Sequence record: SRR31156797_8254
Reading direction: 5' to 3' (one strand)
Length of the DNA: 64,000 nucleotides
Every line of letters starts with the position of its first letter. Position 1 is the stretch's first letter. The position numbers and the translations under genes are program-made. This document shows positions 1 through 64,000 of the stretch, one piece after another. Under the pieces are notes generated by a model. That model did not search any database. It was not told where the DNA came from and worked only from the letters and a program-made list of their open reading frames with translations.

Positions 1-29
1 AAGTCTTATTAGACTTTTGCAACAGCCCC
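1..29. repeat. Right part of a probable long inverted repeat/hairpin (AAGTCT-tatt-AGACTT followed by TTGCAACAGCCCC), cut by the window edge
   Basis: AAGTCT (1-6) is the reverse complement of AGACTT (11-16). It lies just downstream of the minus-strand OMP stop, so it may act as a terminator or be a REP/MITE-like element. The left arm is outside the window. Confidence 0.35.
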
Positions 30-51
30 TCCTCAGTTAACTGTCTATATC

Positions 52-1044
52 CTAGTACTGCAGTCTTACATTCATTGAGCCGCCCAGGGTGTTGGAGGGC
101 ATGGCGTATAGCAGTCCCAAGTCTATCTTCAGGATCCACAAGTTTAGACCGGCGCCGCCGAATACGCGGAAGGAACCGCCGGAAACATTGGAGTCTACCG
201 TTACACCGTCGGAATCCACATCGACACCTGCCAGATTGCTTATTAGATCGATCTGGTCATCTGTAATGGGAATACCGTCAACATCCACGGTTGAACCTGT
301 AATACCGCCTCCCGCATGGGACCATCCGTAGGAGACTCCAGCCCCGGCGGAAAGGTTCAGGAGAAGAACCTGTTTGCTCACCTGTGCCTTCAGGTCGAGA
401 ACGCTGGAACCCCAGTCGAAGTACATCTCCGTATCACGGATGTTCATGGTGTTGTACAATATGGTATCGCTGACATCTACTTCCTGGTCATCGATAGGAA
501 CGGTAATATTTCCCTTCAGGTAAGTATAACCCACGCCGATGGACAGGTCGGGTCTGAAGCCTTTGAGTTTTCTGTCCTCCCAGATCGCCCAGCGGATATC
601 TCCTCCCACCATCAGGTACTCCATCTCCAGGTCTTCCACCTCGATCATACTGCTGTTCAGGACACCGAATTTGAAACCCATATCCATGGGGATGGGTAGG
701 AGGGGGATGCCCATCCTGAAATCTGCTGTATAAACAGGCAGGGGAATACCAACATCGCTGAAATCGTCGATACCGCCCTCTCCAGTCATGTCATACACGT
801 CTTCAAAGGCGTCTATGGGCAGCATAACGGCTCCCAGGGTCAGCCCGATTCCCATATGGGGAAAGCCCCCCACATAGGCGTCATTCCAGTTCAATCCCAT
901 GTTCGTAGCCGCAGGCAGGGCGTTCGCCACTCCGTCTGCAAAACTCTCAAAGCTGTCTTCTACGACATCCAGGTCATAATCTTGTGCTGCAATGGTTCCT
1001 GTAACCAAAAGGGTGATTACTATCAGGGTAAGGATTTTCTTCAT
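52..1044 (-). CDS. Putative outer-membrane beta-barrel protein
   Basis: Sec signal peptide (MKKILTLIVITLLVTGTIAA/Q), many amphipathic Gly/aromatic strands, C-terminal beta-signal GSMNVRLQY; GAGGAG SD upstream. Confidence 0.6.
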   Translation of the reverse strand: MKKILTLIVITLLVTGTIAAQDYDLDVVEDSFESFADGVANALPAATNMGLNWNDAYVGGFPHMGIGLTLGAVMLPIDAFEDVYDMTGEGGIDDFSDVGIPLPVYTADFRMGIPLLPIPMDMGFKFGVLNSSMIEVEDLEMEYLMVGGDIRWAIWEDRKLKGFRPDLSIGVGYTYLKGNITVPIDDQEVDVSDTILYNTMNIRDTEMYFDWGSSVLDLKAQVSKQVLLLNLSAGAGVSYGWSHAGGGITGSTVDVDGIPITDDQIDLISNLAGVDVDSDGVTVDSNVSGGSFRVFGGAGLNLWILKIDLGLLYAMPSNTLGGSMNVRLQY

Positions 1045-1209
1045 ATAAAGCTCCTCATTTAGTGTTTTTTTACATTTCTTAACTATTATTAATTTACACC
1101 ATTACTGATGAAAAAACACGTTTTATTCTACTGTAACAGTTACTCATTAGCTCCTGGATTCATTAAAGGTTTGCATAAGAACTAAGAATCACTCGTTTCT
1201 GTGTCATGT

Positions 1210-1863
1210 TTATTGTTTTACAAAAGTAAATGTTCCCAACTTCTTTAAAGAACCATCCACAACAAAATCACCGCCCGTGATTGCTGTTATTACCTCCTGC
1301 GGATCAGTATCATTATCTGCTGATGTATACGATGTACCGCTATCAGTTCCGGAATCATATGGATATAAATCCACTGTGACCGAGTCTTTCCAGTCACCAG
1401 ACTCATCTAATAGGTTCAATCCTGATACTCCAACAAACCAATCCGGGCTCGGTGCAATCATCGTAACCAATGAGACTAAGGGATGGCTGCCTGTAATATC
1501 GAAAGAGAGAGTGGTTGAACCCGGAGACAAGGATAAACCCTCTCCATCAAGAACTGCATCTGCCCATTCCAAGTCAATTATTGATTGTATCTCTTCTTTT
1601 AATAATGCTTTACTACCAGTCTCCGCCATACTTTCAATTCCTTCGGATGCTATCTCTCCAACCTTCCAGAAATCCACTTGACTGTTATGAGTAGCTCCAA
1701 TAAGTCCGGAGAAATGGGGATTGGCTGGGAAGTTAGCAGGGTGAGTAACGGCGCTCCAGGTACTCTCAAATGTAACCGTATAAGTCGCATCCGAAGTGCT
1801 GTCTCCTAAGGAACAAGATGATACTATAGCTATGAGTGCTACCATTTTAGCAATATTCTTCAT
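1210..1863 (-). CDS. Spondin_N domain lipoprotein
   Basis: Lipobox IVSS/C; spondin signatures PHFSGLIGATH, SLVTMIAPSPDWFVG and PYDSGTDSG; GGAGG SD. Confidence 0.85.
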   Translation of the reverse strand: MKNIAKMVALIAIVSSCSLGDSTSDATYTVTFESTWSAVTHPANFPANPHFSGLIGATHNSQVDFWKVGEIASEGIESMAETGSKALLKEEIQSIIDLEWADAVLDGEGLSLSPGSTTLSFDITGSHPLVSLVTMIAPSPDWFVGVSGLNLLDESGDWKDSVTVDLYPYDSGTDSGTSYTSADNDTDPQEVITAITGGDFVVDGSLKKLGTFTFVKQ

Positions 1864-1981
1864 TTAGTGACCTCCAAACAAACTTTGGTACTCTTAAGTA
1901 TAGTACAGGTCAAACGATATAGCACTGGTATAATAGTATATGGGAGTAGTTTTACAGTTCATTTAAGATCAAGTTGTGTTG

Positions 1982-2018
1982 AAAAAAAACAGTCCCGAAT
2001 TATCACTAATTGGGACTG
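1982..2018 (-). terminator. Intrinsic terminator after metK
   Basis: Minus strand reads CAGTCCC-aattagtgataattc-GGGACTG followed by T8, 12 nt after the metK stop. Confidence 0.8.
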
Positions 2019-2030
2019 GAAACGGACTTT

Positions 2031-3189
2031 TTAAATGCTTTTCTTCAGTACATCCACTTTGTCAAGAGCCTCCCAGGGGAAGGAAGATCTTCCGAAGTGT
2101 CCATAGGCTGCAGTGGGGTAGTACATAGGGCGTTTAAGCTCAAAGGTGTTTATGATCCCGGCTGGAGTCAGATCAAATTCCTTGCGAACGATAGCTTCCA
2201 TCTCTTTCTCTGGTAGCTTTCCCTCGCCGAAGGTATCAATATAGAGAGACACAGGTTCGGCAACACCTATGGCATAGGCCAGCTGTATCTGACAACGTTC
2301 AGCGTATCCGGCTGCCACCAGGTTTTTGGCAATATAACGGGCCATATAGGCTGCAGAACGGTCAACTTTTGAGGGGTCCTTACCAGAGAATGCACCGCCT
2401 CCATGAGCTGCTGCACCTCCATAGGTATCGACGATTATCTTTCTTCCTGTGAGACCGGCATCTCCCTCGGGGCCGCCTATTACGAAGTTTCCAGTGGGAT
2501 TTACATGGTAAACAGTCTTATTCGGAAAGAAGTCCTGCTGGCAGAGCCTTTTTGATAACCTCTTCGATCAGCCCTTCTTCGATTATGGAGTGTCCTATCT
2601 CATTGTGCTGATGAGAAAGGACAACTGTGGGGATGTGAGCGGGTTTGCCATCGATATAATCAACAGTCACCTGACACTTACCATCGGGTCTCAGGAAATC
2701 AAGTACTCTGTTCTTCCGTACCTCAGCAGCTCTTTTCATTATCTGATGTGAGAACTGGATGGGAGCGGGCATCAGAACATCCGTATCTCTACAGGCGTAC
2801 CCAAACATAATCCCTTGGTCTCCGGCTCCCTGTTCCTTATGGAGGCCTTCTCCGGCAGTGACACCCTGACTGATATCAGTAGACTGGGGTTTTATCGCGG
2901 ACAGTACAGAAAATGAGTGATAGTCAATCCCGTAAGTGGGGTCGTCATAGCCGATTTCCTTAAGAGTGTCCCTGGCTACCTGAATGAAGTCAATATAACC
3001 CTTAGTCGTGATCTCTCCACCTATCAGAATCATTCCGGTAGAGGTAAAACACTCACAGGCTACCCTGGATTCAGGATCCTGCTCCAAAGCCTTGTCAAGT
3101 ACAGCATCTGAGATAAGGTCGCATACCTTATCTGGATGGCCCTCTCCTACGCTTTCGGATGTAAATTGAAAGCTTTCTCTTAAATTCAT
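2031..3189 (-). pseudogene. metK: Methionine adenosyltransferase (SAM synthetase) split by one +1 frameshift near 2520 (pseudogene or sequencing error)
   Basis: The 5' frame has [19 protein letters not shown] and LRPDGK and ends ...LLSE-TAA at 2518-2520. The next frame continues [35 protein letters not shown]...[18 protein letters not shown]...AAYGHFGR. Removing one base gives a 385-aa MetK. Confidence 0.93.
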
Positions 3190-3289
3190 ATATCTCTTCT
3201 TTAGGATTGAAGCTGCAAAACAGTAATTCATGAATGCATTGCGGATATCTTATAGCAAATAGAACAAGATAACCTTATTTATAGGATAA

Positions 3290-3317
3290 TTGACAATGGA
3301 ATTATCAGCAATACTGT
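3290..3317 (+). promoter_or_regulatory. Candidate sigma70 promoter P1 for the polysaccharide operon
   Basis: TTGACA (3290-3295), 16-nt spacer, TACTGT (3312-3317); the -10 overlaps palindrome 1. Confidence 0.45.
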
Positions 3318-3329
3318 TCAATGCTTGAA
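3301..3329 (-). promoter_or_regulatory. Candidate sigma70 promoter for metK
   Basis: Minus strand TTCAAG, 17-nt spacer, GATAAT; the -35 and spacer lie inside palindrome 1. Confidence 0.3.
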
Positions 3330-3331
3330 CA
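3315..3331. promoter_or_regulatory. Palindromic operator 1, TGTTCA-N5-TGAACA
   Basis: TGTTCA-ATGCT-TGAACA, perfect 6-bp arms; an identical-armed copy lies 69 bp downstream. Confidence 0.75.
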
Positions 3332-3358
3332 ATTTATATAAGAAACCCTATGTCATTA

Positions 3359-3387
3359 TTGTAGAGTTTGTGATTCTGTGCTATGTT
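3359..3387 (+). promoter_or_regulatory. Candidate sigma70 promoter P2 (extended -10)
   Basis: TTGTAG (3359-3364), 17-nt spacer ending in TGc, TATGTT (3382-3387). It overlaps palindrome 2 and would start transcription just 5' of the structured leader. Confidence 0.4.
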
Positions 3388-3400
3388 CATGTTCTGAACA
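3384..3400. promoter_or_regulatory. Palindromic operator 2, TGTTCA-N5-TGAACA
   Basis: TGTTCA-TGTTC-TGAACA, perfect 6-bp arms. Confidence 0.75.
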
Positions 3401-3517
3401 AAGACAGTTCGGGAGTCACTTGCAGGTTGTATAGAGTTTCGGCCATCATCCTGCGCCTCCTTTCTAATTTGCTATTGTAACCCCGGTATAGCTGCGGGTA
3501 AGGGGAGAACTGTCTTT
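3400..3517 (+). ncRNA. Candidate structured leader RNA (three-stem junction), family not recognised
   Basis: An 11-bp perfect closing stem, AAAGACAGTTC (3400-3410) with GAACTGTCTTT (3507-3517), encloses GGGAG/CTCCT, TGCAGG/CCTGCG and ACCC-CGGT/GCTG-c-GGGT stems. It is a GC-rich island in an AT-rich spacer. Confidence 0.55.
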
Positions 3518-3536
3518 ATTTTCGTATTATAATATT

Positions 3537-4040
3537 ATGGATAAAGAACTTATTATTCTTGAACAAATACAAAATAATCCTCATGTAAACCAAAGAGATC
3601 TGGCTTCGATAGCAAAGGCTTCTCTTGGGATGACTAATGCTATCCTCAAGCGTTTTGCTGCTAAAGGTTTCATAACAATTAGGAAGGTTAACAATAGGAA
3701 CATATTATACGCTTTGACTCCGGCTGGTATCGAAGAGATAAATCGAAGATCATGGAATTATTTTAAGAGAACAATAAAGAATGTTGTGGATTACCAAGAT
3801 GCTATTCGTGAAATTGTCAAACAGGCTCGAGTCGATGGTTATGAGGGTGTCGCCTTAGTTGGGAATAGTGATTTCGCTTTTATTGTTGAACATGTATGTT
3901 ATAAGGAAGGCATTGATTTTCATGTTTGTAATGATATGAAAAGAAATAAACTTTTCTATTTATTGGCAGAAAATAGTTCGCTTGGAATTGAAACAGAAGT
4001 TAAATCTTCGTTCTCTCTCTCAAGACTTATTGTTAAGTAA
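3537..4040 (+). CDS. Winged helix-turn-helix (MarR-like, EPS-locus-associated) transcriptional regulator
   Basis: NQRDLA...SLGMTNAILKRFAAKGFI...YALTPAGIEE wHTH pattern plus a C-terminal alpha/beta domain; first gene of the locus. Confidence 0.85.
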   Translation: MDKELIILEQIQNNPHVNQRDLASIAKASLGMTNAILKRFAAKGFITIRKVNNRNILYALTPAGIEEINRRSWNYFKRTIKNVVDYQDAIREIVKQARVDGYEGVALVGNSDFAFIVEHVCYKEGIDFHVCNDMKRNKLFYLLAENSSLGIETEVKSSFSLSRLIVK

Positions 4041-4059
4041 TTATATAGGAGTAAATAAA

Positions 4060-5055
4060 ATGTTGAAGAACTCAACCATCCTTGTTACCGGAGGAACCGG
4101 TTCCTTCGGGCATAAATTTATAGAAATGACTCTTGAAAAGTATGACCCTAAAAAAATCATCGTTTATTCAAGAGATGAGATGAAACAGTGGAATATGGCT
4201 GCGAAGTTCGATGATCCTCGACTGCGTTTCTTTATAGGTGATGTCCGAGATAAAGAAAGGCTTTACAGAGCTTTGGATGGTGTTGATTATGTTGTACACG
4301 CAGCTGCCACCAAAATAGTACCTACCGCTGAATATAACCCTTTTGAGTGTATAAAAACGAATATTAACGGTGCCATGAATCTTATCGATGCTTGTATAGA
4401 CAAGAAAATCAAGAGAGTTGTGGCCTTGAGTACAGATAAGGCTTGTAATCCAATCAATCTTTATGGTGCCACTAAGTTGGCTTCCGATAAGGTATTTGTC
4501 GCAGGAAACTCTTATTCAGGAGAACATGGAACAGTGTTTTCCGTAGTTAGGTATGGAAATGTCATGGGGAGCCGAGGATCGGTTATTCCTTTTTTCCTGT
4601 CTAAGAAAGATGAGGGAACGCTTCCTATAACCGATGAGCGGATGACTCGATTCATGATCACTCTTGATCAGGGCGTTGAGCTGGTTTGGACGGCTTTTGA
4701 AGATGCAGAAGGGGGCGAAATCTATGTAAAGAAGATCCCGTCTATGAAGGTAGTTGATTTAGCAAAGACTGTCGCCCCTGAAGCTGAATTGGAATATATC
4801 GGTATCCGTCCCGGTGAGAAACTGCACGAAATCATGATCAGTGTTGAAGATTCTCTGTTTACATACGAATATGAGGATTATTATAAGATTCTCCCCTCAA
4901 TTCATGACTGGTACTCAGACGAGACAAGAATTAAAGATGGAAAGAAAGTTCCTGATGGTTTCTCCTACACCAGTGATAATAACAAAGAGTGGATGACCAG
5001 CGCGGACCTGAACTCCTGGATAGAAAAAGAATTCCATAAGATGGTTAAGGTATAA
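4060..5055 (+). CDS. pseB: UDP-N-acetylglucosamine 4,6-dehydratase (inverting)
   Basis: TGGTGSFG, YSRDEMKQ, HAAATKIVPTAEYNP, STDKA, YGATK, RYGNVMGSRGSV, GIRPGEKLHE. Start moved to ATG 4060 (AGGAG SD). Confidence 0.93.
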   Translation: MLKNSTILVTGGTGSFGHKFIEMTLEKYDPKKIIVYSRDEMKQWNMAAKFDDPRLRFFIGDVRDKERLYRALDGVDYVVHAAATKIVPTAEYNPFECIKTNINGAMNLIDACIDKKIKRVVALSTDKACNPINLYGATKLASDKVFVAGNSYSGEHGTVFSVVRYGNVMGSRGSVIPFFLSKKDEGTLPITDERMTRFMITLDQGVELVWTAFEDAEGGEIYVKKIPSMKVVDLAKTVAPEAELEYIGIRPGEKLHEIMISVEDSLFTYEYEDYYKILPSIHDWYSDETRIKDGKKVPDGFSYTSDNNKEWMTSADLNSWIEKEFHKMVKV

Positions 5056-5058
5056 GAG

Positions 5059-6204
5059 ATGATTCCCTACGGAAGACAGTGTATAGATCAAGAAGATATC
5101 GACTCGGTAGTATCAGTACTGAAATCTGATTACCTGACACAGGGACCTGCTGTGAAGAAGTTGGAGGATGATATCGCTGAGTATTGTGGCTCCAAGTACT
5201 GCGTCGTCGTCTCCAATGGAACAGCTGCTCTTCACATAGCAGTTGCAGCTCTTGGCCTTTCTGATGGGATTGAAGGGATTACGAGCCCAATCACTTTTGC
5301 TGCATCAGCCAATTCTATGGCGTATTGCGGTATAAAGCCCGTGTTTGCCGATATCGATTCGAAAACCTATAATATTTCTGTTTCAGATATTAAAAAACGA
5401 ATTTCCAACAGGACGAAATTGATTACTCCGGTACATTTTGCTGGGCAGGCATGTGATATGAAGCCAATTAAAGAACTTGCAGATGATCATGGAATGGCGG
5501 TTCTCGAGGATGCCGCTCATGCAATTGGCTCAACTTATAAAGACGGTAGTCGCGTGGGAAACTGCAAGTATTCGGATATGACGACTTTTTCTTTTCATCC
5601 TGTGAAGACCATTACGACAGGTGAAGGCGGCGCTATCACCACTAATCGTAAAGATCTCTATGAAAAGCTCTGCCTTCTGAGGTCTCATGGTATTACTAAA
5701 GATCCGGAAAAGTTAAGCCAGAATCCGGGGCCCTGGTATTATGAGATGCAGGATCTCGGTTACAACTATCGAATGACTGACTTTCAGGCTGCTTTGGGGT
5801 GCAATCAGTTGAAGAAGCTGGAATCATTTAAAGAAAGACGAAGGACAATCGTTAGCACATATAATAATGCATTTAAAGATATAGAGTATTTAGAGACTCC
5901 CTTTGAGGATCCTGAAGTAGACTCCTGTTTTCATTTGTATGTGTTAAAATTTAACTTTGAGAAAATCGGTCTTTCCAGGAAAGAACTTATGATGAGCCTT
6001 CGTGAAAAAGGAATACTTACTCAGGTACATTATATTCCCGTACACTTATTGCCTTATTATGTGCAAGAATACGGATGTAAAAGGGGTGATTATCCTAACG
6101 CTGAGTCCTATTATGAGTCTTGTCTGAGCATCCCATTGTATCCTTCTATGAGAAATGAAGATGTTGAAAAGGTGGTATTTGAAATATCACATGTAACAGC
6201 CTGA
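5059..6204 (+). CDS. pseC: UDP-4-amino-4,6-dideoxy-N-acetyl-beta-L-altrosamine transaminase
   Basis: MIPYGRQ, LTQGP, FSFHPVKTITTGEGG, LRSHGI, GYNYRMTD; follows pseB. Confidence 0.9.
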   Translation: MIPYGRQCIDQEDIDSVVSVLKSDYLTQGPAVKKLEDDIAEYCGSKYCVVVSNGTAALHIAVAALGLSDGIEGITSPITFAASANSMAYCGIKPVFADIDSKTYNISVSDIKKRISNRTKLITPVHFAGQACDMKPIKELADDHGMAVLEDAAHAIGSTYKDGSRVGNCKYSDMTTFSFHPVKTITTGEGGAITTNRKDLYEKLCLLRSHGITKDPEKLSQNPGPWYYEMQDLGYNYRMTDFQAALGCNQLKKLESFKERRRTIVSTYNNAFKDIEYLETPFEDPEVDSCFHLYVLKFNFEKIGLSRKELMMSLREKGILTQVHYIPVHLLPYYVQEYGCKRGDYPNAESYYESCLSIPLYPSMRNEDVEKVVFEISHVTA

Positions 6205-6221
6205 ATGATGGAGTAATTACC

Positions 6222-6971
6222 ATGTACAATGGAAAAAGAATCGTAGCGACAATTGAAGCAAGGATGACTTCAACCAGGCTTCCGGGTAAAGTGCTTCTAG
6301 ATTTGGCAGGGATGCCTGTTCTCGAAGTCATGAAAAAGAGAATCGATAAAAGCAAGTTTGTTGATGAAGTTGTAGTTGCTACTACTGTGAACAAGGACGA
6401 CGATTCGATTGTTCGGTTATGCGGTGATATCGGTTGTTCCGTATCCCGAGGCAGTGAAGATGATGTCTTATCCAGAGTGATGGCTGCTGCTGAGGAATTT
6501 AACGCTGATATTATCGTAGAATTGACGGGAGATTGCCCCTTCATCGATCCAGTTATTATTGATGATGTCCTTGAACTGTATTTTTCAGGAAATTATGATT
6601 ACGCGTCGAATGTTGTAAAGCGGACCTTTCCTGATGGCTTTGACGTTGAAGTATTTTCGCTTGAGAATCTTCGAAAGGTTGATGTGTTGACTAATGATCC
6701 AATCGACAGAGTGCATGTATCAACCTTCTTTTATCAGAATCCTGATAAGTTCAGTATCGCGAACCTTGAAGCAACTGAGGGGCTGAAATGGCCAGAGTTG
6801 GGGATTACCCTGGATGAACGGAAGGATTATGAAATGTTGATGGCTATAGCCGATAAGTTAGCGGATGTAGAGACTGCTTCAGCATCGAACATTGTCGAAT
6901 TGATAAGGACTAATTTAGACATCCTGGAAATAAATAAAGATGTGAGACGAAAAGAAATCTGTGAAGGTTGA
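6222..6971 (+). CDS. SpsF-type cytidylyltransferase
   Basis: IEARMTSTRLPGKVL, RGSEDDVL, LTGDCPFIDP, FPDGFDVE, TLDERKDY. Confidence 0.85.
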   Translation: MYNGKRIVATIEARMTSTRLPGKVLLDLAGMPVLEVMKKRIDKSKFVDEVVVATTVNKDDDSIVRLCGDIGCSVSRGSEDDVLSRVMAAAEEFNADIIVELTGDCPFIDPVIIDDVLELYFSGNYDYASNVVKRTFPDGFDVEVFSLENLRKVDVLTNDPIDRVHVSTFFYQNPDKFSIANLEATEGLKWPELGITLDERKDYEMLMAIADKLADVETASASNIVELIRTNLDILEINKDVRRKEICEG

Positions 6972-6972
6972 T

Positions 6973-7923
6973 ATGAAGCTGAAGGCTTTAGTTATCGGTT
7001 GTGGGAGGATAGGAGCTTTTTTCGATTCCCCCGACTCTTCTGAAATCCTGACTCATGCGAATGCTTATTACAAGGAAGAGCGTGTCGGTGAAATCGCTTT
7101 TTTCGATATTGATGATAAACGTACTTTAGAGGCAGCAACTCTTTGGAAGGGGAAGGCATTACTGTCTATAGATGAACTGAAGGAGTACGCTCCTGATCTA
7201 GTGAGTATTTGTGTGCCTGACGAGCTTCATTCTCAGTATATTAGACTGGCTGCGGAATCCAATCCCTCCATGATACTGGCGGAAAAACCCATAACCGATC
7301 GTTTAAACCTCTCTTACGAGTTACTGGATCTTCTTCAGAGTAAGAAAATCCCCTGCAATGTAAATTATTCAAGAAGGTTTGATACATATCTGCGTCAATT
7401 GTATGAAGAGTTTAGTAAGGGGCGCCTCGGCACGATCCTTTCCGTCCAGGCGGTTTATGGTAAGGGATTGCTCCATAACGGATCTCATCTGATAGATCTT
7501 CTTGTATGGTTTTTCGGCTCTGTACAAAAAATGAAGGCCTTAAACTCTGTGAAGGACTTTAGGGAGGAAGATCCAAGTGTGGGATTCTGGATGCAATGTG
7601 AAAAAGCCGATTCTATTAATGTTTCCGTCGTTGACTCCAGAGTTTATACCGCATTTGAGCTAACATTCTATTTTGAGAATGCGAAGGTCTCTTTTACAAG
7701 AGGCGGGCTGGAGTGTGAGGTCACAATGGTAGAAGAAGATGGTTTGTTTGAAGGTTACCGAGATTTAATCACTCCCAAAGCCATTGAGACAAGTCTTTCC
7801 CTAGCAATGTCGTGCTATGTTAAAAATTCTATTGATGCTTTGAGTGGAAAAGAGAGTTTGTTTTCCCCTATAGGCAATGCCGTATATGTACAAGAAGTCT
7901 GTACAGAACTATTGAAAGGATAA
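6973..7923 (+). CDS. Gfo/Idh/MocA family oxidoreductase
   Basis: IGCGRIG, EKP, VNYSRRF, HNGSHLIDL. ATG 6973 preferred over GTG 6961. Confidence 0.85.
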   Translation: MKLKALVIGCGRIGAFFDSPDSSEILTHANAYYKEERVGEIAFFDIDDKRTLEAATLWKGKALLSIDELKEYAPDLVSICVPDELHSQYIRLAAESNPSMILAEKPITDRLNLSYELLDLLQSKKIPCNVNYSRRFDTYLRQLYEEFSKGRLGTILSVQAVYGKGLLHNGSHLIDLLVWFFGSVQKMKALNSVKDFREEDPSVGFWMQCEKADSINVSVVDSRVYTAFELTFYFENAKVSFTRGGLECEVTMVEEDGLFEGYRDLITPKAIETSLSLAMSCYVKNSIDALSGKESLFSPIGNAVYVQEVCTELLKG

Positions 7924-7927
7924 AATA

Positions 7928-9238
7928 ATGGGAAAATTAGCAGTTAATGGTGGAGAAAGAATCAGAAACAGAGATCTGCCGAATTACACAGTAATGAACG
8001 AACGGGAAGCTCAGGCTGCTTATGATGTCGTACGGAAGGGAATCCTATCTGATTTCCTGGGGTGTTGGGATGATTGTTTTTTCGGTGGGGAAGAGATTAA
8101 GAGCTTTGAAGTCGAATGGGCTGAAAAATTCAATGCTAAACATGCTATTACTGTGAATTCCAACTCTTCGGGAATCCTTTGTGCTCTGGGTGCCGCTGGA
8201 GTCGGTCCCGGTGACGAAGTTATCGTATCACCTTATTCAATGTCTGTTTCAGCGTCCGCACCATTTTTCTATGGTGCCATGCCGGTTTTTGCTGATATAG
8301 AAGAAGACTATTTCTGCATCTCCCCTGAGAGTGTTGAACGAGTGATCACGCCAAGGACGAAGGCCATTATAGCGGTCGACATCTTCGGTCATTCCTATGA
8401 CTACAGAAGAATCAATGAGATTGCCAAAGCTCATAATATCACTGTTATTGAAGATTGTGCCCAGGCGCCGGGGGGAATGATCGATGGCAAGTTTGCCGGT
8501 ACAAATGGACACATGGGTGTCTTCTCCTTGAATTATCATAAGCACATTCATACGGGAGAGGGTGGTATTATCGTCACAGATGATGATGATCTTGCATTGC
8601 GGTGTAAGCTGATTCGAAATCATGCTGAATCGGTTGTTGATGATATGCCCTATACAACAAGCTCTGTTAATATGGTTGGTCTTAATGTCAGGATGACCGA
8701 AGTGGAAGCCGCAATCGGTAGGGTTCAGTTGAGTAAACTTGATTCTCTTGTTGAAGCCCGAATAGAGAATGTTAAGTATTTTGAAGAATCGATCAAAGAT
8801 ATTCCATTTCTGACTCTTCCTAAAGTGGATGAGAACTGTAAGCATGTTTACTATGTTCATACCTTGAAATATGAGATGTCTTTAGCCAATGACGTGCCTC
8901 GGGATGTCTATATCAAAGCAGTAAACGAGGAACTTATGCCCGATGGTGTCAATAGAACAAGAAACAGTTTCGTCGCCGGGGGCTATGTGAAACCTCTTTA
9001 TCTTCAGAGTCTATATACAGAGAAAAGGGGAATGGGTGCAAAGGCATATCCCTTTGGGAATCCTATCTATGAGGATGTTCAGGCTTTTGAAAGAGGACTC
9101 TGTCCTGTTGTTGAAGATATGCACTTCAACAAGGCAATGACAAATGATTTGATTCATCCTTCTTTGACAAAGGACGATATGAGTGATATAGCCGGTGCCT
9201 TTGTCAAAGTCGCGGAGAATCTTGACGAATTGAAATGA
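7928..9238 (+). CDS. DegT/DnrJ/EryC1/StrS sugar aminotransferase
   Basis: IEDCAQA, FSLNYHKHIHTGEGG, GLNVRMTE. Confidence 0.9.
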   Translation: MGKLAVNGGERIRNRDLPNYTVMNEREAQAAYDVVRKGILSDFLGCWDDCFFGGEEIKSFEVEWAEKFNAKHAITVNSNSSGILCALGAAGVGPGDEVIVSPYSMSVSASAPFFYGAMPVFADIEEDYFCISPESVERVITPRTKAIIAVDIFGHSYDYRRINEIAKAHNITVIEDCAQAPGGMIDGKFAGTNGHMGVFSLNYHKHIHTGEGGIIVTDDDDLALRCKLIRNHAESVVDDMPYTTSSVNMVGLNVRMTEVEAAIGRVQLSKLDSLVEARIENVKYFEESIKDIPFLTLPKVDENCKHVYYVHTLKYEMSLANDVPRDVYIKAVNEELMPDGVNRTRNSFVAGGYVKPLYLQSLYTEKRGMGAKAYPFGNPIYEDVQAFERGLCPVVEDMHFNKAMTNDLIHPSLTKDDMSDIAGAFVKVAENLDELK

Positions 9239-10116
9239 AAATTGCTGTCTGTTGTCATGATGCCGGTGGCTCGGAAGTGGTAGCCGCTTGGGTTGCTGCA
9301 AATCCTCAAAATCATTATAGCTTTATTTTAAAAGGCCCTTCTATAAAAATATTTGATAGGGTTTGTGATCTTACGGAAAATAGCTCTTCTATACCTCCAG
9401 ATTCTGACCTCGTGCTAACTAGTACAAGTTGGGCATCTGAGCATGAGCTGGAGTGTATTAAAGATGCTAAAAAGCAGGGGATAAAGAGTGCATCGTATAT
9501 CGATCATTGGGTAAATTATCGAGAGCGCTTTGCTTATCCCAATTCAAACTGGGAAGAAAACCTTCCTGATGAGATCTGGTATGGGGATGAGTATGCGCAT
9601 GACATACTTCTTGATACTGGTTTTCCTGATGTAATGCTAAAATATGTTGAGAATGAATATTTTAATAGCTTAAAAGAAAAAATGAGCAAGTCAATTGTTA
9701 GTAAATATAAGTACCTTTATGTTTGCGAACCAATAGCAGATCATATGTTTGACAAATATGGAGACTCTTTGTACCTTGGGTATGATGAATATACGGCAAT
9801 AGATCATTTCTTTAGAATAGTAATTTCTTCAAGTGATAGAATCTTGATTAGGTTACATCCATCTGAGTCCAAAAAAAAATATAATTCTATTATCCATAAA
9901 TATAATGCTATATTGAAAATTGATATATCTGAAAATACAACTCTTTTTGATGATATTGAAAATTCAAAGATAGTAGTTGGATGTGAGTCAATGGCAATGG
10001 TTATTGCTTTAATGGCAGGTAAAAAAGTATATACATCAATCCCCTTAGGCAGGGATATGTGTCGTTTACCTTTTGTCGAAATTAGGAAATTAGGAACTTT
10101 ACTATATAATGAATAG
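9235..10116 (+). CDS. Hypothetical GT-B-like protein, possible nonulosonate transferase or hydrolase
   Basis: HDAGG, DHWVNYRERF, RLHPSE, VVGCESMAMVIALMAGKKV; the HP and terminal motifs resemble CMP-sugar-binding GT-B domains. Confidence 0.45.
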   Translation: MKIAVCCHDAGGSEVVAAWVAANPQNHYSFILKGPSIKIFDRVCDLTENSSSIPPDSDLVLTSTSWASEHELECIKDAKKQGIKSASYIDHWVNYRERFAYPNSNWEENLPDEIWYGDEYAHDILLDTGFPDVMLKYVENEYFNSLKEKMSKSIVSKYKYLYVCEPIADHMFDKYGDSLYLGYDEYTAIDHFFRIVISSSDRILIRLHPSESKKKYNSIIHKYNAILKIDISENTTLFDDIENSKIVVGCESMAMVIALMAGKKVYTSIPLGRDMCRLPFVEIRKLGTLLYNE

Positions 10117-11671
10117 AATGATATTAGACAAGAATGAAAAAGAATTTATTGAGCATAATAAAAAAGTTTGGAAAAATGAAAGAATATCATCTGAAAATCT
10201 TATCCTTATAGATCTCTTTCCTGTTAATGAATCCATTCTTATTTACTCTTATCTTTCTAATATACTAAGTAATATTTTTAATGCAAGAATATACTCCTTC
10301 TCTCAATCTATAACTATTAAGCAGAAAATCAAAAATATAGTATTACCCAATAAAACACTAAGAATATTTAAGAGTTTTAACTGTCTAAAGAATGTTCATG
10401 TAAAACATCTTAACAAAGAAAGAAATAATATTAAAATTAAAGTCAACCAGATTATTGAAAAAATATCAACAAAGAAAGATGTAGTAGAGATTGAAGTTGA
10501 TAATATTGTTCTAGGTGACCTGATTTATGATACATATCTTAGAGTTCATAATTGCCCAACTGTTGAGCTTGGTAGCAAGCGCTTGAAAGATACAATAACT
10601 AAAGCAATTATAACATATACATTTTGGAATCAATTTATTAAGAATAATGACCTAAAAGCCGTTATAATTAGTCATGAAGTTTATATTCAATATGGTATAC
10701 TTGCTCGGTTATGTTACAGTAAAAATATTCCTGTCTATATAGCAAATAGAGGTACTTGCAATCATCTCTCTGCGGAAAAGCCTATGATAGACAGTATTGT
10801 TAACGATTATAGAGAAATCTTTAATAATCTACCGCAACATATAAGGTCAAAAGGTCTAAAAGATGCCCAATCAGCTTTACAAAGAAGGTTATCTGGAGAG
10901 GTCGGAATTGATATGGATTATCAAGTCCTTTCTGCCTATCATAGTGAGAAAACGTGTAAATTACTGGAATCATCAGATCGATTTAAAGTTCTTATAGCAA
11001 CTCATTGTTTCTTTGATAATCCTCATAGTTATGAGTTTATGATTTTTCCGGATTTTTATGAGTGGTTATGTTTTATAGGTGAAATGACTTTAAAGACAGA
11101 TTATGATTGGTATTTAAAGACTCATCCTGATTATTTACCAGGAACAATGGAAGTCATTAATTCAGTTATCAAAAAATATCCTAAAATAAAATTATTACCT
11201 GCAGAGGCTTCTCATCATCAATTAATCGAAGAAGGGATTGATGCTGTGTTAACAATTCATGGGTCTATAGCACATGAATATGCGTATTTTGGTCTTCCAG
11301 TTGTAAATGCGGGTCACAATCCTCATATTAAATACAACTTTAATATTCACACTACAAATTTAGACGATTACAGGAAGGTAATTCTAAATTTGAATAATCA
11401 AAAACTGGATATTAATAAAATTGAAATATTCGAATTTTATTATACGCATTATATAAGATCAATTAATAAAGAGTGGTTTTTTGATAAAGAATTTTATAGC
11501 TTATTTAGTTCTTTTGAAGAGTTATCGTCTTCTGTAATACTTAGTAAGTTTATTAATCATACTTTCAAAAATAAGCATGCATTGTTAATTGAGAGGATTA
11601 AAAGGTTTATTGAAAGTTCTGAATTCAGACTTTTAGTTGATGATGAATTGGAATGTGAAAATGATACTTAA
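10109..11671 (+). CDS. KpsS/KpsC-like capsule biosynthesis glycosyltransferase
   Basis: C-terminal LKTHPD...VLTIHGSIAHEYAYFGLPVVNAG pattern typical of the capsule-synthesis fold. Confidence 0.55.
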   Translation: MNRMILDKNEKEFIEHNKKVWKNERISSENLILIDLFPVNESILIYSYLSNILSNIFNARIYSFSQSITIKQKIKNIVLPNKTLRIFKSFNCLKNVHVKHLNKERNNIKIKVNQIIEKISTKKDVVEIEVDNIVLGDLIYDTYLRVHNCPTVELGSKRLKDTITKAIITYTFWNQFIKNNDLKAVIISHEVYIQYGILARLCYSKNIPVYIANRGTCNHLSAEKPMIDSIVNDYREIFNNLPQHIRSKGLKDAQSALQRRLSGEVGIDMDYQVLSAYHSEKTCKLLESSDRFKVLIATHCFFDNPHSYEFMIFPDFYEWLCFIGEMTLKTDYDWYLKTHPDYLPGTMEVINSVIKKYPKIKLLPAEASHHQLIEEGIDAVLTIHGSIAHEYAYFGLPVVNAGHNPHIKYNFNIHTTNLDDYRKVILNLNNQKLDINKIEIFEFYYTHYIRSINKEWFFDKEFYSLFSSFEELSSSVILSKFINHTFKNKHALLIERIKRFIESSEFRLLVDDELECENDT

Positions 11672-12941
11672 ACATATAAAAAGAAATTTTAAAATTGGGA
11701 GTATTTATACATTAGGAAATATTTTAAATAGGGGTATCCCTCTATTGTTAATGCCATATTTGACAAGAGTGTTACCACCTCATCAATATGGATTGGTGTC
11801 ACTGTTTTTATCATTAACAGTATTATTGACGGCGATTATGGGCTTTTCATCTAATACTGTCATAAGTCAGAAATACTTCAAAGTCAGTAATGATGAAAGA
11901 GCATATTTAGTATCTGATGCTTTAAAATTATCGTTTATAGGATTTATTTTATTATTAATTATAATATTGCCTTTCTCTGCCTTAATTGATGATTACTTTG
12001 AAATTCCACAATGGCTGCTATTCACTAGTCTTATTGTTTCGTTTATGAATATTTGGTTTTTGATAGCCAAAGTTATACTACAAGTAGAAAAAAAGGCAAT
12101 GTTATACGCTTTTGGAATAAATAGCATAACTTTATTTAACATAGTATTCTCAATATTGTTTATTTCTTTGTTTAATTTAGGATGGAATGGACGTATCTTA
12201 GGTTTTTTACTTAGTAGTTTTCTCAGTATGCTTTTGTCTATATTTGTATTGATTAAATTGAGCTTATTAAATAAAAAATCTCTATTTAACACTAAATATT
12301 TGAATGAAATTTTTATTTTAGGTTTAGCATTGGTTCCCTCATCTATCGGTGGATGGATATATTCTTTAGGTGATAGATTTGTTTTATCTGGACTGTTGAG
12401 TAATGAAGCTGTTGGTTTATACGCAGCTTCTTTTTCATTAGCTTCTCTTATTGATATTGTTGCTACTCCTGTGGGATTAGTTTGGGCTCCTATTTTTTTT
12501 GATAAAAAGGCAAAATCTAACGATGAAACGAATCATATCGTTAATAAAGTTAGTTGTGTTTTAGCTATTGGTTATTTATTCATTGCTGTAGTCGGAACAT
12601 TTGCTCTACCGCTATTCGCAAAAATATTTTTGGGAGCTAAATTCATTCAGTCATCTTTTTTGGTTCCATGGTTGGTTTTCGGGTTTGCGTTCAGATCTAT
12701 AGCTGGGCTATTAAGCTATTATATTCTACACAATGAAAATAATATTTTGTTGACAATTCACTTTTTGATTAATTCTGTATTCTCTTTAGGGTTGAGTATT
12801 ATGATGATTAAATTAAAAGGATTAATTGGAATTGCTCAAGCGAATTGCTTTTCTGGGCTAATAGGTTTATTTCTCATGTTACTATTTGTAAAAATATCAA
12901 ATCGAGTAGGTGTCAAAAATGGATATAAGCTTTCAGAGTGA
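11661..12941 (+). CDS. wzx: Oligosaccharide flippase (Wzx, PST family) no. 1
   Basis: About 12 hydrophobic segments; LLMPYLTRVL..QYG and DRFVL...VGLYAAS motifs. Start set at ATG 11661. Confidence 0.85.
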   Translation: MILKHIKRNFKIGSIYTLGNILNRGIPLLLMPYLTRVLPPHQYGLVSLFLSLTVLLTAIMGFSSNTVISQKYFKVSNDERAYLVSDALKLSFIGFILLLIIILPFSALIDDYFEIPQWLLFTSLIVSFMNIWFLIAKVILQVEKKAMLYAFGINSITLFNIVFSILFISLFNLGWNGRILGFLLSSFLSMLLSIFVLIKLSLLNKKSLFNTKYLNEIFILGLALVPSSIGGWIYSLGDRFVLSGLLSNEAVGLYAASFSLASLIDIVATPVGLVWAPIFFDKKAKSNDETNHIVNKVSCVLAIGYLFIAVVGTFALPLFAKIFLGAKFIQSSFLVPWLVFGFAFRSIAGLLSYYILHNENNILLTIHFLINSVFSLGLSIMMIKLKGLIGIAQANCFSGLIGLFLMLLFVKISNRVGVKNGYKLSE

Positions 12942-13998
12942 AACTAATTATCATGAATGGAATCAATTCATGACAAATGATAAAATACTTAATCTATGGG
13001 GCTATACTTTGAGTTTCCTGAAGCAATGTGGTGTAAAGGGAAATAAAAAAGATAAAAGTTTTGCAGTTATTGAGAATAAAGAAGTTATTGGTATATGTCT
13101 TCTTTACATCGTGGAGATAGATGGTGTTCTTACAATATCAAATGATGGAGGATTTCTTAGAGGTCCAATGGTGCTAAGCAAAATCTCTGAGAAAAAAAAA
13201 GAGAAAGTAATGGATTTTATAATGCAGACAGTTGACACCATCGCGATCGATTATAATATCAAAAAATCATTATTTTTCTATGATCCACAAATGGAGTTAC
13301 CTAATATTGGGAACATTCTTCTTAAATATGATTATATTGATGCTTCAATCAATACACAGTTAATATATTTAAAATTAGATGAGTCCGAAATTCGGAAAAA
13401 TTTTAGAAAAAGCTATAAATCTTTAGTAAATAAAGGACTGAAAACATATGACTTTTTTGTAATGAATGCTGACAATCCAAATTATGACATTCATGACTTG
13501 TATAGAAAAACACATATAAAAGCAGCTGGTTTTGAGGTATATTCAAAAGAAATATATGATAGTCAATTTGAGCAATTACTAAAAGGAGAGTCCACTTTAA
13601 TTGGTGTAAAGTATAGCAATGAAATTGTTCAGTTGAATTATTTTAATCATTTTAACGGTTATGTTTATTATGCATCAGCAGCTGACGATCCAGATTTTTC
13701 GGACAATTGTAAAGTTCCCATTGGGCATTCCATTATGTGGTTTGCAATTCAATATTTTAAAAAGAATGGTTTTAGCTTTTTTGAGTTGGGTTGGCAAAAT
13801 CTAACAAATCAATTATTTGACATTCCTAGTAATAAAGAAATTAGTATAAGTTACTTTAAGAATGGATTTGGAGGTGAGTTAATCTCATTATTTCGTGGAA
13901 TAAAGTATTTTGATAATGAATATAAAAGTAAAGATTTAAAAAATACTATGAATCAATATTTAGAAAAAGAAGCGGAACGGTTGTCGACTGAGAGGTAA
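12919..13998 (+). CDS. FemAB/GNAT-like acyl or aminoacyl transferase, paralog 1
   Basis: IRKNFRKSYKSLVNKG, YASAA, FFELG, ISYFKNGFGG (Fem-type FKxGFG). Confidence 0.7.
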   Translation: MDISFQSETNYHEWNQFMTNDKILNLWGYTLSFLKQCGVKGNKKDKSFAVIENKEVIGICLLYIVEIDGVLTISNDGGFLRGPMVLSKISEKKKEKVMDFIMQTVDTIAIDYNIKKSLFFYDPQMELPNIGNILLKYDYIDASINTQLIYLKLDESEIRKNFRKSYKSLVNKGLKTYDFFVMNADNPNYDIHDLYRKTHIKAAGFEVYSKEIYDSQFEQLLKGESTLIGVKYSNEIVQLNYFNHFNGYVYYASAADDPDFSDNCKVPIGHSIMWFAIQYFKKNGFSFFELGWQNLTNQLFDIPSNKEISISYFKNGFGGELISLFRGIKYFDNEYKSKDLKNTMNQYLEKEAERLSTER

Positions 13999-14001
13999 GT
14001 T

Positions 14002-15036
14002 TTGGAGATAATATATCAAAGCAAGGTTAATTATAGAGATTGGGATGTATTTCTTAAAAATGAAAATGATCTAAATCTTTGGGCATATACAAAGAAATTT
14101 ATGGATCAGTGTGGCATATCATTCGAAAAAAAAGATTTAAGCTTTGCTGTTATAGAAGATAATTCCGTTATAGGAATTTGCCCACTATTCATAACTAATG
14201 TTCATGGATATAAAGAGATATCTGATGATGGAGGTTATCTTAGGTCATATATAGCTACATCAAGTGCTGATGGAAGAAAAAGAGAGCGAATTTATGACAC
14301 TATAAATTCTGAAATTGATAGAATTTCATGTGAATACAACGTGAAAAAAATCATGTATTCACAAGATCCTCAAATTACAAATAAATCGGATGGTAATCCT
14401 TTTTTAAAATATAATTATCTTAATTCTTCTATAAATACTCAATTAATCGATCTTGATTGTGAGATAGAAATTTTACGTCAAGGATTCAGGAAAAGCTATA
14501 AGGCCTTAGTGAATAAAGGTCTTAAAACATATGATTTCAAGGTAATGAATTGTCAAAATCCAGATTATGAATTGCATGAATTATATCGGGAAACACATAA
14601 AAAAGCAGCTGGTAGAGAAACAAGAAGTAAACATAGTTTTGATCTTCAATTTGATCAGCTACTAAACGGTGAAGCGACATTAGTGGCTGTTTCTTATGAA
14701 GGAAGCTATGTGCAGCTAAACTATTTTAATCATTTTAATAATTATGTTTATTATGCATCAGCAGCTGATGATCCTGAATTTACTAAGTCTTGTGATGTTC
14801 CTATCGGTCATTCAATAATTTGGTTTGCAATAGAATATTTTAAAAGGATAAATTTTAGATTTTTCGAATTAGGTTTACAATATACAAAAAATAACCTTTT
14901 TGATGATATTTCCGATAAGGAGATAAATATTAGTTATTTTAAAAGGGGATTTGGCGGGAGGAATGTTCCTGTTTTTAGGGGAATTAAGTTTTATGATCTT
15001 GGAATATTGAGTAATTTATTTGACAGAATAGCTTAA
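14002..15036 (+). CDS. FemAB/GNAT-like acyl or aminoacyl transferase, paralog 2
   Basis: Same motifs (FRKSYKALVNKG, HKKAAGRETRS, ISYFKRGFGG); TTG start with GAGGT SD. Confidence 0.7.
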   Translation: MEIIYQSKVNYRDWDVFLKNENDLNLWAYTKKFMDQCGISFEKKDLSFAVIEDNSVIGICPLFITNVHGYKEISDDGGYLRSYIATSSADGRKRERIYDTINSEIDRISCEYNVKKIMYSQDPQITNKSDGNPFLKYNYLNSSINTQLIDLDCEIEILRQGFRKSYKALVNKGLKTYDFKVMNCQNPDYELHELYRETHKKAAGRETRSKHSFDLQFDQLLNGEATLVAVSYEGSYVQLNYFNHFNNYVYYASAADDPEFTKSCDVPIGHSIIWFAIEYFKRINFRFFELGLQYTKNNLFDDISDKEINISYFKRGFGGRNVPVFRGIKFYDLGILSNLFDRIA

Positions 15037-15075
15037 TTATAATTAGTTCTGCTACAACAGAATGGGAGTTTTTTC

Positions 15076-16143
15076 GTGAAAATATTGTTGATAGGTGGTA
15101 CCGGTGCTATAGGAACGTATTTAGCTGATATCCTATCGAAAAATAATAATAATATATGTATTACATCTAGAAAAATAAGAAATAGTTATAATAATATTCA
15201 ATTTTTAAAAGGTGATGGTCATAATCTTGAATTCCTGACAAAAATTTTAAAACAAGAAATTTGGGATGTTGTAGTAGATTTTATGGTCTATAGTACGAGT
15301 GAGTTTATTGAACGTAAAAAACTATTACTAGATTCCACTTCTCATTACATATTTCTAAGTACATCAAGAATATTCTCTGAGTCAGATGAACCAATTACTG
15401 AAGAATCAGCTTTACTATTAGATAATATAAATGATAATTCTTTTTTGAAATCTGATGATTATTCATTGTCAAAAGCGAAGCAAGAAAAAGAGTTGTACAA
15501 GTCTGGTAAGCTAAACTGGACAATTGTTCGCCCATATATTACCTATAGCAAAAGTAGACTGCAATTAGGCGTATTTGAAAAGGAAGAGTGGTTATATAGG
15601 GCTATAAAAGGTAGGTCTATTGTTTTTTCAAGTGATATGGGTAATAAGTTGACAACAATGACATATGGATTTGATGTTGCAAAAGGAATTTGCTCAATAA
15701 TTAATAATAGTAAAGCAAATGGCAATGTCTATAATATTTCAAATAATTTATCAAAGTTTAGTTGGAATGATATACTGAATTTATATTGTAGATTACTTGA
15801 AGATAAACTAAATAGACCAATAAAAGTGAAACTTGTTAGTATGGAAGTTTTTAAAAAAATTAGGCCATCTGAATACCAAATTGAATATGACAGAATGTAT
15901 AACAGGGTATTTGATACAAGCAAAATAAACAAGATAATGGATAACACTGAATTTTCGGATTTAAAAAAGGGGTTAGAAAGATGTATTCTGGAGTTTTTAG
16001 AAAACCCTGATTTTTTTTCAATATATTGGGGATTAGAGGCTAAGAAAGATAAAATAGCTAATGAAAAAACTCCACTATGTGAGATAAATGGTTTTCCTGA
16101 TAAATTAAGATATTTATATCATAGATATTTAAAGGCAGAATAA
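15076..16143 (+). CDS. NAD-dependent epimerase/dehydratase (atypical SDR)
   Basis: GGTGAIG, FLSTSR, YSLSK, IVRPYITY; GTG start with GGGAG SD. Confidence 0.8.
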   Translation: MKILLIGGTGAIGTYLADILSKNNNNICITSRKIRNSYNNIQFLKGDGHNLEFLTKILKQEIWDVVVDFMVYSTSEFIERKKLLLDSTSHYIFLSTSRIFSESDEPITEESALLLDNINDNSFLKSDDYSLSKAKQEKELYKSGKLNWTIVRPYITYSKSRLQLGVFEKEEWLYRAIKGRSIVFSSDMGNKLTTMTYGFDVAKGICSIINNSKANGNVYNISNNLSKFSWNDILNLYCRLLEDKLNRPIKVKLVSMEVFKKIRPSEYQIEYDRMYNRVFDTSKINKIMDNTEFSDLKKGLERCILEFLENPDFFSIYWGLEAKKDKIANEKTPLCEINGFPDKLRYLYHRYLKAE

Positions 16144-16157
16144 AAAGGAGCATTTCA

Positions 16158-17903
16158 ATGTCTAATAACTATCCAAATGAAGAAAATGTACAAATAATTA
16201 TATCTTTATTAAAAAAGAATAATATTAGAAAAGTTATAGCATCTCCGGGAACTACTAATATGCCTTTAGTCTGGAGTGTTCAGCATGATGATTTTTTTGA
16301 GGTATATTCTTCAGCAGATGAAAGATCCGCAGCATATATGGCATGTGGTTTGGCAAGTGAATCAGGAGAACCTGTTGTATTGTCTTGTACAGAGGCAACT
16401 GCATCAAGAAATTATCTTCCTGGATTGACAGAAGCTTATTATAGGAAAATTCCGGTGTTAGCAATAACATCTGCTAAAGAGAAAATGTATGCTGGTCATT
16501 ATCTTCCTCAAGTTATTGATCAGAGTGTCATGCCAATAGATACTGCTAAATTGAGTATTTCAATTCCTGTAATTAAAAACTCTGATGACTTTTGGGATTG
16601 TGAGATAAAAGTCAATAATGCTTTATTAGAATTAAAACGACATGGTGGAGGTCCTGTTCATCTTCATTTAACAACGAATTATGGAGGACTTTACGATGTT
16701 AAGACACTTCCAAGTACAAGATTAATATCACGAATAACACAAAATGATGATTTTCCAGATTTGCCGAGTGGTAAAGTAGGGATTTTTGTTGGTGCACATT
16801 CTAAAATGACAGAGTCGTTAATTGATAAGATTGATCGTTTCTGTGAATTGAATAATGCTGTAGTTTTTTGTGACCATACTAGTGGCTATAACGGCCGATT
16901 CAAAGTCCAATTTGCAATTGTCGCTGGTCAAGAATTTCTTGATATATCTGAGTTTATTCCAGAAACATTGATTTATATTGGTGAAGTTTCAGGAGATTAT
17001 TATTCTCATTCACTCGCGAGTAAAAACGTTTGGCGAGTTAGTGAAGATGGGGAAATTAGAGACGCTTTTCGATCATTAAGATATGTTTTTGAAATGCCTG
17101 AAGAAATTTTCTTTGAGATGTATTCTAAAGAAGATTCTGAATCTTTAAATTCATATCTCAATAAGTGCTTAAATAAAGTTACCAATATTAAAGATAGAAT
17201 AAATGAATTAACATTTTCGAACATATGGATAGCTGCCAAATCTGTCTCTATGATACCAAAGAACTCAATAATTCATTTTGGAATTCTAAATAGTTTAAGA
17301 GCGTGGAATTTTTTTGATATTCCTAATTCTGTATCTGCTTCAAGTAATGTAGGAGGTTTTGGAATAGATGGTTGTGTCTCTACATTAATTGGTGCCTCTC
17401 TTGCTGACATAGATAAAATATGTTTTGGTGTTTTTGGAGATCTTGCTTTTTTTTATGATATGAATTCAATAGGAAATCATCATGTCGGTCAAAATGTAAG
17501 AATTATGCTAATTAATAATGGTTGTGGAATCGAATTTAGAAATTACAACCATCGAGCGGCTGTTTTTGGTGAAGACGCTCGAGATTTTATGGCAGCTGCA
17601 GAACATTATGGAAATAAGTCTCCTTTATTGATTAAAAATTATGCTGAAAATCTAGGTTTTGAATATATGAGTGCTTCCTCGAAAAAAGAATTTGAGAATT
17701 GTTATCAGAGGTTTTTTACTGCTGAAATAACTGAAAAACCTATTCTGTTTGAAGTCTTCACTGATGAGAAAGAGGAAAGTATTGCATTGAAGAGTATAAG
17801 AAATGTTGAAAAAAATATTAAAGGTTCATATAAACCGTTGATTAGAAATACCATTGGGGAGAAAAATATTAGAGGTATAAAAAAAATAATAGGAAAACAG
17901 TAA
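16158..17903 (+). CDS. MenD-like thiamine-diphosphate-dependent enzyme (polysaccharide-locus type)
   Basis: ASPGTTN, DERSAAYMACGLA, GGPVHLHL, NVGGFGIDG, ThDP motif GDLAFFYD...INN; no other men genes in the window. Confidence 0.85.
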   Translation: MSNNYPNEENVQIIISLLKKNNIRKVIASPGTTNMPLVWSVQHDDFFEVYSSADERSAAYMACGLASESGEPVVLSCTEATASRNYLPGLTEAYYRKIPVLAITSAKEKMYAGHYLPQVIDQSVMPIDTAKLSISIPVIKNSDDFWDCEIKVNNALLELKRHGGGPVHLHLTTNYGGLYDVKTLPSTRLISRITQNDDFPDLPSGKVGIFVGAHSKMTESLIDKIDRFCELNNAVVFCDHTSGYNGRFKVQFAIVAGQEFLDISEFIPETLIYIGEVSGDYYSHSLASKNVWRVSEDGEIRDAFRSLRYVFEMPEEIFFEMYSKEDSESLNSYLNKCLNKVTNIKDRINELTFSNIWIAAKSVSMIPKNSIIHFGILNSLRAWNFFDIPNSVSASSNVGGFGIDGCVSTLIGASLADIDKICFGVFGDLAFFYDMNSIGNHHVGQNVRIMLINNGCGIEFRNYNHRAAVFGEDARDFMAAAEHYGNKSPLLIKNYAENLGFEYMSASSKKEFENCYQRFFTAEITEKPILFEVFTDEKEESIALKSIRNVEKNIKGSYKPLIRNTIGEKNIRGIKKIIGKQ

Positions 17904-17937
17904 TTTAATTATCAATAAAATTGACTGTAAAAGCGAG

Positions 17938-18990
17938 ATGAATGTGAATATAGGGATCTTAACTTTTCATGATGGAATAAATTTCGGTGCATATGCGCAA
18001 GTTTATGCACTGCAAAAGGCTCTTGAGAATTTAGGCCATCATGTAAGAATCATAAATTATAAAAACTCAAAACTTTGGATGAAAGAATATAAAAGTTTTT
18101 TATATACGTTGAATCTAAAGACATTTATAAACAATGTTATTAAAATTGTAAAGTTCAAAAAAGAACATAAGAAACTGAATCTCACAAGATTTTCTTTTAG
18201 GCCAGATATTATTGACAGAGAAGAATTTGACTGTGTAATTGTGGGAAGTGACGAAGTCTGGAATTTTTCAAGTTCTTTTATTGGATTGGATAAAAACTAT
18301 TTTGTGCCTAGAGATAATGTTAGGACGATTTCTTATGCTGCTAGTTTTGGAAGTTCTATCAATGGACAGAATATTCCAGATATAGTCGCTAATGGAATTA
18401 ATAAGTTTAATCAAATATCTGTCAGAGATGAAAATTCTAAAAAGCTTATAAATAATATAACAAAAAGAGATGTACCAATTGTATTAGATCCTACTTTTTT
18501 ACATGACTTTTCAGAAGATGTTATTCCAATGAAAAGAAAGAATTACATTGTTTATTATTCTGTTGATTTGGAACAGAAGTATACAGATCAGATAAAACAG
18601 TTTGCAAAGCAAAAGAACAAAAAAATTATTGCTATTGGATATAAGGTTGATTGGGCGGATGAAAATATTTATAGTATTGGACCTTTTGAATGGATGGGTT
18701 TAATTAGAGATGCTGACTTTATAATTACGTCAATGTTTCATGGTACTATTTTCTCAATAAAATTTAACAAGCAGTTTTGTACATTGGAAACAAAGTACAG
18801 GAAAAATAAGATGAACCCAATGATGTCAATATTGAAGTTGGATAATAGAATTATTCAATTAAATAGCTCCAGTACTTTATATAATGAAATTAATGATAGA
18901 TATAATAATAAAATTAATTATGATACTGTCAATGTAGTTATTAATAAAAATGTTAAAAAATCCATAGATTTTTTAAATGACTCTATCTAG
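17938..18990 (+). CDS. Polysaccharide pyruvyl transferase family protein
   Basis: ILTFH..NFGAYAQ, IVGSDEVWN, SYAASFG, SVRDE, VLDPT, TSMFHGTIFS. Confidence 0.88.
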   Translation: MNVNIGILTFHDGINFGAYAQVYALQKALENLGHHVRIINYKNSKLWMKEYKSFLYTLNLKTFINNVIKIVKFKKEHKKLNLTRFSFRPDIIDREEFDCVIVGSDEVWNFSSSFIGLDKNYFVPRDNVRTISYAASFGSSINGQNIPDIVANGINKFNQISVRDENSKKLINNITKRDVPIVLDPTFLHDFSEDVIPMKRKNYIVYYSVDLEQKYTDQIKQFAKQKNKKIIAIGYKVDWADENIYSIGPFEWMGLIRDADFIITSMFHGTIFSIKFNKQFCTLETKYRKNKMNPMMSILKLDNRIIQLNSSSTLYNEINDRYNNKINYDTVNVVINKNVKKSIDFLNDSI

Positions 18991-19005
18991 AAATTGGGGG
19001 GGAAT

Positions 19006-20106
19006 ATGAAAGTACTGTTCGATCATCAGATTTTTTCCTTGCAGAAATATGGTGGTATTTCAAGATATTTTGTGGAACTCCAAAAGAAGTTTGATAAGAT
19101 GTCGTGTATCGAATCAATGATAAGTCTGAAGTATAGTGATAATGAGTATATAAAGGATTATAAAAGGAAAAAAGTCCAAAGTTTTTTTACCGACAGAAAT
19201 TTTAGAGGTAAAGGACGCATATTCAGTTCACTAAATAAAAGGGAAAACTTCAGAGATATAAAAAGATATAAACCTGATCTGATTCATCCCACATATTATC
19301 ATGACTTATATGAAGGATATAGCAATAAATTTGTTATATCCATAATGGATATGATTGATGAGAAGTTCAATAAGGATTCAAGTCCCTATTCAAATAAGCT
19401 TATAGAGAATCGATTAAAGCTCTGCAGTGAAGCTTCTGCTGTTTTAACAATTTCAGAGAGCAGTAAAATAGATATTGTAAATATTATGGGAATCCCATCA
19501 GATAAAGTACATGTTGTGTATCTTTCGGGTAGTGAATTGGGAGATGAATCTGATTCCAGAAAAATTGATACCCCTGAGAAGTTTATTCTCTTTGTCGGTA
19601 ACAGAACAAAGTATAAGAATTTTAAAAATGCCCTCGAAGCTTATTCGAAGATTGATAAAAAAGAGAACTGTTATCTTTATTGTGCCGGAGGCGGTGCATT
19701 TACTGAATTGGAATTAGAACAGATAAGGAAATTGCGTCTGGACAGTTATGTAATTCAGAAGAATGTTTATGACTTAGAACTGAGATATCTTTATGAGAAT
19801 GCACAGTTCTTTATCTTCCCTTCTCTTTATGAAGGGTTTGGAATTCCGGTACTGGAATCCTTTGCTTCAGATTGTCCATTGTTAGTTTCCGATAGAAGTT
19901 CCTTGCCAGAAATAGCCGGAGACGGTGGGTTATATATCAATCCCGAAGATGTGAATGACATATATGAGAAGATGATGATTTTATTGAAGGATGATACTAT
20001 AAGAAATCAGTTAGTCTTAAATGGAAATAAGCAACGAAAGAAGTTCTCATGGGATCTCTGTGCAAGGCAAACTTTAGATGTTTACAAAAAGGTTTTAGAT
20101 GATTAA
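19006..20106 (+). CDS. Glycosyltransferase family 4
   Basis: QKYGGISRY, FVGNRTKYKNF, FPSLYEGFGIPVLE. ATG 19006; alternative TTG 18994. Confidence 0.9.
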   Translation: MKVLFDHQIFSLQKYGGISRYFVELQKKFDKMSCIESMISLKYSDNEYIKDYKRKKVQSFFTDRNFRGKGRIFSSLNKRENFRDIKRYKPDLIHPTYYHDLYEGYSNKFVISIMDMIDEKFNKDSSPYSNKLIENRLKLCSEASAVLTISESSKIDIVNIMGIPSDKVHVVYLSGSELGDESDSRKIDTPEKFILFVGNRTKYKNFKNALEAYSKIDKKENCYLYCAGGGAFTELELEQIRKLRLDSYVIQKNVYDLELRYLYENAQFFIFPSLYEGFGIPVLESFASDCPLLVSDRSSLPEIAGDGGLYINPEDVNDIYEKMMILLKDDTIRNQLVLNGNKQRKKFSWDLCARQTLDVYKKVLDD

Positions 20107-20593
20107 TTACTTGATATATGATATTAAGAAGAATTATAACAATCCTAAAGGTTTGTTTTTTTTATTTCTTTTTAGAATTACTAATTTCGTTTATGTTGTC
20201 TCAAGAAAAATAATTATAACATATGTAATACTTATTCCATTAGTGATTATCTATAAAGTGATCACTGAATTATTAATGGGCGTTGAAATAAGTTATAAAA
20301 CGGAAATAGGGAAAGGTCTTACTTTTCACCATGTTAATGGTACCGTAATAAATATGAATGTTGTAATAGGTGATAATTGTCTGATTAGACATTTAACGAC
20401 TATTGGTGTTTCAAAGAAGAATAGCAGATGTCCGGTAATTGGAAATAATGTAAATATTGGTTCTAACTCTGTAATCCTTGGTGATATAACGATAGGTGAT
20501 AATGTTATAATTGGTGCGGGATCAATCGTTGTAAAATCAATACTTGAGAATGACATTGTTGCTGGAAATCCAGCAAGAAGTATTAAGAAATAA
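20099..20593 (+). CDS. CysE/WcaB-like hexapeptide O-acetyltransferase
   Basis: Left-handed beta-helix repeats (IGKG, IGDN, IGNN, IGAG) ending VAGNPAR. Confidence 0.85.
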   Translation: MINYLIYDIKKNYNNPKGLFFLFLFRITNFVYVVSRKIIITYVILIPLVIIYKVITELLMGVEISYKTEIGKGLTFHHVNGTVINMNVVIGDNCLIRHLTTIGVSKKNSRCPVIGNNVNIGSNSVILGDITIGDNVIIGAGSIVVKSILENDIVAGNPARSIKK

Positions 20594-21369
20594 TGAGTAA
20601 ATATCTAGTAACTATTGCAACTGTAACTTATAATAGTGAGAAATACCTAGAGCAATGCATCAAAAGTGTGTTAAAACAAGATTTTGACAGTTACGAATAC
20701 ATAATTATCGATGGGAAATCCAGTGATAAAACACTAACAATTGTAGATAAATATAAAGGTGGTATATCACAAATTATCTCAGAAAGAGACTTCGGTGCTT
20801 ATGATGCAATGAATAAAGCTATTGATATTGCCAGAGGTGAATATATATTATTCCTTAATTCTGATGATTACTTTATTGATGAGCAAAGTCTTAGTAATCT
20901 TTATGATTGTATGATTCGAGGTTGTAAGAAATGGGCTAGTGGTTTAATTGAGGTGTTAGATAGTCATAATAATATTATAAGTAAGGATTGTTATCGACAT
21001 TATAATCTCAATTCAATGCTTATAAAGAATATTTTTCGACATCCGGCTTCATTGATGCCTGTGGGATGGCTGAGGATGCATAAATTCGATCTAAAGTATA
21101 AATACGCAGCCGATTATGATATTGCTTTGAAGTTTTGGGAGGAATTCGGAGCACCGACATTTGTAAACCACTATATATCAAGATTTAGAATTGATGGTGA
21201 AAGCCTTTCTTCAAATGTGTATTGTTCTCTTATGGACGAGAATCGTGTTAGAAAAGAGTATAGAGTTCGTAATAAAGAATCTCTTTTGATTTTATATGAT
21301 TATTTGGTTTTGATCTTAAGACTGCTAAACTACTCAATAAAAAAGTATATCAAGAAATGGAAAAAGTAA
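20593..21369 (+). CDS. Glycosyltransferase family 2 (WcaE/WfgS-like)
   Basis: TVTYN, IIDGKSSD, GAYDAMNK, FLNSDD, HPA, AADYD. Confidence 0.9.
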   Translation: MSKYLVTIATVTYNSEKYLEQCIKSVLKQDFDSYEYIIIDGKSSDKTLTIVDKYKGGISQIISERDFGAYDAMNKAIDIARGEYILFLNSDDYFIDEQSLSNLYDCMIRGCKKWASGLIEVLDSHNNIISKDCYRHYNLNSMLIKNIFRHPASLMPVGWLRMHKFDLKYKYAADYDIALKFWEEFGAPTFVNHYISRFRIDGESLSSNVYCSLMDENRVRKEYRVRNKESLLILYDYLVLILRLLNYSIKKYIKKWKK

Positions 21370-22472
21370 TTAAAAAGAAAAAAATAGTTATTTCCGGAGC
21401 AAGCCTCTTTAGCGGAGGAACTCTTTCTGTATATAAGGATTGTATTGAGGCTTTGAGTCAATCTGTTCTAGCTGAAAAGTACGATGTTACAGCTTTGGTA
21501 TATGATAAGGAATTATTTGATCTTTACACGAACGTCAACTATGTTGAAATTAAAAAGATAAGAAAATCATGGTTTCATAGAATGTTCTATGAATTATTCT
21601 ATTATCGTAAGCTGTTTCGTAACGATAATCTATTCTTATGGTTTTCTATTCACGATGTAACAACTAGAGTGAGAGCAGAAGTAAAAGGGGTTTATTGTCA
21701 TAATCCTACTCCATTTTATAAGTTGAATGCTAGAGAGGCATTTCTAGATCCAAAGTTATGGATATTTACTTTATTTTACCGTTATTTGTATAGATTAAAC
21801 ATTAAAACAAATCAGTTTGTAGTAGTTCAGCAGCAGTGGATTAAAGAAGATTTTATTAAAAAATTTAATATTAACAATGTAATTGTTGCTCATCCAATTA
21901 TAAATCATATAAAAACTGTTGAGTACGGAAAAGGGAACTATCATGGGAAAAGGGTTTTCTTTTATCCAACATTTCCTAGAGTATTTAAAAATATTGAAAC
22001 TATTTGTCGAGCTGCAGAGGCCTTGCTGAATAACAGAGATATTATATTTGTTATTACAATTGATGGTTCTGAAAATAGATATTCTAGATGGGTAGTTAAT
22101 AAATTTAAACATTTAAAAAATGTAAAGTTTATTGGGAGAATTCCACGTGAAGATGTTTTTTCCTTATATTGTGAAGCCGAGGCTTTGGTTTTCCCTTCTC
22201 ATTTAGAGACTTGGGGTATGCCTATTTCTGAATTTAAAGATACGGGGAAACCTATTTTCCTTGCTGATGCCAAGTATGCGATTGAGACCATTGGTGATTA
22301 TGATAACGTTTCTTTTTTTTCTGAATATAATGGGAATGATTTAGCAGAAAAAATAATGGAATATCTAAAGAATGGGAAAATGTACAATAGTAGAATAAAA
22401 TTGAAGGGAACTGATTTTTCTGAAGGCTGGTTAGCTCTTTTCTATAAAATGATAAATAATGAGGGATTATAA
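21357..22472 (+). CDS. Glycosyltransferase family 4
   Basis: GGTLSV, FFYPTFPRVFKN, FPSHLETWGMPISE. Confidence 0.85.
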   Translation: MEKVIKKKKIVISGASLFSGGTLSVYKDCIEALSQSVLAEKYDVTALVYDKELFDLYTNVNYVEIKKIRKSWFHRMFYELFYYRKLFRNDNLFLWFSIHDVTTRVRAEVKGVYCHNPTPFYKLNAREAFLDPKLWIFTLFYRYLYRLNIKTNQFVVVQQQWIKEDFIKKFNINNVIVAHPIINHIKTVEYGKGNYHGKRVFFYPTFPRVFKNIETICRAAEALLNNRDIIFVITIDGSENRYSRWVVNKFKHLKNVKFIGRIPREDVFSLYCEAEALVFPSHLETWGMPISEFKDTGKPIFLADAKYAIETIGDYDNVSFFSEYNGNDLAEKIMEYLKNGKMYNSRIKLKGTDFSEGWLALFYKMINNEGL

Positions 22473-23402
22473 TTGAACTTCTTTATTACCGGTTGTAACG
22501 GCTTTGTTGGGCGATACATGACAAATCTATTATTAGATAAAAGTCATAATGTTATGGGCTGTGACCTAGCTGGCGATTCAATTAATAATAGGATTAAGTA
22601 TTATCAACTTAATTTAGATGATTCAGATAAGTTTAATGAAATATTCAACAAATCTTTAGATTTAGACGGAGTCTTTCATTTTGCAGCTATGTCAAATCCT
22701 CAAAAATCAAGGATCTATCCGAAAGAGTCTATTAATAGCATTGTTGATTCAACAGTCAACTTGTTAGAGTATTGTAGAACTCATCCTAAAACGAAGCTAC
22801 TATGTGTAGGTTCACAGCTGGAATACAAAGAAAAAGAAGGAACCTTATCAGAAGATGACCCATTTGAAGCTAAAAGTATATATGCTTCTGCAAAAATTGC
22901 TTCTGAACTGATTATAAAACAGTATAATCTTCAATATGGTGTACAGGCTGTTCTGACAAGATCATTTAATCATATGGGTGCTTATCAGTCTCCCGAGTAT
23001 GTAATTCCAAGCTTTGTAAAGCAGTGTACACAAATATATAAGGGATTTTCAGATCCAATTATATCAGTTGGTAATCTTAATGTTGTACGGGATTTAGTGG
23101 ATGTTAGAGATGTCGTAGAAGCATATTGGGAGTTAATGATAAACGGACAGCCAGGTGAAACCTATAATGTGGCAAGCGGCAAGGGGTATCGCTTAAGTGA
23201 TATTCTTGATCTAATCGTAAAAAAATTGAAAATAAAGGTTTCTGTTGAAATCAATGAGGACTATTTAAGGAAAAACGATGTCCTTAGGGTTGTTGGAAAT
23301 ATTGAAAAAATAAAAAAAGACACCAATTGGACTCCACAATACTCTCTTGATAAATCTATAGACGACTTGATTTCTTATTGGTTAGAAGTTGTAGATAACT
23401 AA
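22473..23402 (+). CDS. GDP-4-keto-6-deoxymannose reductase-like SDR (Rmd/Tld-like)
   Basis: ITGCNGFVG, YASAK, RSFNHMG, VGNLNVVRDLVDVRDVV, GETYNVASG; TTG start directly after the upstream TAA. Confidence 0.7.
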   Translation: MNFFITGCNGFVGRYMTNLLLDKSHNVMGCDLAGDSINNRIKYYQLNLDDSDKFNEIFNKSLDLDGVFHFAAMSNPQKSRIYPKESINSIVDSTVNLLEYCRTHPKTKLLCVGSQLEYKEKEGTLSEDDPFEAKSIYASAKIASELIIKQYNLQYGVQAVLTRSFNHMGAYQSPEYVIPSFVKQCTQIYKGFSDPIISVGNLNVVRDLVDVRDVVEAYWELMINGQPGETYNVASGKGYRLSDILDLIVKKLKIKVSVEINEDYLRKNDVLRVVGNIEKIKKDTNWTPQYSLDKSIDDLISYWLEVVDN

Positions 23403-23404
23403 GT

Positions 23405-24613
23405 ATGGATAAAACTAGAATTGCAAGTTCAATTACTTTTTTATTTTTTGTTCCTCTCGTTTTATTAAGCAATCAGATTGCAATATTATTAAAATCATCT
23501 TCTTTACGAGATGGATTAATCTTTAACCTCTGCATTATTATTCTGTATTTTTTCTTTTTGATCTCAAAGATAAAGATCGATATAAAAATTCCGATTGGCT
23601 TTGTTTTTCTTGCTATATATTCTTTATTACAATTTCTATTAATTATTTTTGTCGAGGATAATACAGATAATAAAAGGTTCGCATTATCTTTTTTATTAAT
23701 CTTGCTATTGTTTATTGCATCAAAAATATATACGAATGTTGCTTTTCTAAGTGAATATAGATTTTCAAGAATACTATTGTTTATTTTATTCGTTTTACTG
23801 GGTATTGGATTATTAGCATGTCTTCTCCTATTAACGGGAAAGGCCAATAAGAGAGATGCGGTTCTATTGTTTAATGAGCCCTCACATTACGCATTAGTCG
23901 TACTACCATTTTTTAATTACTATATAATTAGTAATAAGAAGCATAAAATTTTATTAGTTCTTCTATTCTTTTTTATCAGTTTGGCAATTCAAAATTTAAC
24001 TCTATTAGTTGGGATCCTTTTTAGTTTTTTTGTTAAGGTAAAGAATAAGTATAAGATCCTAGCTGCGTTGCTGATCGTATTACTATTACTTATTGCGTTG
24101 CAGTTTGATAGGAATGATTATTTTTCTGCGCGCTTAAAATTTACCGGGAATATTAAAAATCACTCTGTACTAGTTTGGCTATCTGGTTGGGAAAGAGCAA
24201 TTCTTTCCTTAAGGTATTCAAAGCTTGTTGGATTGGGGTTACAGCAATTAGGTGTATATGGGCCAAATGGTAAATATATGATGAGATTACTCGAGATTAC
24301 ACGTGGTGTCCCCCTCAATCAATTTGATGGCGGGTTCCTAGCATCAAAAATTATTTCTGAATATGGGATTATGGGTTTACTTATTATAATATCCTATTTT
24401 AAAAGATTTATTAAGTATATGATAATCTTTGATAAGAACGGAATTGAAGACGATCGATTGCTGTTTTTTTATTCAGTGTTTACTATGTTTTTTATACAAT
24501 TATTTGTACGTGGCACCGGTTACTTCTCTTCATCAACATTTCTATTTCTCATTTCAATAATATATTTAAATGAGAACTTGCCATTAAAATATAATGATAA
24601 TACGGATTATTAG
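23405..24613 (+). CDS. wzy: O-antigen polymerase-like membrane protein
   Basis: About 10-11 TM segments, F-N-EPSH motif, large periplasmic loop, SEYGIMG; sits among glycosyltransferases. Confidence 0.7.
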   Translation: MDKTRIASSITFLFFVPLVLLSNQIAILLKSSSLRDGLIFNLCIIILYFFFLISKIKIDIKIPIGFVFLAIYSLLQFLLIIFVEDNTDNKRFALSFLLILLLFIASKIYTNVAFLSEYRFSRILLFILFVLLGIGLLACLLLLTGKANKRDAVLLFNEPSHYALVVLPFFNYYIISNKKHKILLVLLFFFISLAIQNLTLLVGILFSFFVKVKNKYKILAALLIVLLLLIALQFDRNDYFSARLKFTGNIKNHSVLVWLSGWERAILSLRYSKLVGLGLQQLGVYGPNGKYMMRLLEITRGVPLNQFDGGFLASKIISEYGIMGLLIIISYFKRFIKYMIIFDKNGIEDDRLLFFYSVFTMFFIQLFVRGTGYFSSSTFLFLISIIYLNENLPLKYNDNTDY

Positions 24614-25420
24614 ATGATATCAGCTTCAATTGTATTATATAAGACATCTAAAAAGGATTTAGATGCTGTTTTGGGTTCTGTCTTTAGTTCTGGCATATCA
24701 ATAAAACTTTATATAGTTGATAACTCACCTACTGATGTTTTAAAGCAGTACTTTACAAATAAAGATATTGAATATATTAAATCAGAAAACAATGGATATG
24801 GATCTGGGCATAATATTTGTATAAGAAAGTCTTTGAAGGAAGGATACAAGTATCACATTGTTCTCAATCCTGATATAAGATTTACATCCGAGGTAATTAG
24901 TACATTAAAAGAAGTGATGGATAGAGATAGTGATATAGGATGTGTAATGCCAAAAATCGTAGGTGATGATGGAGAATTACAATATCTATGCAAATTGTAT
25001 CCTAATCCAATACATTTGTTTGCAAGAAGATTCTGTCTAAGATTGTTTATGAATTTAAATAGTAAATATGAGATGAGATTTATGGATTATAGTAAATCTT
25101 TTGAAGTACCTATTATATCTGGTTGCTTTATGTTTATTAGAACAGAAGTTCTTGCTCAAGCTGGGCTTTTTGATGAGCGATTTTTTATGTATCTGGAAGA
25201 TTTTGATTTATCTAGAAGAATAGGAGCTGTTTCAAAAAACTATTACTACCCTGATGTAACGGTGACACATTCACATGCAAAGGAATCATATAAAAATCTA
25301 AAAATGACGATTGTTCATATAAGATCTACAATAAGATATTTTAATAAGTGGGGTTGGTTTTTCGACTCTGAACGGAAGAATATAAATCGTAAATTTACAA
25401 AAGGAATGGTATTAAATTGA
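24614..25420 (+). CDS. Glycosyltransferase family 2 (WbbL-like)
   Basis: [40 protein letters not shown]. Confidence 0.9.
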
Positions 25421-26505
25421 TGAAAAAAGCACTTATAACTGGAATCTCGGGGCAGGATGGGTCTTATCTTGCGGAATTTCTTTTAGAGAAGGGTTATCAG
25501 GTACATGGTATTAAAAGAAGGGCTTCTTCATTTAATACGGACAGAATTGATCATCTGTATCAGGATCCACATTCTGAAAATAGGAATTTCTTTCTCCATT
25601 ATGGAGACTTAACTGATACAAGTAACCTGATAAGAATAATTCAGGAAGTTCAGCCCGATGAAATATATAATCTAGGTGCTCAAAGTCATGTACAGGTCAG
25701 TTTTGAAGTGCCTGAATATACAGCTGATACTGATGGGGTGGGCACTTTAAGATTGCTTGAGGCTATAAGAATCCTCGGCATGGAAAAAAAGGTTCGGTTC
25801 TATCAGGCTTCTACAAGCGAGCTATATGGTAAAGTTCAGGAAATTCCCCAAACAGAAAAAACTCCTTTTTATCCCAGAAGTCCTTATGCGGCTGCAAAGA
25901 TGTATGCCTATTGGATCGTTGTGAACTATAGAGAAAGCTATGGAATGCATGCAAGCAACGGAATATTATTTAACCATGAAAGCCCTAGAAGAGGTGAAAC
26001 TTTTGTTACCAGAAAGATTACAAGAGCTGCCGCTCGTATAAAGACAGGGCTGCAGGATAAGCTTTATCTTGGTAATCTTAATTCTGAAAGGGATTGGGGA
26101 TTTGCTGGCGACTATGTACGTATGATGTGGATGATGATGCAGCAGGATGAGGCTGATGATTATGTTGTCGCAACAGGGGTGAAGAAAACTGTCCGGGATT
26201 TTGTCCGCTATGCTTTTGAAGAGCTTGAAATCGAGCTGAGATGGGAAGGCGAAGGTGTGAATGAGAAGGGAATCGATAAAGCTACAGGAAAAGTACTTGT
26301 TGAGGTCGATCCGAAGTATTTCAGACCTGCTGAAGTTGAACTTCTTATTGGTGATCCTTCAAAGGCTAAGGATAAACTCGGCTGGGAACCCAAGGTAAAA
26401 CTGGCTGAACTGGTTAGCATGATGGTAAAACATGATCTGGCAGAGGCTGAAAAAGAGCTTCACTTGAAAAACGGTGGATATGAAGTAAAGAATTTTTTTG
26501 AATAA
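25420..26505 (+). CDS. gmd: GDP-mannose 4,6-dehydratase
   Basis: [59 protein letters not shown]. Confidence 0.97.
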
Positions 26506-26546
26506 TAATTGCTGAGAATGGAACCTATTGTTTTAAAGGGATAAGA

Positions 26547-27485
26547 ATGGACAAGAAATCTAAGATCTATGTAGCAGGACATAGAGGAATGGTCGGATCT
26601 GCAATTATCCGACTGTTGCTTGAGAAAGGGTACGAAAATATTATTACTCGTACTCACAGTGAACTTGATTTAACAAGGCAGGAGCAGGTTGAGTGTTTTT
26701 TTGAAAATGAAAAGCCTGATTATGTCTTTTTGGCTGCTGCAAAAGTCGGCGGGATACTTGCGAACTCTACTCAAAAAGCAGAATTTTACTATCAGAATGC
26801 TGTAATAGCCCAGAATGTGATCCATTCCTCATGGAAAAACGGTGTAATGAAACTGATGAACCTGGGCTCCAGTTGCATATACCCTAAAATGGCACCTCAA
26901 CCTTTAAATGAAGAGTCTCTATTAACTGGTGCGCTTGAGCCTACAAATGATGCCTACGCTCTGGCAAAGATCAGCGCTATTAAAATGTGTAGTTACTACA
27001 ATGATCAGTACGGAACAAACTATCTGTCTGTAATGCCTACTAACTTATATGGACTTAATGATAACTTTGATTTGAAGTCTTCCCATGTATTACCCGCTAT
27101 GATCAGGAAGTTCCATGAGGCAAAAAGTAGTGGAATGCCTGTACAGCTTTGGGGAGACGGTAGCCCATTAAGAGAGTTTCTTGATGCTGATGATCTGGCA
27201 GATGCTGTAGTCTTCCTGATGGAGAACAAGGATGCATCCGATTTGGGTGAGTTTGTGAATGTCGGTACGGGAAAGGACTGCTCTATTAAAGAATTAGCGG
27301 AGCTAATCGCTTCTGTAGTGGGATATGAAGGGCCTGTGAAGTGGGATAGTTCTAAACCCAATGGTACTCCCAGGAAGCTGCTTGATGTCAGCAGGCTTAG
27401 CGATTTAGGTTGGACAGCATCGACAAGTTTGAGAGATGGTATAGAGAAAGCCTACCAGGGATTTCTTAAAGAATTTGGATTCTGA
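26547..27485 (+). CDS. fcl: GDP-L-fucose synthase
   Basis: AGHRGMVGSA, AAAKVGGI, GSSCIYP, YALAK, MPTNLYG, SHVLPA, WGDGSPLREF. Confidence 0.95.
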   Translation: MDKKSKIYVAGHRGMVGSAIIRLLLEKGYENIITRTHSELDLTRQEQVECFFENEKPDYVFLAAAKVGGILANSTQKAEFYYQNAVIAQNVIHSSWKNGVMKLMNLGSSCIYPKMAPQPLNEESLLTGALEPTNDAYALAKISAIKMCSYYNDQYGTNYLSVMPTNLYGLNDNFDLKSSHVLPAMIRKFHEAKSSGMPVQLWGDGSPLREFLDADDLADAVVFLMENKDASDLGEFVNVGTGKDCSIKELAELIASVVGYEGPVKWDSSKPNGTPRKLLDVSRLSDLGWTASTSLRDGIEKAYQGFLKEFGF

Positions 27486-28377
27486 ATATAGAAAGAGAAG
27501 ACCATTGAAGTTTACGCTTGGTACGGTTCAGTTCGGCTTAGATTATGGTATTGCTAATAAACAGGGCAAGCCGGATCAAAGTAAGGCACATGAGATCCTC
27601 GATACAGCGCTTGAGTTTGAAGTTGATTATCTCGATACGGCTATGGCTTATGGGAATAGTCAGGAAGTCATCGGTTCATGGCAGCAGCATAAAGATAAGA
27701 TACCTGTAATCAGTAAGATAAACTCATTATCCAACGGATTAGATGTTGACGGGTATTATAGAGAGTTGCATGCACAGATCAAGACAATGTTCGAAGAATT
27801 GAGCTGTTCTTCCATATATGGAGTCATGCTTCATAACTATGCATTACTTGATGCAGGAGGCGATGCATTATACACAGCTCTTCTGCGCTTAAAAGAAGAT
27901 GGACATGTTAGTGAAATAGGTGTATCGGTCTATAATGGTAATGAACTCAGAAGTGCCGTCTCATATGATGAATTCACGATATTTCAATGTCCGATGAATC
28001 TGTTTGATAATCCATTGAATGGGTTGGATTTATCCGGAAAAAAGATCTTTGTCAGATCAGTCTATCTTCAAGGATTGTTTTTTTTGAGTCCCGAACAGGC
28101 TGAGAACAAAGTCTTCGGAGCAGGTAAGTATATCGAGAAGGTTCAAGTTATGGCCAAAGAAGAAGGTCTAACAATAGCAGAGTTGGCATTCCGTTATGTA
28201 TTGAGCCATTCTGAGATCTATAGCCTGGTTTCAGGTGTAGATAATGTTGATCAGCTTATAGAAAATATCCGGAAAATGAAAATGAGCCCTCTTCCAAGTC
28301 GGCTTATAAAGGAAATAGAAACGACATTTAAAGATATCCCTGTGACGATAAAGAATCCTTCTATGTGGAGTTCATGA
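27475..28377 (+). CDS. Aldo/keto reductase
   Basis: LGTVQFGLDYG, LDTAMAYGNS, ISK, MLH, IGVSVY, RSVYLQG. The true start may be TTG 27505. Confidence 0.88.
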   Translation: MDSEYRKRRPLKFTLGTVQFGLDYGIANKQGKPDQSKAHEILDTALEFEVDYLDTAMAYGNSQEVIGSWQQHKDKIPVISKINSLSNGLDVDGYYRELHAQIKTMFEELSCSSIYGVMLHNYALLDAGGDALYTALLRLKEDGHVSEIGVSVYNGNELRSAVSYDEFTIFQCPMNLFDNPLNGLDLSGKKIFVRSVYLQGLFFLSPEQAENKVFGAGKYIEKVQVMAKEEGLTIAELAFRYVLSHSEIYSLVSGVDNVDQLIENIRKMKMSPLPSRLIKEIETTFKDIPVTIKNPSMWSS

Positions 28378-28378
28378 T

Positions 28379-30403
28379 ATGAGTATATTAGCTATTGTTC
28401 AGGCTCGATTGGGATCTAGACGCTTACCAAATAAAGTATTGTTACCAATCGAAGGTAAGCCAGTAATTCAGCATCTATTGGAAAGGCTTCAGCGTTCAGA
28501 TAAAATAGATAAAATCATCCTGGCAACTTCTGAAAATCAGGAGAATGATAAGCTTCAGAATTTTGTAGAATCAATTGGATTTGAAGTTTTTCGTGGTGAT
28601 GAGAATGATGTTCTCGACAGATTTTATAAAGCCGCCGTGAAACAGAAGCCCGATCATATTGTGAGAATAACGGGGGACTGCCCGATAATCGATCCTGTGA
28701 TTGTTGATCAGGTTATCACTCTCTATGAGGAGAGTGGTGTCGACTATGCAAGCAATGTCGATCCTCCTACTTATCCTGATGGACTGGATACGGAGGTATT
28801 CTCCTTTATGGCTCTGGAAGAGGCCTGGCAGAAGGCTATAGAAAAGCAGGACCGAGAACATGTGACTCCCTATATCAGGAATAATAAAAACTTTAGAAAG
28901 AATAATCTATTAAATGATAAAGATCTTTCCAATGAACGATGGACTCTGGATGAACAGAATGACCTCGTTTTGATTCGTGAGATCTTTCATCATTTCAATG
29001 ATAACAACTTTCATATGGATGATGTTCTGGGGCTCAAAGTATCTAAATCAGAAATATTTGGGATTAATAAAGATTCTAAGCGAAATGAGGGCGCGGATAT
29101 GGGTAGTGGACAAAAATTATGGACTAGAGCGAAGCAGATAATGCCTGGAGGAAACTCTCTCCTTTCGAAAAGAACAGAGCAGTTTCTTCCTGGAATCTGG
29201 CCTTCTTATTATAGTAAAGCTAAAGGCTTTACCGTATGGGATATGGATGATAATGAATATAAAGATTTCTGCATCATGGGAATCGGAACTAACACCTTGG
29301 GATATGCCAGGGAGGAGGTCAATTCTGCCGTAAAAAAAGCCATAGATGACAGTAACTGTTCTACTTTAAGTTGCTATGAAGAGGTCTATCTCGCAGAGAA
29401 ACTCATTCAGATGCATCCCTGGGCGGATCAGTTGAGATACAGTCGAACGGGCGGAGAGGCTGCAGCTATGGCAATCCGTATCGCCCGTGTCGCCTCCGGT
29501 AGGGATCAGGTGGCGTTTTGTGGGTATCATGGTTGGCATGATTGGTATCTCTCCTCTAATCTGGCAGATGGTAAAAATCTTGATACAATGTTGCTTTCTG
29601 GTTTGTCATCAGAAGGTGTTCCACGAGGACTTTCGGGATCTGCCATACCCTTTGAATACAATAAAATTGAGCAGCTAGAGAAAATTATCGCAAAGAATAA
29701 TATTGGCGTTATTATGATGGAGCCTTTCAGAAATAAAATGCCGGAAAATAACTTCCTACAGAAAGTCAGAACGCTAGCTACGGATAATAATATCGTACTG
29801 ATATTCGATGAGGTTACAGCTGCGTTTAGAAAGAACTTTGGTGGACTGCACATGACTATGCATGTGGAGCCAGATATGGCTGTTTATGGTAAAGCTTTGG
29901 GGAACGGTTTTGCGATTTCTGCGGTTATCGGCAGGAAGGAGGTTATGGAAGCTTCTCAGAAGACGTTCATCAGCAGTACATACTGGACTGAAAGAACAGG
30001 GCCGGTCGCCGCATTGGAAACTCTACGAATCATGGAAGAAGAGAAAAGTTATGAAACGATAGACTCTCTTGGGCAATATATTAATAAGAGATGGAAAGAA
30101 TTAGGCAGTAAATACGGATTAGATCTTCATGTGGAAGGCCTTCCCTCTATCAGTCACTTTGGTTTCAGTGAAGAAAACCTGGAAAGAAAGACCTTTATCA
30201 CCCAGGAAATGCTGAAGCGGGGATATCTTGCGTCCAATAGTTTTTATATAAGCAATGCACATAATATGGAAGAAGTAGATCTCTATCTGGGTCAGTTGGA
30301 TGAAGTCTTTAATAAGATCGCAGAGATTCATAAATCAGGACAGCCTCTAAAAGAACATTTGGATGGGGATGTCTGTCATAGTGGTTTCCAAAGGTTAAAC
30401 TGA
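28379..30403 (+). CDS. Fusion of SpsF-type cytidylyltransferase and class-III (GSA-aminomutase-like) aminotransferase
   Basis: N-terminal QARLGSRRLPNKVL, RITGDCP, YPDGLDTE; C-terminal MPGG, GYHGWHDW, FDEV, YGKALGNGF. Confidence 0.88.
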   Translation: MSILAIVQARLGSRRLPNKVLLPIEGKPVIQHLLERLQRSDKIDKIILATSENQENDKLQNFVESIGFEVFRGDENDVLDRFYKAAVKQKPDHIVRITGDCPIIDPVIVDQVITLYEESGVDYASNVDPPTYPDGLDTEVFSFMALEEAWQKAIEKQDREHVTPYIRNNKNFRKNNLLNDKDLSNERWTLDEQNDLVLIREIFHHFNDNNFHMDDVLGLKVSKSEIFGINKDSKRNEGADMGSGQKLWTRAKQIMPGGNSLLSKRTEQFLPGIWPSYYSKAKGFTVWDMDDNEYKDFCIMGIGTNTLGYAREEVNSAVKKAIDDSNCSTLSCYEEVYLAEKLIQMHPWADQLRYSRTGGEAAAMAIRIARVASGRDQVAFCGYHGWHDWYLSSNLADGKNLDTMLLSGLSSEGVPRGLSGSAIPFEYNKIEQLEKIIAKNNIGVIMMEPFRNKMPENNFLQKVRTLATDNNIVLIFDEVTAAFRKNFGGLHMTMHVEPDMAVYGKALGNGFAISAVIGRKEVMEASQKTFISSTYWTERTGPVAALETLRIMEEEKSYETIDSLGQYINKRWKELGSKYGLDLHVEGLPSISHFGFSEENLERKTFITQEMLKRGYLASNSFYISNAHNMEEVDLYLGQLDEVFNKIAEIHKSGQPLKEHLDGDVCHSGFQRLN

Positions 30404-30407
30404 GCAT

Positions 30408-31175
30408 ATGAAGTTAGGCCTTAAGGTTTGGTCAATAAACGAAAACTACCTTAATGACATATATAAATTAATTGAGGAAGAATGCTTTGATTATATAGAA
30501 CTGTTTTCAGTTCCTGGTAGTTATTCAGATACAGTCAGTCTCTGGAAAGATTTAAAATCCTCAAAAGAATTCCCTTTTATTATTCATGCCCCCCATTATA
30601 TGAAAGGCATGAATCTGGCAGATCAGGAAGCATGGCAGAAGAATCAGAAGCTGGCGGAGGAATCATTTCGGTTTGCTGATGATTTGGATAGCCCATGGAT
30701 AATTTTTCATCCCGGATGTAATGGTGATGAAAGGGAAACGGCTAGACAGATCAAAAAACTTGGCGACTCTAGAATTATTATAGAAAATAAGCCGTACATC
30801 GGAATTGATGATGCTACAAAATGTAATGGGTACAGCCCGGAGTTGATCAAGCAGATTATGGATGAGAGTTCATGTTTGTTCTGTATGGACTTCAGTCACG
30901 CTATTTGTGCTTCAAACAGCTTAAAGATTGATTGTATGTCATTTCTGAATGATTTCAAAGCGTTAAATCCCTGTATGTATCATCTCTGTGACGGCCAATG
31001 GGACAGTCCCATCGATTCGCATATGAATTTGGGTACTGGGAACTATCCGCTAAAAGATTTACTGTCGATGATAGATGAATCTGCATTACTTTCTATTGAA
31101 ACACGGAAAAGCCCTGATAGTCTAAGTGACTTTGAACGCGACATCTCGTATCTGAATGGATTGTTGGATAAATAA
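30408..31175 (+). CDS. Xylose-isomerase/AP-endonuclease-2-like TIM-barrel metalloprotein
   Basis: HAPH, FHPG, IENKP, MDFSHA, HLCDG, DSHMNLGTG, IET metal-ligand pattern. Confidence 0.75.
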   Translation: MKLGLKVWSINENYLNDIYKLIEEECFDYIELFSVPGSYSDTVSLWKDLKSSKEFPFIIHAPHYMKGMNLADQEAWQKNQKLAEESFRFADDLDSPWIIFHPGCNGDERETARQIKKLGDSRIIIENKPYIGIDDATKCNGYSPELIKQIMDESSCLFCMDFSHAICASNSLKIDCMSFLNDFKALNPCMYHLCDGQWDSPIDSHMNLGTGNYPLKDLLSMIDESALLSIETRKSPDSLSDFERDISYLNGLLDK

Positions 31176-31648
31176 TGAACTTTGAGGATTACATCTTTAC
31201 CGATTACACCGAACTGAATGAAGACGATGCGGCAATGGTTCTCGATTGGCGTAATAGTGATTTCGTGCGGAATTATATGGATGACTCTTCCATAATATCC
31301 ATAGATGATCATCTTTCATATATAGAGAGACTGAAAAAAATAAGTGATAAAAGATACTTGCTAGTAAAAAAAGAAACGGGTCCCATCGGCTGTATCAGTT
31401 TTCAGGATATCACTGAAGATACTGCTGAATTGGGAATTTTTATAAACCCCCGTTTGAAAGGTCTGGGTGTAGGCAAGGAGCTTATGACGCTTCTGGAGTA
31501 TTATGCCGAAAGCGTTCTTCATCTTAAACTATTGACACTAAAGGTGAAGAAAAAAAATCTTGGGGCTGTAAAACTGTACAAATACTTCTCATATAGATCA
31601 TGTTCTGAAGATACAGAATACCTCTATATGGATAAGGCATTAGTGTAA
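31175..31648 (+). CDS. pseH: PseH-like GNAT N-acetyltransferase
   Basis: VLDWRNSDFVR..M, I...H, KGLGVG, N..AVKLY; directly before pseI. Confidence 0.8.
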   Translation: MNFEDYIFTDYTELNEDDAAMVLDWRNSDFVRNYMDDSSIISIDDHLSYIERLKKISDKRYLLVKKETGPIGCISFQDITEDTAELGIFINPRLKGLGVGKELMTLLEYYAESVLHLKLLTLKVKKKNLGAVKLYKYFSYRSCSEDTEYLYMDKALV

Positions 31649-31661
31649 GGGATTAAAACAG

Positions 31662-32669
31662 ATGAGTTTTATTATTGCAGAGCTGTCTGCTAATCACAAT
31701 CAGAAAAAACAGATTGCTTTGGATAGTATTAAAGCTATCGCGGATACGGGTGTGGATGCTGTTAAAATACAGACATATACCCCTGATACTATCACGTTGA
31801 ATTGCGCTAACAAGTACTTTAAAATTAACCAGGGATCTCTTTGGGATGGGACGACTCTCTACAACTTATACCAGTCAGCGTATACACCATGGGAGTGGTA
31901 TGATGATTTAAAGAAATGCGCTGACGATTATGGTGTTGTCTTGTTCTCATCCCCCTTTGACAAGTCGGCTGTTGATTTTCTTGCTTCTAAGAACATGCCA
32001 TATTATAAAATAGCCAGTTTCGAAATTACTGATATCCCCCTTATCGAGTATGCGGCTTCCAAAGGAAAGCCCATTATCATCTCAACAGGAATCGCAACTA
32101 TAGGTGAGATTCAGGATGCTGTTGAGGCTTGTCGCAAAATCGGCAATGAGGATATAACTCTATTATATTGCGTTTCAAGTTATCCGGCTAAACCTGAAGA
32201 ATTCAATCTTAATACTATGAAAAACCTAAAGGATACATTCGGTGTTAAAATCGGCTTATCAGACCATTCCTTGAACAACGATATTGCTATTGCTTCGATC
32301 GCACTAGGTGCTGAGGTTATTGAGAAGCATTTCATCCTGGATAGATCTCTTGGAGGCCCGGATGCTCCTTTCAGTCTGGAGCCTGAGGAATTCGAATCTC
32401 TTGTTAACTCTGTAAGAACAGTTGAAAAAGCTTTGGGACATACTGATTACTCGCTAACTGATGCGAAGCTTAAGAATCGCAATTTTTCTCGATCTTTATT
32501 CGTTGCTAAAGACATCAGAGAAGGCGAATTCTTTACCGAATTTAATATCAGATCGGTTCGACCGGGTTATGGTTTGGCCCCAAAATACATAAAAGATATA
32601 ATGGATAAAAAGGCTTCAAGAAATTTAAAATTCGGTGATCCATTAACTTGGAACGATATAAAAAACTGA
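31662..32669 (+). CDS. pseI: Pseudaminic acid synthase
   Basis: IIAELSANHN, KIQTYTPDTIT, AYTPWEW, KIASFEITD, GLSDH, EKHF, C-terminal SAF domain (VRPGYGL). Confidence 0.92.
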   Translation: MSFIIAELSANHNQKKQIALDSIKAIADTGVDAVKIQTYTPDTITLNCANKYFKINQGSLWDGTTLYNLYQSAYTPWEWYDDLKKCADDYGVVLFSSPFDKSAVDFLASKNMPYYKIASFEITDIPLIEYAASKGKPIIISTGIATIGEIQDAVEACRKIGNEDITLLYCVSSYPAKPEEFNLNTMKNLKDTFGVKIGLSDHSLNNDIAIASIALGAEVIEKHFILDRSLGGPDAPFSLEPEEFESLVNSVRTVEKALGHTDYSLTDAKLKNRNFSRSLFVAKDIREGEFFTEFNIRSVRPGYGLAPKYIKDIMDKKASRNLKFGDPLTWNDIKN

Positions 32670-32695
32670 ACAGGATTATCGATTAGGGCTATATA

Positions 32696-33913
32696 TTGAA
32701 AGACAATAGAAGTGATTTAAAGAAAATACTGGTAATTCAACAGTACTATTATCCAGACATCTCAGCCGTTGCTCAGCTGCTTGGCGATCTCCTTACGAAG
32801 TTGGCAAGAGACGAGCATTATGAAATAGACGTTCTATGCGGTACGAATTATCGGAGTCCCAGTCATCCCAAGGGGAAGTGGAAAGAGTTTCAAAAGCATA
32901 ATAATGTAAATATCAAACGTATACAGACGACCTTGCCGAATGGCAATATAATACTTCATCGTCTCTTTGAATATATTCTTTTTTATATAGGGGTTTCCCA
33001 TTTTGTAAGAAAGAACAAGGGATATTACGACCTGTTTATTTCTATGACAACACCTCCGCTGATCGGCTATCTTGTTGCTAGATCCTTGAAACGGTCAGAG
33101 AGCCCTATGATCTATTATGTTGAGGATTTGTATCCAGAACTTTTATTTGACATGGGTTATATTAAAAGGTTTTGGATTGTTCAACGCTTACAATTTATTA
33201 ATAAATATATAATTAGCCGGGCCAAGCGTGTTATAACTCTTGGTTCGTATATGACCAGAAAACTCTGGTTGAATTATGGCATAAATAAATCACAGGTTGT
33301 AGAGATCTCTAACTGGGTAAATGATGTACAGTATCTTGAACCAGAGCAAAAAGATCATTTTACGATCCTATACTCGGGAAATCTGGGATTGGCGCATGAC
33401 TTTTCTTTGTTGACAGATTTACTGGATGAAATCACAGACGATGAAATCAATGTTGAATTTAAATTCATAGGAGCAGGGCGTCAGTATGATACGGTCAAAA
33501 AGGTTTTTGAAAAGTATAAGATTAAATATCAGTTCTGTGGATACTGTGAAAAATCAGAGCATAACAATATGCTAGCATCGGCAGATATGCTATTGATTTC
33601 TCAGAAAAATGAAACTGTAGGCGATATATTTCCTTCAAAATTCTATAGTTATCTAGCAGCCGGCCGTCCGTTGTTGTTCTTAGGAACTGAAAAATCTGAA
33701 ATAGGTGACTTTATTAAAGCTCGTAATATAGGTCAAATTATAGAGATCCCAGAGGATATTCCGAAGGCAATTGAGTATATTAATGGCTTAATACTTAACA
33801 AACATTTTCATAGAGGGGAATGCGAGAAAATCTCTAGGATCTATCAAGATGAGATGGGTTTTGAGAAGTCTTATATTGCATTCAAAAATCTAATTGATGA
33901 GGTTATAGTTTAA
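32696..33913 (+). CDS. Glycosyltransferase family 4 (WbuB/WcaI-like)
   Basis: QYYYPD, TTPP, DLYPE, YSGNLGLAH, PSKFYSYLAAGRP; TTG start. Confidence 0.85.
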   Translation: MKDNRSDLKKILVIQQYYYPDISAVAQLLGDLLTKLARDEHYEIDVLCGTNYRSPSHPKGKWKEFQKHNNVNIKRIQTTLPNGNIILHRLFEYILFYIGVSHFVRKNKGYYDLFISMTTPPLIGYLVARSLKRSESPMIYYVEDLYPELLFDMGYIKRFWIVQRLQFINKYIISRAKRVITLGSYMTRKLWLNYGINKSQVVEISNWVNDVQYLEPEQKDHFTILYSGNLGLAHDFSLLTDLLDEITDDEINVEFKFIGAGRQYDTVKKVFEKYKIKYQFCGYCEKSEHNNMLASADMLLISQKNETVGDIFPSKFYSYLAAGRPLLFLGTEKSEIGDFIKARNIGQIIEIPEDIPKAIEYINGLILNKHFHRGECEKISRIYQDEMGFEKSYIAFKNLIDEVIV

Positions 33914-33914
33914 C

Positions 33915-34691
33915 GTGAAAACAGACCGTAGAAGATTTGAGAGGATTATTATAATCCTGGATATAATTGTAATTTTCTTTTCATTGATTGCGTCCTGGCT
34001 AATCCGTTCGCAATTTAATCTTTTTTATTACAATGTTTCCATTTTTATTTTTCTCTTTCCTTGGGTCCTGTTTTCTCGTTTATTGTCTCAATATATTTTT
34101 GGTTACTATAACCTAAGTGTTTCTCATCTCAATAATCATGATATATTTAGAATTTTCAAATATAATCTATTACCGACACTTATTCTGGTCATACTCAGAT
34201 TTTTCGGGAGAAACCATGATCTTATTAGAATGCCATTGAGCATGATAGCAATGGAGTATCTGTTTACAACATGTGGTTTCTTATTTGTACGTATATGTAT
34301 CTATTCCATTTCTATAAAGAAAACGATACCTGAAGGATATAAACGAAAGGCTATTCTTTGGGCGGAGGTTCGGGATTTTAGAGAGCAGATTGATTTAAAA
34401 ATTATTGAAAAGAAGTTCAATATAGAAATCAAAGGGATTATCAACAGTAATCCTTTATTCTGGAATTCGAGTGTCGCCGGGATACGAGTATTTGGCTCAG
34501 AGAAAGAATTGCCAGCAATATCAGCCGCAAATGAAAATATCTCGACTCTCTTGCTCCTTCAGGATTCCGAGCTATATAAGAGAACAAAGAAAAGCCTTCA
34601 TTGTTATGTAGAATCGCTACGGTTTGAAGTTGGAACGATTTCTAATGATAAATTTGAAATTAAATCTAACGAATGGATTCTGTCAATTTGA
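33915..34691 (+). CDS. Membrane protein resembling the N-terminal TM and linker region of CapD/PglF (or WcaJ), with no catalytic domain
   Basis: Four TM helices (LDII...ASWLIR; MPLSMIAMEYL...FVR), a degenerate Rossmann-like linker (VAGIRVFG), then a stop. Confidence 0.55.
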   Translation: MKTDRRRFERIIIILDIIVIFFSLIASWLIRSQFNLFYYNVSIFIFLFPWVLFSRLLSQYIFGYYNLSVSHLNNHDIFRIFKYNLLPTLILVILRFFGRNHDLIRMPLSMIAMEYLFTTCGFLFVRICIYSISIKKTIPEGYKRKAILWAEVRDFREQIDLKIIEKKFNIEIKGIINSNPLFWNSSVAGIRVFGSEKELPAISAANENISTLLLLQDSELYKRTKKSLHCYVESLRFEVGTISNDKFEIKSNEWILSI

Positions 34692-34733
34692 AATACATAA
34701 CCGGAAATTGTTTAGTTAAGTGGAGAATACCTG

Positions 34734-36095
34734 TTGAAAGGTGAAAATAGTAAGTATCAGATTAACAAACTGATTGAACGAGTTGTAAATCAGGGTATCT
34801 GTGTCGGATGTGGCGCATGTGTCTGCTTGGATTCGGCAAATAGAACAAGGATGAAATATACGAATTATGGTCCTGTTCCTATAGTGGACAATGATTCCGT
34901 TCTCTCCGAGATGTTTAATAAAATATGTCCTGCTGTTGGAGTGAACTATCCTGAGCTATATAAGTCATTATATGGTTCACTACCTGAGAATTGGCTTGTG
35001 GGTAAAACTATTGCCACCAGAGTAGGATTCACTTCAGATCCTGATATTAGAAGAAATGCGGCCTCTGCTGGGATAATAACTCAAACATTAATCTATCTAC
35101 TAGAAAACAGAATGATAGATGCCGTAATCCTTGCGAAACAAGGAGTCCCTAGTCCGGCAGAAGCGAGACCGGTCATTGTTGATAAGATTGAAGATATAAA
35201 AAAATGTTCTCAATCGGTTTACATTCCAGTTTCAATGCTTGAAATTTTACCCGAACTGGAGCCAGATAAAGAATACGCCATTACCTGTGTACCAGAGCAA
35301 AGTTCTGCATTAAGAATGATGCAGAAGTATAATATATCAAATGCAAACTGTATCAAATATGTATTAGGACCTTATACAGGTACTGCATTATATCCAGATG
35401 CTTTGAATGCATACTTAAGGATGAAGAGGGTGAAGAATGATTCCATTACGAAATTGGAATGGAGGGCTGGAGAATGGCCCGGTTCTTTGCGAATTGAGTT
35501 GGCATCCGGTAAAGTAATATCTACACCGAAGATATATTACAATTTTCTGATTCCATTTTTCGTTACTCAAACAAGCCTGCAAAGCATGGATTTTATTAAT
35601 GAATTTGCGGATCTGGCTGTTGGCGATGCATGGTCACCAGACTATGAATTAAAAGGAGAAGGCTTTTCAGTATTCTCTACAAGAAATACTGAAATGGAAT
35701 CAATCGTTCAGGAAATGATTGAGAAAAAAATCATTGATTCTAATGCAATTGATCCTTTGGAAGCTCTTTCTATGCATGGACACATGTTGGATTTTAAGAA
35801 ACGCGGAGGCTGGATAAGGAATGAGCGGCGTATCAAAAAGGGAAAACTCGCTCCTGATTATGGTTATGCTCCGTTAGATATTAGTATCGCAAGAAAAATA
35901 GTAGAGGCCGTGAATATCTTTTTATTTAATTTCGGGAGTACTTACTTTGCTCGCAGAAGCTTATCACTTTTTCCGGAAACAATTCTTGGACCTCTATTCA
36001 ACAAAACCAGACTGTTCTGGAAAAAAATTAGCAAACCGACAAAGCGTAAAGGATTAAGCGAATATAAGGTAAGAGTCAATGAATACAATTCATGA
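34734..36095 (+). CDS. FrhB/FdhB (coenzyme F420 hydrogenase beta subunit) family Fe-S protein
   Basis: CVGCGACV...CP ferredoxin motif, AASAGIIT, SQSVY, WRAGEWPG, ADLAVGDAW. Confidence 0.8.
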   Translation: MKGENSKYQINKLIERVVNQGICVGCGACVCLDSANRTRMKYTNYGPVPIVDNDSVLSEMFNKICPAVGVNYPELYKSLYGSLPENWLVGKTIATRVGFTSDPDIRRNAASAGIITQTLIYLLENRMIDAVILAKQGVPSPAEARPVIVDKIEDIKKCSQSVYIPVSMLEILPELEPDKEYAITCVPEQSSALRMMQKYNISNANCIKYVLGPYTGTALYPDALNAYLRMKRVKNDSITKLEWRAGEWPGSLRIELASGKVISTPKIYYNFLIPFFVTQTSLQSMDFINEFADLAVGDAWSPDYELKGEGFSVFSTRNTEMESIVQEMIEKKIIDSNAIDPLEALSMHGHMLDFKKRGGWIRNERRIKKGKLAPDYGYAPLDISIARKIVEAVNIFLFNFGSTYFARRSLSLFPETILGPLFNKTRLFWKKISKPTKRKGLSEYKVRVNEYNS

Positions 36096-37671
36096 ATTAC
36101 TTTTAAAACATTGCAAAGACCTGCTTCCCAGAATCCTTACGCAGGTATGCAGAGATCCTAATGCGTTTGAATATGGATCTTTCGATAGGAACTGGTGGCA
36201 TTACAAGATAAGGGATTTCTCTTCTATCATACTCCAACAGGGAGGGTATACCCTCTTCTGCGCTTCTACTCTACCTGAATATGCTGGTAGTTCACAATCA
36301 TTAATTGAAATTGCTGAAGCATCAGCTAAATTCTGGAATCAGAGATCACAGAGTTTCCGAGCGTATGAAGAGTATTACCCATGGGAGCAGGGATATCCAC
36401 CTCTTGCCTTTTCTACTTTAGCAGTCGCAAAATTGGTAGATAAAGGAATCGTTTCGCTAAATGACGTCCAGCCAGGTTTGAAACAAGCCGTCAATCAGTT
36501 GGAAAAGAGATTTGAGCCTGAGGCTATTAATCAGCAAATAGCAGGTTTAGCAGCGCTCAGTATAATAAGAAAAATAGATAAGAAACTTGTAGATGAAGAC
36601 GTATTTAATGAGATTCTTTATAAAACTCTTTCATATCAGGATGAAGAAGGATGGTTTCATGAATACGGAGGTCCTGACTTAGGATATCTCTCTGTTTCTC
36701 TGGATTGCCTTTGGGACATCTACGATGCTACAGCTGATCCCGATGTCGAGAAATCTGCGCATCGAGCGTTTGATTTTATATATAGAATGACGATTTCTGA
36801 TCACCTTAAAATTGGAATGCACAATTCCAGAAACACGGACTATATCGTTCCATATGGTATTTGCAGGTTTCTGGAGATTGAAAAGAGCGCTGAGAAAGCA
36901 TCGTACGTTCTTAATGCGTTATATCGAGATCTCGATAATGAAGAGCATTTTCTTAAGGCAGTTGATGACAGATACTACTGTCATTATATTGGGCATTCCT
37001 TGTTCAGGGCCATTCCCTACATAAAAAATGGTATTAGCATATTTGATAGAACTTATTCCGGATCTGAATACTTATCAAATTCAGGGTATTATCTATACAA
37101 GGATGATAACTCAGAGAACTGTGGAATAGTATCTACTAAAAAGGGCGGGATCTTCACATTCTATATCAACAACATAAATATATCCGACTATGGCTGGTTA
37201 CTGTTTAAAGATTCAAAGATCTATACTACCCATTGGTGGGGAGACTTTTGGGAACAAACTATAGGTCATAAACAGATTAAAGTTAAGGGCCATTTCGTTT
37301 TGACTCACTCAAATGTAAGCTCTCCTTTTAAGCACATAGTTCTAAGGACGCTCAGCCTCTTGCTTGGATCAAGAATAATCAGTGTATTAAAGAAAAGAAT
37401 GATCTTTAATGAAAAAAAGAAAATAAAGCTAATCGAGTTTGAAAGAACTATATCCTGGACTGATAATGTCATTTCGGTTATAGATAGCTTTGATTTGCCT
37501 TCATACACTGAATTTCAAAGAGCTCCCCGCTCTTCCAAACGGCATGTCGCAAGTGCGGACAGTTATCATAGAGAGGACTTCTCTTTATGCTCAACTGGAA
37601 TCTCAGTGAATGAAGAAATTGTCAGAGAAACAGATCGCGTTAAGATTTGTACAATATATGAGGTCAAATAA
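36079..37671 (+). CDS. Hypothetical protein, probable alpha/alpha toroid plus beta-sandwich (heparinase II/III-like architecture)
   Basis: GSFDRNWWHYK, QDEEGWFHEYGGPDLGY, NSRNTDY; helical N-terminal half and beta-rich C-terminal half. Confidence 0.45.
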   Translation: MNTIHELLLKHCKDLLPRILTQVCRDPNAFEYGSFDRNWWHYKIRDFSSIILQQGGYTLFCASTLPEYAGSSQSLIEIAEASAKFWNQRSQSFRAYEEYYPWEQGYPPLAFSTLAVAKLVDKGIVSLNDVQPGLKQAVNQLEKRFEPEAINQQIAGLAALSIIRKIDKKLVDEDVFNEILYKTLSYQDEEGWFHEYGGPDLGYLSVSLDCLWDIYDATADPDVEKSAHRAFDFIYRMTISDHLKIGMHNSRNTDYIVPYGICRFLEIEKSAEKASYVLNALYRDLDNEEHFLKAVDDRYYCHYIGHSLFRAIPYIKNGISIFDRTYSGSEYLSNSGYYLYKDDNSENCGIVSTKKGGIFTFYINNINISDYGWLLFKDSKIYTTHWWGDFWEQTIGHKQIKVKGHFVLTHSNVSSPFKHIVLRTLSLLLGSRIISVLKKRMIFNEKKKIKLIEFERTISWTDNVISVIDSFDLPSYTEFQRAPRSSKRHVASADSYHREDFSLCSTGISVNEEIVRETDRVKICTIYEVK

Positions 37672-38613
37672 ATGAAGTTGATCATTCAGATTCCGTGCTT
37701 TAATGAAGAAAAGACTTTGAAAGAGACTCTAGATGATATACCCAGGAAGATCCCGGGAATTGATGTCGTAGAGGTCATGGTTGTAGATGACGGCAGTACT
37801 GATAAGACCATAGAAGTTGCTAAAGAGAACAATGTAGACCATATCATCAGTTTAGGAACAAACAGAGGATTGGCAACGGCCTTCAGAAGAGGTTCTGAAT
37901 ACGCATTGGAACAGGGAGCTGATATACTGGTAAATACAGATGCTGATAATCAATATTGCGGTGCAGATATCCCTAAACTTATTATTCCGATCCTGGAGGA
38001 CAGAGCGGACCTTGTTGTTGGTTGTCGTCCCATTAAAGATCATCCCGAATTCCACCCGATTAAGAAACTACTGCAGATGGCAGGTAGTTCTACATTAAGG
38101 AAGATTTCGAATACTACAGTCAGAGATGCAGCTTCCGGATTCAGAGCTTTTAGTAGAGAGACACTAGGACGGATATTCATACATTCAAAATTCTCATACT
38201 GTATGGAAACCCTTATTCAGGCAGGTAATTCAGGAATACGTGTAAGTTCAGTTGATATTGGAGTCAATCCTAAAACGAGAGAGTCCCGCCTTTTCAAGAG
38301 TATACCCGAGTATGTTAAAAAGTCGGGGGGAACAATCCTTCATATGTTTATTCTTTATCGTCCCGGCCGTTTCTTTACGGCTCTGGCTTCACCTTTTCTT
38401 GCCATATCGCTGTTCATCGGAATACGGTTTATCTATCTGATTTATTTGGTAGAACAAGTGCAATCGAATCGTACTTATATACCTTCTCTAATTCTACTCT
38501 CAGTTTCTGCTGTTACAGGTATTCTCTTATTAGCTTTGGCTATTATCGGAGAACTGCTGAGAGCACAACGAAGGGTAGCTGAAGAAAACCTATACTTATT
38601 ACGGAAAAAATAA
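37672..38613 (+). CDS. Polyprenol-phosphate glycosyltransferase (GtrB/Dpm1-like GT2)
   Basis: IPCFNEE, VDDGSTD, NRGLA, TDADNQY, DAASGFRAF; two C-terminal TM helices. Confidence 0.88.
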   Translation: MKLIIQIPCFNEEKTLKETLDDIPRKIPGIDVVEVMVVDDGSTDKTIEVAKENNVDHIISLGTNRGLATAFRRGSEYALEQGADILVNTDADNQYCGADIPKLIIPILEDRADLVVGCRPIKDHPEFHPIKKLLQMAGSSTLRKISNTTVRDAASGFRAFSRETLGRIFIHSKFSYCMETLIQAGNSGIRVSSVDIGVNPKTRESRLFKSIPEYVKKSGGTILHMFILYRPGRFFTALASPFLAISLFIGIRFIYLIYLVEQVQSNRTYIPSLILLSVSAVTGILLLALAIIGELLRAQRRVAEENLYLLRKK

Positions 38614-39020
38614 TGAGAGATGAAGTTATACAAGCTAATCTGGTAGGTTTTGCAAAAGGTTTGTTCAAGTTTCTTATCTCAGGATTGCCCTCTTTCATTA
38701 TTGCAATAGGTTTAAACTGGTTATTCGTATCCAATATGAGCCTCAATAAGTCTTTGGCTTATGCGATTGTTCTGATTATCCAGGTTACTATTAACTTCTT
38801 TATGTGTAAGTGGTTTGTATTTAAGGATAATAAGGAAAAGAGTGTTTTTATTCAATTTATTCAATTTATGTCAGGTATTATTGTATTCCGAGTATTGGAC
38901 TGGGCATGCTATAGTGTTCTAACGTCTCTACTCGATATTTACTATATCTGGATACAGCTATTCAATGTATTCTTTTTTTCGATATTCAAGTATTTATATT
39001 CAAAAAGGGTTATTGAGTAA
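38613..39020 (+). CDS. GtrA family flippase
   Basis: 135 aa, four TM helices, KFLISG and INFFMCKWFVF (GtrA NF...WVF motif). Confidence 0.8.
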   Translation: MRDEVIQANLVGFAKGLFKFLISGLPSFIIAIGLNWLFVSNMSLNKSLAYAIVLIIQVTINFFMCKWFVFKDNKEKSVFIQFIQFMSGIIVFRVLDWACYSVLTSLLDIYYIWIQLFNVFFFSIFKYLYSKRVIE

Positions 39021-39032
39021 GAAGATTAATCA

Positions 39033-39548
39033 ATGAAAAAAAATCTAATTTCCATAGCAATACTGATAATTCTATCTTTAAGCGTAGTTAAATATAGCAA
39101 TCTTAGTTGTTTTGAAGAAATCAATCGATATCGTGTGACCTCTAACGAATCCGTTTGGAAACTTACAAAACATGGAGATCTAGCCGCATATTCACAATTT
39201 ATACACACTCATCTATTTAATGATATAAATCCGAATCGAACGCTTTATGTTCCTGATAGAGAAAAAACCGATGTTCCTTTTGCCAGGAATTTCTGGTTGG
39301 GTGTTTCTCCTTTATATCTATTTCCGACAGAAGTAGACGTTCTAGAATATGATTTTCTTTTGACAGACCAGCAATTTTCTGATTTGAATCAATATACTAA
39401 AAAGTCATATTCTTATGGTAAGTGGACATATATAGCTATGGAAAATGAAACATTTAAGGATTCTACTAACTGGGGGATCTTTATCTATATACAGAAAGAG
39501 ACTGTTTATATCTTTACATTGCCATTTGAATTGTTAGGAACTGTATGA
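39033..39548 (+). CDS. Hypothetical exported or membrane-anchored protein
   Basis: N-terminal hydrophobic segment; packed into the operon; no family recognised. Confidence 0.55.
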   Translation: MKKNLISIAILIILSLSVVKYSNLSCFEEINRYRVTSNESVWKLTKHGDLAAYSQFIHTHLFNDINPNRTLYVPDREKTDVPFARNFWLGVSPLYLFPTEVDVLEYDFLLTDQQFSDLNQYTKKSYSYGKWTYIAMENETFKDSTNWGIFIYIQKETVYIFTLPFELLGTV

Positions 39549-41026
39549 ATATTATTAAGCAGTTAATGTTGAACTATTACGTACTCTTATTGGGTGCTAC
39601 TATTCTTTTAAATGTGAAATCTGTAAATAATGTACTAAGAACGATTGCTCTTTCTTGGCTTTTGGGATGGGTATACTTAGCATTTGCGAATATTGCTCTT
39701 GTGATGATTGGAGCTTTTTATGACTGGAAAGCTCTTTTATTAATTTCGATGATTCCTTTAGTCATAGCTTTCATAAACCCACAGGTGAATATTTCATTGT
39801 GTAAGACATTAGTAATCAGAGAACTTAAGGGAATTGGAATCTTTGTAATTATAATTTCTGTCATCACAGTTCTACTGGATTTTTGCTATTATTCACCTGA
39901 TTCTATAACCATTGAAGGTCTGAGTAGAATCTTCCACTTGTTCGGCAGATATGGATATACAGGATGTCGAGTCAACTACTGGATCTTTAATATAAGACCC
40001 CCATTTTTAATCTCTATTCAGAATATTGCATACATGATAGGGATTTCAGTTTATTCGTCCTTTTTCCCTATCACATCTTTGGTAATTCTTTCATTTCTAT
40101 TAAGTAAAGTGATAATTTATCGAGTGAATTCGGCATCCAAGGTAAAGATGATTTTTTTTCTTTTCATTACGTTCACTCTTTGTTTAAATCTCGTTTATCT
40201 ATTTCATAGTTTTTATAGTCTATCAAATATGTTAAATGCGGTATTATTCTCATCAGCCGTTTTGCTGTTAAATGAATATCGAAAGAGTAACTGTTATACT
40301 TCTTTCTTCATCGCCTGTATTTTTCTTGGAACTTCTTGCGTTTTAAGAAAGGAAATGTATGTATTCTCGATTATTCCTATAAGTATGTGCTTTATCGGTA
40401 AGAATGATTTTATATATAGGAAAATTCTTTTCGGAATGATATTATATATGATTACCGCTTATGCATGGCCTATTTGGGGAGAAATAAAGTTTGGTGACGT
40501 ATTTGAATTTGGAAATTCTTTATCAAGCGATAGCTCTCATGGTGGTAATATCATTCTCATCTTTACTTGCTTTTCATCATTAGCGATTTTTATTGCAGCA
40601 TCATTAATCGGGAAGTTAAGACTTCGGGATTATTTATCTTTAGTATTTTTACTGAATATAATAATTTTGGCCTTTTACTATAATGAATATTTTGTATCAT
40701 TCTTAAGACTGGTTAAATTAATGTTTATCTCAGGGAAATGGTATTTCTTCTGGTACATGATATTTGTTGTTTCTCCAATAGTCCTTATTTTAAAAAAACG
40801 AGTTGATCTTTTTGTTTCTAATTCATACCTACTCTTAAATATTCTTGTTTTTCTAATGTTTAGACTAATCCTTTATTCATTATATGATACTACATGGGAT
40901 GAACATTGGACCGATAGTGGAAATCGAGTACTGCTACATATATTTCCAGTCTGTTTGTTCTGGTTATTCTTAATAGTCAGTGACTTAAGTAACGAACTAG
41001 AGGATTCTATAAAAGAGACTTCTTAG
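39545..41026 (+). CDS. Polytopic membrane protein, candidate GT-C (GtrC-like) transferase
   Basis: About 12-13 TM segments, early loop SPDS, RPP, LRKE and a late GNRVLLHIFP motif; follows GtrB/GtrA-like genes. Confidence 0.5.
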   Translation: MNIIKQLMLNYYVLLLGATILLNVKSVNNVLRTIALSWLLGWVYLAFANIALVMIGAFYDWKALLLISMIPLVIAFINPQVNISLCKTLVIRELKGIGIFVIIISVITVLLDFCYYSPDSITIEGLSRIFHLFGRYGYTGCRVNYWIFNIRPPFLISIQNIAYMIGISVYSSFFPITSLVILSFLLSKVIIYRVNSASKVKMIFFLFITFTLCLNLVYLFHSFYSLSNMLNAVLFSSAVLLLNEYRKSNCYTSFFIACIFLGTSCVLRKEMYVFSIIPISMCFIGKNDFIYRKILFGMILYMITAYAWPIWGEIKFGDVFEFGNSLSSDSSHGGNIILIFTCFSSLAIFIAASLIGKLRLRDYLSLVFLLNIIILAFYYNEYFVSFLRLVKLMFISGKWYFFWYMIFVVSPIVLILKKRVDLFVSNSYLLLNILVFLMFRLILYSLYDTTWDEHWTDSGNRVLLHIFPVCLFWLFLIVSDLSNELEDSIKETS

Positions 41027-41085
41027 TTTGTTTTAACCATGATCATTAAAATCTCATTACAGATAATACAAAAATGGAGTTCTCT

Positions 41086-41676
41086 ATGATTAAAATTATT
41101 CACCGTATTAATACAATTAAAGAACTGAGAAGTGTAAATACTGAATATGGAGTTGAAATTGATATAAGGACATATGGGGATGAACTGATATTATCACATG
41201 ATCCCTTTTCTAGTGGTGAAAGTTTCGATAAATGGTTGGATGAGTTCAATCACAGTTTTATTATACTTAATGTAAAAGAAGAAGGAATTGAAGCTCGTAT
41301 TATTGATCTTCTAAAAAAGTACAAGATTGAAAACTATTTCTTTTTGGACTTGTCATATCCTTTTCTTATTAAAACAATTAATGGTGGAGAAAAAAAATGC
41401 TCTGCAAGATATTCTATCTATGAAGATATTAATACAGTTATAAATCTATCTGAAAAATTAGACTGGGTTTGGATTGATACAATTGAAAAGTTTTCATTAA
41501 CGAAAGCTGACTATAAGCAAATGAAGCATAGTGGACTCAAGCTTTGTTTGGTTTCACCTGAACTAATTGATCTAAATAGAGTGAGTGAGATTCCAAAAAT
41601 TAAAGATATTTGTAGAAAGGACGATATCGTCTTTGACGCTGTTTGTACAAAAAAAGCTGAATATTGGGAGAGTTGA
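41086..41676 (+). CDS. Glycerophosphodiester phosphodiesterase (GDPD)-like protein
   Basis: HRIN, GVEIDIR, LSHDP, LNVKEEG, WVWID, LVSPEL, VCTK. ATG 41086 with GGAG SD. Confidence 0.75.
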   Translation: MIKIIHRINTIKELRSVNTEYGVEIDIRTYGDELILSHDPFSSGESFDKWLDEFNHSFIILNVKEEGIEARIIDLLKKYKIENYFFLDLSYPFLIKTINGGEKKCSARYSIYEDINTVINLSEKLDWVWIDTIEKFSLTKADYKQMKHSGLKLCLVSPELIDLNRVSEIPKIKDICRKDDIVFDAVCTKKAEYWES

Positions 41677-41681
41677 ATTAT

Positions 41682-44600
41682 ATGTATGAAACTTTTTTAG
41701 CAGAACTCTTTGTTAAGAGTAAAATAAAAGAATTAGTTGAAAGAAACAAAGATTCCATAACCATAATTGGTATTGATGGCCCAACAGCTGTTGGTAAAAC
41801 AATCTTTGCAAATCATATAGTCGATATTCTCAGTGATTCAGGTTTTGACGTTTGGTGTTATGGATTAGATTGGACATTAAGAGATCGTAGGGATAGAGTT
41901 CATGATTTAGAAAACTTAAAAAATAAGAATGTGGAATTTTGTTTGGAAGCAGAATTACATATGGACATGACAAGGGTTCAGGATTTTTTACAAAAAGTAT
42001 CTGACTATAAATACAATGCTGAAGATGGTGAAGTAAGAGAGATTTCACTTGAAAACTTATATTCTAGAGAAAATGGTGGTACATGTACTGGTTCATCATC
42101 ATGCACACTTAAAAAGGGAAAGGTAATCCTTTTAGAGGGTCATTATACTTTAAGAGAGAAAATAGATGAACACATAGACTTGAATATTCTATTATTAGCA
42201 GAATCTGAAGAACTAATAAATAGAAAAATTGATCGTGTAAAAAATTATAGATCACCTGATGAGGCCATCGATTACTATTGGAGAGTCGATTTGCCTTCTA
42301 TTAGGTTCCATCTTGAACGATATTGGCATAATGCTGATTTTATTGTTGATAATACTGACTGCAAAAAACCTAGGGTAATGGATAAAAGTTTTATTTCAAA
42401 ATGGTTAACAAGAAATAAAACTAAATATAATCAAAGTAATTTGCAACTCAATGAGTTGAGTTCTAAAAACATTTTTGATTTTATTTTCTCTTCTTCAATT
42501 ATGCTTACTAATGATTTATCTAGTGTAATAAACGATGCTTTTGCCATGGTAATGGATATTGATAAAACAATCGGTAATTATTTTAGATTAGCAATACAAG
42601 ATATTGAAGAGGATCTGAGTTTCAAATTGCTTAATGTGGTAAATCTTTTTAATAAAAAAAATAAGAATGCTTCAATTGTTATAGAATATACAAATTCTTT
42701 CCAAAATGTATATTTTCGTAGATTGCCGGTAGCTGTGGGTCTCTCAGTAAAATGTAATGAATATAATTTCAAAATATTGGGAGAATCAAGGAACAAGAAT
42801 TTAAATGTCATTTTCTCTTGGGAAGGAGGTATTCACAATTTTTCAATTCAAAGAGAGATTGGTTCAATAGACAATTATGATGTAGATAATAAGATAAAAA
42901 TCATTAAAAATAAAGATTTAACGGATAATGAATATAAGGTGTGGATACCGACAGATTATTTCATTCCATCATTCTTCAAAGACAAAAGCTATAAGTCTGA
43001 TATCATATTTAGTGGGTTTGAAGACAAGTCGATTACTGCTTCAGAAATTATATTACAAGTTTTCCACAGTAAAAAGTTTTTATGGATTCATAGATTCCCG
43101 AAACATGCAAGTGTAAGATTTTTCATGCAATTGATTGAGCAACTTGGTGCACAGTCGGTTAAAGTTGGAAGCTATCTAATAGTTTTTAAATCAAAAGATG
43201 GTAAGAGTATTGATGATTTTTCTTTGTTTCGAAATAAGTGGAAGTTAGAACCATATGACCATTCAGGTACTATTCTAGATGAGATTAAATATGACGATAT
43301 TATCGAGAATGATAGAAACTATATTAGTACATATGTGAAGAGAAACTGTAAAAGCCTCTATGTATTGGATAGTTATTTATTTAGTAATATTCGTATTTAT
43401 GATGAAAAATGGAATGATGTAGTTTCTGAGATACTTAAAATGCTCCATTCTAATCATAGATTACTAAGAAAAAGAGCCATTGAATTTATAAAACAGGTAC
43501 ATCCTGGTATGCAACTTCGAACAGAGAAAATTTGGGATCTTGGTACAGAAGTAAAGCAAAGATTAATAACTCTTGATGAGTTAGATAGCGTTTATCCTTC
43601 AATATTATCGGAAGCGATCTTATGGAGTTCTATTAGAGAGGAACGGTCAGCATGTTTATGTATTAATACCTATGATATGAGAAATGGAGAATCTCTAGAT
43701 GCATTGGCTCATATTATCACTTCTTCAGAACAAAACATTCCAATAGTATTGCAATCATCCTTAGAAAAAATAAACTTAGAAAGTAATAATGAATATAATA
43801 GTGCTAATATTAATAAGCTTACTAGGGATTATGTTAAAGTTATTTCTAATATGGCTAAAAAAGCTTTTTTACTAAATTGTGAACTGCCTTTATATGGGAT
43901 AGGAATTAATCTTGCGGATAATGAAAGTTTGTCTGGAAAAGTTAAAAATATCATGGGATGTGAGTCTTTTTATGATGAGCTTATTACGTATCAAGTATCG
44001 GAAAATAGTGATATAATAAATGAAGATAAGAGTATAATAAATTGCTCTACACCAGACTCTAGCAATAAACGTAGAAGCTATATCTATGATAAAAAGGTTG
44101 TATATAAACAAAATTTTAAAAGTTTGAATAACTTAAATAATGTTGAAGTATTCATCAAGAAGTTCAGAAATCACTTTAGAATAAGTGAAGCGGGAGAAAA
44201 TAATACACGGCCTAAATTTATATCAATTGGATTTAAAGAGAATCAAAATGAAGTTAATAGTATGATTGATTTAAGCCGTATAAATAATGATATTCATAAA
44301 TACAATTATATAGTTACAGACTCAATAAACCAACTACGATTTGAGCCAATAAGTGGAGAATCAATGCAAGATGGTTCATATAATACCTCTGCTATTGATG
44401 ATTTAACTGTAGTATCTTCGTCTATGCCTAAAAATTTTAAGAATCGGATTAATGAAAATCAATCAGATTCCTTGTCTCTCGTTAAATGTATAAGAGAGGA
44501 AATTTCAAATCTTATTGATGAACAGCGTGAGGAATTTGTAAAGAAAATTACGACTTTTGATTCTGTAGTTTTTAGCAATTCTAAGTCCACTTCTTTGAAG

Positions 44601-45452
44601 AAGCATGACTTAAATTACTTTAAATATAAGTTTCACAAGTATTCTGATTTAGAAAAGAAAGAAATTGAATATAGTCTGTTACAATTAGCAGAAGAAAAAA
44701 AAGTTATAGAAGAACGAAAAGCATTACTACCGAATATCGGATGGCAGTTTTCTTCGTCAATGATTGAAGTACCTTATGATGATAAATATGAAGATGTAGT
44801 CGATCAAATTATATCCAATGATATAAATTATTTTCATATTGATGTTGGTGATGGTGAGTTCATCTCTCGAGAATTTTCTGGCTTGAGAAAAGCAAGTTAT
44901 ATAAGTAATTTGAAAAAGGATATTCATTTACATGCACATCTGATGGTTAAGGATCCACATGTTATCCGGGATTCAAGGCATTCAATTATTCAGCAGTATA
45001 TAGAAGCTGGTTGTGAGGCAGTAGCGATCCACTTAAGAGCTTTCTCTTCAATTGAAGGATTTGATGATGCAGTAACTCAAATAAAAGAAATGGATAAACG
45101 TGTCGGATTAATCATTGAATTAGATACTTCAATAGATTCAAGCCTTTTTAGTTTATTACTTAAATATGAGATCGATTGGGTAGTTGTAATGGGTGTCGTA
45201 GTCGGTTACGGCGGACAGGTATTCAATACTGATACATTAAGTAGGATAGCTCAGCTTAATGATTGGGCAAGCCGCAATAAATATCCTTTACTTATTGAAG
45301 TAGATGGCGGTATGACTATAGAAAATATTAGGTTATGCAAAAAGCATGGTGCTCAAGTTTTTGCGGGATGGTCTGTGGTGAAATCTGATACAAGTGAAAA
45401 GATGATTGAAAAAATAAAATGTATCAACGAGGTGTTGAATGAGAAAAACTAA
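41682..45452 (+). CDS. Multidomain fusion: uridine-kinase/PRK-like P-loop domain, unknown domain, degenerate class-II aldolase-like region, ribulose-phosphate 3-epimerase
   Basis: IIGIDGPTAVGKT and LLEGHY at the N-terminus; INTYD...PIVLQSS...YGIG in the middle; HIDVGDG, HAHLMV, MGV.VGYGGQ and IEVDGG at the C-terminus. Confidence 0.75.
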   Translation: MYETFLAELFVKSKIKELVERNKDSITIIGIDGPTAVGKTIFANHIVDILSDSGFDVWCYGLDWTLRDRRDRVHDLENLKNKNVEFCLEAELHMDMTRVQDFLQKVSDYKYNAEDGEVREISLENLYSRENGGTCTGSSSCTLKKGKVILLEGHYTLREKIDEHIDLNILLLAESEELINRKIDRVKNYRSPDEAIDYYWRVDLPSIRFHLERYWHNADFIVDNTDCKKPRVMDKSFISKWLTRNKTKYNQSNLQLNELSSKNIFDFIFSSSIMLTNDLSSVINDAFAMVMDIDKTIGNYFRLAIQDIEEDLSFKLLNVVNLFNKKNKNASIVIEYTNSFQNVYFRRLPVAVGLSVKCNEYNFKILGESRNKNLNVIFSWEGGIHNFSIQREIGSIDNYDVDNKIKIIKNKDLTDNEYKVWIPTDYFIPSFFKDKSYKSDIIFSGFEDKSITASEIILQVFHSKKFLWIHRFPKHASVRFFMQLIEQLGAQSVKVGSYLIVFKSKDGKSIDDFSLFRNKWKLEPYDHSGTILDEIKYDDIIENDRNYISTYVKRNCKSLYVLDSYLFSNIRIYDEKWNDVVSEILKMLHSNHRLLRKRAIEFIKQVHPGMQLRTEKIWDLGTEVKQRLITLDELDSVYPSILSEAILWSSIREERSACLCINTYDMRNGESLDALAHIITSSEQNIPIVLQSSLEKINLESNNEYNSANINKLTRDYVKVISNMAKKAFLLNCELPLYGIGINLADNESLSGKVKNIMGCESFYDELITYQVSENSDIINEDKSIINCSTPDSSNKRRSYIYDKKVVYKQNFKSLNNLNNVEVFIKKFRNHFRISEAGENNTRPKFISIGFKENQNEVNSMIDLSRINNDIHKYNYIVTDSINQLRFEPISGESMQDGSYNTSAIDDLTVVSSSMPKNFKNRINENQSDSLSLVKCIREEISNLIDEQREEFVKKITTFDSVVFSNSKSTSLKKHDLNYFKYKFHKYSDLEKKEIEYSLLQLAEEKKVIEERKALLPNIGWQFSSSMIEVPYDDKYEDVVDQIISNDINYFHIDVGDGEFISREFSGLRKASYISNLKKDIHLHAHLMVKDPHVIRDSRHSIIQQYIEAGCEAVAIHLRAFSSIEGFDDAVTQIKEMDKRVGLIIELDTSIDSSLFSLLLKYEIDWVVVMGVVVGYGGQVFNTDTLSRIAQLNDWASRNKYPLLIEVDGGMTIENIRLCKKHGAQVFAGWSVVKSDTSEKMIEKIKCINEVLNEKN

Positions 45453-46938
45453 TGTAATTATACCCTTAGGTGGGATTGGAAAGAGATTTAAGAAGGCTGG
45501 ATATGAGGTTTTCAAACCCTTTATTGAAATCGATGATAAATATATGATTGATTATGTCTTGGAACCGTTTCCGATCAACTTAAAGAAATATATTATAACT
45601 GTCAAAGATTTTTTGGATGTTAAACAGATAAAGTATCTCGAAGAAAAAAACTGTGAGATACTTTATATTGAACAGCATACTAAAGGACCCGCATATTCCA
45701 TTTATCAAGCTAAAGAAATGCTTCCACTTGATGAAAGTTTTTTTATTGCTTATACAGATATTTATTGGACATGGAATTGGAGTGATGTCGAGAAAGAATT
45801 GGAACGTGATGGAATCGTTTTTACACATAGTGAGTTCCATCCACACTTAATAGAGAATAATTACTCTGCATTCTGTTTAGCAGATAAAAGTAATAATTCA
45901 ATTTTAAAGGAAATAAAAGAGAAATCGTCTTTTACAGATAATTGGATGAATGAACCTCTTTCTATAGGTACATTTTATATCAAAAATGGCTACTCAATGA
46001 TTGAAAGCATTGGGCTTTTAATTGAAAACAAACTAAAAGTAAGTAATGAATATTTTCCATCATTGATGTACAATTATTTGTTACAAAAAAAAGATGAAAT
46101 CTATCTAATGGATGTTAATTTTTTCATCCATTGGGGGATTCCTGAACAGCTTGAGGATTTTCTGCATTGGAAAACTGTTATAGAGAGCAGTAATGCAATT
46201 TCTAAAAATGTGTCTATTCCAGAGATTAGTAAAAATGTAGTTACAATGGCAGGTCTCGGTAATCGAATGCTTGGAATTGATACAAAACCAAAAGCACTTA
46301 TTCCTATTCATGGAAAACCTATGTATCAATTTGTAACTGAAAAATTCAAATGTGATGATGTAATAATTATAACTACTCAAAAAATTGCAGAAAGCTTAAA
46401 TAGAAATGATTCATTGTTTATTCTTAAGGATCAAACTTCGTCTCAGTATGAAACAATTATGAAGTCTTCTCGAGTCTTTGAAGGTCTTAATAACTTTTTG
46501 CTTACATCATGCGATGCATATGGGATTTTCGATCAGAATAAGTTAAGTGACTTTATTAAAAAGAATAGACCTGATGCTATTATTTTTTCCTTTACTCCAA
46601 CGCTCACGCAAAAAAAACTTGGAATACACCATACACATATCACAGTAGATGGAAATAAAGTTACAAATGTACATATAAAAAGTAAATCAAGTGAAAGCGA
46701 TTTAGGATTGGCTGGCTTCTTTTGGGTAAGAGATGGTAATTCAATCATCAATGTCAACATTGATGATTTTGAGTTAGATAATGAGCTGTGTGCCGATCAT
46801 ATTTTCAAAGAACTCGTTAAATTACATAAGAATGTTTTACACTTTAAACTTGATAATTATATTCATATTGGGACTTCCAATGAGTTCAAAGAATTTATGT
46901 ATTGGGATAGTAAACGTAAGCATCTGGATAAAAAATGA
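45439..46938 (+). CDS. Tandem BcbE-like nucleotidyltransferase (two NTP-transferase domains)
   Basis: Domain 1: IIPLGGIGKRF..AGY...KP to HWGIPEQLE. Domain 2: VVTMAGLGNRM...PKALI to HIGTSNEF. Confidence 0.8.
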   Translation: MRKTNVIIPLGGIGKRFKKAGYEVFKPFIEIDDKYMIDYVLEPFPINLKKYIITVKDFLDVKQIKYLEEKNCEILYIEQHTKGPAYSIYQAKEMLPLDESFFIAYTDIYWTWNWSDVEKELERDGIVFTHSEFHPHLIENNYSAFCLADKSNNSILKEIKEKSSFTDNWMNEPLSIGTFYIKNGYSMIESIGLLIENKLKVSNEYFPSLMYNYLLQKKDEIYLMDVNFFIHWGIPEQLEDFLHWKTVIESSNAISKNVSIPEISKNVVTMAGLGNRMLGIDTKPKALIPIHGKPMYQFVTEKFKCDDVIIITTQKIAESLNRNDSLFILKDQTSSQYETIMKSSRVFEGLNNFLLTSCDAYGIFDQNKLSDFIKKNRPDAIIFSFTPTLTQKKLGIHHTHITVDGNKVTNVHIKSKSSESDLGLAGFFWVRDGNSIINVNIDDFELDNELCADHIFKELVKLHKNVLHFKLDNYIHIGTSNEFKEFMYWDSKRKHLDKK

Positions 46939-48095
46939 TTAAAATAAACCTAAATGGTGTTAGTACGTTTATTTTTTTGATGTTATCAACTTCATTAAAA
47001 AGATTAAGTAAAAAAGATAAAACTATCACTATTGAAAAAGTATATGACCAAGATAATTATATCCTAGATGAGCCAATGAATTCCATCGGAAACGCGCCTG
47101 TTTCATTAGAAATGTGCTTTGGAAAATATACGTCTCCTGAAATTTTTTCATATACATTAAAGAATCCTATTGTATTCTCTAAGATGGGAATAGTTTATCA
47201 TAATAGAAGATTCTTAATTGACAATATTCGCTCTGAGTATTCCTATGAATCAGAATGGTTTTTTAAAAAATTGAAAAAAAACTTTCTATTTCAATATAAA
47301 AAATTTTTGAAAAGTGATCCAATTCCTTTCAGATTTTTATATAGGTTTTTTAGTAAAACTAATTTTGTTTCTGGTACAACATTATTGTTAGTCAGTAAGA
47401 ATAGTAGAGGTTATTGTCACTGGATTCTTGAAGAGTTACCAAAATTAAAATTATTATATGAAAAAAAAATGAAATCTATAAATCTTTTAGTTGATCAAAA
47501 TATACCAGAATGGAAAAGAGAAAGTTTAGAAGTATTAGGTTTTATAGATAATATTATTCAAATGAATTCAAGTAAAATGAGATTTGAAAACTTGATAGTA
47601 ATTGATAATCTTTCTGATGTTAATAATACTTTACATAATAAACCAATCTATTGGTTGAATAACTTTTTTTTAAATTATAGAACAAAGGAAGAATATAACT
47701 ATAAAAAAATCTATATTTCCAGACAAAAAGCAAATTATCGAAAGATTCTTAATTCTAGTGAAGTTGAAGAAGTCGTAATAAAAAATGGATTTCAGATTGT
47801 CTATCTTGAGGATTATTCAATTGAAGAAAAAATAAATATGTTTAAAGGTGCAAAAATAATACTTGCTCCACATGGTGCAGGATTAACGCATTTAGTTATG
47901 TCGAAAAATGTTAAAGTTATCGAAATATTACCTGAAAAGCTTCACTTTACCCATCACTATTATGTATTGTCATGTATATTGGGTCACAATTATAATTTTA
48001 TGACAGCCCCTCTTATATCAACAGGTAATGATTATGGTAGAGGTGATTATTTTGTTAATATTGAATCTCTGAAAAAGCTAATAAAGATAAGTTGA
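46935..48095 (+). CDS. Glycosyltransferase family 61 (DUF563)
   Basis: YCHWILEELP, KIYISR...R.ILN, ILAPHGAGLTHL, VIEI. Confidence 0.85.
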   Translation: MIKINLNGVSTFIFLMLSTSLKRLSKKDKTITIEKVYDQDNYILDEPMNSIGNAPVSLEMCFGKYTSPEIFSYTLKNPIVFSKMGIVYHNRRFLIDNIRSEYSYESEWFFKKLKKNFLFQYKKFLKSDPIPFRFLYRFFSKTNFVSGTTLLLVSKNSRGYCHWILEELPKLKLLYEKKMKSINLLVDQNIPEWKRESLEVLGFIDNIIQMNSSKMRFENLIVIDNLSDVNNTLHNKPIYWLNNFFLNYRTKEEYNYKKIYISRQKANYRKILNSSEVEEVVIKNGFQIVYLEDYSIEEKINMFKGAKIILAPHGAGLTHLVMSKNVKVIEILPEKLHFTHHYYVLSCILGHNYNFMTAPLISTGNDYGRGDYFVNIESLKKLIKIS

Positions 48096-48105
48096 AAACT
48101 AAATA

Positions 48106-49548
48106 ATGAAGATTTATAAAGATGCTTTGACTGGTGCATTCTGGCTCTTGCTAATAAGAGTTATAAGTATGCTGTTATCTTTTACTTCATCAGTCATCTA
48201 TGCTAGATATTTAAATCCAGGTGTATTTGGGTTAATTGGAATAGGGCACATTGTAATTAGTTTAACTAATTCTTGTTCTCAGATGGGCATAAAAGAGGCT
48301 TTGATTCAAAAAAACGGTTCAATTGATAATTACCTTGATGTCGGTTGGACGATGCAATTGATAAGAGGTATAATTCTCTATCTCATAATGTATATTCTAT
48401 CACCAGTGGTGGCTACGTATTTTAATGCACCTAGCTCTGTTTGGATAATTCGTCTATTAGGACTTACAATTCTGATTAATTCCTTTGATAGTATTAGAAT
48501 TGTTTATTTTATTAGAAATCTAGACTTCTCTAAGCGATTTATTTTTGAAGTATTGCCAACTTTATTGAGTGTTATTATAGGTATATTCATAGTTGTAATT
48601 TATAAGAATATATGGGGTTTGGTTGTTAGTAGCCTAATAAGATCTATAATTCAATTGTTTGTATCATACTATATAGCTAATTACATACCTAAGCTGCGAA
48701 TGCATAAACATGAATTTTTGAAAATATTATCATTTGGCAAATGGTTGTTCCTAACAGGGATACTGTTTTTTATTACATCGAGATTTGATAATGTCATAGT
48801 TGGAAGGTATTTAGGTGTAGTATCTCTAGGTATATATAGCTATTCATTTAACTTTGTGGATAAAAGTATAGTTCAAGGTTCAAAAATAATTAGTAGCTTA
48901 ACATTTCCAATTTTTTCAAAAGTTCAAAGCGATAGATCAAAAATAGCAAAAGGTTTATATCTGTCAATTGATGTGATTAACTTAGGCTTATTATACGTGG
49001 TGGCAGGTATTTTAGTATGTTACCGAGATTTTGTTCTATTATTGTTAGGAATGAAATGGTTTGATACAATTTTAATAGTTAAAGTATTGTCAATTTCATC
49101 TTTAATTTCAACATACAGAAGTATTGCAGTTTATATTTCATTAGGAAAGACAAAATTTCAATTTATCTTTGAGTTATTTAGAGCATCAACTATGGTCTTT
49201 TTTATGTATGTTTTATTCAGATTTGAAATGCTAGGTGTTTCTATCGCAGTATTACTAGGTAATTTTGTGGCAACTCTTGCATGGTTTATTAGTTTGAAGC
49301 TGTATATAGATATCAGGTATCGAGATATTTTATTTCGATTTTTTATCTCAACTGTTATATGTTGTATAACTGTATGTTTGTCCAATTTTATTCAGCTTAT
49401 ATTGGTTTTACCTCTAGCTTTTAATTTTATTTTTTCAATTTTTAATGTTACAATAATTTTTTTCGCAATAAATTATTTGTTATATAAGTTTTTAAATTTA
49501 GGTCCTATTGGAAATGTTTTAATTTTTCTGAAGAAAACAAAAAATTGA
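48106..49548 (+). CDS. wzx: Oligosaccharide flippase (WzxC-like) no. 2
   Basis: About 14 TM segments; ARYLNP..FGL, GIKEALIQ, FDNVIVGRYLG..LGIY. Confidence 0.88.
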   Translation: MKIYKDALTGAFWLLLIRVISMLLSFTSSVIYARYLNPGVFGLIGIGHIVISLTNSCSQMGIKEALIQKNGSIDNYLDVGWTMQLIRGIILYLIMYILSPVVATYFNAPSSVWIIRLLGLTILINSFDSIRIVYFIRNLDFSKRFIFEVLPTLLSVIIGIFIVVIYKNIWGLVVSSLIRSIIQLFVSYYIANYIPKLRMHKHEFLKILSFGKWLFLTGILFFITSRFDNVIVGRYLGVVSLGIYSYSFNFVDKSIVQGSKIISSLTFPIFSKVQSDRSKIAKGLYLSIDVINLGLLYVVAGILVCYRDFVLLLLGMKWFDTILIVKVLSISSLISTYRSIAVYISLGKTKFQFIFELFRASTMVFFMYVLFRFEMLGVSIAVLLGNFVATLAWFISLKLYIDIRYRDILFRFFISTVICCITVCLSNFIQLILVLPLAFNFIFSIFNVTIIFFAINYLLYKFLNLGPIGNVLIFLKKTKN

Positions 49549-49675
49549 AAAACTATATTGATGGAATTTAGGTACATTAATAAATGTTCAATTGTAAAGA
49601 ATATATTCGAGATGTTATCATTGTGTTTAAATTTCAGTTGTTCAAATTGTAAAACTATTGTGGAGAATGATTATC

Positions 49676-50212
49676 ATGAAAATTAAAAGTAGTATTAAAA
49701 AATTATTAAAGAAAGCTAATCTATATCATGAAAGATTTAATATAGAAATTGTGAAAAAAAGTGTTGAAACATTTGATAAGACAAAATATAAGGGAACAGA
49801 TGTAGATAAAATAAGAGAGGTTGTACATGTTGATCATCCAGAAACTAGGATTGGGAAACTAGAATTTGGAAAACATATTAGTATAAGAAATACGATTATA
49901 CTGGATTTAGTTGGTGACATTACTATTGGTGATTACTGTATATTTTCTGATAATGTTGCAATAATGACACATGATCACCAGATTAAGGAAAAAATAATAA
50001 TATTAGCTAATGATGAAACCAAAGGTGTTAACTGGAGTTCAATAGAGATTGGAGAGGATGTATATTTTGGAATGAACTCTATAATTACAAAGAATGTAAC
50101 TAAGATACCTAGAGGAGTAGTCATTGGAGCTGGTTCAGTTTTAACGAAAAATCCATCTGAATATGAGATCTGGGCGGGAGTACCTGCTAGGAAAATTGGC
50201 GAGAGGAAATAA
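49676..50212 (+). CDS. Hexapeptide-repeat acyltransferase
   Basis: ITIGD, THDH, IGEDVYFG, VIGAGSV, WAGVPARKI. Start uncertain (49658, 49667 or 49676). Confidence 0.85.
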   Translation: MKIKSSIKKLLKKANLYHERFNIEIVKKSVETFDKTKYKGTDVDKIREVVHVDHPETRIGKLEFGKHISIRNTIILDLVGDITIGDYCIFSDNVAIMTHDHQIKEKIIILANDETKGVNWSSIEIGEDVYFGMNSIITKNVTKIPRGVVIGAGSVLTKNPSEYEIWAGVPARKIGERK

Positions 50213-50531
50213 GAATAGTCATGTGACATATATATTGTTTAAATGATAAATTAAAGTGTATTTTTGTTATGATGATGTCTATAAATTATTTTGGAAGGCT
50301 ATTTAAAGTTGAAAAAAGGATATCTTGTGTGGAGTTTATAGAAGTCAAGACAGAAGTCAACCTGTGAAAAGAGATCTTTTTTAGCAGTGTTGATCATGAG
50401 TCTTGATAAAAGTCATTATTGAGAATTGGTTTATATTAAAAAAAATCAAAATTTGGAAAAGAGTGGGCCGAAAGATTCTTCAGTATGCCCCTTATGAATT
50501 AACTTCTTGTTTTAGAAAAGGTAATTAACTA

Positions 50532-52340
50532 ATGTGTGGAATTTCAGTTATCTTATCAAAAAAAGATATTGATGAAAATGTTTATTTGAAATCATTAAAA
50601 ATCATCAATCATAGGGGACCTGACAGCTCCGATCAAAAAATAGTTAGGAAAGACAATTATAACTTAGCTTTAGGACATAATCGTTTATCAATCATTGATT
50701 TATCAGAGTCTGGCAATCAACCGATGAGTTATTCAAATGGGCGATATACAATAGTTTTCAATGGTGAAATTTATAATTATTTAGAGCTGCGTAACATACT
50801 GTTAAGTTATGGATATCAATTTAAAAGTACTTCAGATACTGAAGTATTATTGGCGTGTTTTCAGCAATGGTCTGAGAATATGTTAAATAAATTGAATGGT
50901 ATGTTTGCATTTTGCATATTTGATAAAGAAGATGATACTTTATTTATTGCACGTGATAGATTCGGTATTAAACCACTCTACTACAAATATAAAGAAAACT
51001 ATGAACTCAAAATAGCCTCCGAGATAAAGCAACTCATAATTAATGAGAAGCCTAAAGTGAACTGGGGAATTGCATCTTCATTTATTGCACATAGAGAATT
51101 TGAATATAACAATGAAACATTCATAGATGGAGTCTATAAGGTATTACCTGGTGAGTGTATTAATGTAAATCTCCAAGAAGTTAAGATGGTTAAAAAGCCC
51201 TGGTACAGTGGGCTCTCTAATAATATTAATTATAGTAATTATGAATTTTCAGATGTTGTAAATGATTTTTCTGAAATTTTTAATGACTCTGTTCGTTTGA
51301 GACTAAGATCTGATGTCGAAGTAGGTTCTTGCCTGTCAGGAGGGCTAGATTCATCTTCAATCGTATGTACAGTGAACAATATATTAAAGGAAAGTAATAG
51401 AGGTCACATTCAGAGTACGTTCTCATCATGTTTTAATGACAAAAAATATGATGAACGTGAATATATTGAAGCTGTTACTTCGCATACAAATACTACAAGT
51501 CATTATACTTTTCCTAATCTTAAAGATTTTTGGAAAAAAATGGATCAAATAATTTGGCATCAAGACGAACCTATATGGTCAACAAGTTTGTTTGCTCAAT
51601 GGCATGTGTTTGAATTGGCAGCTAAAAACAATGTAAAAGTAATGTTAGATGGGCAGGGTGCAGATGAAATATTGGTTGGTTATACAAATATGTTTACATC
51701 AGCTGCAGTCAAAGGATTAATAACCGGATCTATTTTGAATAGAATTAAATATTCACCTTATCAAATAAAAACTAGCCTATCACAACTTAGACATAAAAAA
51801 TCTTACAATTGGCTAGAGAAGGAATATAAGGGTATTTTAAAAGAAAAATTCAATCCTCAACAATGTAATTCAGTAAGAGAGCTATCTAAAGAATTAATTC
51901 TTCGATATCATTTGCCAGCTCTCTTACATTATGAGGATCGTAATTCTATGGCTCATTCAGTTGAATCAAGGGTACCTTTCTTGGATCATAGACTAGTTGA
52001 ATATGCTATAAATTTACCGGATAATTATAAGTATTCGAAAGAAAGCAGTAAGAGAATACTTCGAGAGTCAATGAAAGGTATTATTCCGAATAAAGTTTAT
52101 AATAGGAAAGATAAGATGGGATTTGTAACTCCCCAACAGAACTGGATGTTTGGTGAGCATAAAAACGATTTCCGCGATCATCTAAAGGAAACAGTATCTC
52201 TTAAGCCTTTCAATTCTGAAAAAATAATACAGTGGTTCGATGATATGTCTGATGGGCGTGTTCCATTTGATAATACAATCTGGAGAATAATATCATTTGG
52301 AAAATGGCACAAGATTTTTAACCTTGAGACTGACATATAA
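50532..52340 (+). CDS. asnB: Asparagine-synthase-like glutamine amidotransferase (WbpS-like)
   Basis: MCGI, HRGPD, RLSIID, NGEIYN, LSGGLDSS, GQGADE, EDRNSMA, RVPFLD. Confidence 0.93.
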   Translation: MCGISVILSKKDIDENVYLKSLKIINHRGPDSSDQKIVRKDNYNLALGHNRLSIIDLSESGNQPMSYSNGRYTIVFNGEIYNYLELRNILLSYGYQFKSTSDTEVLLACFQQWSENMLNKLNGMFAFCIFDKEDDTLFIARDRFGIKPLYYKYKENYELKIASEIKQLIINEKPKVNWGIASSFIAHREFEYNNETFIDGVYKVLPGECINVNLQEVKMVKKPWYSGLSNNINYSNYEFSDVVNDFSEIFNDSVRLRLRSDVEVGSCLSGGLDSSSIVCTVNNILKESNRGHIQSTFSSCFNDKKYDEREYIEAVTSHTNTTSHYTFPNLKDFWKKMDQIIWHQDEPIWSTSLFAQWHVFELAAKNNVKVMLDGQGADEILVGYTNMFTSAAVKGLITGSILNRIKYSPYQIKTSLSQLRHKKSYNWLEKEYKGILKEKFNPQQCNSVRELSKELILRYHLPALLHYEDRNSMAHSVESRVPFLDHRLVEYAINLPDNYKYSKESSKRILRESMKGIIPNKVYNRKDKMGFVTPQQNWMFGEHKNDFRDHLKETVSLKPFNSEKIIQWFDDMSDGRVPFDNTIWRIISFGKWHKIFNLETDI

Positions 52341-52359
52341 AATTATATAAGGATATAAT

Positions 52360-53250
52360 ATGGATAGACCAACTGTTAGTGTTATTATTACAACATTTAA
52401 TAGAGAAAACATGGTTATTGATACAATAAATAGTGTCTTGAATCAAGATTTTCAAGATTTTGAAATTATTGTTGTTGATGACTGTTCGTCAGATAATACA
52501 TCTGAATTGTTTAACGATGATTTAGATCCAAGAATCAAATACTATCGACATGAAAAAAATAAAGGTGTTCAGTTTTCTTCAAAAACTGGCTTTTCACATT
52601 CCAAGGGTAAATATGTAGCATTTATTGGTGATGATGATATATGGACAAAAAACTACAAGCTTCGCAAACAAGTTGAGATACTTGATAATGATACTGAAAA
52701 CCGTATTGGTATAGTTACAACTTCAGTAAAAGTTCTGCAAGATGATCATGAATTCGTAAGGATTATAAAGCATCCTAAAAATATTATAAAACACTTGTTA
52801 AAAACGAACGGGATAATTTATGGATCTTGTGCATTATTAAGGAGAGATGCATATATCAAAGCAGGTGGTTTTGTTGAGGAATTGCCAAAGGGAACGGATT
52901 CTGATGTTTTTAGACGTATTGTATTGCTAGGTTATGATGTACATTTTATTGAAGAGGCAATGGTTGATTATAATGAGATTAACCAAGATCGAATGACCTT
53001 ACTCAATGAAAAGGGAGTTATGAGGTCTATTCAAGGATTAAATTATATCTTTAAAACATATTCTCACTACCTTGATCTCTATCCTTCTGTTAAATCATAT
53101 AGATATTATTGGCTTGCTAATATGTATTCAAAATTATTTCAATTAAAGAAAAACTATTATATTATTAAAACAGCAAAGAGAATGTATTTTAAGAGTTGGT
53201 GTTGTTATCCAATGAATATAAAAGCTTTATATAAATTCCTTTTTACGTAG
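52360..53250 (+). CDS. Glycosyltransferase family 2
   Basis: VSVIITTFNR, VVDDCSSD, FIGDDD. Confidence 0.9.
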   Translation: MDRPTVSVIITTFNRENMVIDTINSVLNQDFQDFEIIVVDDCSSDNTSELFNDDLDPRIKYYRHEKNKGVQFSSKTGFSHSKGKYVAFIGDDDIWTKNYKLRKQVEILDNDTENRIGIVTTSVKVLQDDHEFVRIIKHPKNIIKHLLKTNGIIYGSCALLRRDAYIKAGGFVEELPKGTDSDVFRRIVLLGYDVHFIEEAMVDYNEINQDRMTLLNEKGVMRSIQGLNYIFKTYSHYLDLYPSVKSYRYYWLANMYSKLFQLKKNYYIIKTAKRMYFKSWCCYPMNIKALYKFLFT

Positions 53251-53264
53251 AAGTAGGTGAAAAT

Positions 53265-54320
53265 ATGTATAGAATAGGATTAGTCGGATGTGGAAGGATT
53301 GCTAAAAGACATTCAGAGCTGCTAGGAAATGGACAAATAAGTAATGCAGAATTAGCTGCAGTATGTGATATCGATGAGAATAAAGCGAAGCTAATAGGCG
53401 ATGAGTTTTCTGTTCCTTATTATACTGATATGAATTTGATGATGCAGAATGAAGATATCGATTGTGTTTCAGTACTTACAGAGAGTGGTAACCATGCAAG
53501 GCATACCATCGAACTGGCAAAGTATGGCAAACACATTTTAGTTGAAAAGCCAATGGCTCTAACACTTGATGACGCTGATAAAATGATTCGTGAGTGCGAC
53601 AAATTTGGGTGTCGTCTGTTTGTTGTAAAGCAAAATCGCTTTAATGTCCCGGTTCAGAAGCTGAAAGAAGCAATTGATGAAGGAAAATTCGGTAAAATGA
53701 CTCTGGGTACTGTACGTGTTCGCTGGTGCAGACCCCAGGACTATTATGATAGAGATGACTGGCGTGGTACATGGGCTTTAGATGGAGGCGTTTTGACGAA
53801 TCAGGCCAGTCACCATATAGATCTTCTTGAGTGGTTGATGGGTGATGTGGAGAGTGTCTTTGGTAAGAGTATAACGTCTCTTGCAGATATTGAAACAGAA
53901 GATACCGCAGTGGTTACAGTGAAATTCAAAAGTGGTGCGTTGGGGATTATTGAGGCGACAACGGCGACTAGGCCTAAAGATATTGAAGGGTCTGTCTCAA
54001 TATTAGGAGAAACCGGTACTGTCGAAATTGGAGGCTTTGCCGTTAACCAGTTGAAAATATGGAATTTTACTGATGAAGTACAGGATGAAGAGATATTTTC
54101 TAAGTATTCGGTAAATCCTCCTGATGTATATGGTTTCGGTCATAAAACTTATTACAACCATGTTATCGATTGTCTGGAGAACAATAAACAACAACTCGTT
54201 GATGGCTTGGAAGGAAGAAGAAGTCTCGAACTTATAATGGCTATTTATGAATCAATCGAAACAGGTAAAGAAGTTTTTCTTCAATTTAAACCCAATAAAT
54301 GTAGATTAGGAATGAAATGA
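53265..54320 (+). CDS. UDP-GlcNAcA 3-dehydrogenase-like Gfo/Idh/MocA oxidoreductase (WlbA/WbpB type)
   Basis: VGCGRI, TESGNH, EKPMAL, VVKQNRFN, WRGTWALDGGVLTNQASH, VYGFGH. Confidence 0.85.
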   Translation: MYRIGLVGCGRIAKRHSELLGNGQISNAELAAVCDIDENKAKLIGDEFSVPYYTDMNLMMQNEDIDCVSVLTESGNHARHTIELAKYGKHILVEKPMALTLDDADKMIRECDKFGCRLFVVKQNRFNVPVQKLKEAIDEGKFGKMTLGTVRVRWCRPQDYYDRDDWRGTWALDGGVLTNQASHHIDLLEWLMGDVESVFGKSITSLADIETEDTAVVTVKFKSGALGIIEATTATRPKDIEGSVSILGETGTVEIGGFAVNQLKIWNFTDEVQDEEIFSKYSVNPPDVYGFGHKTYYNHVIDCLENNKQQLVDGLEGRRSLELIMAIYESIETGKEVFLQFKPNKCRLGMK

Positions 54321-55048
54321 AAAATATTGTATTCCTCGGGGCTAAAAAAATTGGACTAGACTGTCTGTCTTTTCTGAATGTGAATAGACGCTCTTTAGAT
54401 ATTAATATTATTGGAGTGCTAACTAATGCTCGAGGTACGGCTATCAAGTCATATTGTGAAGAAAATGATATACCTCTGATTTCATCGCTAAGTGATTATC
54501 TGGAATTAACTAGCCCTGTGAATCTTGCTATTTCTGTTCAATATCATGAGATTTTAAAGAAGGTGCATATATGTAAAGCAGAGTTGACTATAAATCTGCA
54601 TATGGCTCCGCTTCCTGAATATAGGGGCTGTAATCAATTCTCATTAGCGATTATTAATGGAGATAGTGAATTTGGTACGACAATTCACGTAATGAATGAA
54701 AAAATAGATGATGGGGATATTATTTATGAATCAAGATTCTCAGTTCCTGATAACTGTTGGGTTGAAGAATTATATTTATTAACTGAGTCAAAGTCGTTGG
54801 AGTTATTTCGTAACTCAATAAAATCAATTCTTGACAGATCCTTTAAGTTAAAAAAGCAGGAAGAGTTCTTCGATACACGTTCAACATCTCTGAATTTTAG
54901 AAAAGATATAGAAAAAATGAAGTTTTTAGATCTTAATTGGAATTCTGAAAAGATAGAGCGCCATATACGAGGTACTTATATGCCTGGGTTTGCCCCTCCA
55001 TATTTTTTAATAGCGGGGAAAAAAGTATACATAAAAAGGGAAGAGTAG
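54317..55048 (+). CDS. Sugar N-formyltransferase
   Basis: INLHMAPLPEYRG, GTTIH.M...IDDGDII formyltransferase motifs. Confidence 0.85.
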   Translation: MKNIVFLGAKKIGLDCLSFLNVNRRSLDINIIGVLTNARGTAIKSYCEENDIPLISSLSDYLELTSPVNLAISVQYHEILKKVHICKAELTINLHMAPLPEYRGCNQFSLAIINGDSEFGTTIHVMNEKIDDGDIIYESRFSVPDNCWVEELYLLTESKSLELFRNSIKSILDRSFKLKKQEEFFDTRSTSLNFRKDIEKMKFLDLNWNSEKIERHIRGTYMPGFAPPYFLIAGKKVYIKREE

Positions 55049-55053
55049 GAAAG

Positions 55054-56157
55054 ATGGTTAAATTCCTTGATTTGAATAAGCAATATGAGACAATAAAAAA
55101 GGAAATTGATGAGGCAGTTGCTTCTGTTATAACTAATAGTGCCTTTATTGGAGGACCGTATCTTAAACAGTTTGAGGATGAGTTTCGAACTTATCTCAGC
55201 GCTGATTATTGTATCGGGGTGGGTAATGGAACAGATGCCTTGGAAATTGCTATAGAGTCTTTAAACTTACCTGAGGGAAGTAAGATTATTGTTCCGGCGA
55301 ACTCGTTTGTTGCAAGCTCTGAAGCCGTTACCAGAGTTGGTCATAGTGTACTTTTTTGTGACGTTAGTACAGACGATTATCTGATCGATTATGCAGATCT
55401 TGAAAAAAGAATTACTCCAGAAGTTTCTGCTGTCATAGCCGTCCATCTTTACGGACACCCTTGCAATATGGATGAGTTACTCAGGTTGAGAGAAAAGTAC
55501 GGCTTTAAACTAATTGAGGATTGTGCACAGGCTCATGGAGCAGAATATAAAGGAAAGAAAGTAGGATCTTTCGGTGATATAGCTGCATTCAGTTTCTATC
55601 CGGGTAAGAACCTTGGGGCATATGGTGATGGAGGGGCTATAGTAACAAATAGTGATGAACTAGCTCTTCATTGTCGTAAAATTGCAAATCATGGTAGGGT
55701 TCAGAAATATAACCATGAGATTGAAGGTCGAAATTCACGTTTGGACGGTCTTCAGGCAGCGATCCTCTCTGTAAAGCTTAAACATTTGAATGATTGGAAT
55801 GAAAATCGAAGAGAAATCGCAGATGTTTATATGAAAGAGCTTAAAGGTGTTGGGGATATTATACTTCCCCATTATAATTCGGAAAATACCAAAACGGTCT
55901 ATCATTTATTTGTTGTAAGGAGTAAACAGAGAAATGAGCTTCAAAAGTATTTGAAGGCAAATGAAATTCAATCAGGAGTTCATTATCCTATATCACTTCC
56001 TAAACTGAAAGCTTATAGCTATATTTCTAATAACGAGTCATATAGAGCTGATACGATATCCCAAGAACTCATAAGTCTTCCTATGGGGGATCAAATTACT
56101 GTTGATGAAGCATTTCTTGTGACTAAAGTAATAAAGGATTTTTTCTGCAATGATTGA
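55054..56157 (+). CDS. DegT-family aminotransferase (WbpE/WlbC/FdtB-like)
   Basis: VGNGTDAL, VHLYG, EDCAQAHGA, SFYPGKNLGAYGDGG, NSRLD. Confidence 0.9.
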   Translation: MVKFLDLNKQYETIKKEIDEAVASVITNSAFIGGPYLKQFEDEFRTYLSADYCIGVGNGTDALEIAIESLNLPEGSKIIVPANSFVASSEAVTRVGHSVLFCDVSTDDYLIDYADLEKRITPEVSAVIAVHLYGHPCNMDELLRLREKYGFKLIEDCAQAHGAEYKGKKVGSFGDIAAFSFYPGKNLGAYGDGGAIVTNSDELALHCRKIANHGRVQKYNHEIEGRNSRLDGLQAAILSVKLKHLNDWNENRREIADVYMKELKGVGDIILPHYNSENTKTVYHLFVVRSKQRNELQKYLKANEIQSGVHYPISLPKLKAYSYISNNESYRADTISQELISLPMGDQITVDEAFLVTKVIKDFFCND

Positions 56158-56896
56158 GGAACAGAGGATTCAAGAGGATGAATATAGTTTCCCGTATCAT
56201 TATATACCAAGCTCTTCTAGCGGGTTTACTCAAACATTTAACTGGACTTGGGGAATAAACTATATCTCAGCATTAGAATATGTTTTAGGGAAGATCGCTG
56301 GATTTGGTATTGATTCAGTTTGTGACATAGGTTGTGGTGATGGACGTTTCGTTCGGGAATTACATAAAAAATTTAGTAATCTAGAAGTTTTAGGAATAGA
56401 CTATTCGCAGAGAGCGATTATGATTGCAAAAGCTTTAAATCCAAAATTGAGATTTGAAGAAGCTGATATTTTAAGTGAGGGGTATAATTTTAAAGAGAGA
56501 TTTCAGTTGTTAACAATGATTGAAGTTTTTGAACATATTCCATTGGACCGGGCAATGGACTTTGCAAGGAAAATATCTTCATTGCAAGTGAAGGGTGATA
56601 AGTTAATTATCACTGTTCCACATAAAAATAAACCTCTTAATAAAAAGCACTTTCAGCATTTTGATAAGCAGAGCATTTTGGGATATTTTAATGATGGATA
56701 TATTGTTAAAGATCTTGTATATTTTGATAGAAAATGTAAGATGAAAAGAATCATAGATACACTCCTAACGAATCGCCTATTTATATTAAATAATAAATTA
56801 ATTAAAAAATTAATCTATTCTTTCTATATAAAATATTGTTTTATAGCTTCCGATATAAACTGTAATAGAATGTATCTAGAGCTGGAGCGTATGTAG
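56150..56896 (+). CDS. Class I SAM-dependent methyltransferase
   Basis: DIGCGDG, GIDYS, IEVFEHI, IITVP. Confidence 0.88.
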   Translation: MIEEQRIQEDEYSFPYHYIPSSSSGFTQTFNWTWGINYISALEYVLGKIAGFGIDSVCDIGCGDGRFVRELHKKFSNLEVLGIDYSQRAIMIAKALNPKLRFEEADILSEGYNFKERFQLLTMIEVFEHIPLDRAMDFARKISSLQVKGDKLIITVPHKNKPLNKKHFQHFDKQSILGYFNDGYIVKDLVYFDRKCKMKRIIDTLLTNRLFILNNKLIKKLIYSFYIKYCFIASDINCNRMYLELERM

Positions 56897-56898
56897 TC

Positions 56899-57804
56899 TT
56901 GATTCCCAATATTTCGATTTGTATTTGTACTTATAATCGTTCAGAGACGTTACCTTCTGCGATTAAATCTGTATTGGCACAATCATATGAAGATTATGAG
57001 TTGATTATTGTGGACGATTGTTCTGATGATGATACCGCTGGAGTTGTTTCATTATTTAAGGAAAATCTAACTAATCTTCGGTATATAAGACATAGTGAGA
57101 ACAAAGGATTAGCAGCTGCTCGTAATACAGCTATCAGGGAAGCTCATGGGCGTTTTTTTACGTTCTGTGATGATGACGATATCTGGGATCAAAACTATTT
57201 AAAAGAATTTGTAGAACTTGCGAAGTTTTATGACTCTTCATGGTGCTTCTGCTGCGGATCACGTACTGAGGATGGTACGGTGCTTTCTAATTTGAGTCTT
57301 GATGGTAAGCTGAAAGATTATATTAAAAAAGGTTATACGCCTCCAGTCGCCGGACAATTTTACTTTATCGATCAATTGAGAGCTATTGATGGATATAATG
57401 AGAGGATTAGAAGTGGTGTTGATCATGATTTATGGATAAGGTTGTCCATAAACAATGGTAATATCAAATCATTAGGAAGGGCTTTAGCCATTCCAAACCA
57501 GGTATACTCACCTGAAAGAATGACGACCAATGAGAATAAAAGGAGGCAGGGGATAGAGGAGTCCCTGGGAATCTGGAAGGAAGATTTAGTAAAATATTTT
57601 GGAGTAGCATTTTTTAATAAGTTCCAGAAGTCTTATCGAGTATATATGGATAAGAAATTTATTTTTGAGTATTTGAAATCACGCTCTTATTTCAAAGCCA
57701 TTATGGTTTTCATAAAGTCCCCCGTTAAATTATTGTTTATTAGATCTATTCTACAGAAGAAGCTGAACAAGGACAAGGAGAGTCCTCTATTGTATATTAG
57801 ATGA
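56899..57804 (+). CDS. Glycosyltransferase family 2
   Basis: CTYNR, VDDCSDD, NKGLAAARN, FCDDDD; TTG start. Confidence 0.9.
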   Translation: MIPNISICICTYNRSETLPSAIKSVLAQSYEDYELIIVDDCSDDDTAGVVSLFKENLTNLRYIRHSENKGLAAARNTAIREAHGRFFTFCDDDDIWDQNYLKEFVELAKFYDSSWCFCCGSRTEDGTVLSNLSLDGKLKDYIKKGYTPPVAGQFYFIDQLRAIDGYNERIRSGVDHDLWIRLSINNGNIKSLGRALAIPNQVYSPERMTTNENKRRQGIEESLGIWKEDLVKYFGVAFFNKFQKSYRVYMDKKFIFEYLKSRSYFKAIMVFIKSPVKLLFIRSILQKKLNKDKESPLLYIR

Positions 57805-58595
57805 AGAAATACCCAATCCTTTCAATCATAACTGTTACATATAACGCTGGAAGAGTCCTGGAGAGGACTATCAGATCTATATTAGATCAGAAATGTGATT
57901 TTATCGAGTTCATAATTATTGATGGCGCATCTACTGATGATACAATTAATATTGCAGAAAAATATAAGGAGTCTATCAATAAGATCATATCCGAGCCAGA
58001 CAATGGGCTTTATGATGCGATGAATAAAGGCCTTAGCTTAGCCAGTGGAGAATTCGTTTGTTTTTTAAACGCAGGGGATTACTTCTGTAATGATCGAATA
58101 ATTCATACTGTGTTTAGTGACAATGACTATGGAAATTTTGATCTGATCTATGGGGATGCTTTTCTTATCGATCAGGACTTTAATAAAATACGTGAGTTGA
58201 AAGCAGGTTTAATCAATAAGAAGAAAAGCAGAAAAGGAATGGTTATTTGTCACCAATCTATGTTTGTAAGAAGATCTATTGCCCCCCTTTATGATTTAAA
58301 TCTTGTATATAAGGCAGAGTTAAACTGGTTGTTGGATATCATGGAGTCAACAAATGAGGAGCGAATAAAGTATCATTCTTTTAGTATTGTGGATTATATG
58401 GTGGGAGGATTCTCACAGCAGCACTTCTATAGTAATTTTAAAGAACTTGTGGCTCTGCTACATAGACGCTTCGGTCTTATTCAGACTTTTATAAATATAC
58501 CTCGCTATATAAGACTGTTTATAGGGTTTTATTTTCGAAAACACCTCAATATCCATACATTTCGCTTTTGGACTTATTTTAGGAGGAGTAGATGA
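57801..58595 (+). CDS. Glycosyltransferase family 2 (WcaE/WfgS-like)
   Basis: TVTYN, IDGASTD, SEPDNGLYDAMNKG, FLNAGD, HQS. Confidence 0.9.
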   Translation: MKKYPILSIITVTYNAGRVLERTIRSILDQKCDFIEFIIIDGASTDDTINIAEKYKESINKIISEPDNGLYDAMNKGLSLASGEFVCFLNAGDYFCNDRIIHTVFSDNDYGNFDLIYGDAFLIDQDFNKIRELKAGLINKKKSRKGMVICHQSMFVRRSIAPLYDLNLVYKAELNWLLDIMESTNEERIKYHSFSIVDYMVGGFSQQHFYSNFKELVALLHRRFGLIQTFINIPRYIRLFIGFYFRKHLNIHTFRFWTYFRRSR

Positions 58596-59506
58596 TCAGT
58601 TTCGCTATGCCGGCGAAAAATACTTCGGACTTCATAGAGGACGCAATTACATCTTTGCAGTCTGAAAATCAAGTTGAGTGGGAATTGATTGTAGTAGATG
58701 ATCATTCGGAGGATACAACGGCTGATATCGTTAAAAGATTATCCGGGGAAGATTCACGTATACGGTTTTTCAGAAATACAGGGAATGGAAAGATTGATGC
58801 GTTGAATTTTGCTTATACCCAATGCCGTGGAGAAATCCTTAAATTCATTGACTCAGATGATGTTATAGATAGTAGTATTTTTTCAATCTTAAGTCATCAT
58901 GAAATATATGATACTGTCTGCCACGGTACGTATATAACAGATGAAAAGCTGGTTACTACAGGAACATATCAGTTGAATATGGACTTTATTAATGGAAGCT
59001 TTGAAGAGTGTTATGCGGACCTCAGAAGTATTCCCAGGTGTATGTGGTCATTTAAAAGGCAGGTCGCTGATAAGATTTTCCCAATGCCGAAGGTGCTGCC
59101 ATTCGAAGATGTCTGGTTTTCATTGATCATTAAGTTCTATGAGTATAGTATATTTCCTTCAAAAGATATCCCTTACTATTACAGACAGCATGGTAACCAA
59201 GTCTATGGCGGTGTTTACAATCATAGCCCCGAAAAAGTGATCTTCAGGGCTAAAAGAATGCTTAACCTTATGTCTGTATTGGATAATGAGCAGAAACATG
59301 GTTTTAATGCATATAAAGAACTAACCTGTTGTAAAAAAAGGTTTTATTATTTGATGTCTTTACGTTCACCAAGTGTACTTTCAATTATTAGAGCGGATAT
59401 TTCTGGAAAAGATAAAATAAAACTGATTTTGTATAAGAAGATAAACTGGTTTGTTCAATACTCATTACGTATAAAATGGATTATTGATAGATATAGAAGG
59501 AATTAG
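58592..59506 (+). CDS. Glycosyltransferase family 2
   Basis: VDDHSED, GKIDALN, FIDSDD, YYRQH. Confidence 0.88.
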   Translation: MISFAMPAKNTSDFIEDAITSLQSENQVEWELIVVDDHSEDTTADIVKRLSGEDSRIRFFRNTGNGKIDALNFAYTQCRGEILKFIDSDDVIDSSIFSILSHHEIYDTVCHGTYITDEKLVTTGTYQLNMDFINGSFEECYADLRSIPRCMWSFKRQVADKIFPMPKVLPFEDVWFSLIIKFYEYSIFPSKDIPYYYRQHGNQVYGGVYNHSPEKVIFRAKRMLNLMSVLDNEQKHGFNAYKELTCCKKRFYYLMSLRSPSVLSIIRADISGKDKIKLILYKKINWFVQYSLRIKWIIDRYRRN

Positions 59507-59522
59507 GATAGAGTTCGTGCAT

Positions 59523-60824
59523 ATGATATACGAAAACTTACTGGATAAGATTAAGCGGAACGATGAAAGAATCGCTATACTTGGAATGGGCTATGTGGGG
59601 CTTCCTCTTGCTGTGACTTTTGCTTTAAAAAAGCTTAAAGTCACAGGTTTTGATCCGTCAGTTGAAAAGACTGATATGATTAACAAAGGAATAAATTATA
59701 TCGGTGATGTAGAGGATTCTGAGTTGTCGCAGGTTGTGTCTGATGGGTCATTGATCGCCAGCTCTGATTTCAGCCGTTTAGACGAGTTCGACATTATTAT
59801 TATATGTGTTCCAACGCCCCTGGATAAATTTAAAAAACCTAACATGTCCTATATAGAGAGAGCTAGTAATGATATAGGACGATATATGAAGAAGGGGACT
59901 CTCGTAGTTCTTGAGAGTACAACCTATCCTACAACAACTGAAAGCCTGGTTCTGCCCATTATTGAGGAAAAGTCAGGATATCAGCATGGAAAGGATTTCT
60001 GGTTGGCTTTCAGTCCCGAACGTGTTGACCCCGGTAATGCACGGTTCAAAACTGAAAATACTCCCAAAGTTTTTGGAGCTATGTCACAAGAAGGAAGGAC
60101 TCTGGGAATCGCGGTTTATGAAAAGGCCATTACAAAAATCCATCCTGTTAGTTCCCCCAGAGTCGCAGAGATGGTTAAGATTCTCGAAAATACATATCGG
60201 CTTGTGAATATCTCTCTCATAAATGAATTGGCATTACTAGCCGGACGGATGGAAATTGATATTTGGGAAGTTATAGAGGCCGCAGGCACGAAACCATTCG
60301 GATTCCAGGCATTTTATCCGGGGCCTGGGATAGGTGGACATTGTATCCCATTAGATCCGTTTTATCTTGAGTATATTGCTAAGAATTATAATTTTGACCT
60401 GACAATGATAAATACAGCCGGACATATTGACAATATGATGCCGCATCGTATGATGGTTAAGATCAATTTTGCGTTGAACAAGCATAAGATTGCTATAAAC
60501 GGAGCGAAGATTCTATTTCTGGGGGTCGCCTATAAAGAGGATATCGGTGATGAGAGAGAGTCTCCTGCATTAAAGATTATGGATGAAGTCTTAAGAAAAG
60601 GTGGTGAGGTTTCATATTATGATCCCTATGTTGAATCTATCAAAACAGATTCTGGACACTGTCTTACTGGTGATGATTCATTGGATGTCTCCAGTTATGA
60701 TTGTATAGTGGTTACAACAAAACACTCTGTTTTTAATTTTAATGATATATATAGTGATGCAAAGATAATTGTTGATTTAAGAAATGCATATGCAAAAGAA
60801 GATTCAAAAGTATATAAACTGTAA
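59523..60824 (+). CDS. UDP-N-acetylhexosamine 6-dehydrogenase (WbpA-like)
   Basis: GMGYVGLPLA, CVPTP, LESTTYP, SPERVDPG, KILENTYR, GIGGHCIP, LGVAYK. Start set at ATG 59523. Confidence 0.9.
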   Translation: MIYENLLDKIKRNDERIAILGMGYVGLPLAVTFALKKLKVTGFDPSVEKTDMINKGINYIGDVEDSELSQVVSDGSLIASSDFSRLDEFDIIIICVPTPLDKFKKPNMSYIERASNDIGRYMKKGTLVVLESTTYPTTTESLVLPIIEEKSGYQHGKDFWLAFSPERVDPGNARFKTENTPKVFGAMSQEGRTLGIAVYEKAITKIHPVSSPRVAEMVKILENTYRLVNISLINELALLAGRMEIDIWEVIEAAGTKPFGFQAFYPGPGIGGHCIPLDPFYLEYIAKNYNFDLTMINTAGHIDNMMPHRMMVKINFALNKHKIAINGAKILFLGVAYKEDIGDERESPALKIMDEVLRKGGEVSYYDPYVESIKTDSGHCLTGDDSLDVSSYDCIVVTTKHSVFNFNDIYSDAKIIVDLRNAYAKEDSKVYKL

Positions 60825-60840
60825 TTTGAAGGAATAATCA

Positions 60841-61743
60841 ATGAGTAATTCAAAAAATGATAATGGAATAGATTTGTTTGATATGTTTATTGTATTACTG
60901 AAGTATCGTAAAACTGCAGTAATCATATTATTGTGCACCGTATTTCTGCTTTCTATGGGATTTCTGGTAGTTCCTAAGAGAAGTTTCTCTAAAGAAAGAC
61001 TTGAGTTAGTGACTGAAGGTTCTTTAACGATTGCTTGTCGATCTGACATCTCTAGATACACATTAAATGGCGTAGAGCAATCTACATACTTTGCTGACCC
61101 AAATGAGCTATTTACAAATAGAAGAATTAAATGGATTTTTGAAGATATGAGTCTCGTATATAATTCAATTGAAAGTGGAGTTATAAATAAAACAATTAAT
61201 TTAAGTTCAGATAGTGTAGATCAAATAAAGGCATCTCATTTTGGAAGAAGGGAAATTACAGATAATTCAGATTGGTGTTACTTCTTTGATATTAATGACT
61301 ATCTTATAAATCTTCATTTCATAGTCGGCGGCAATCTTGAAAATGAGGTTTATGATTTTTTTGATAGTTTTATCAGTATAGCTAATGACGTTATGCTGGG
61401 GATAACACAAGACAACTTTGATTACAGAGATGTTCTTCTATATGAAGATGACAAGAATCTAAGTCATCTCAGCGATGAAAAGCTATTACAATATGCACAA
61501 GCAAAAGGAATTAAAGCTGGGATAATTGATCCGTTTGTATTGATAAGTAAGCCTTCGGTTCGGGTTGTTAGTGGTAAAAGTCTGAATGATTATAAAACAG
61601 AATATCTTCGGGTCGCTATCGCTGTTTTCCTATGTGCAGTATTATTGTCGATTTTAATTCCGTTTATACTTGAGTACATATCCAGTATTAAGAAAGATAA
61701 TGATAAAATGGCTCTGATACGAGACGCACTGAAGAAGAAATGA
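60841..61743 (+). CDS. Wzz-like polysaccharide co-polymerase
   Basis: N-terminal IDLFDMF..LLKYRK plus TM helix, periplasmic domain, C-terminal TM helix; last gene of the glycan locus. Confidence 0.6.
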   Translation: MSNSKNDNGIDLFDMFIVLLKYRKTAVIILLCTVFLLSMGFLVVPKRSFSKERLELVTEGSLTIACRSDISRYTLNGVEQSTYFADPNELFTNRRIKWIFEDMSLVYNSIESGVINKTINLSSDSVDQIKASHFGRREITDNSDWCYFFDINDYLINLHFIVGGNLENEVYDFFDSFISIANDVMLGITQDNFDYRDVLLYEDDKNLSHLSDEKLLQYAQAKGIKAGIIDPFVLISKPSVRVVSGKSLNDYKTEYLRVAIAVFLCAVLLSILIPFILEYISSIKKDNDKMALIRDALKKK

Positions 61744-62432
61744 TGTCGATAATCAATTTAGAACAGTTAACAAAGACCTATCCCCTTGGCAAGCTTGAAG
61801 TTAAGGCTCTCAAGGGGATTGATCTCGAGATTATGGAAGGGGACTTTGTGTCGGTGGCCGGCCCCTCCGGTTCTGGAAAGACGACATTGATGAATATCAT
61901 TGGATTGATAGATACGCCAAGCGGTGGGCAGCTATCGATACAAGATCGGCTTTTGGATAATCTTGGCAGGTCGGAACTCACGAAGCTTAGACACGAAACT
62001 ATCGGATTCGTGTTTCAATCATTTAACCTGCTTCCTGTGTTGAATGTATTTGAGAATGTTGAGCTCCCTCTGATGCTCGGTAATAACAGGATGCCGAAGA
62101 ATGAACGTAAAGAATGGATTGACCATCTGCTTCACGAAGTCGGTCTTGATGAACGCAAAGGGCATAAACCACGGGAGCTATCGGGAGGGCAGCAGCAGAG
62201 AGTGGCTATTGCCAGGGCTTTGGTGACAAAGCCCAAGATCATCATTGCTGATGAGCCGACGGCAAACCTGGACTCTGTTACAGGTGAGCGTATCCTGAAT
62301 CTGATGAAACAGGTTAATGAGGAGGAAGGTACCACATTCATCTTCTCAACTCATGATCCCTCCATCTGGAAGATTGCGAATCATGTTATTTTCCTTCGTG
62401 ATGGTTTAATAGAATCGGAGACCCGTTCGTGA
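61740..62432 (+). CDS. ABC transporter ATP-binding protein (LolD/MacB-like)
   Basis: GPSGSGKT, GFVFQSFNL, LSGGQQQRVAIARAL, ADEPTANLD, STHD. Confidence 0.95.
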   Translation: MMSIINLEQLTKTYPLGKLEVKALKGIDLEIMEGDFVSVAGPSGSGKTTLMNIIGLIDTPSGGQLSIQDRLLDNLGRSELTKLRHETIGFVFQSFNLLPVLNVFENVELPLMLGNNRMPKNERKEWIDHLLHEVGLDERKGHKPRELSGGQQQRVAIARALVTKPKIIIADEPTANLDSVTGERILNLMKQVNEEEGTTFIFSTHDPSIWKIANHVIFLRDGLIESETRS

Positions 62433-63874
62433 TTTTTCTTCTGGCAATTAGAAATCTCCTGCGTCACATCAAAAATACAATTCTTCTGTCTCTCCTGATT
62501 GCATTTATTACCTTCGTGTTTTTTCTCGGAAACAGTCTACTGTCTCAGTCGGACCGTGAACTGCGTAGGACCTATGTAGATAACCTCACTGCGGATCTTA
62601 TGATCCAGAAAACAACCGATGTGTCAATGAATATTTTCGGAGCGAATACTCCGGTTATCGATGAGTATTTTTCTATTCCGGTTTTAGCAGACTACCAGGA
62701 GATCATGTCTATTCTTGAACAGGAGGATGGGGTTTCATATGCTTCTATCGTATCTGGTAAGGCTGTAATGGACCTTAGTGGTTCAAGAGAATTGGTATTC
62801 CTCTTGGGTGTTGAGCTGCCGCAGTATTTTGATATCTTTCCCGGGATTTTTATTAGGGAAGGACACTTTCTTGAAAAGGGGGAAGAAGGGGTAATGTTAT
62901 CCCGGAGTAGAGTTGAGTCGATAGAAACCAAGACTGGACGAAAGGCGTCAATCGGTGACTATGTGATGCTTACCTCCGTTTCGAAGGACAGCTTCCGGAT
63001 CAGGGAAATACCTCTTGTCGGTATCTTTGATTATGAGAATCCGGGGCCGAATATGGAACAGATTGTTTTAGTGGATCCTCAAACGGTCCGTGTAATGTCA
63101 TCCGTTCTTAATGAAGCCGTAGAAATAGTTGAAGTTGAAGAAGAGGCATTAGGACTGCTGGGGGATGATCTGGATTCTTTATTCTCAGATGATATTTATG
63201 ATGAGATAGACGATCAGTCCACAGGTCTATCCATTGATGAGTTGCAGAACGATCTGCTTGTCGACAGCGAAAAAGAATCAGCTGATTCTGTAGGCGGAGA
63301 CTGGAACTATATTCTGATGCGCCTAGATAAGGGATATTCAGCTTCAGCTGTTCAAAAAAGACTGAATAGTAAGCTTGATGAAATAGGATACCGTGTTGTC
63401 GATTGGCGTACTGCCGCCGGCAATGCCGCATTGTCAGTGTTACTGCTTCAAACTCTTTTCTATGGCGGAACCATACTGATAGGTCTTGCCGGAGTCATCT
63501 CTATTATCAATATTGTTTTAATCTCCGTTTTTAAAAGGACCAAAGAAATCGGTACGTTACGGGCTATCGGTGCCTCAGATGCTTTTATCGCTCAGATGAT
63601 TCTATTAGAGAATTTCTTTCTCTCTCTCATCGCAGGGATGGCAGGTATCTTACTGGGAACAGTAATGATCAGATATATCAATAGTCTAGAAATCCCTTTC
63701 GGGAATCCATTGATCAGCGCCATATTCGGAGGCGATATCCTTTTTATCCATTTACAGTCGATCGAAGCATTAAAGGCGCTGATGCTGGCAGTCCTGTTAG
63801 GATTCCTTTCTGCCATATTCCCGGGATGGAAAGCCATAATGATAAATCCTATTGAAGCGGTCAGAAGGGGGTAG
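62429..63874 (+). CDS. ABC transporter permease (FtsX/LolE-like)
   Basis: LAIRNLLR plus TM1, large periplasmic domain, RTKEIGTLRAIG, PG.KA..INPIEAVR. Confidence 0.9.
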   Translation: MIFLLAIRNLLRHIKNTILLSLLIAFITFVFFLGNSLLSQSDRELRRTYVDNLTADLMIQKTTDVSMNIFGANTPVIDEYFSIPVLADYQEIMSILEQEDGVSYASIVSGKAVMDLSGSRELVFLLGVELPQYFDIFPGIFIREGHFLEKGEEGVMLSRSRVESIETKTGRKASIGDYVMLTSVSKDSFRIREIPLVGIFDYENPGPNMEQIVLVDPQTVRVMSSVLNEAVEIVEVEEEALGLLGDDLDSLFSDDIYDEIDDQSTGLSIDELQNDLLVDSEKESADSVGGDWNYILMRLDKGYSASAVQKRLNSKLDEIGYRVVDWRTAAGNAALSVLLLQTLFYGGTILIGLAGVISIINIVLISVFKRTKEIGTLRAIGASDAFIAQMILLENFFLSLIAGMAGILLGTVMIRYINSLEIPFGNPLISAIFGGDILFIHLQSIEALKALMLAVLLGFLSAIFPGWKAIMINPIEAVRRG

Positions 63875-63880
63875 GATAGG

Positions 63881-64000
63881 ATGCGGTTTATTCATTTATT
63901 AAGCCTTTCTGTGCGGTACTTTAAATTGCATTTCAAGCAGTATTTGTTTCTACTGATCGCTATTTCATTCGGGTTCGGAGTCGTTACAACTCTGACTTCC
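63881..64000 (+). CDS. Second ABC permease, 5' fragment running off the window
   Basis: Open frame MRFIHLLSLSVRYFKLHFKQYLFLLIAISFGFGVVTTLTS resembles an FtsX/LolE permease N-terminus; AGGA SD upstream. Confidence 0.6.
   Translation, partial: MRFIHLLSLSVRYFKLHFKQYLFLLIAISFGFGVVTTLTS

Follow-up and report, generated by a model that had tools for sequence, protein, structure and literature searches.

A UNCG-capped hairpin in the leader RNA of a wHTH-led glycan operon as a probable LoaP recruitment site

Organization of the locus

The window, as the whole 64,000-nucleotide stretch of sequence record SRR31156797_8254 is called here, contains a structured leader RNA inside a 346-bp gap between two divergent genes (Table 1). 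Its central hairpin is flanked upstream by a promoter-like site (3359-3387) and downstream by the gene that starts at 3537, which encodes a winged-helix (wHTH) regulator and is the first of about 55 co-directional genes; TATTATAAT stands immediately 5' of its ATG. The gaps between the roughly 54 genes that follow are tiny, up to position 63874. Their contents include PseH, PseI and a PseC-like protein for pseudaminic acid, GDP-mannose dehydratase and fucose synthase for GDP-fucose, many glycosyltransferases, flippases and acetyltransferases, and an ABC transporter at the 3' end. A NusG or KOW domain is absent from all 59 ORFs of the 64-kb window. Terminator-like sites inside the operon occur at chance level (5 against 8.3 expected, 13 against 9.7, and 7 against 7.0), so a need for processivity finds no support in the operon's own sequence.

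Scanning the wHTH protein against one genome per species yielded 69 related loci, 68 of them labelled as spirochaetes and one a contig labelled Pirellulales. The nearest relatives of the regulator belong to Oceanispirochaeta, with 63-79% identity. These loci place the upstream region in a family context. Of the 69 loci, 58 have a palindrome of the form TGTTC-N7-GAACA within 1.1 kb upstream of the wHTH gene; with ten fixed bases, well under one such site per about 350 kb is expected by chance. The window has two operator-like copies, 69 bp apart, and the corresponding distance is 68-70 bp in four related loci (L001, L002, L004 and L005). In the alignment of these four with the window, a GTG-TATGTTCA block and the extended -10 element TGnTATGTT are both invariant, and the second palindrome overlaps the latter.

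The first-pass annotation had let the RNA start just after a promoter. A promoter-like site is indeed present there by its sequence, but a consensus promoter scan does not list it (3359-3387). From the placement of the extended -10 element, transcription would start at about 3394-3397, just 5' of the first helix of the leader.

Table 1. Positions, strands and supporting evidence for the features of the window
Feature	Position	Strand	Basis
metK	ORF 2518-3231 (N-terminal and middle domains), 2031-2345 (C-terminal domain)	minus	domain matches
Operator-like palindrome 1, TGTTCAATGCTTGAACA (TGTTCA-N5-TGAACA)	3315-3331	.	sequence and relatives
Promoter-like site: TTGTAG 3359-3364, 17-nt spacer, extended -10 TGcTATGTT 3379-3387	3359-3387	+	read from sequence
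Operator-like palindrome 2, TGTTCATGTTCTGAACA, overlapping the -10 element and the predicted start	3384-3400	.	sequence and relatives
P1 5' arm, AAAGACAGUUC	3400-3410	+	fold, repeat search
P2 hairpin: base stem UGCAGG 3421-3426 / CCUGCG 3450-3455, irregular internal loop, tip	3421-3455	+	fold, family alignment
P2 tip G-A-GU[UUCG]GC-C, tetraloop 3438-3441	3434-3444	+	fold, family alignment, covariation
Pyrimidine run CCUCCUUU (CCTCCTTT as DNA)	3456-3463	+	sequence, fold
P3 hairpin, ACCCCGG-UAUAG-CUGCGGGU	3480-3499	+	fold, five-sequence consensus
Purine-rich motif GGGGAGAACUGU, overlapping the start of the P1 3' arm with its 3' part	3502-3513	+	sequence comparison
P1 3' arm, GAACUGUCUUU	3507-3517	+	fold, repeat search
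U-rich tract UUUAUUUU after P1, candidate leader terminator with P1	3515-3522	+	sequence; role inferred
First operon gene, 167-aa winged-helix (wHTH) regulator	3537-4040	+	HTH_24 / MarR-like; TIGR04176 MarR_EPS below cut-off
About 54 co-directional glycan-synthesis genes after the wHTH gene	4060-63874	+	ORF domain scan

Architecture of the leader RNA

The leader is framed by an inverted repeat, AAAGACAGTTC (3400-3410) and GAACTGTCTTT (3507-3517), whose arms are perfectly complementary over 11 bp, as the first-pass annotation had read them. Both a repeat search and a shuffle test confirm this helix, P1. Its arms extend to 14 nt at 93% complementarity (3397-3410 and 3507-3520) with 96 nt between them, the 11-mer has no exact copies in the 64 kb other than these two sites, and none of 300 shuffled 3' regions gives a long-range helix as good as P1 (score 26 against 14.1 +/- 2.3). 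Inside P1, the minimum-energy plus-strand fold includes GGGAG/CUCCU, UGCAGG/CCUGCG and the ACCC..GGGU hairpin, which are the P2 and P3 pairings proposed earlier. The stability of this fold is unexceptional, with z -1.15 and 30 of 200 shuffles doing equally well, and the minus-strand fold scores better (z -2.86).

Several parts of the fold can be followed into related leaders. The pyrimidine run at 3456-3463, earlier noted as an anti-Shine-Dalgarno sequence, is present as CCTCCTTT and has two alternative partners, GGGAG (3411-3415) in the minimum-energy fold and AAGGGG (3500-3505). Pairing with AAGGGG is the consensus helix in five Oceanispirochaeta-type sequences, where two of its six pairs are kept through two-sided changes. 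Hairpins of differing sequence stand just 5' of the purine-rich run in eight further loci (L001, L002, L004, L005, L017, L024, L134 and L158); an automatic P3-hairpin search chose other pairings and was set aside. The purine-rich motif itself has counterparts in other spirochaete leaders that read GGCGAAGCUGUG or GGGGGAGCUGUA.

At its 3' end the leader carries the U-rich run that had been described after P1. Together, P1 and UUUAUUUU (3507-3522) resemble a terminator but enclose 96 nt, and a terminator scan is silent on them because its loop limit is 8 nt. Clear terminators occur 3' of the hairpin in L158 and L162; none is seen in L001 or L005, and P1 with its U tract is not kept as a terminator in L001, L004 or L005. 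In tests of 13 leaders against shuffles, a P1-like closing helix was significant in four (the window, L134, L017 and L020), marginal in L007, L005 and L066, and not significant in L001, L002 and L004, the nearest relatives, or in L024, L021 and L037. The folds of the window, L134, L007 and L017 share a branched layout with a closing helix, a UNCG arm, a second hairpin and a purine-rich strand. The 118-nt fold is therefore plausible and reappears in distant lineages, far less firmly conserved than the P2 tip.

Searches with Rfam 15 returned no match at gathering score over the window, with SAM-I to SAM-VI, SAH, c-di-GMP, c-di-AMP, glmS, JUMPstart and epsC/EAR among the models, in agreement with the earlier failure to place the RNA in a known family. 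At E<=10, the region 3150-3650 gave only four noise matches (E 4.7-9.7). The related sequences are equally silent in Rfam, with no match in 20 related loci or in 17 further hairpin loci (37 in total).

Perfect 11-bp inverted repeats bounding a short segment 5' of a large polysaccharide operon also fit an invertible DNA switch, in which the repeats would serve as recombination sites and flipping of the 96-bp segment would turn the operon on or off. Such switches are known upstream of polysaccharide operons in other phyla. Here the idea is highly improbable: no recombinase domain occurs among the 59 ORFs of the 64-kb window, the segment contains no promoter-like site, the sequence of the repeats is not kept in the nearest relatives, and the conserved inner hairpin contains U.G pairs that have meaning only in RNA. 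Contigs from the two sequencing runs that match this DNA, of which one is probably its source and neither is an RNA run, list neither a joint nor an inverted form, although contigs cannot settle orientation. In run X2, no contig spans 3276-3460, which proves nothing.

Conservation and covariation of the UNCG hairpin

Comparison of the related leaders identified the P2 tip as their common element. The motif GUUNCGGC occurs about 40 nt 3' of the palindrome in 50 of the 58 palindrome-bearing loci (50 of all 69), and eight loci have short leaders that lack it (L003, L006, L009, L013, L043, L052, L055 and L065). The flanks of GUUNCGGC pair with each other in the arrangement 5'-A-G-Y-N-(N)-G-U-[U-N-C-G]-G-C-N-R-C-3', giving a stem with one bulged base whose UNCG tetraloop is closed by a G-C pair and an invariant U.G pair. 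The N of UNCG corresponds to the fourth letter, which varies between U, C, G and A, and the tetraloop accordingly reads UUCG, UCCG, UGCG or UACG across the 52 aligned sequences. In the window, the tip GU[UUCG]GC, GUUUCGGC, occupies 3436-3443.

Covariation was measured on an alignment of 52 sequences (51 distinct), made up of the window, the 50 loci and L054, with ten pairs counted. The stem pairs in 88.0% of cells against 63.9% in shuffles, cells with both bases changed number 133 against 54, and the stem has a covariation score of 0.640, with 0.205 in the shuffles. These values were reached in none of the 500 shuffles, and slid controls scored 0.20 or less. The eight motif letters are invariant by construction because they served to pick the sequences, but the covariation of the flanks is not produced by that selection. 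Only this alignment settles the strand, and it upholds the earlier assignment to the plus strand from G-U pairs: besides the invariant U.G pair it holds 18 U.G pairs at a single stem position, and the RNA must be read from the plus strand because all of these would be C-A on the minus strand.

The copy in the window is a degenerate variant. It scores 12.7 bits with the covariance model (E 0.17 in 64 kb) against 10.1 bits for the best false match, and six of its ten consensus pairs are out of register. It retains the tip G-A-GUUUCGGC-C (3434-3444); two broken pairs come next, and beyond the internal loop pairing is restored by UGCAGG/CCUGCG. The unit under selection is the P2 tip rather than the whole 118-nt fold. 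The structured RNA of about 118 nt described in the first-pass annotation is real and has a conserved core in the P2 tip, but the entire fold does not hold up as a conserved unit.

Sequences 3' of the hairpin are more varied. Among k-mers in this region T runs dominate, occurring in 17 of 41 leaders where about 6 would be expected. Only 5 of the 41 leaders contain AGCTGTG, so this 3' motif is a subfamily trait. Of 75 sequences, 18 have GCG-N(1-2)-AGC 3' of the hairpin, where mononucleotide shuffles give 6.0 +/- 2.2, and several of the occurrences are in coding sequence; the window leader lacks it. A metagenome scan with a narrow joint pattern of operator and hairpin recovered three loci, two of which (L159 and L160) resemble L059, the third being L158.

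Gene context of the hairpin copies

Genome-wide matches show that the hairpin is not restricted to wHTH loci. Among the best matches in other genomes, 26 of 29 have neither a wHTH gene nor a palindrome. Other intergenic copies head genes for Wza-like, Wzz-like, flippase, sugar-oxidoreductase and methyltransferase proteins, as well as cysD. Because the copies head such varied and mostly wHTH-less genes, their common denominator is the long surface-glycan operon and not one metabolite. Oddly, the hairpin also heads three tyrosine integrase genes.

The neighbours of the wHTH gene bear on a different proposal, namely that the junction of P1, P2, P3 and the purine-rich strand is a metabolite riboswitch that binds a compound related to activated methyl or sulfate groups (SAM, SAH, PAPS or PAP) and gates a terminator made of P1 and the U tract. 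Elsewhere in the family, the genes that follow or flank the wHTH gene are ahcY (16 loci), MTHFR (4), CysD-like (6), CysQ-like (8) and PfkB (6) genes and sugar-nucleotide genes, metK lies near it in 10 loci as well as in the window, and one hairpin copy stands directly 5' of cysD-cysQ (L117). Many riboswitches have a helix-closed junction beside a U tract, and the lack of a matching RNA family would be compatible with a novel one. Other observations argue the other way. The widely conserved part of the element is only a simple hairpin tip, a significant P1 is limited to the 4 of 13 leaders, and the junction strands vary between lineages. The Wza-like, Wzz-like and flippase genes that it heads share no metabolite, and in Bacillus it adjoins polyketide-type genes by loaP. 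Invariance of the UNCG loop and of its closing pairs also seems typical of a protein site and not of a ligand pocket. A riboswitch thus appears quite unlikely.

A second proposal likewise leaves LoaP aside and sees a 5' structure that binds another protein or stabilises the transcript, for example an RNA site through which the wHTH protein regulates itself, or a separate sRNA of about 125 nt that ends at the U tract while the wHTH gene uses its own weak promoter. The hairpin is tightly tied to the wHTH gene and operator in 50 of the 58 palindrome-bearing loci, TATTATAAT directly precedes the ATG at 3537, P1 with UUUAUUUU could terminate a short transcript, and on the strand of one copy (L110) no gene follows. 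The wHTH-less and palindrome-less copies elsewhere speak against it, as do the Bacillota copies that adjoin loaP and the way the hairpin tracks LoaP across genomes, both described below. This proposal is improbable.

Co-occurrence with LoaP in Spirochaetota

Profile searches link the hairpin to the NusG paralog LoaP. The NCBIfam LoaP model NF033641 scores above its curated cut-off in 44 of the 55 genomes with related loci (4 of 5 and 40 of 50) and in none of 14 control genomes, and the four nearest relatives that carry the hairpin RNA are all positive. The best solved relative of the spirochaete LoaP is 8f5g, which we take to be a LoaP-RNA complex, at E 5e-19 against 7.5e-09 or weaker for other NusG chains.

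When a covariance model built from the 52 hairpins and the LoaP model were both run over the same 151 Spirochaetota genomes, the hairpin (E<=0.01) was found in 26 and LoaP above cut-off in 21. Both occur in 17 genomes, the hairpin alone in 9, LoaP alone in 4 and neither in 121. The hairpin is therefore present in 17 of 21 LoaP-positive against 9 of 130 LoaP-negative genomes (odds ratio 57, Fisher p 1.2e-12, shared ancestry ignored). In six of the nine hairpin-only genomes the match is probably false because it lies inside a long ORF; two genomes, G005 and G132, have good intergenic hairpins yet no LoaP above cut-off. Within the wHTH family, LoaP presence fails to separate loci with the hairpin from those without: LoaP-positive genomes hold five of seven short-leader loci, and eight hairpin-bearing loci lie in genomes without LoaP above cut-off.

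The LoaP gene in the relatives is hundreds of kilobases from the wHTH-glycan locus. The first-pass annotation was right that the window encodes no NusG paralog, but this is not decisive because related genomes encode LoaP far from the locus. Adjacency is rare in spirochaetes, where only 2 of 34 LoaP loci have a hairpin match (E<0.001) within +/-1.5 kb. Spirochaete LoaP genes have an EamA transporter and an M24 peptidase as neighbours, and a wHTH homolog in L081 only. At this locus (L011, the same as L081), LoaP is divergent from a unit of operator, hairpin and wHTH gene. At L134, P1, the UNCG arm, P3 and GGCGAAGCUGUG all occur in a leader positioned 143 nt past the LoaP gene.

The hairpin beside loaP in Bacillota

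A tblastn search of plasmids with the spirochaete LoaP gave three records, of which two were examined with a covariance model built from spirochaete sequences only. NZ_CP009336.1, a Bacillus thuringiensis plasmid, carries an annotated 'antiterminator LoaP' beside polyketide-type genes, and the top match of the model (14.7 bits, E 0.013) falls in the intergenic leader divergent from loaP. On the Brevibacillus laterosporus plasmid NZ_CP011076.1, the top match (12.1 bits, E 0.087) is likewise in the leader divergent from loaP. Both of these leaders contain the tip U-GUUUCGGC, identical to that of the window. In B. thuringiensis the hairpin is followed directly by GGGAGACUGU, which may be compared with GGGGAGAACUGU (3502-3513) in the window, and the B. 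laterosporus leader has a clear terminator farther downstream.

Proposed function of the leader

The element is best read as the 5' leader RNA of a wHTH-led glycan operon whose core is a LoaP-type recruitment hairpin, a reading that sequence comparison supports with a probability of roughly 0.7. Its most likely function would be the recruitment of LoaP for read-through of the leader and the operon. The first-pass annotation had named LoaP among the systems used by long glycan operons, and both the co-occurrence across genomes and the tip match in Bacillota favour that choice.

In the proposed sequence of events, transcription from the operator-overlapped promoter would begin at about 3394-3397. 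The P2 arm of the nascent RNA would fold early, and its tip G-N-GU[UNCG]GC-C (3434-3444) would bind LoaP made from a distant gene. The LoaP-modified RNA polymerase would then pass the putative leader stop formed by P1 and UUUAUUUU (3507-3522) at about 3520 and would remain resistant to termination over about 60 kb. If this reading is true, it explains how an operon of about 60 kb is transcribed without an antiterminator gene of its own.

The locus would probably represent a new example of a known control system and not a new kind of RNA. The latter term is too strong because the tip is a UNCG hairpin that also stands beside annotated loaP in Bacillota. An earlier proposal of a new cis-acting attenuator, antiterminator, riboswitch or sRNA is accordingly narrowed: the covariation in 52 sequences upholds a cis-acting leader and its antiterminator branch is favoured, while the riboswitch branch and the word 'new' are dropped.

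A more elaborate version of the LoaP model treats the leader as a composite with a second, previously undescribed determinant. In leaders of Spirochaetota and Bacillota alike, a purine-rich motif comes after the hairpin; in some lineages it reads GCG-N-AGC, in the manner of an ops-type non-template DNA hairpin. In the composite, the purine-rich GGGAG(A)-CUGU / GGCGAAGCUGUG sequence would act as a pause or DNA-contact site that loads LoaP together with the hairpin, and the branched fold and the wHTH operator would link LoaP loading to the availability of the methyl and sulfate donors used in glycan decoration. This extension is tentative and, on balance, rather unlikely.

Comparison with known antitermination systems

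LoaP has so far been studied in Bacillus polyketide operons. One account (PMC12691694) describes it as a NusG paralog whose binding site in the dfn and mln leaders is a UNCG-type hairpin; this hairpin is required for antitermination, and the leader also carries a NusA-dependent terminator. The same text places LoaP genes in Bacillota, Actinomycetota and Spirochaetota, often adjoining secondary-metabolite or polysaccharide operons (PMC12691694). The literature searched, which did not extend to the primary LoaP papers, offers no description of LoaP targets in Spirochaetota, and a published consensus may exist. LoaP and the leader hairpin of Bacillus velezensis dfn/mln are reportedly the subject of studies by Elghondakly from 2021 and 2024.

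Like the B. velezensis dfn/mln systems, the locus has a UNCG-capped hairpin ahead of the genes of a very long biosynthetic operon, in the 5' leader, with a putative terminator-like element behind it. The NF033641 gene in related genomes, and the tip U-GUUUCGGC common to two Bacillota loaP leaders, add to the likeness. Unlike dfn/mln, this operon does not have LoaP next to it, since the gene lies hundreds of kilobases away in the relatives. The hairpin in the window also belongs, as a single arm, to a branched structure of about 118 nt that an 11-bp helix closes, its lower stem is degenerate, and the leader stands after two palindromic operators and before a wHTH gene.

Both EAR (eps-associated RNA, Rfam epsC) of Bacillales and the present element are structured, about 120 nt long and part of a polysaccharide operon. 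EAR promotes processive antitermination; to our knowledge, it has not been reported to act through a NusG paralog. The present element differs in having no match to the Rfam model and in its place, as EAR lies inside the operon and not in the leader.

RfaH with ops/JUMPstart in Proteobacteria offers another parallel, in which a NusG paralog encoded at a distance acts on the leaders of long surface-glycan operons. However, ops is a 12-nt DNA signal on the non-template strand, whereas the element described here is an RNA hairpin with covarying stems, and the window contains neither GGCGGTAG nor a JUMPstart match in Rfam. Some related spirochaete leaders have GCG-N-AGC followed by UGUG, which resembles the ops-type non-template hairpin as outlined in PMC11685472. 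The UpxY/UpxZ-opsX system of Bacteroides capsule operons also recruits capsule-dedicated NusG paralogs in the leader (PMC11685472). UpxY differs in being the first gene of each operon and in reading a multipartite DNA of about 40 bp (PMC11685472). Bacteroides capsule operons additionally use promoter inversion, of which the window bears no sign.

Set against these systems, the points of interest are LoaP acting in trans, a branched leader, a second cross-phylum motif and the coupling to a wHTH operator. The signature A-G-Y-N-(N)-GU[UNCG]GC-N-R-C finds candidate LoaP targets genome-wide and points to glycan operons on which LoaP acts in trans. The signature is common to Spirochaetota and Bacillota and could therefore seed an Rfam family and allow regulon prediction.

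Probable operator and gene neighbourhood of the winged-helix regulator

Upstream of the winged-helix (wHTH) gene that opens the glycan operon lies a TGTTC(A/G)-N5-TGAACA palindrome, which recurs in 58 of the 69 loci related by the wHTH protein. It is present twice in the window (see the table), and the paired arrangement, at 68-70 bp spacing, is shared with four relatives. The proximal copy overlaps the -10 element. The palindrome probably acts as the wHTH protein's own operator; a second role, at the divergent metK gene, is possible in the window. To our knowledge, no regulator recognising such a site has been described.

The metK gene is split in the window (2031-3231, minus strand): its N-terminal and middle domains stop at 2518, and the C-terminal domain lies in a different frame, which opens at about 2560. 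The split is a single frameshift near 2520-2560: the gene is a pseudogene, or the assembly is wrong at this point.

Across the 69 loci, methyl-cycle and sulfate-activation genes surround the wHTH gene beside sugar-nucleotide genes, including ahcY (16 loci), metK (10), cysQ-like (8), cysD-like (6), PfkB (6) and MTHFR (4) genes. This setting suggests shared regulation of decorated glycans and the genes for cofactor recycling.

Repeats and hairpins within and beyond the leaders

In two Oceanispirochaeta relatives, L002 and L004, the leader is enlarged to 0.5-0.9 kb. Repeats occur in both and in a further locus, L134, where the leader RNA adjoins LoaP and the flanking repeat holds many GTCGAAAGT / AAAGTTGAAAG words.

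Repeats, probable operator copies and terminator-like hairpin
Feature	Sequence	Position	Strand
Three tandem copies of a ~99-nt unit	L002	2230-2450	
Duplicated 3' part of the RNA, with a broken repeat of the wHTH gene's first codons	L004	2620-2900	
~100-nt direct repeat on both flanks of the leader RNA adjoining LoaP	L134	1340-1800	
Palindrome, two copies	window	3315-3331 and 3384-3400	
Terminator-like hairpin, 11 pairs then TTTATTAATT	window	39710-39735	coding

The terminator-like hairpin is the only strong one on the coding strand within the operon, and it sits inside an ORF (39545-41026).

Near-identical UNCG-capped hairpins (..UAUAGUAUGUUUCGGCUGCAU..) were also found in three LoaP-positive genomes (L145, L152 and L153), 139-186 nt upstream of genes for tyrosine integrases of 423-445 aa. 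These genes would form an unexpected class of putative targets. Two strong hairpins of a single type (CCCAUAGCCUGUUNCGGCGGCAUGG), at L108 and L110, stand without operator or wHTH gene. The L108 hairpin lies ahead of the gene for a 306-aa protein that matches no Pfam family; the L110 hairpin has no same-strand gene downstream, and no LoaP above the cut-off was found in its genome.

An ops-like motif after the second hairpin

Many leaders (L007, L017, L020, L037, L053, L066, L134 and L158) carry GGCGAAGCUGUG or a close variant 3' of the second hairpin, with a core of GCG-N-AGC followed by UGUG; the window has GGGGAGAACUGU in its place. This core resembles the ops-type non-template DNA hairpins, which read GCGGTAGC in E. 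coli and YGCGNAGCR in Bacteroides according to PMC11685472.
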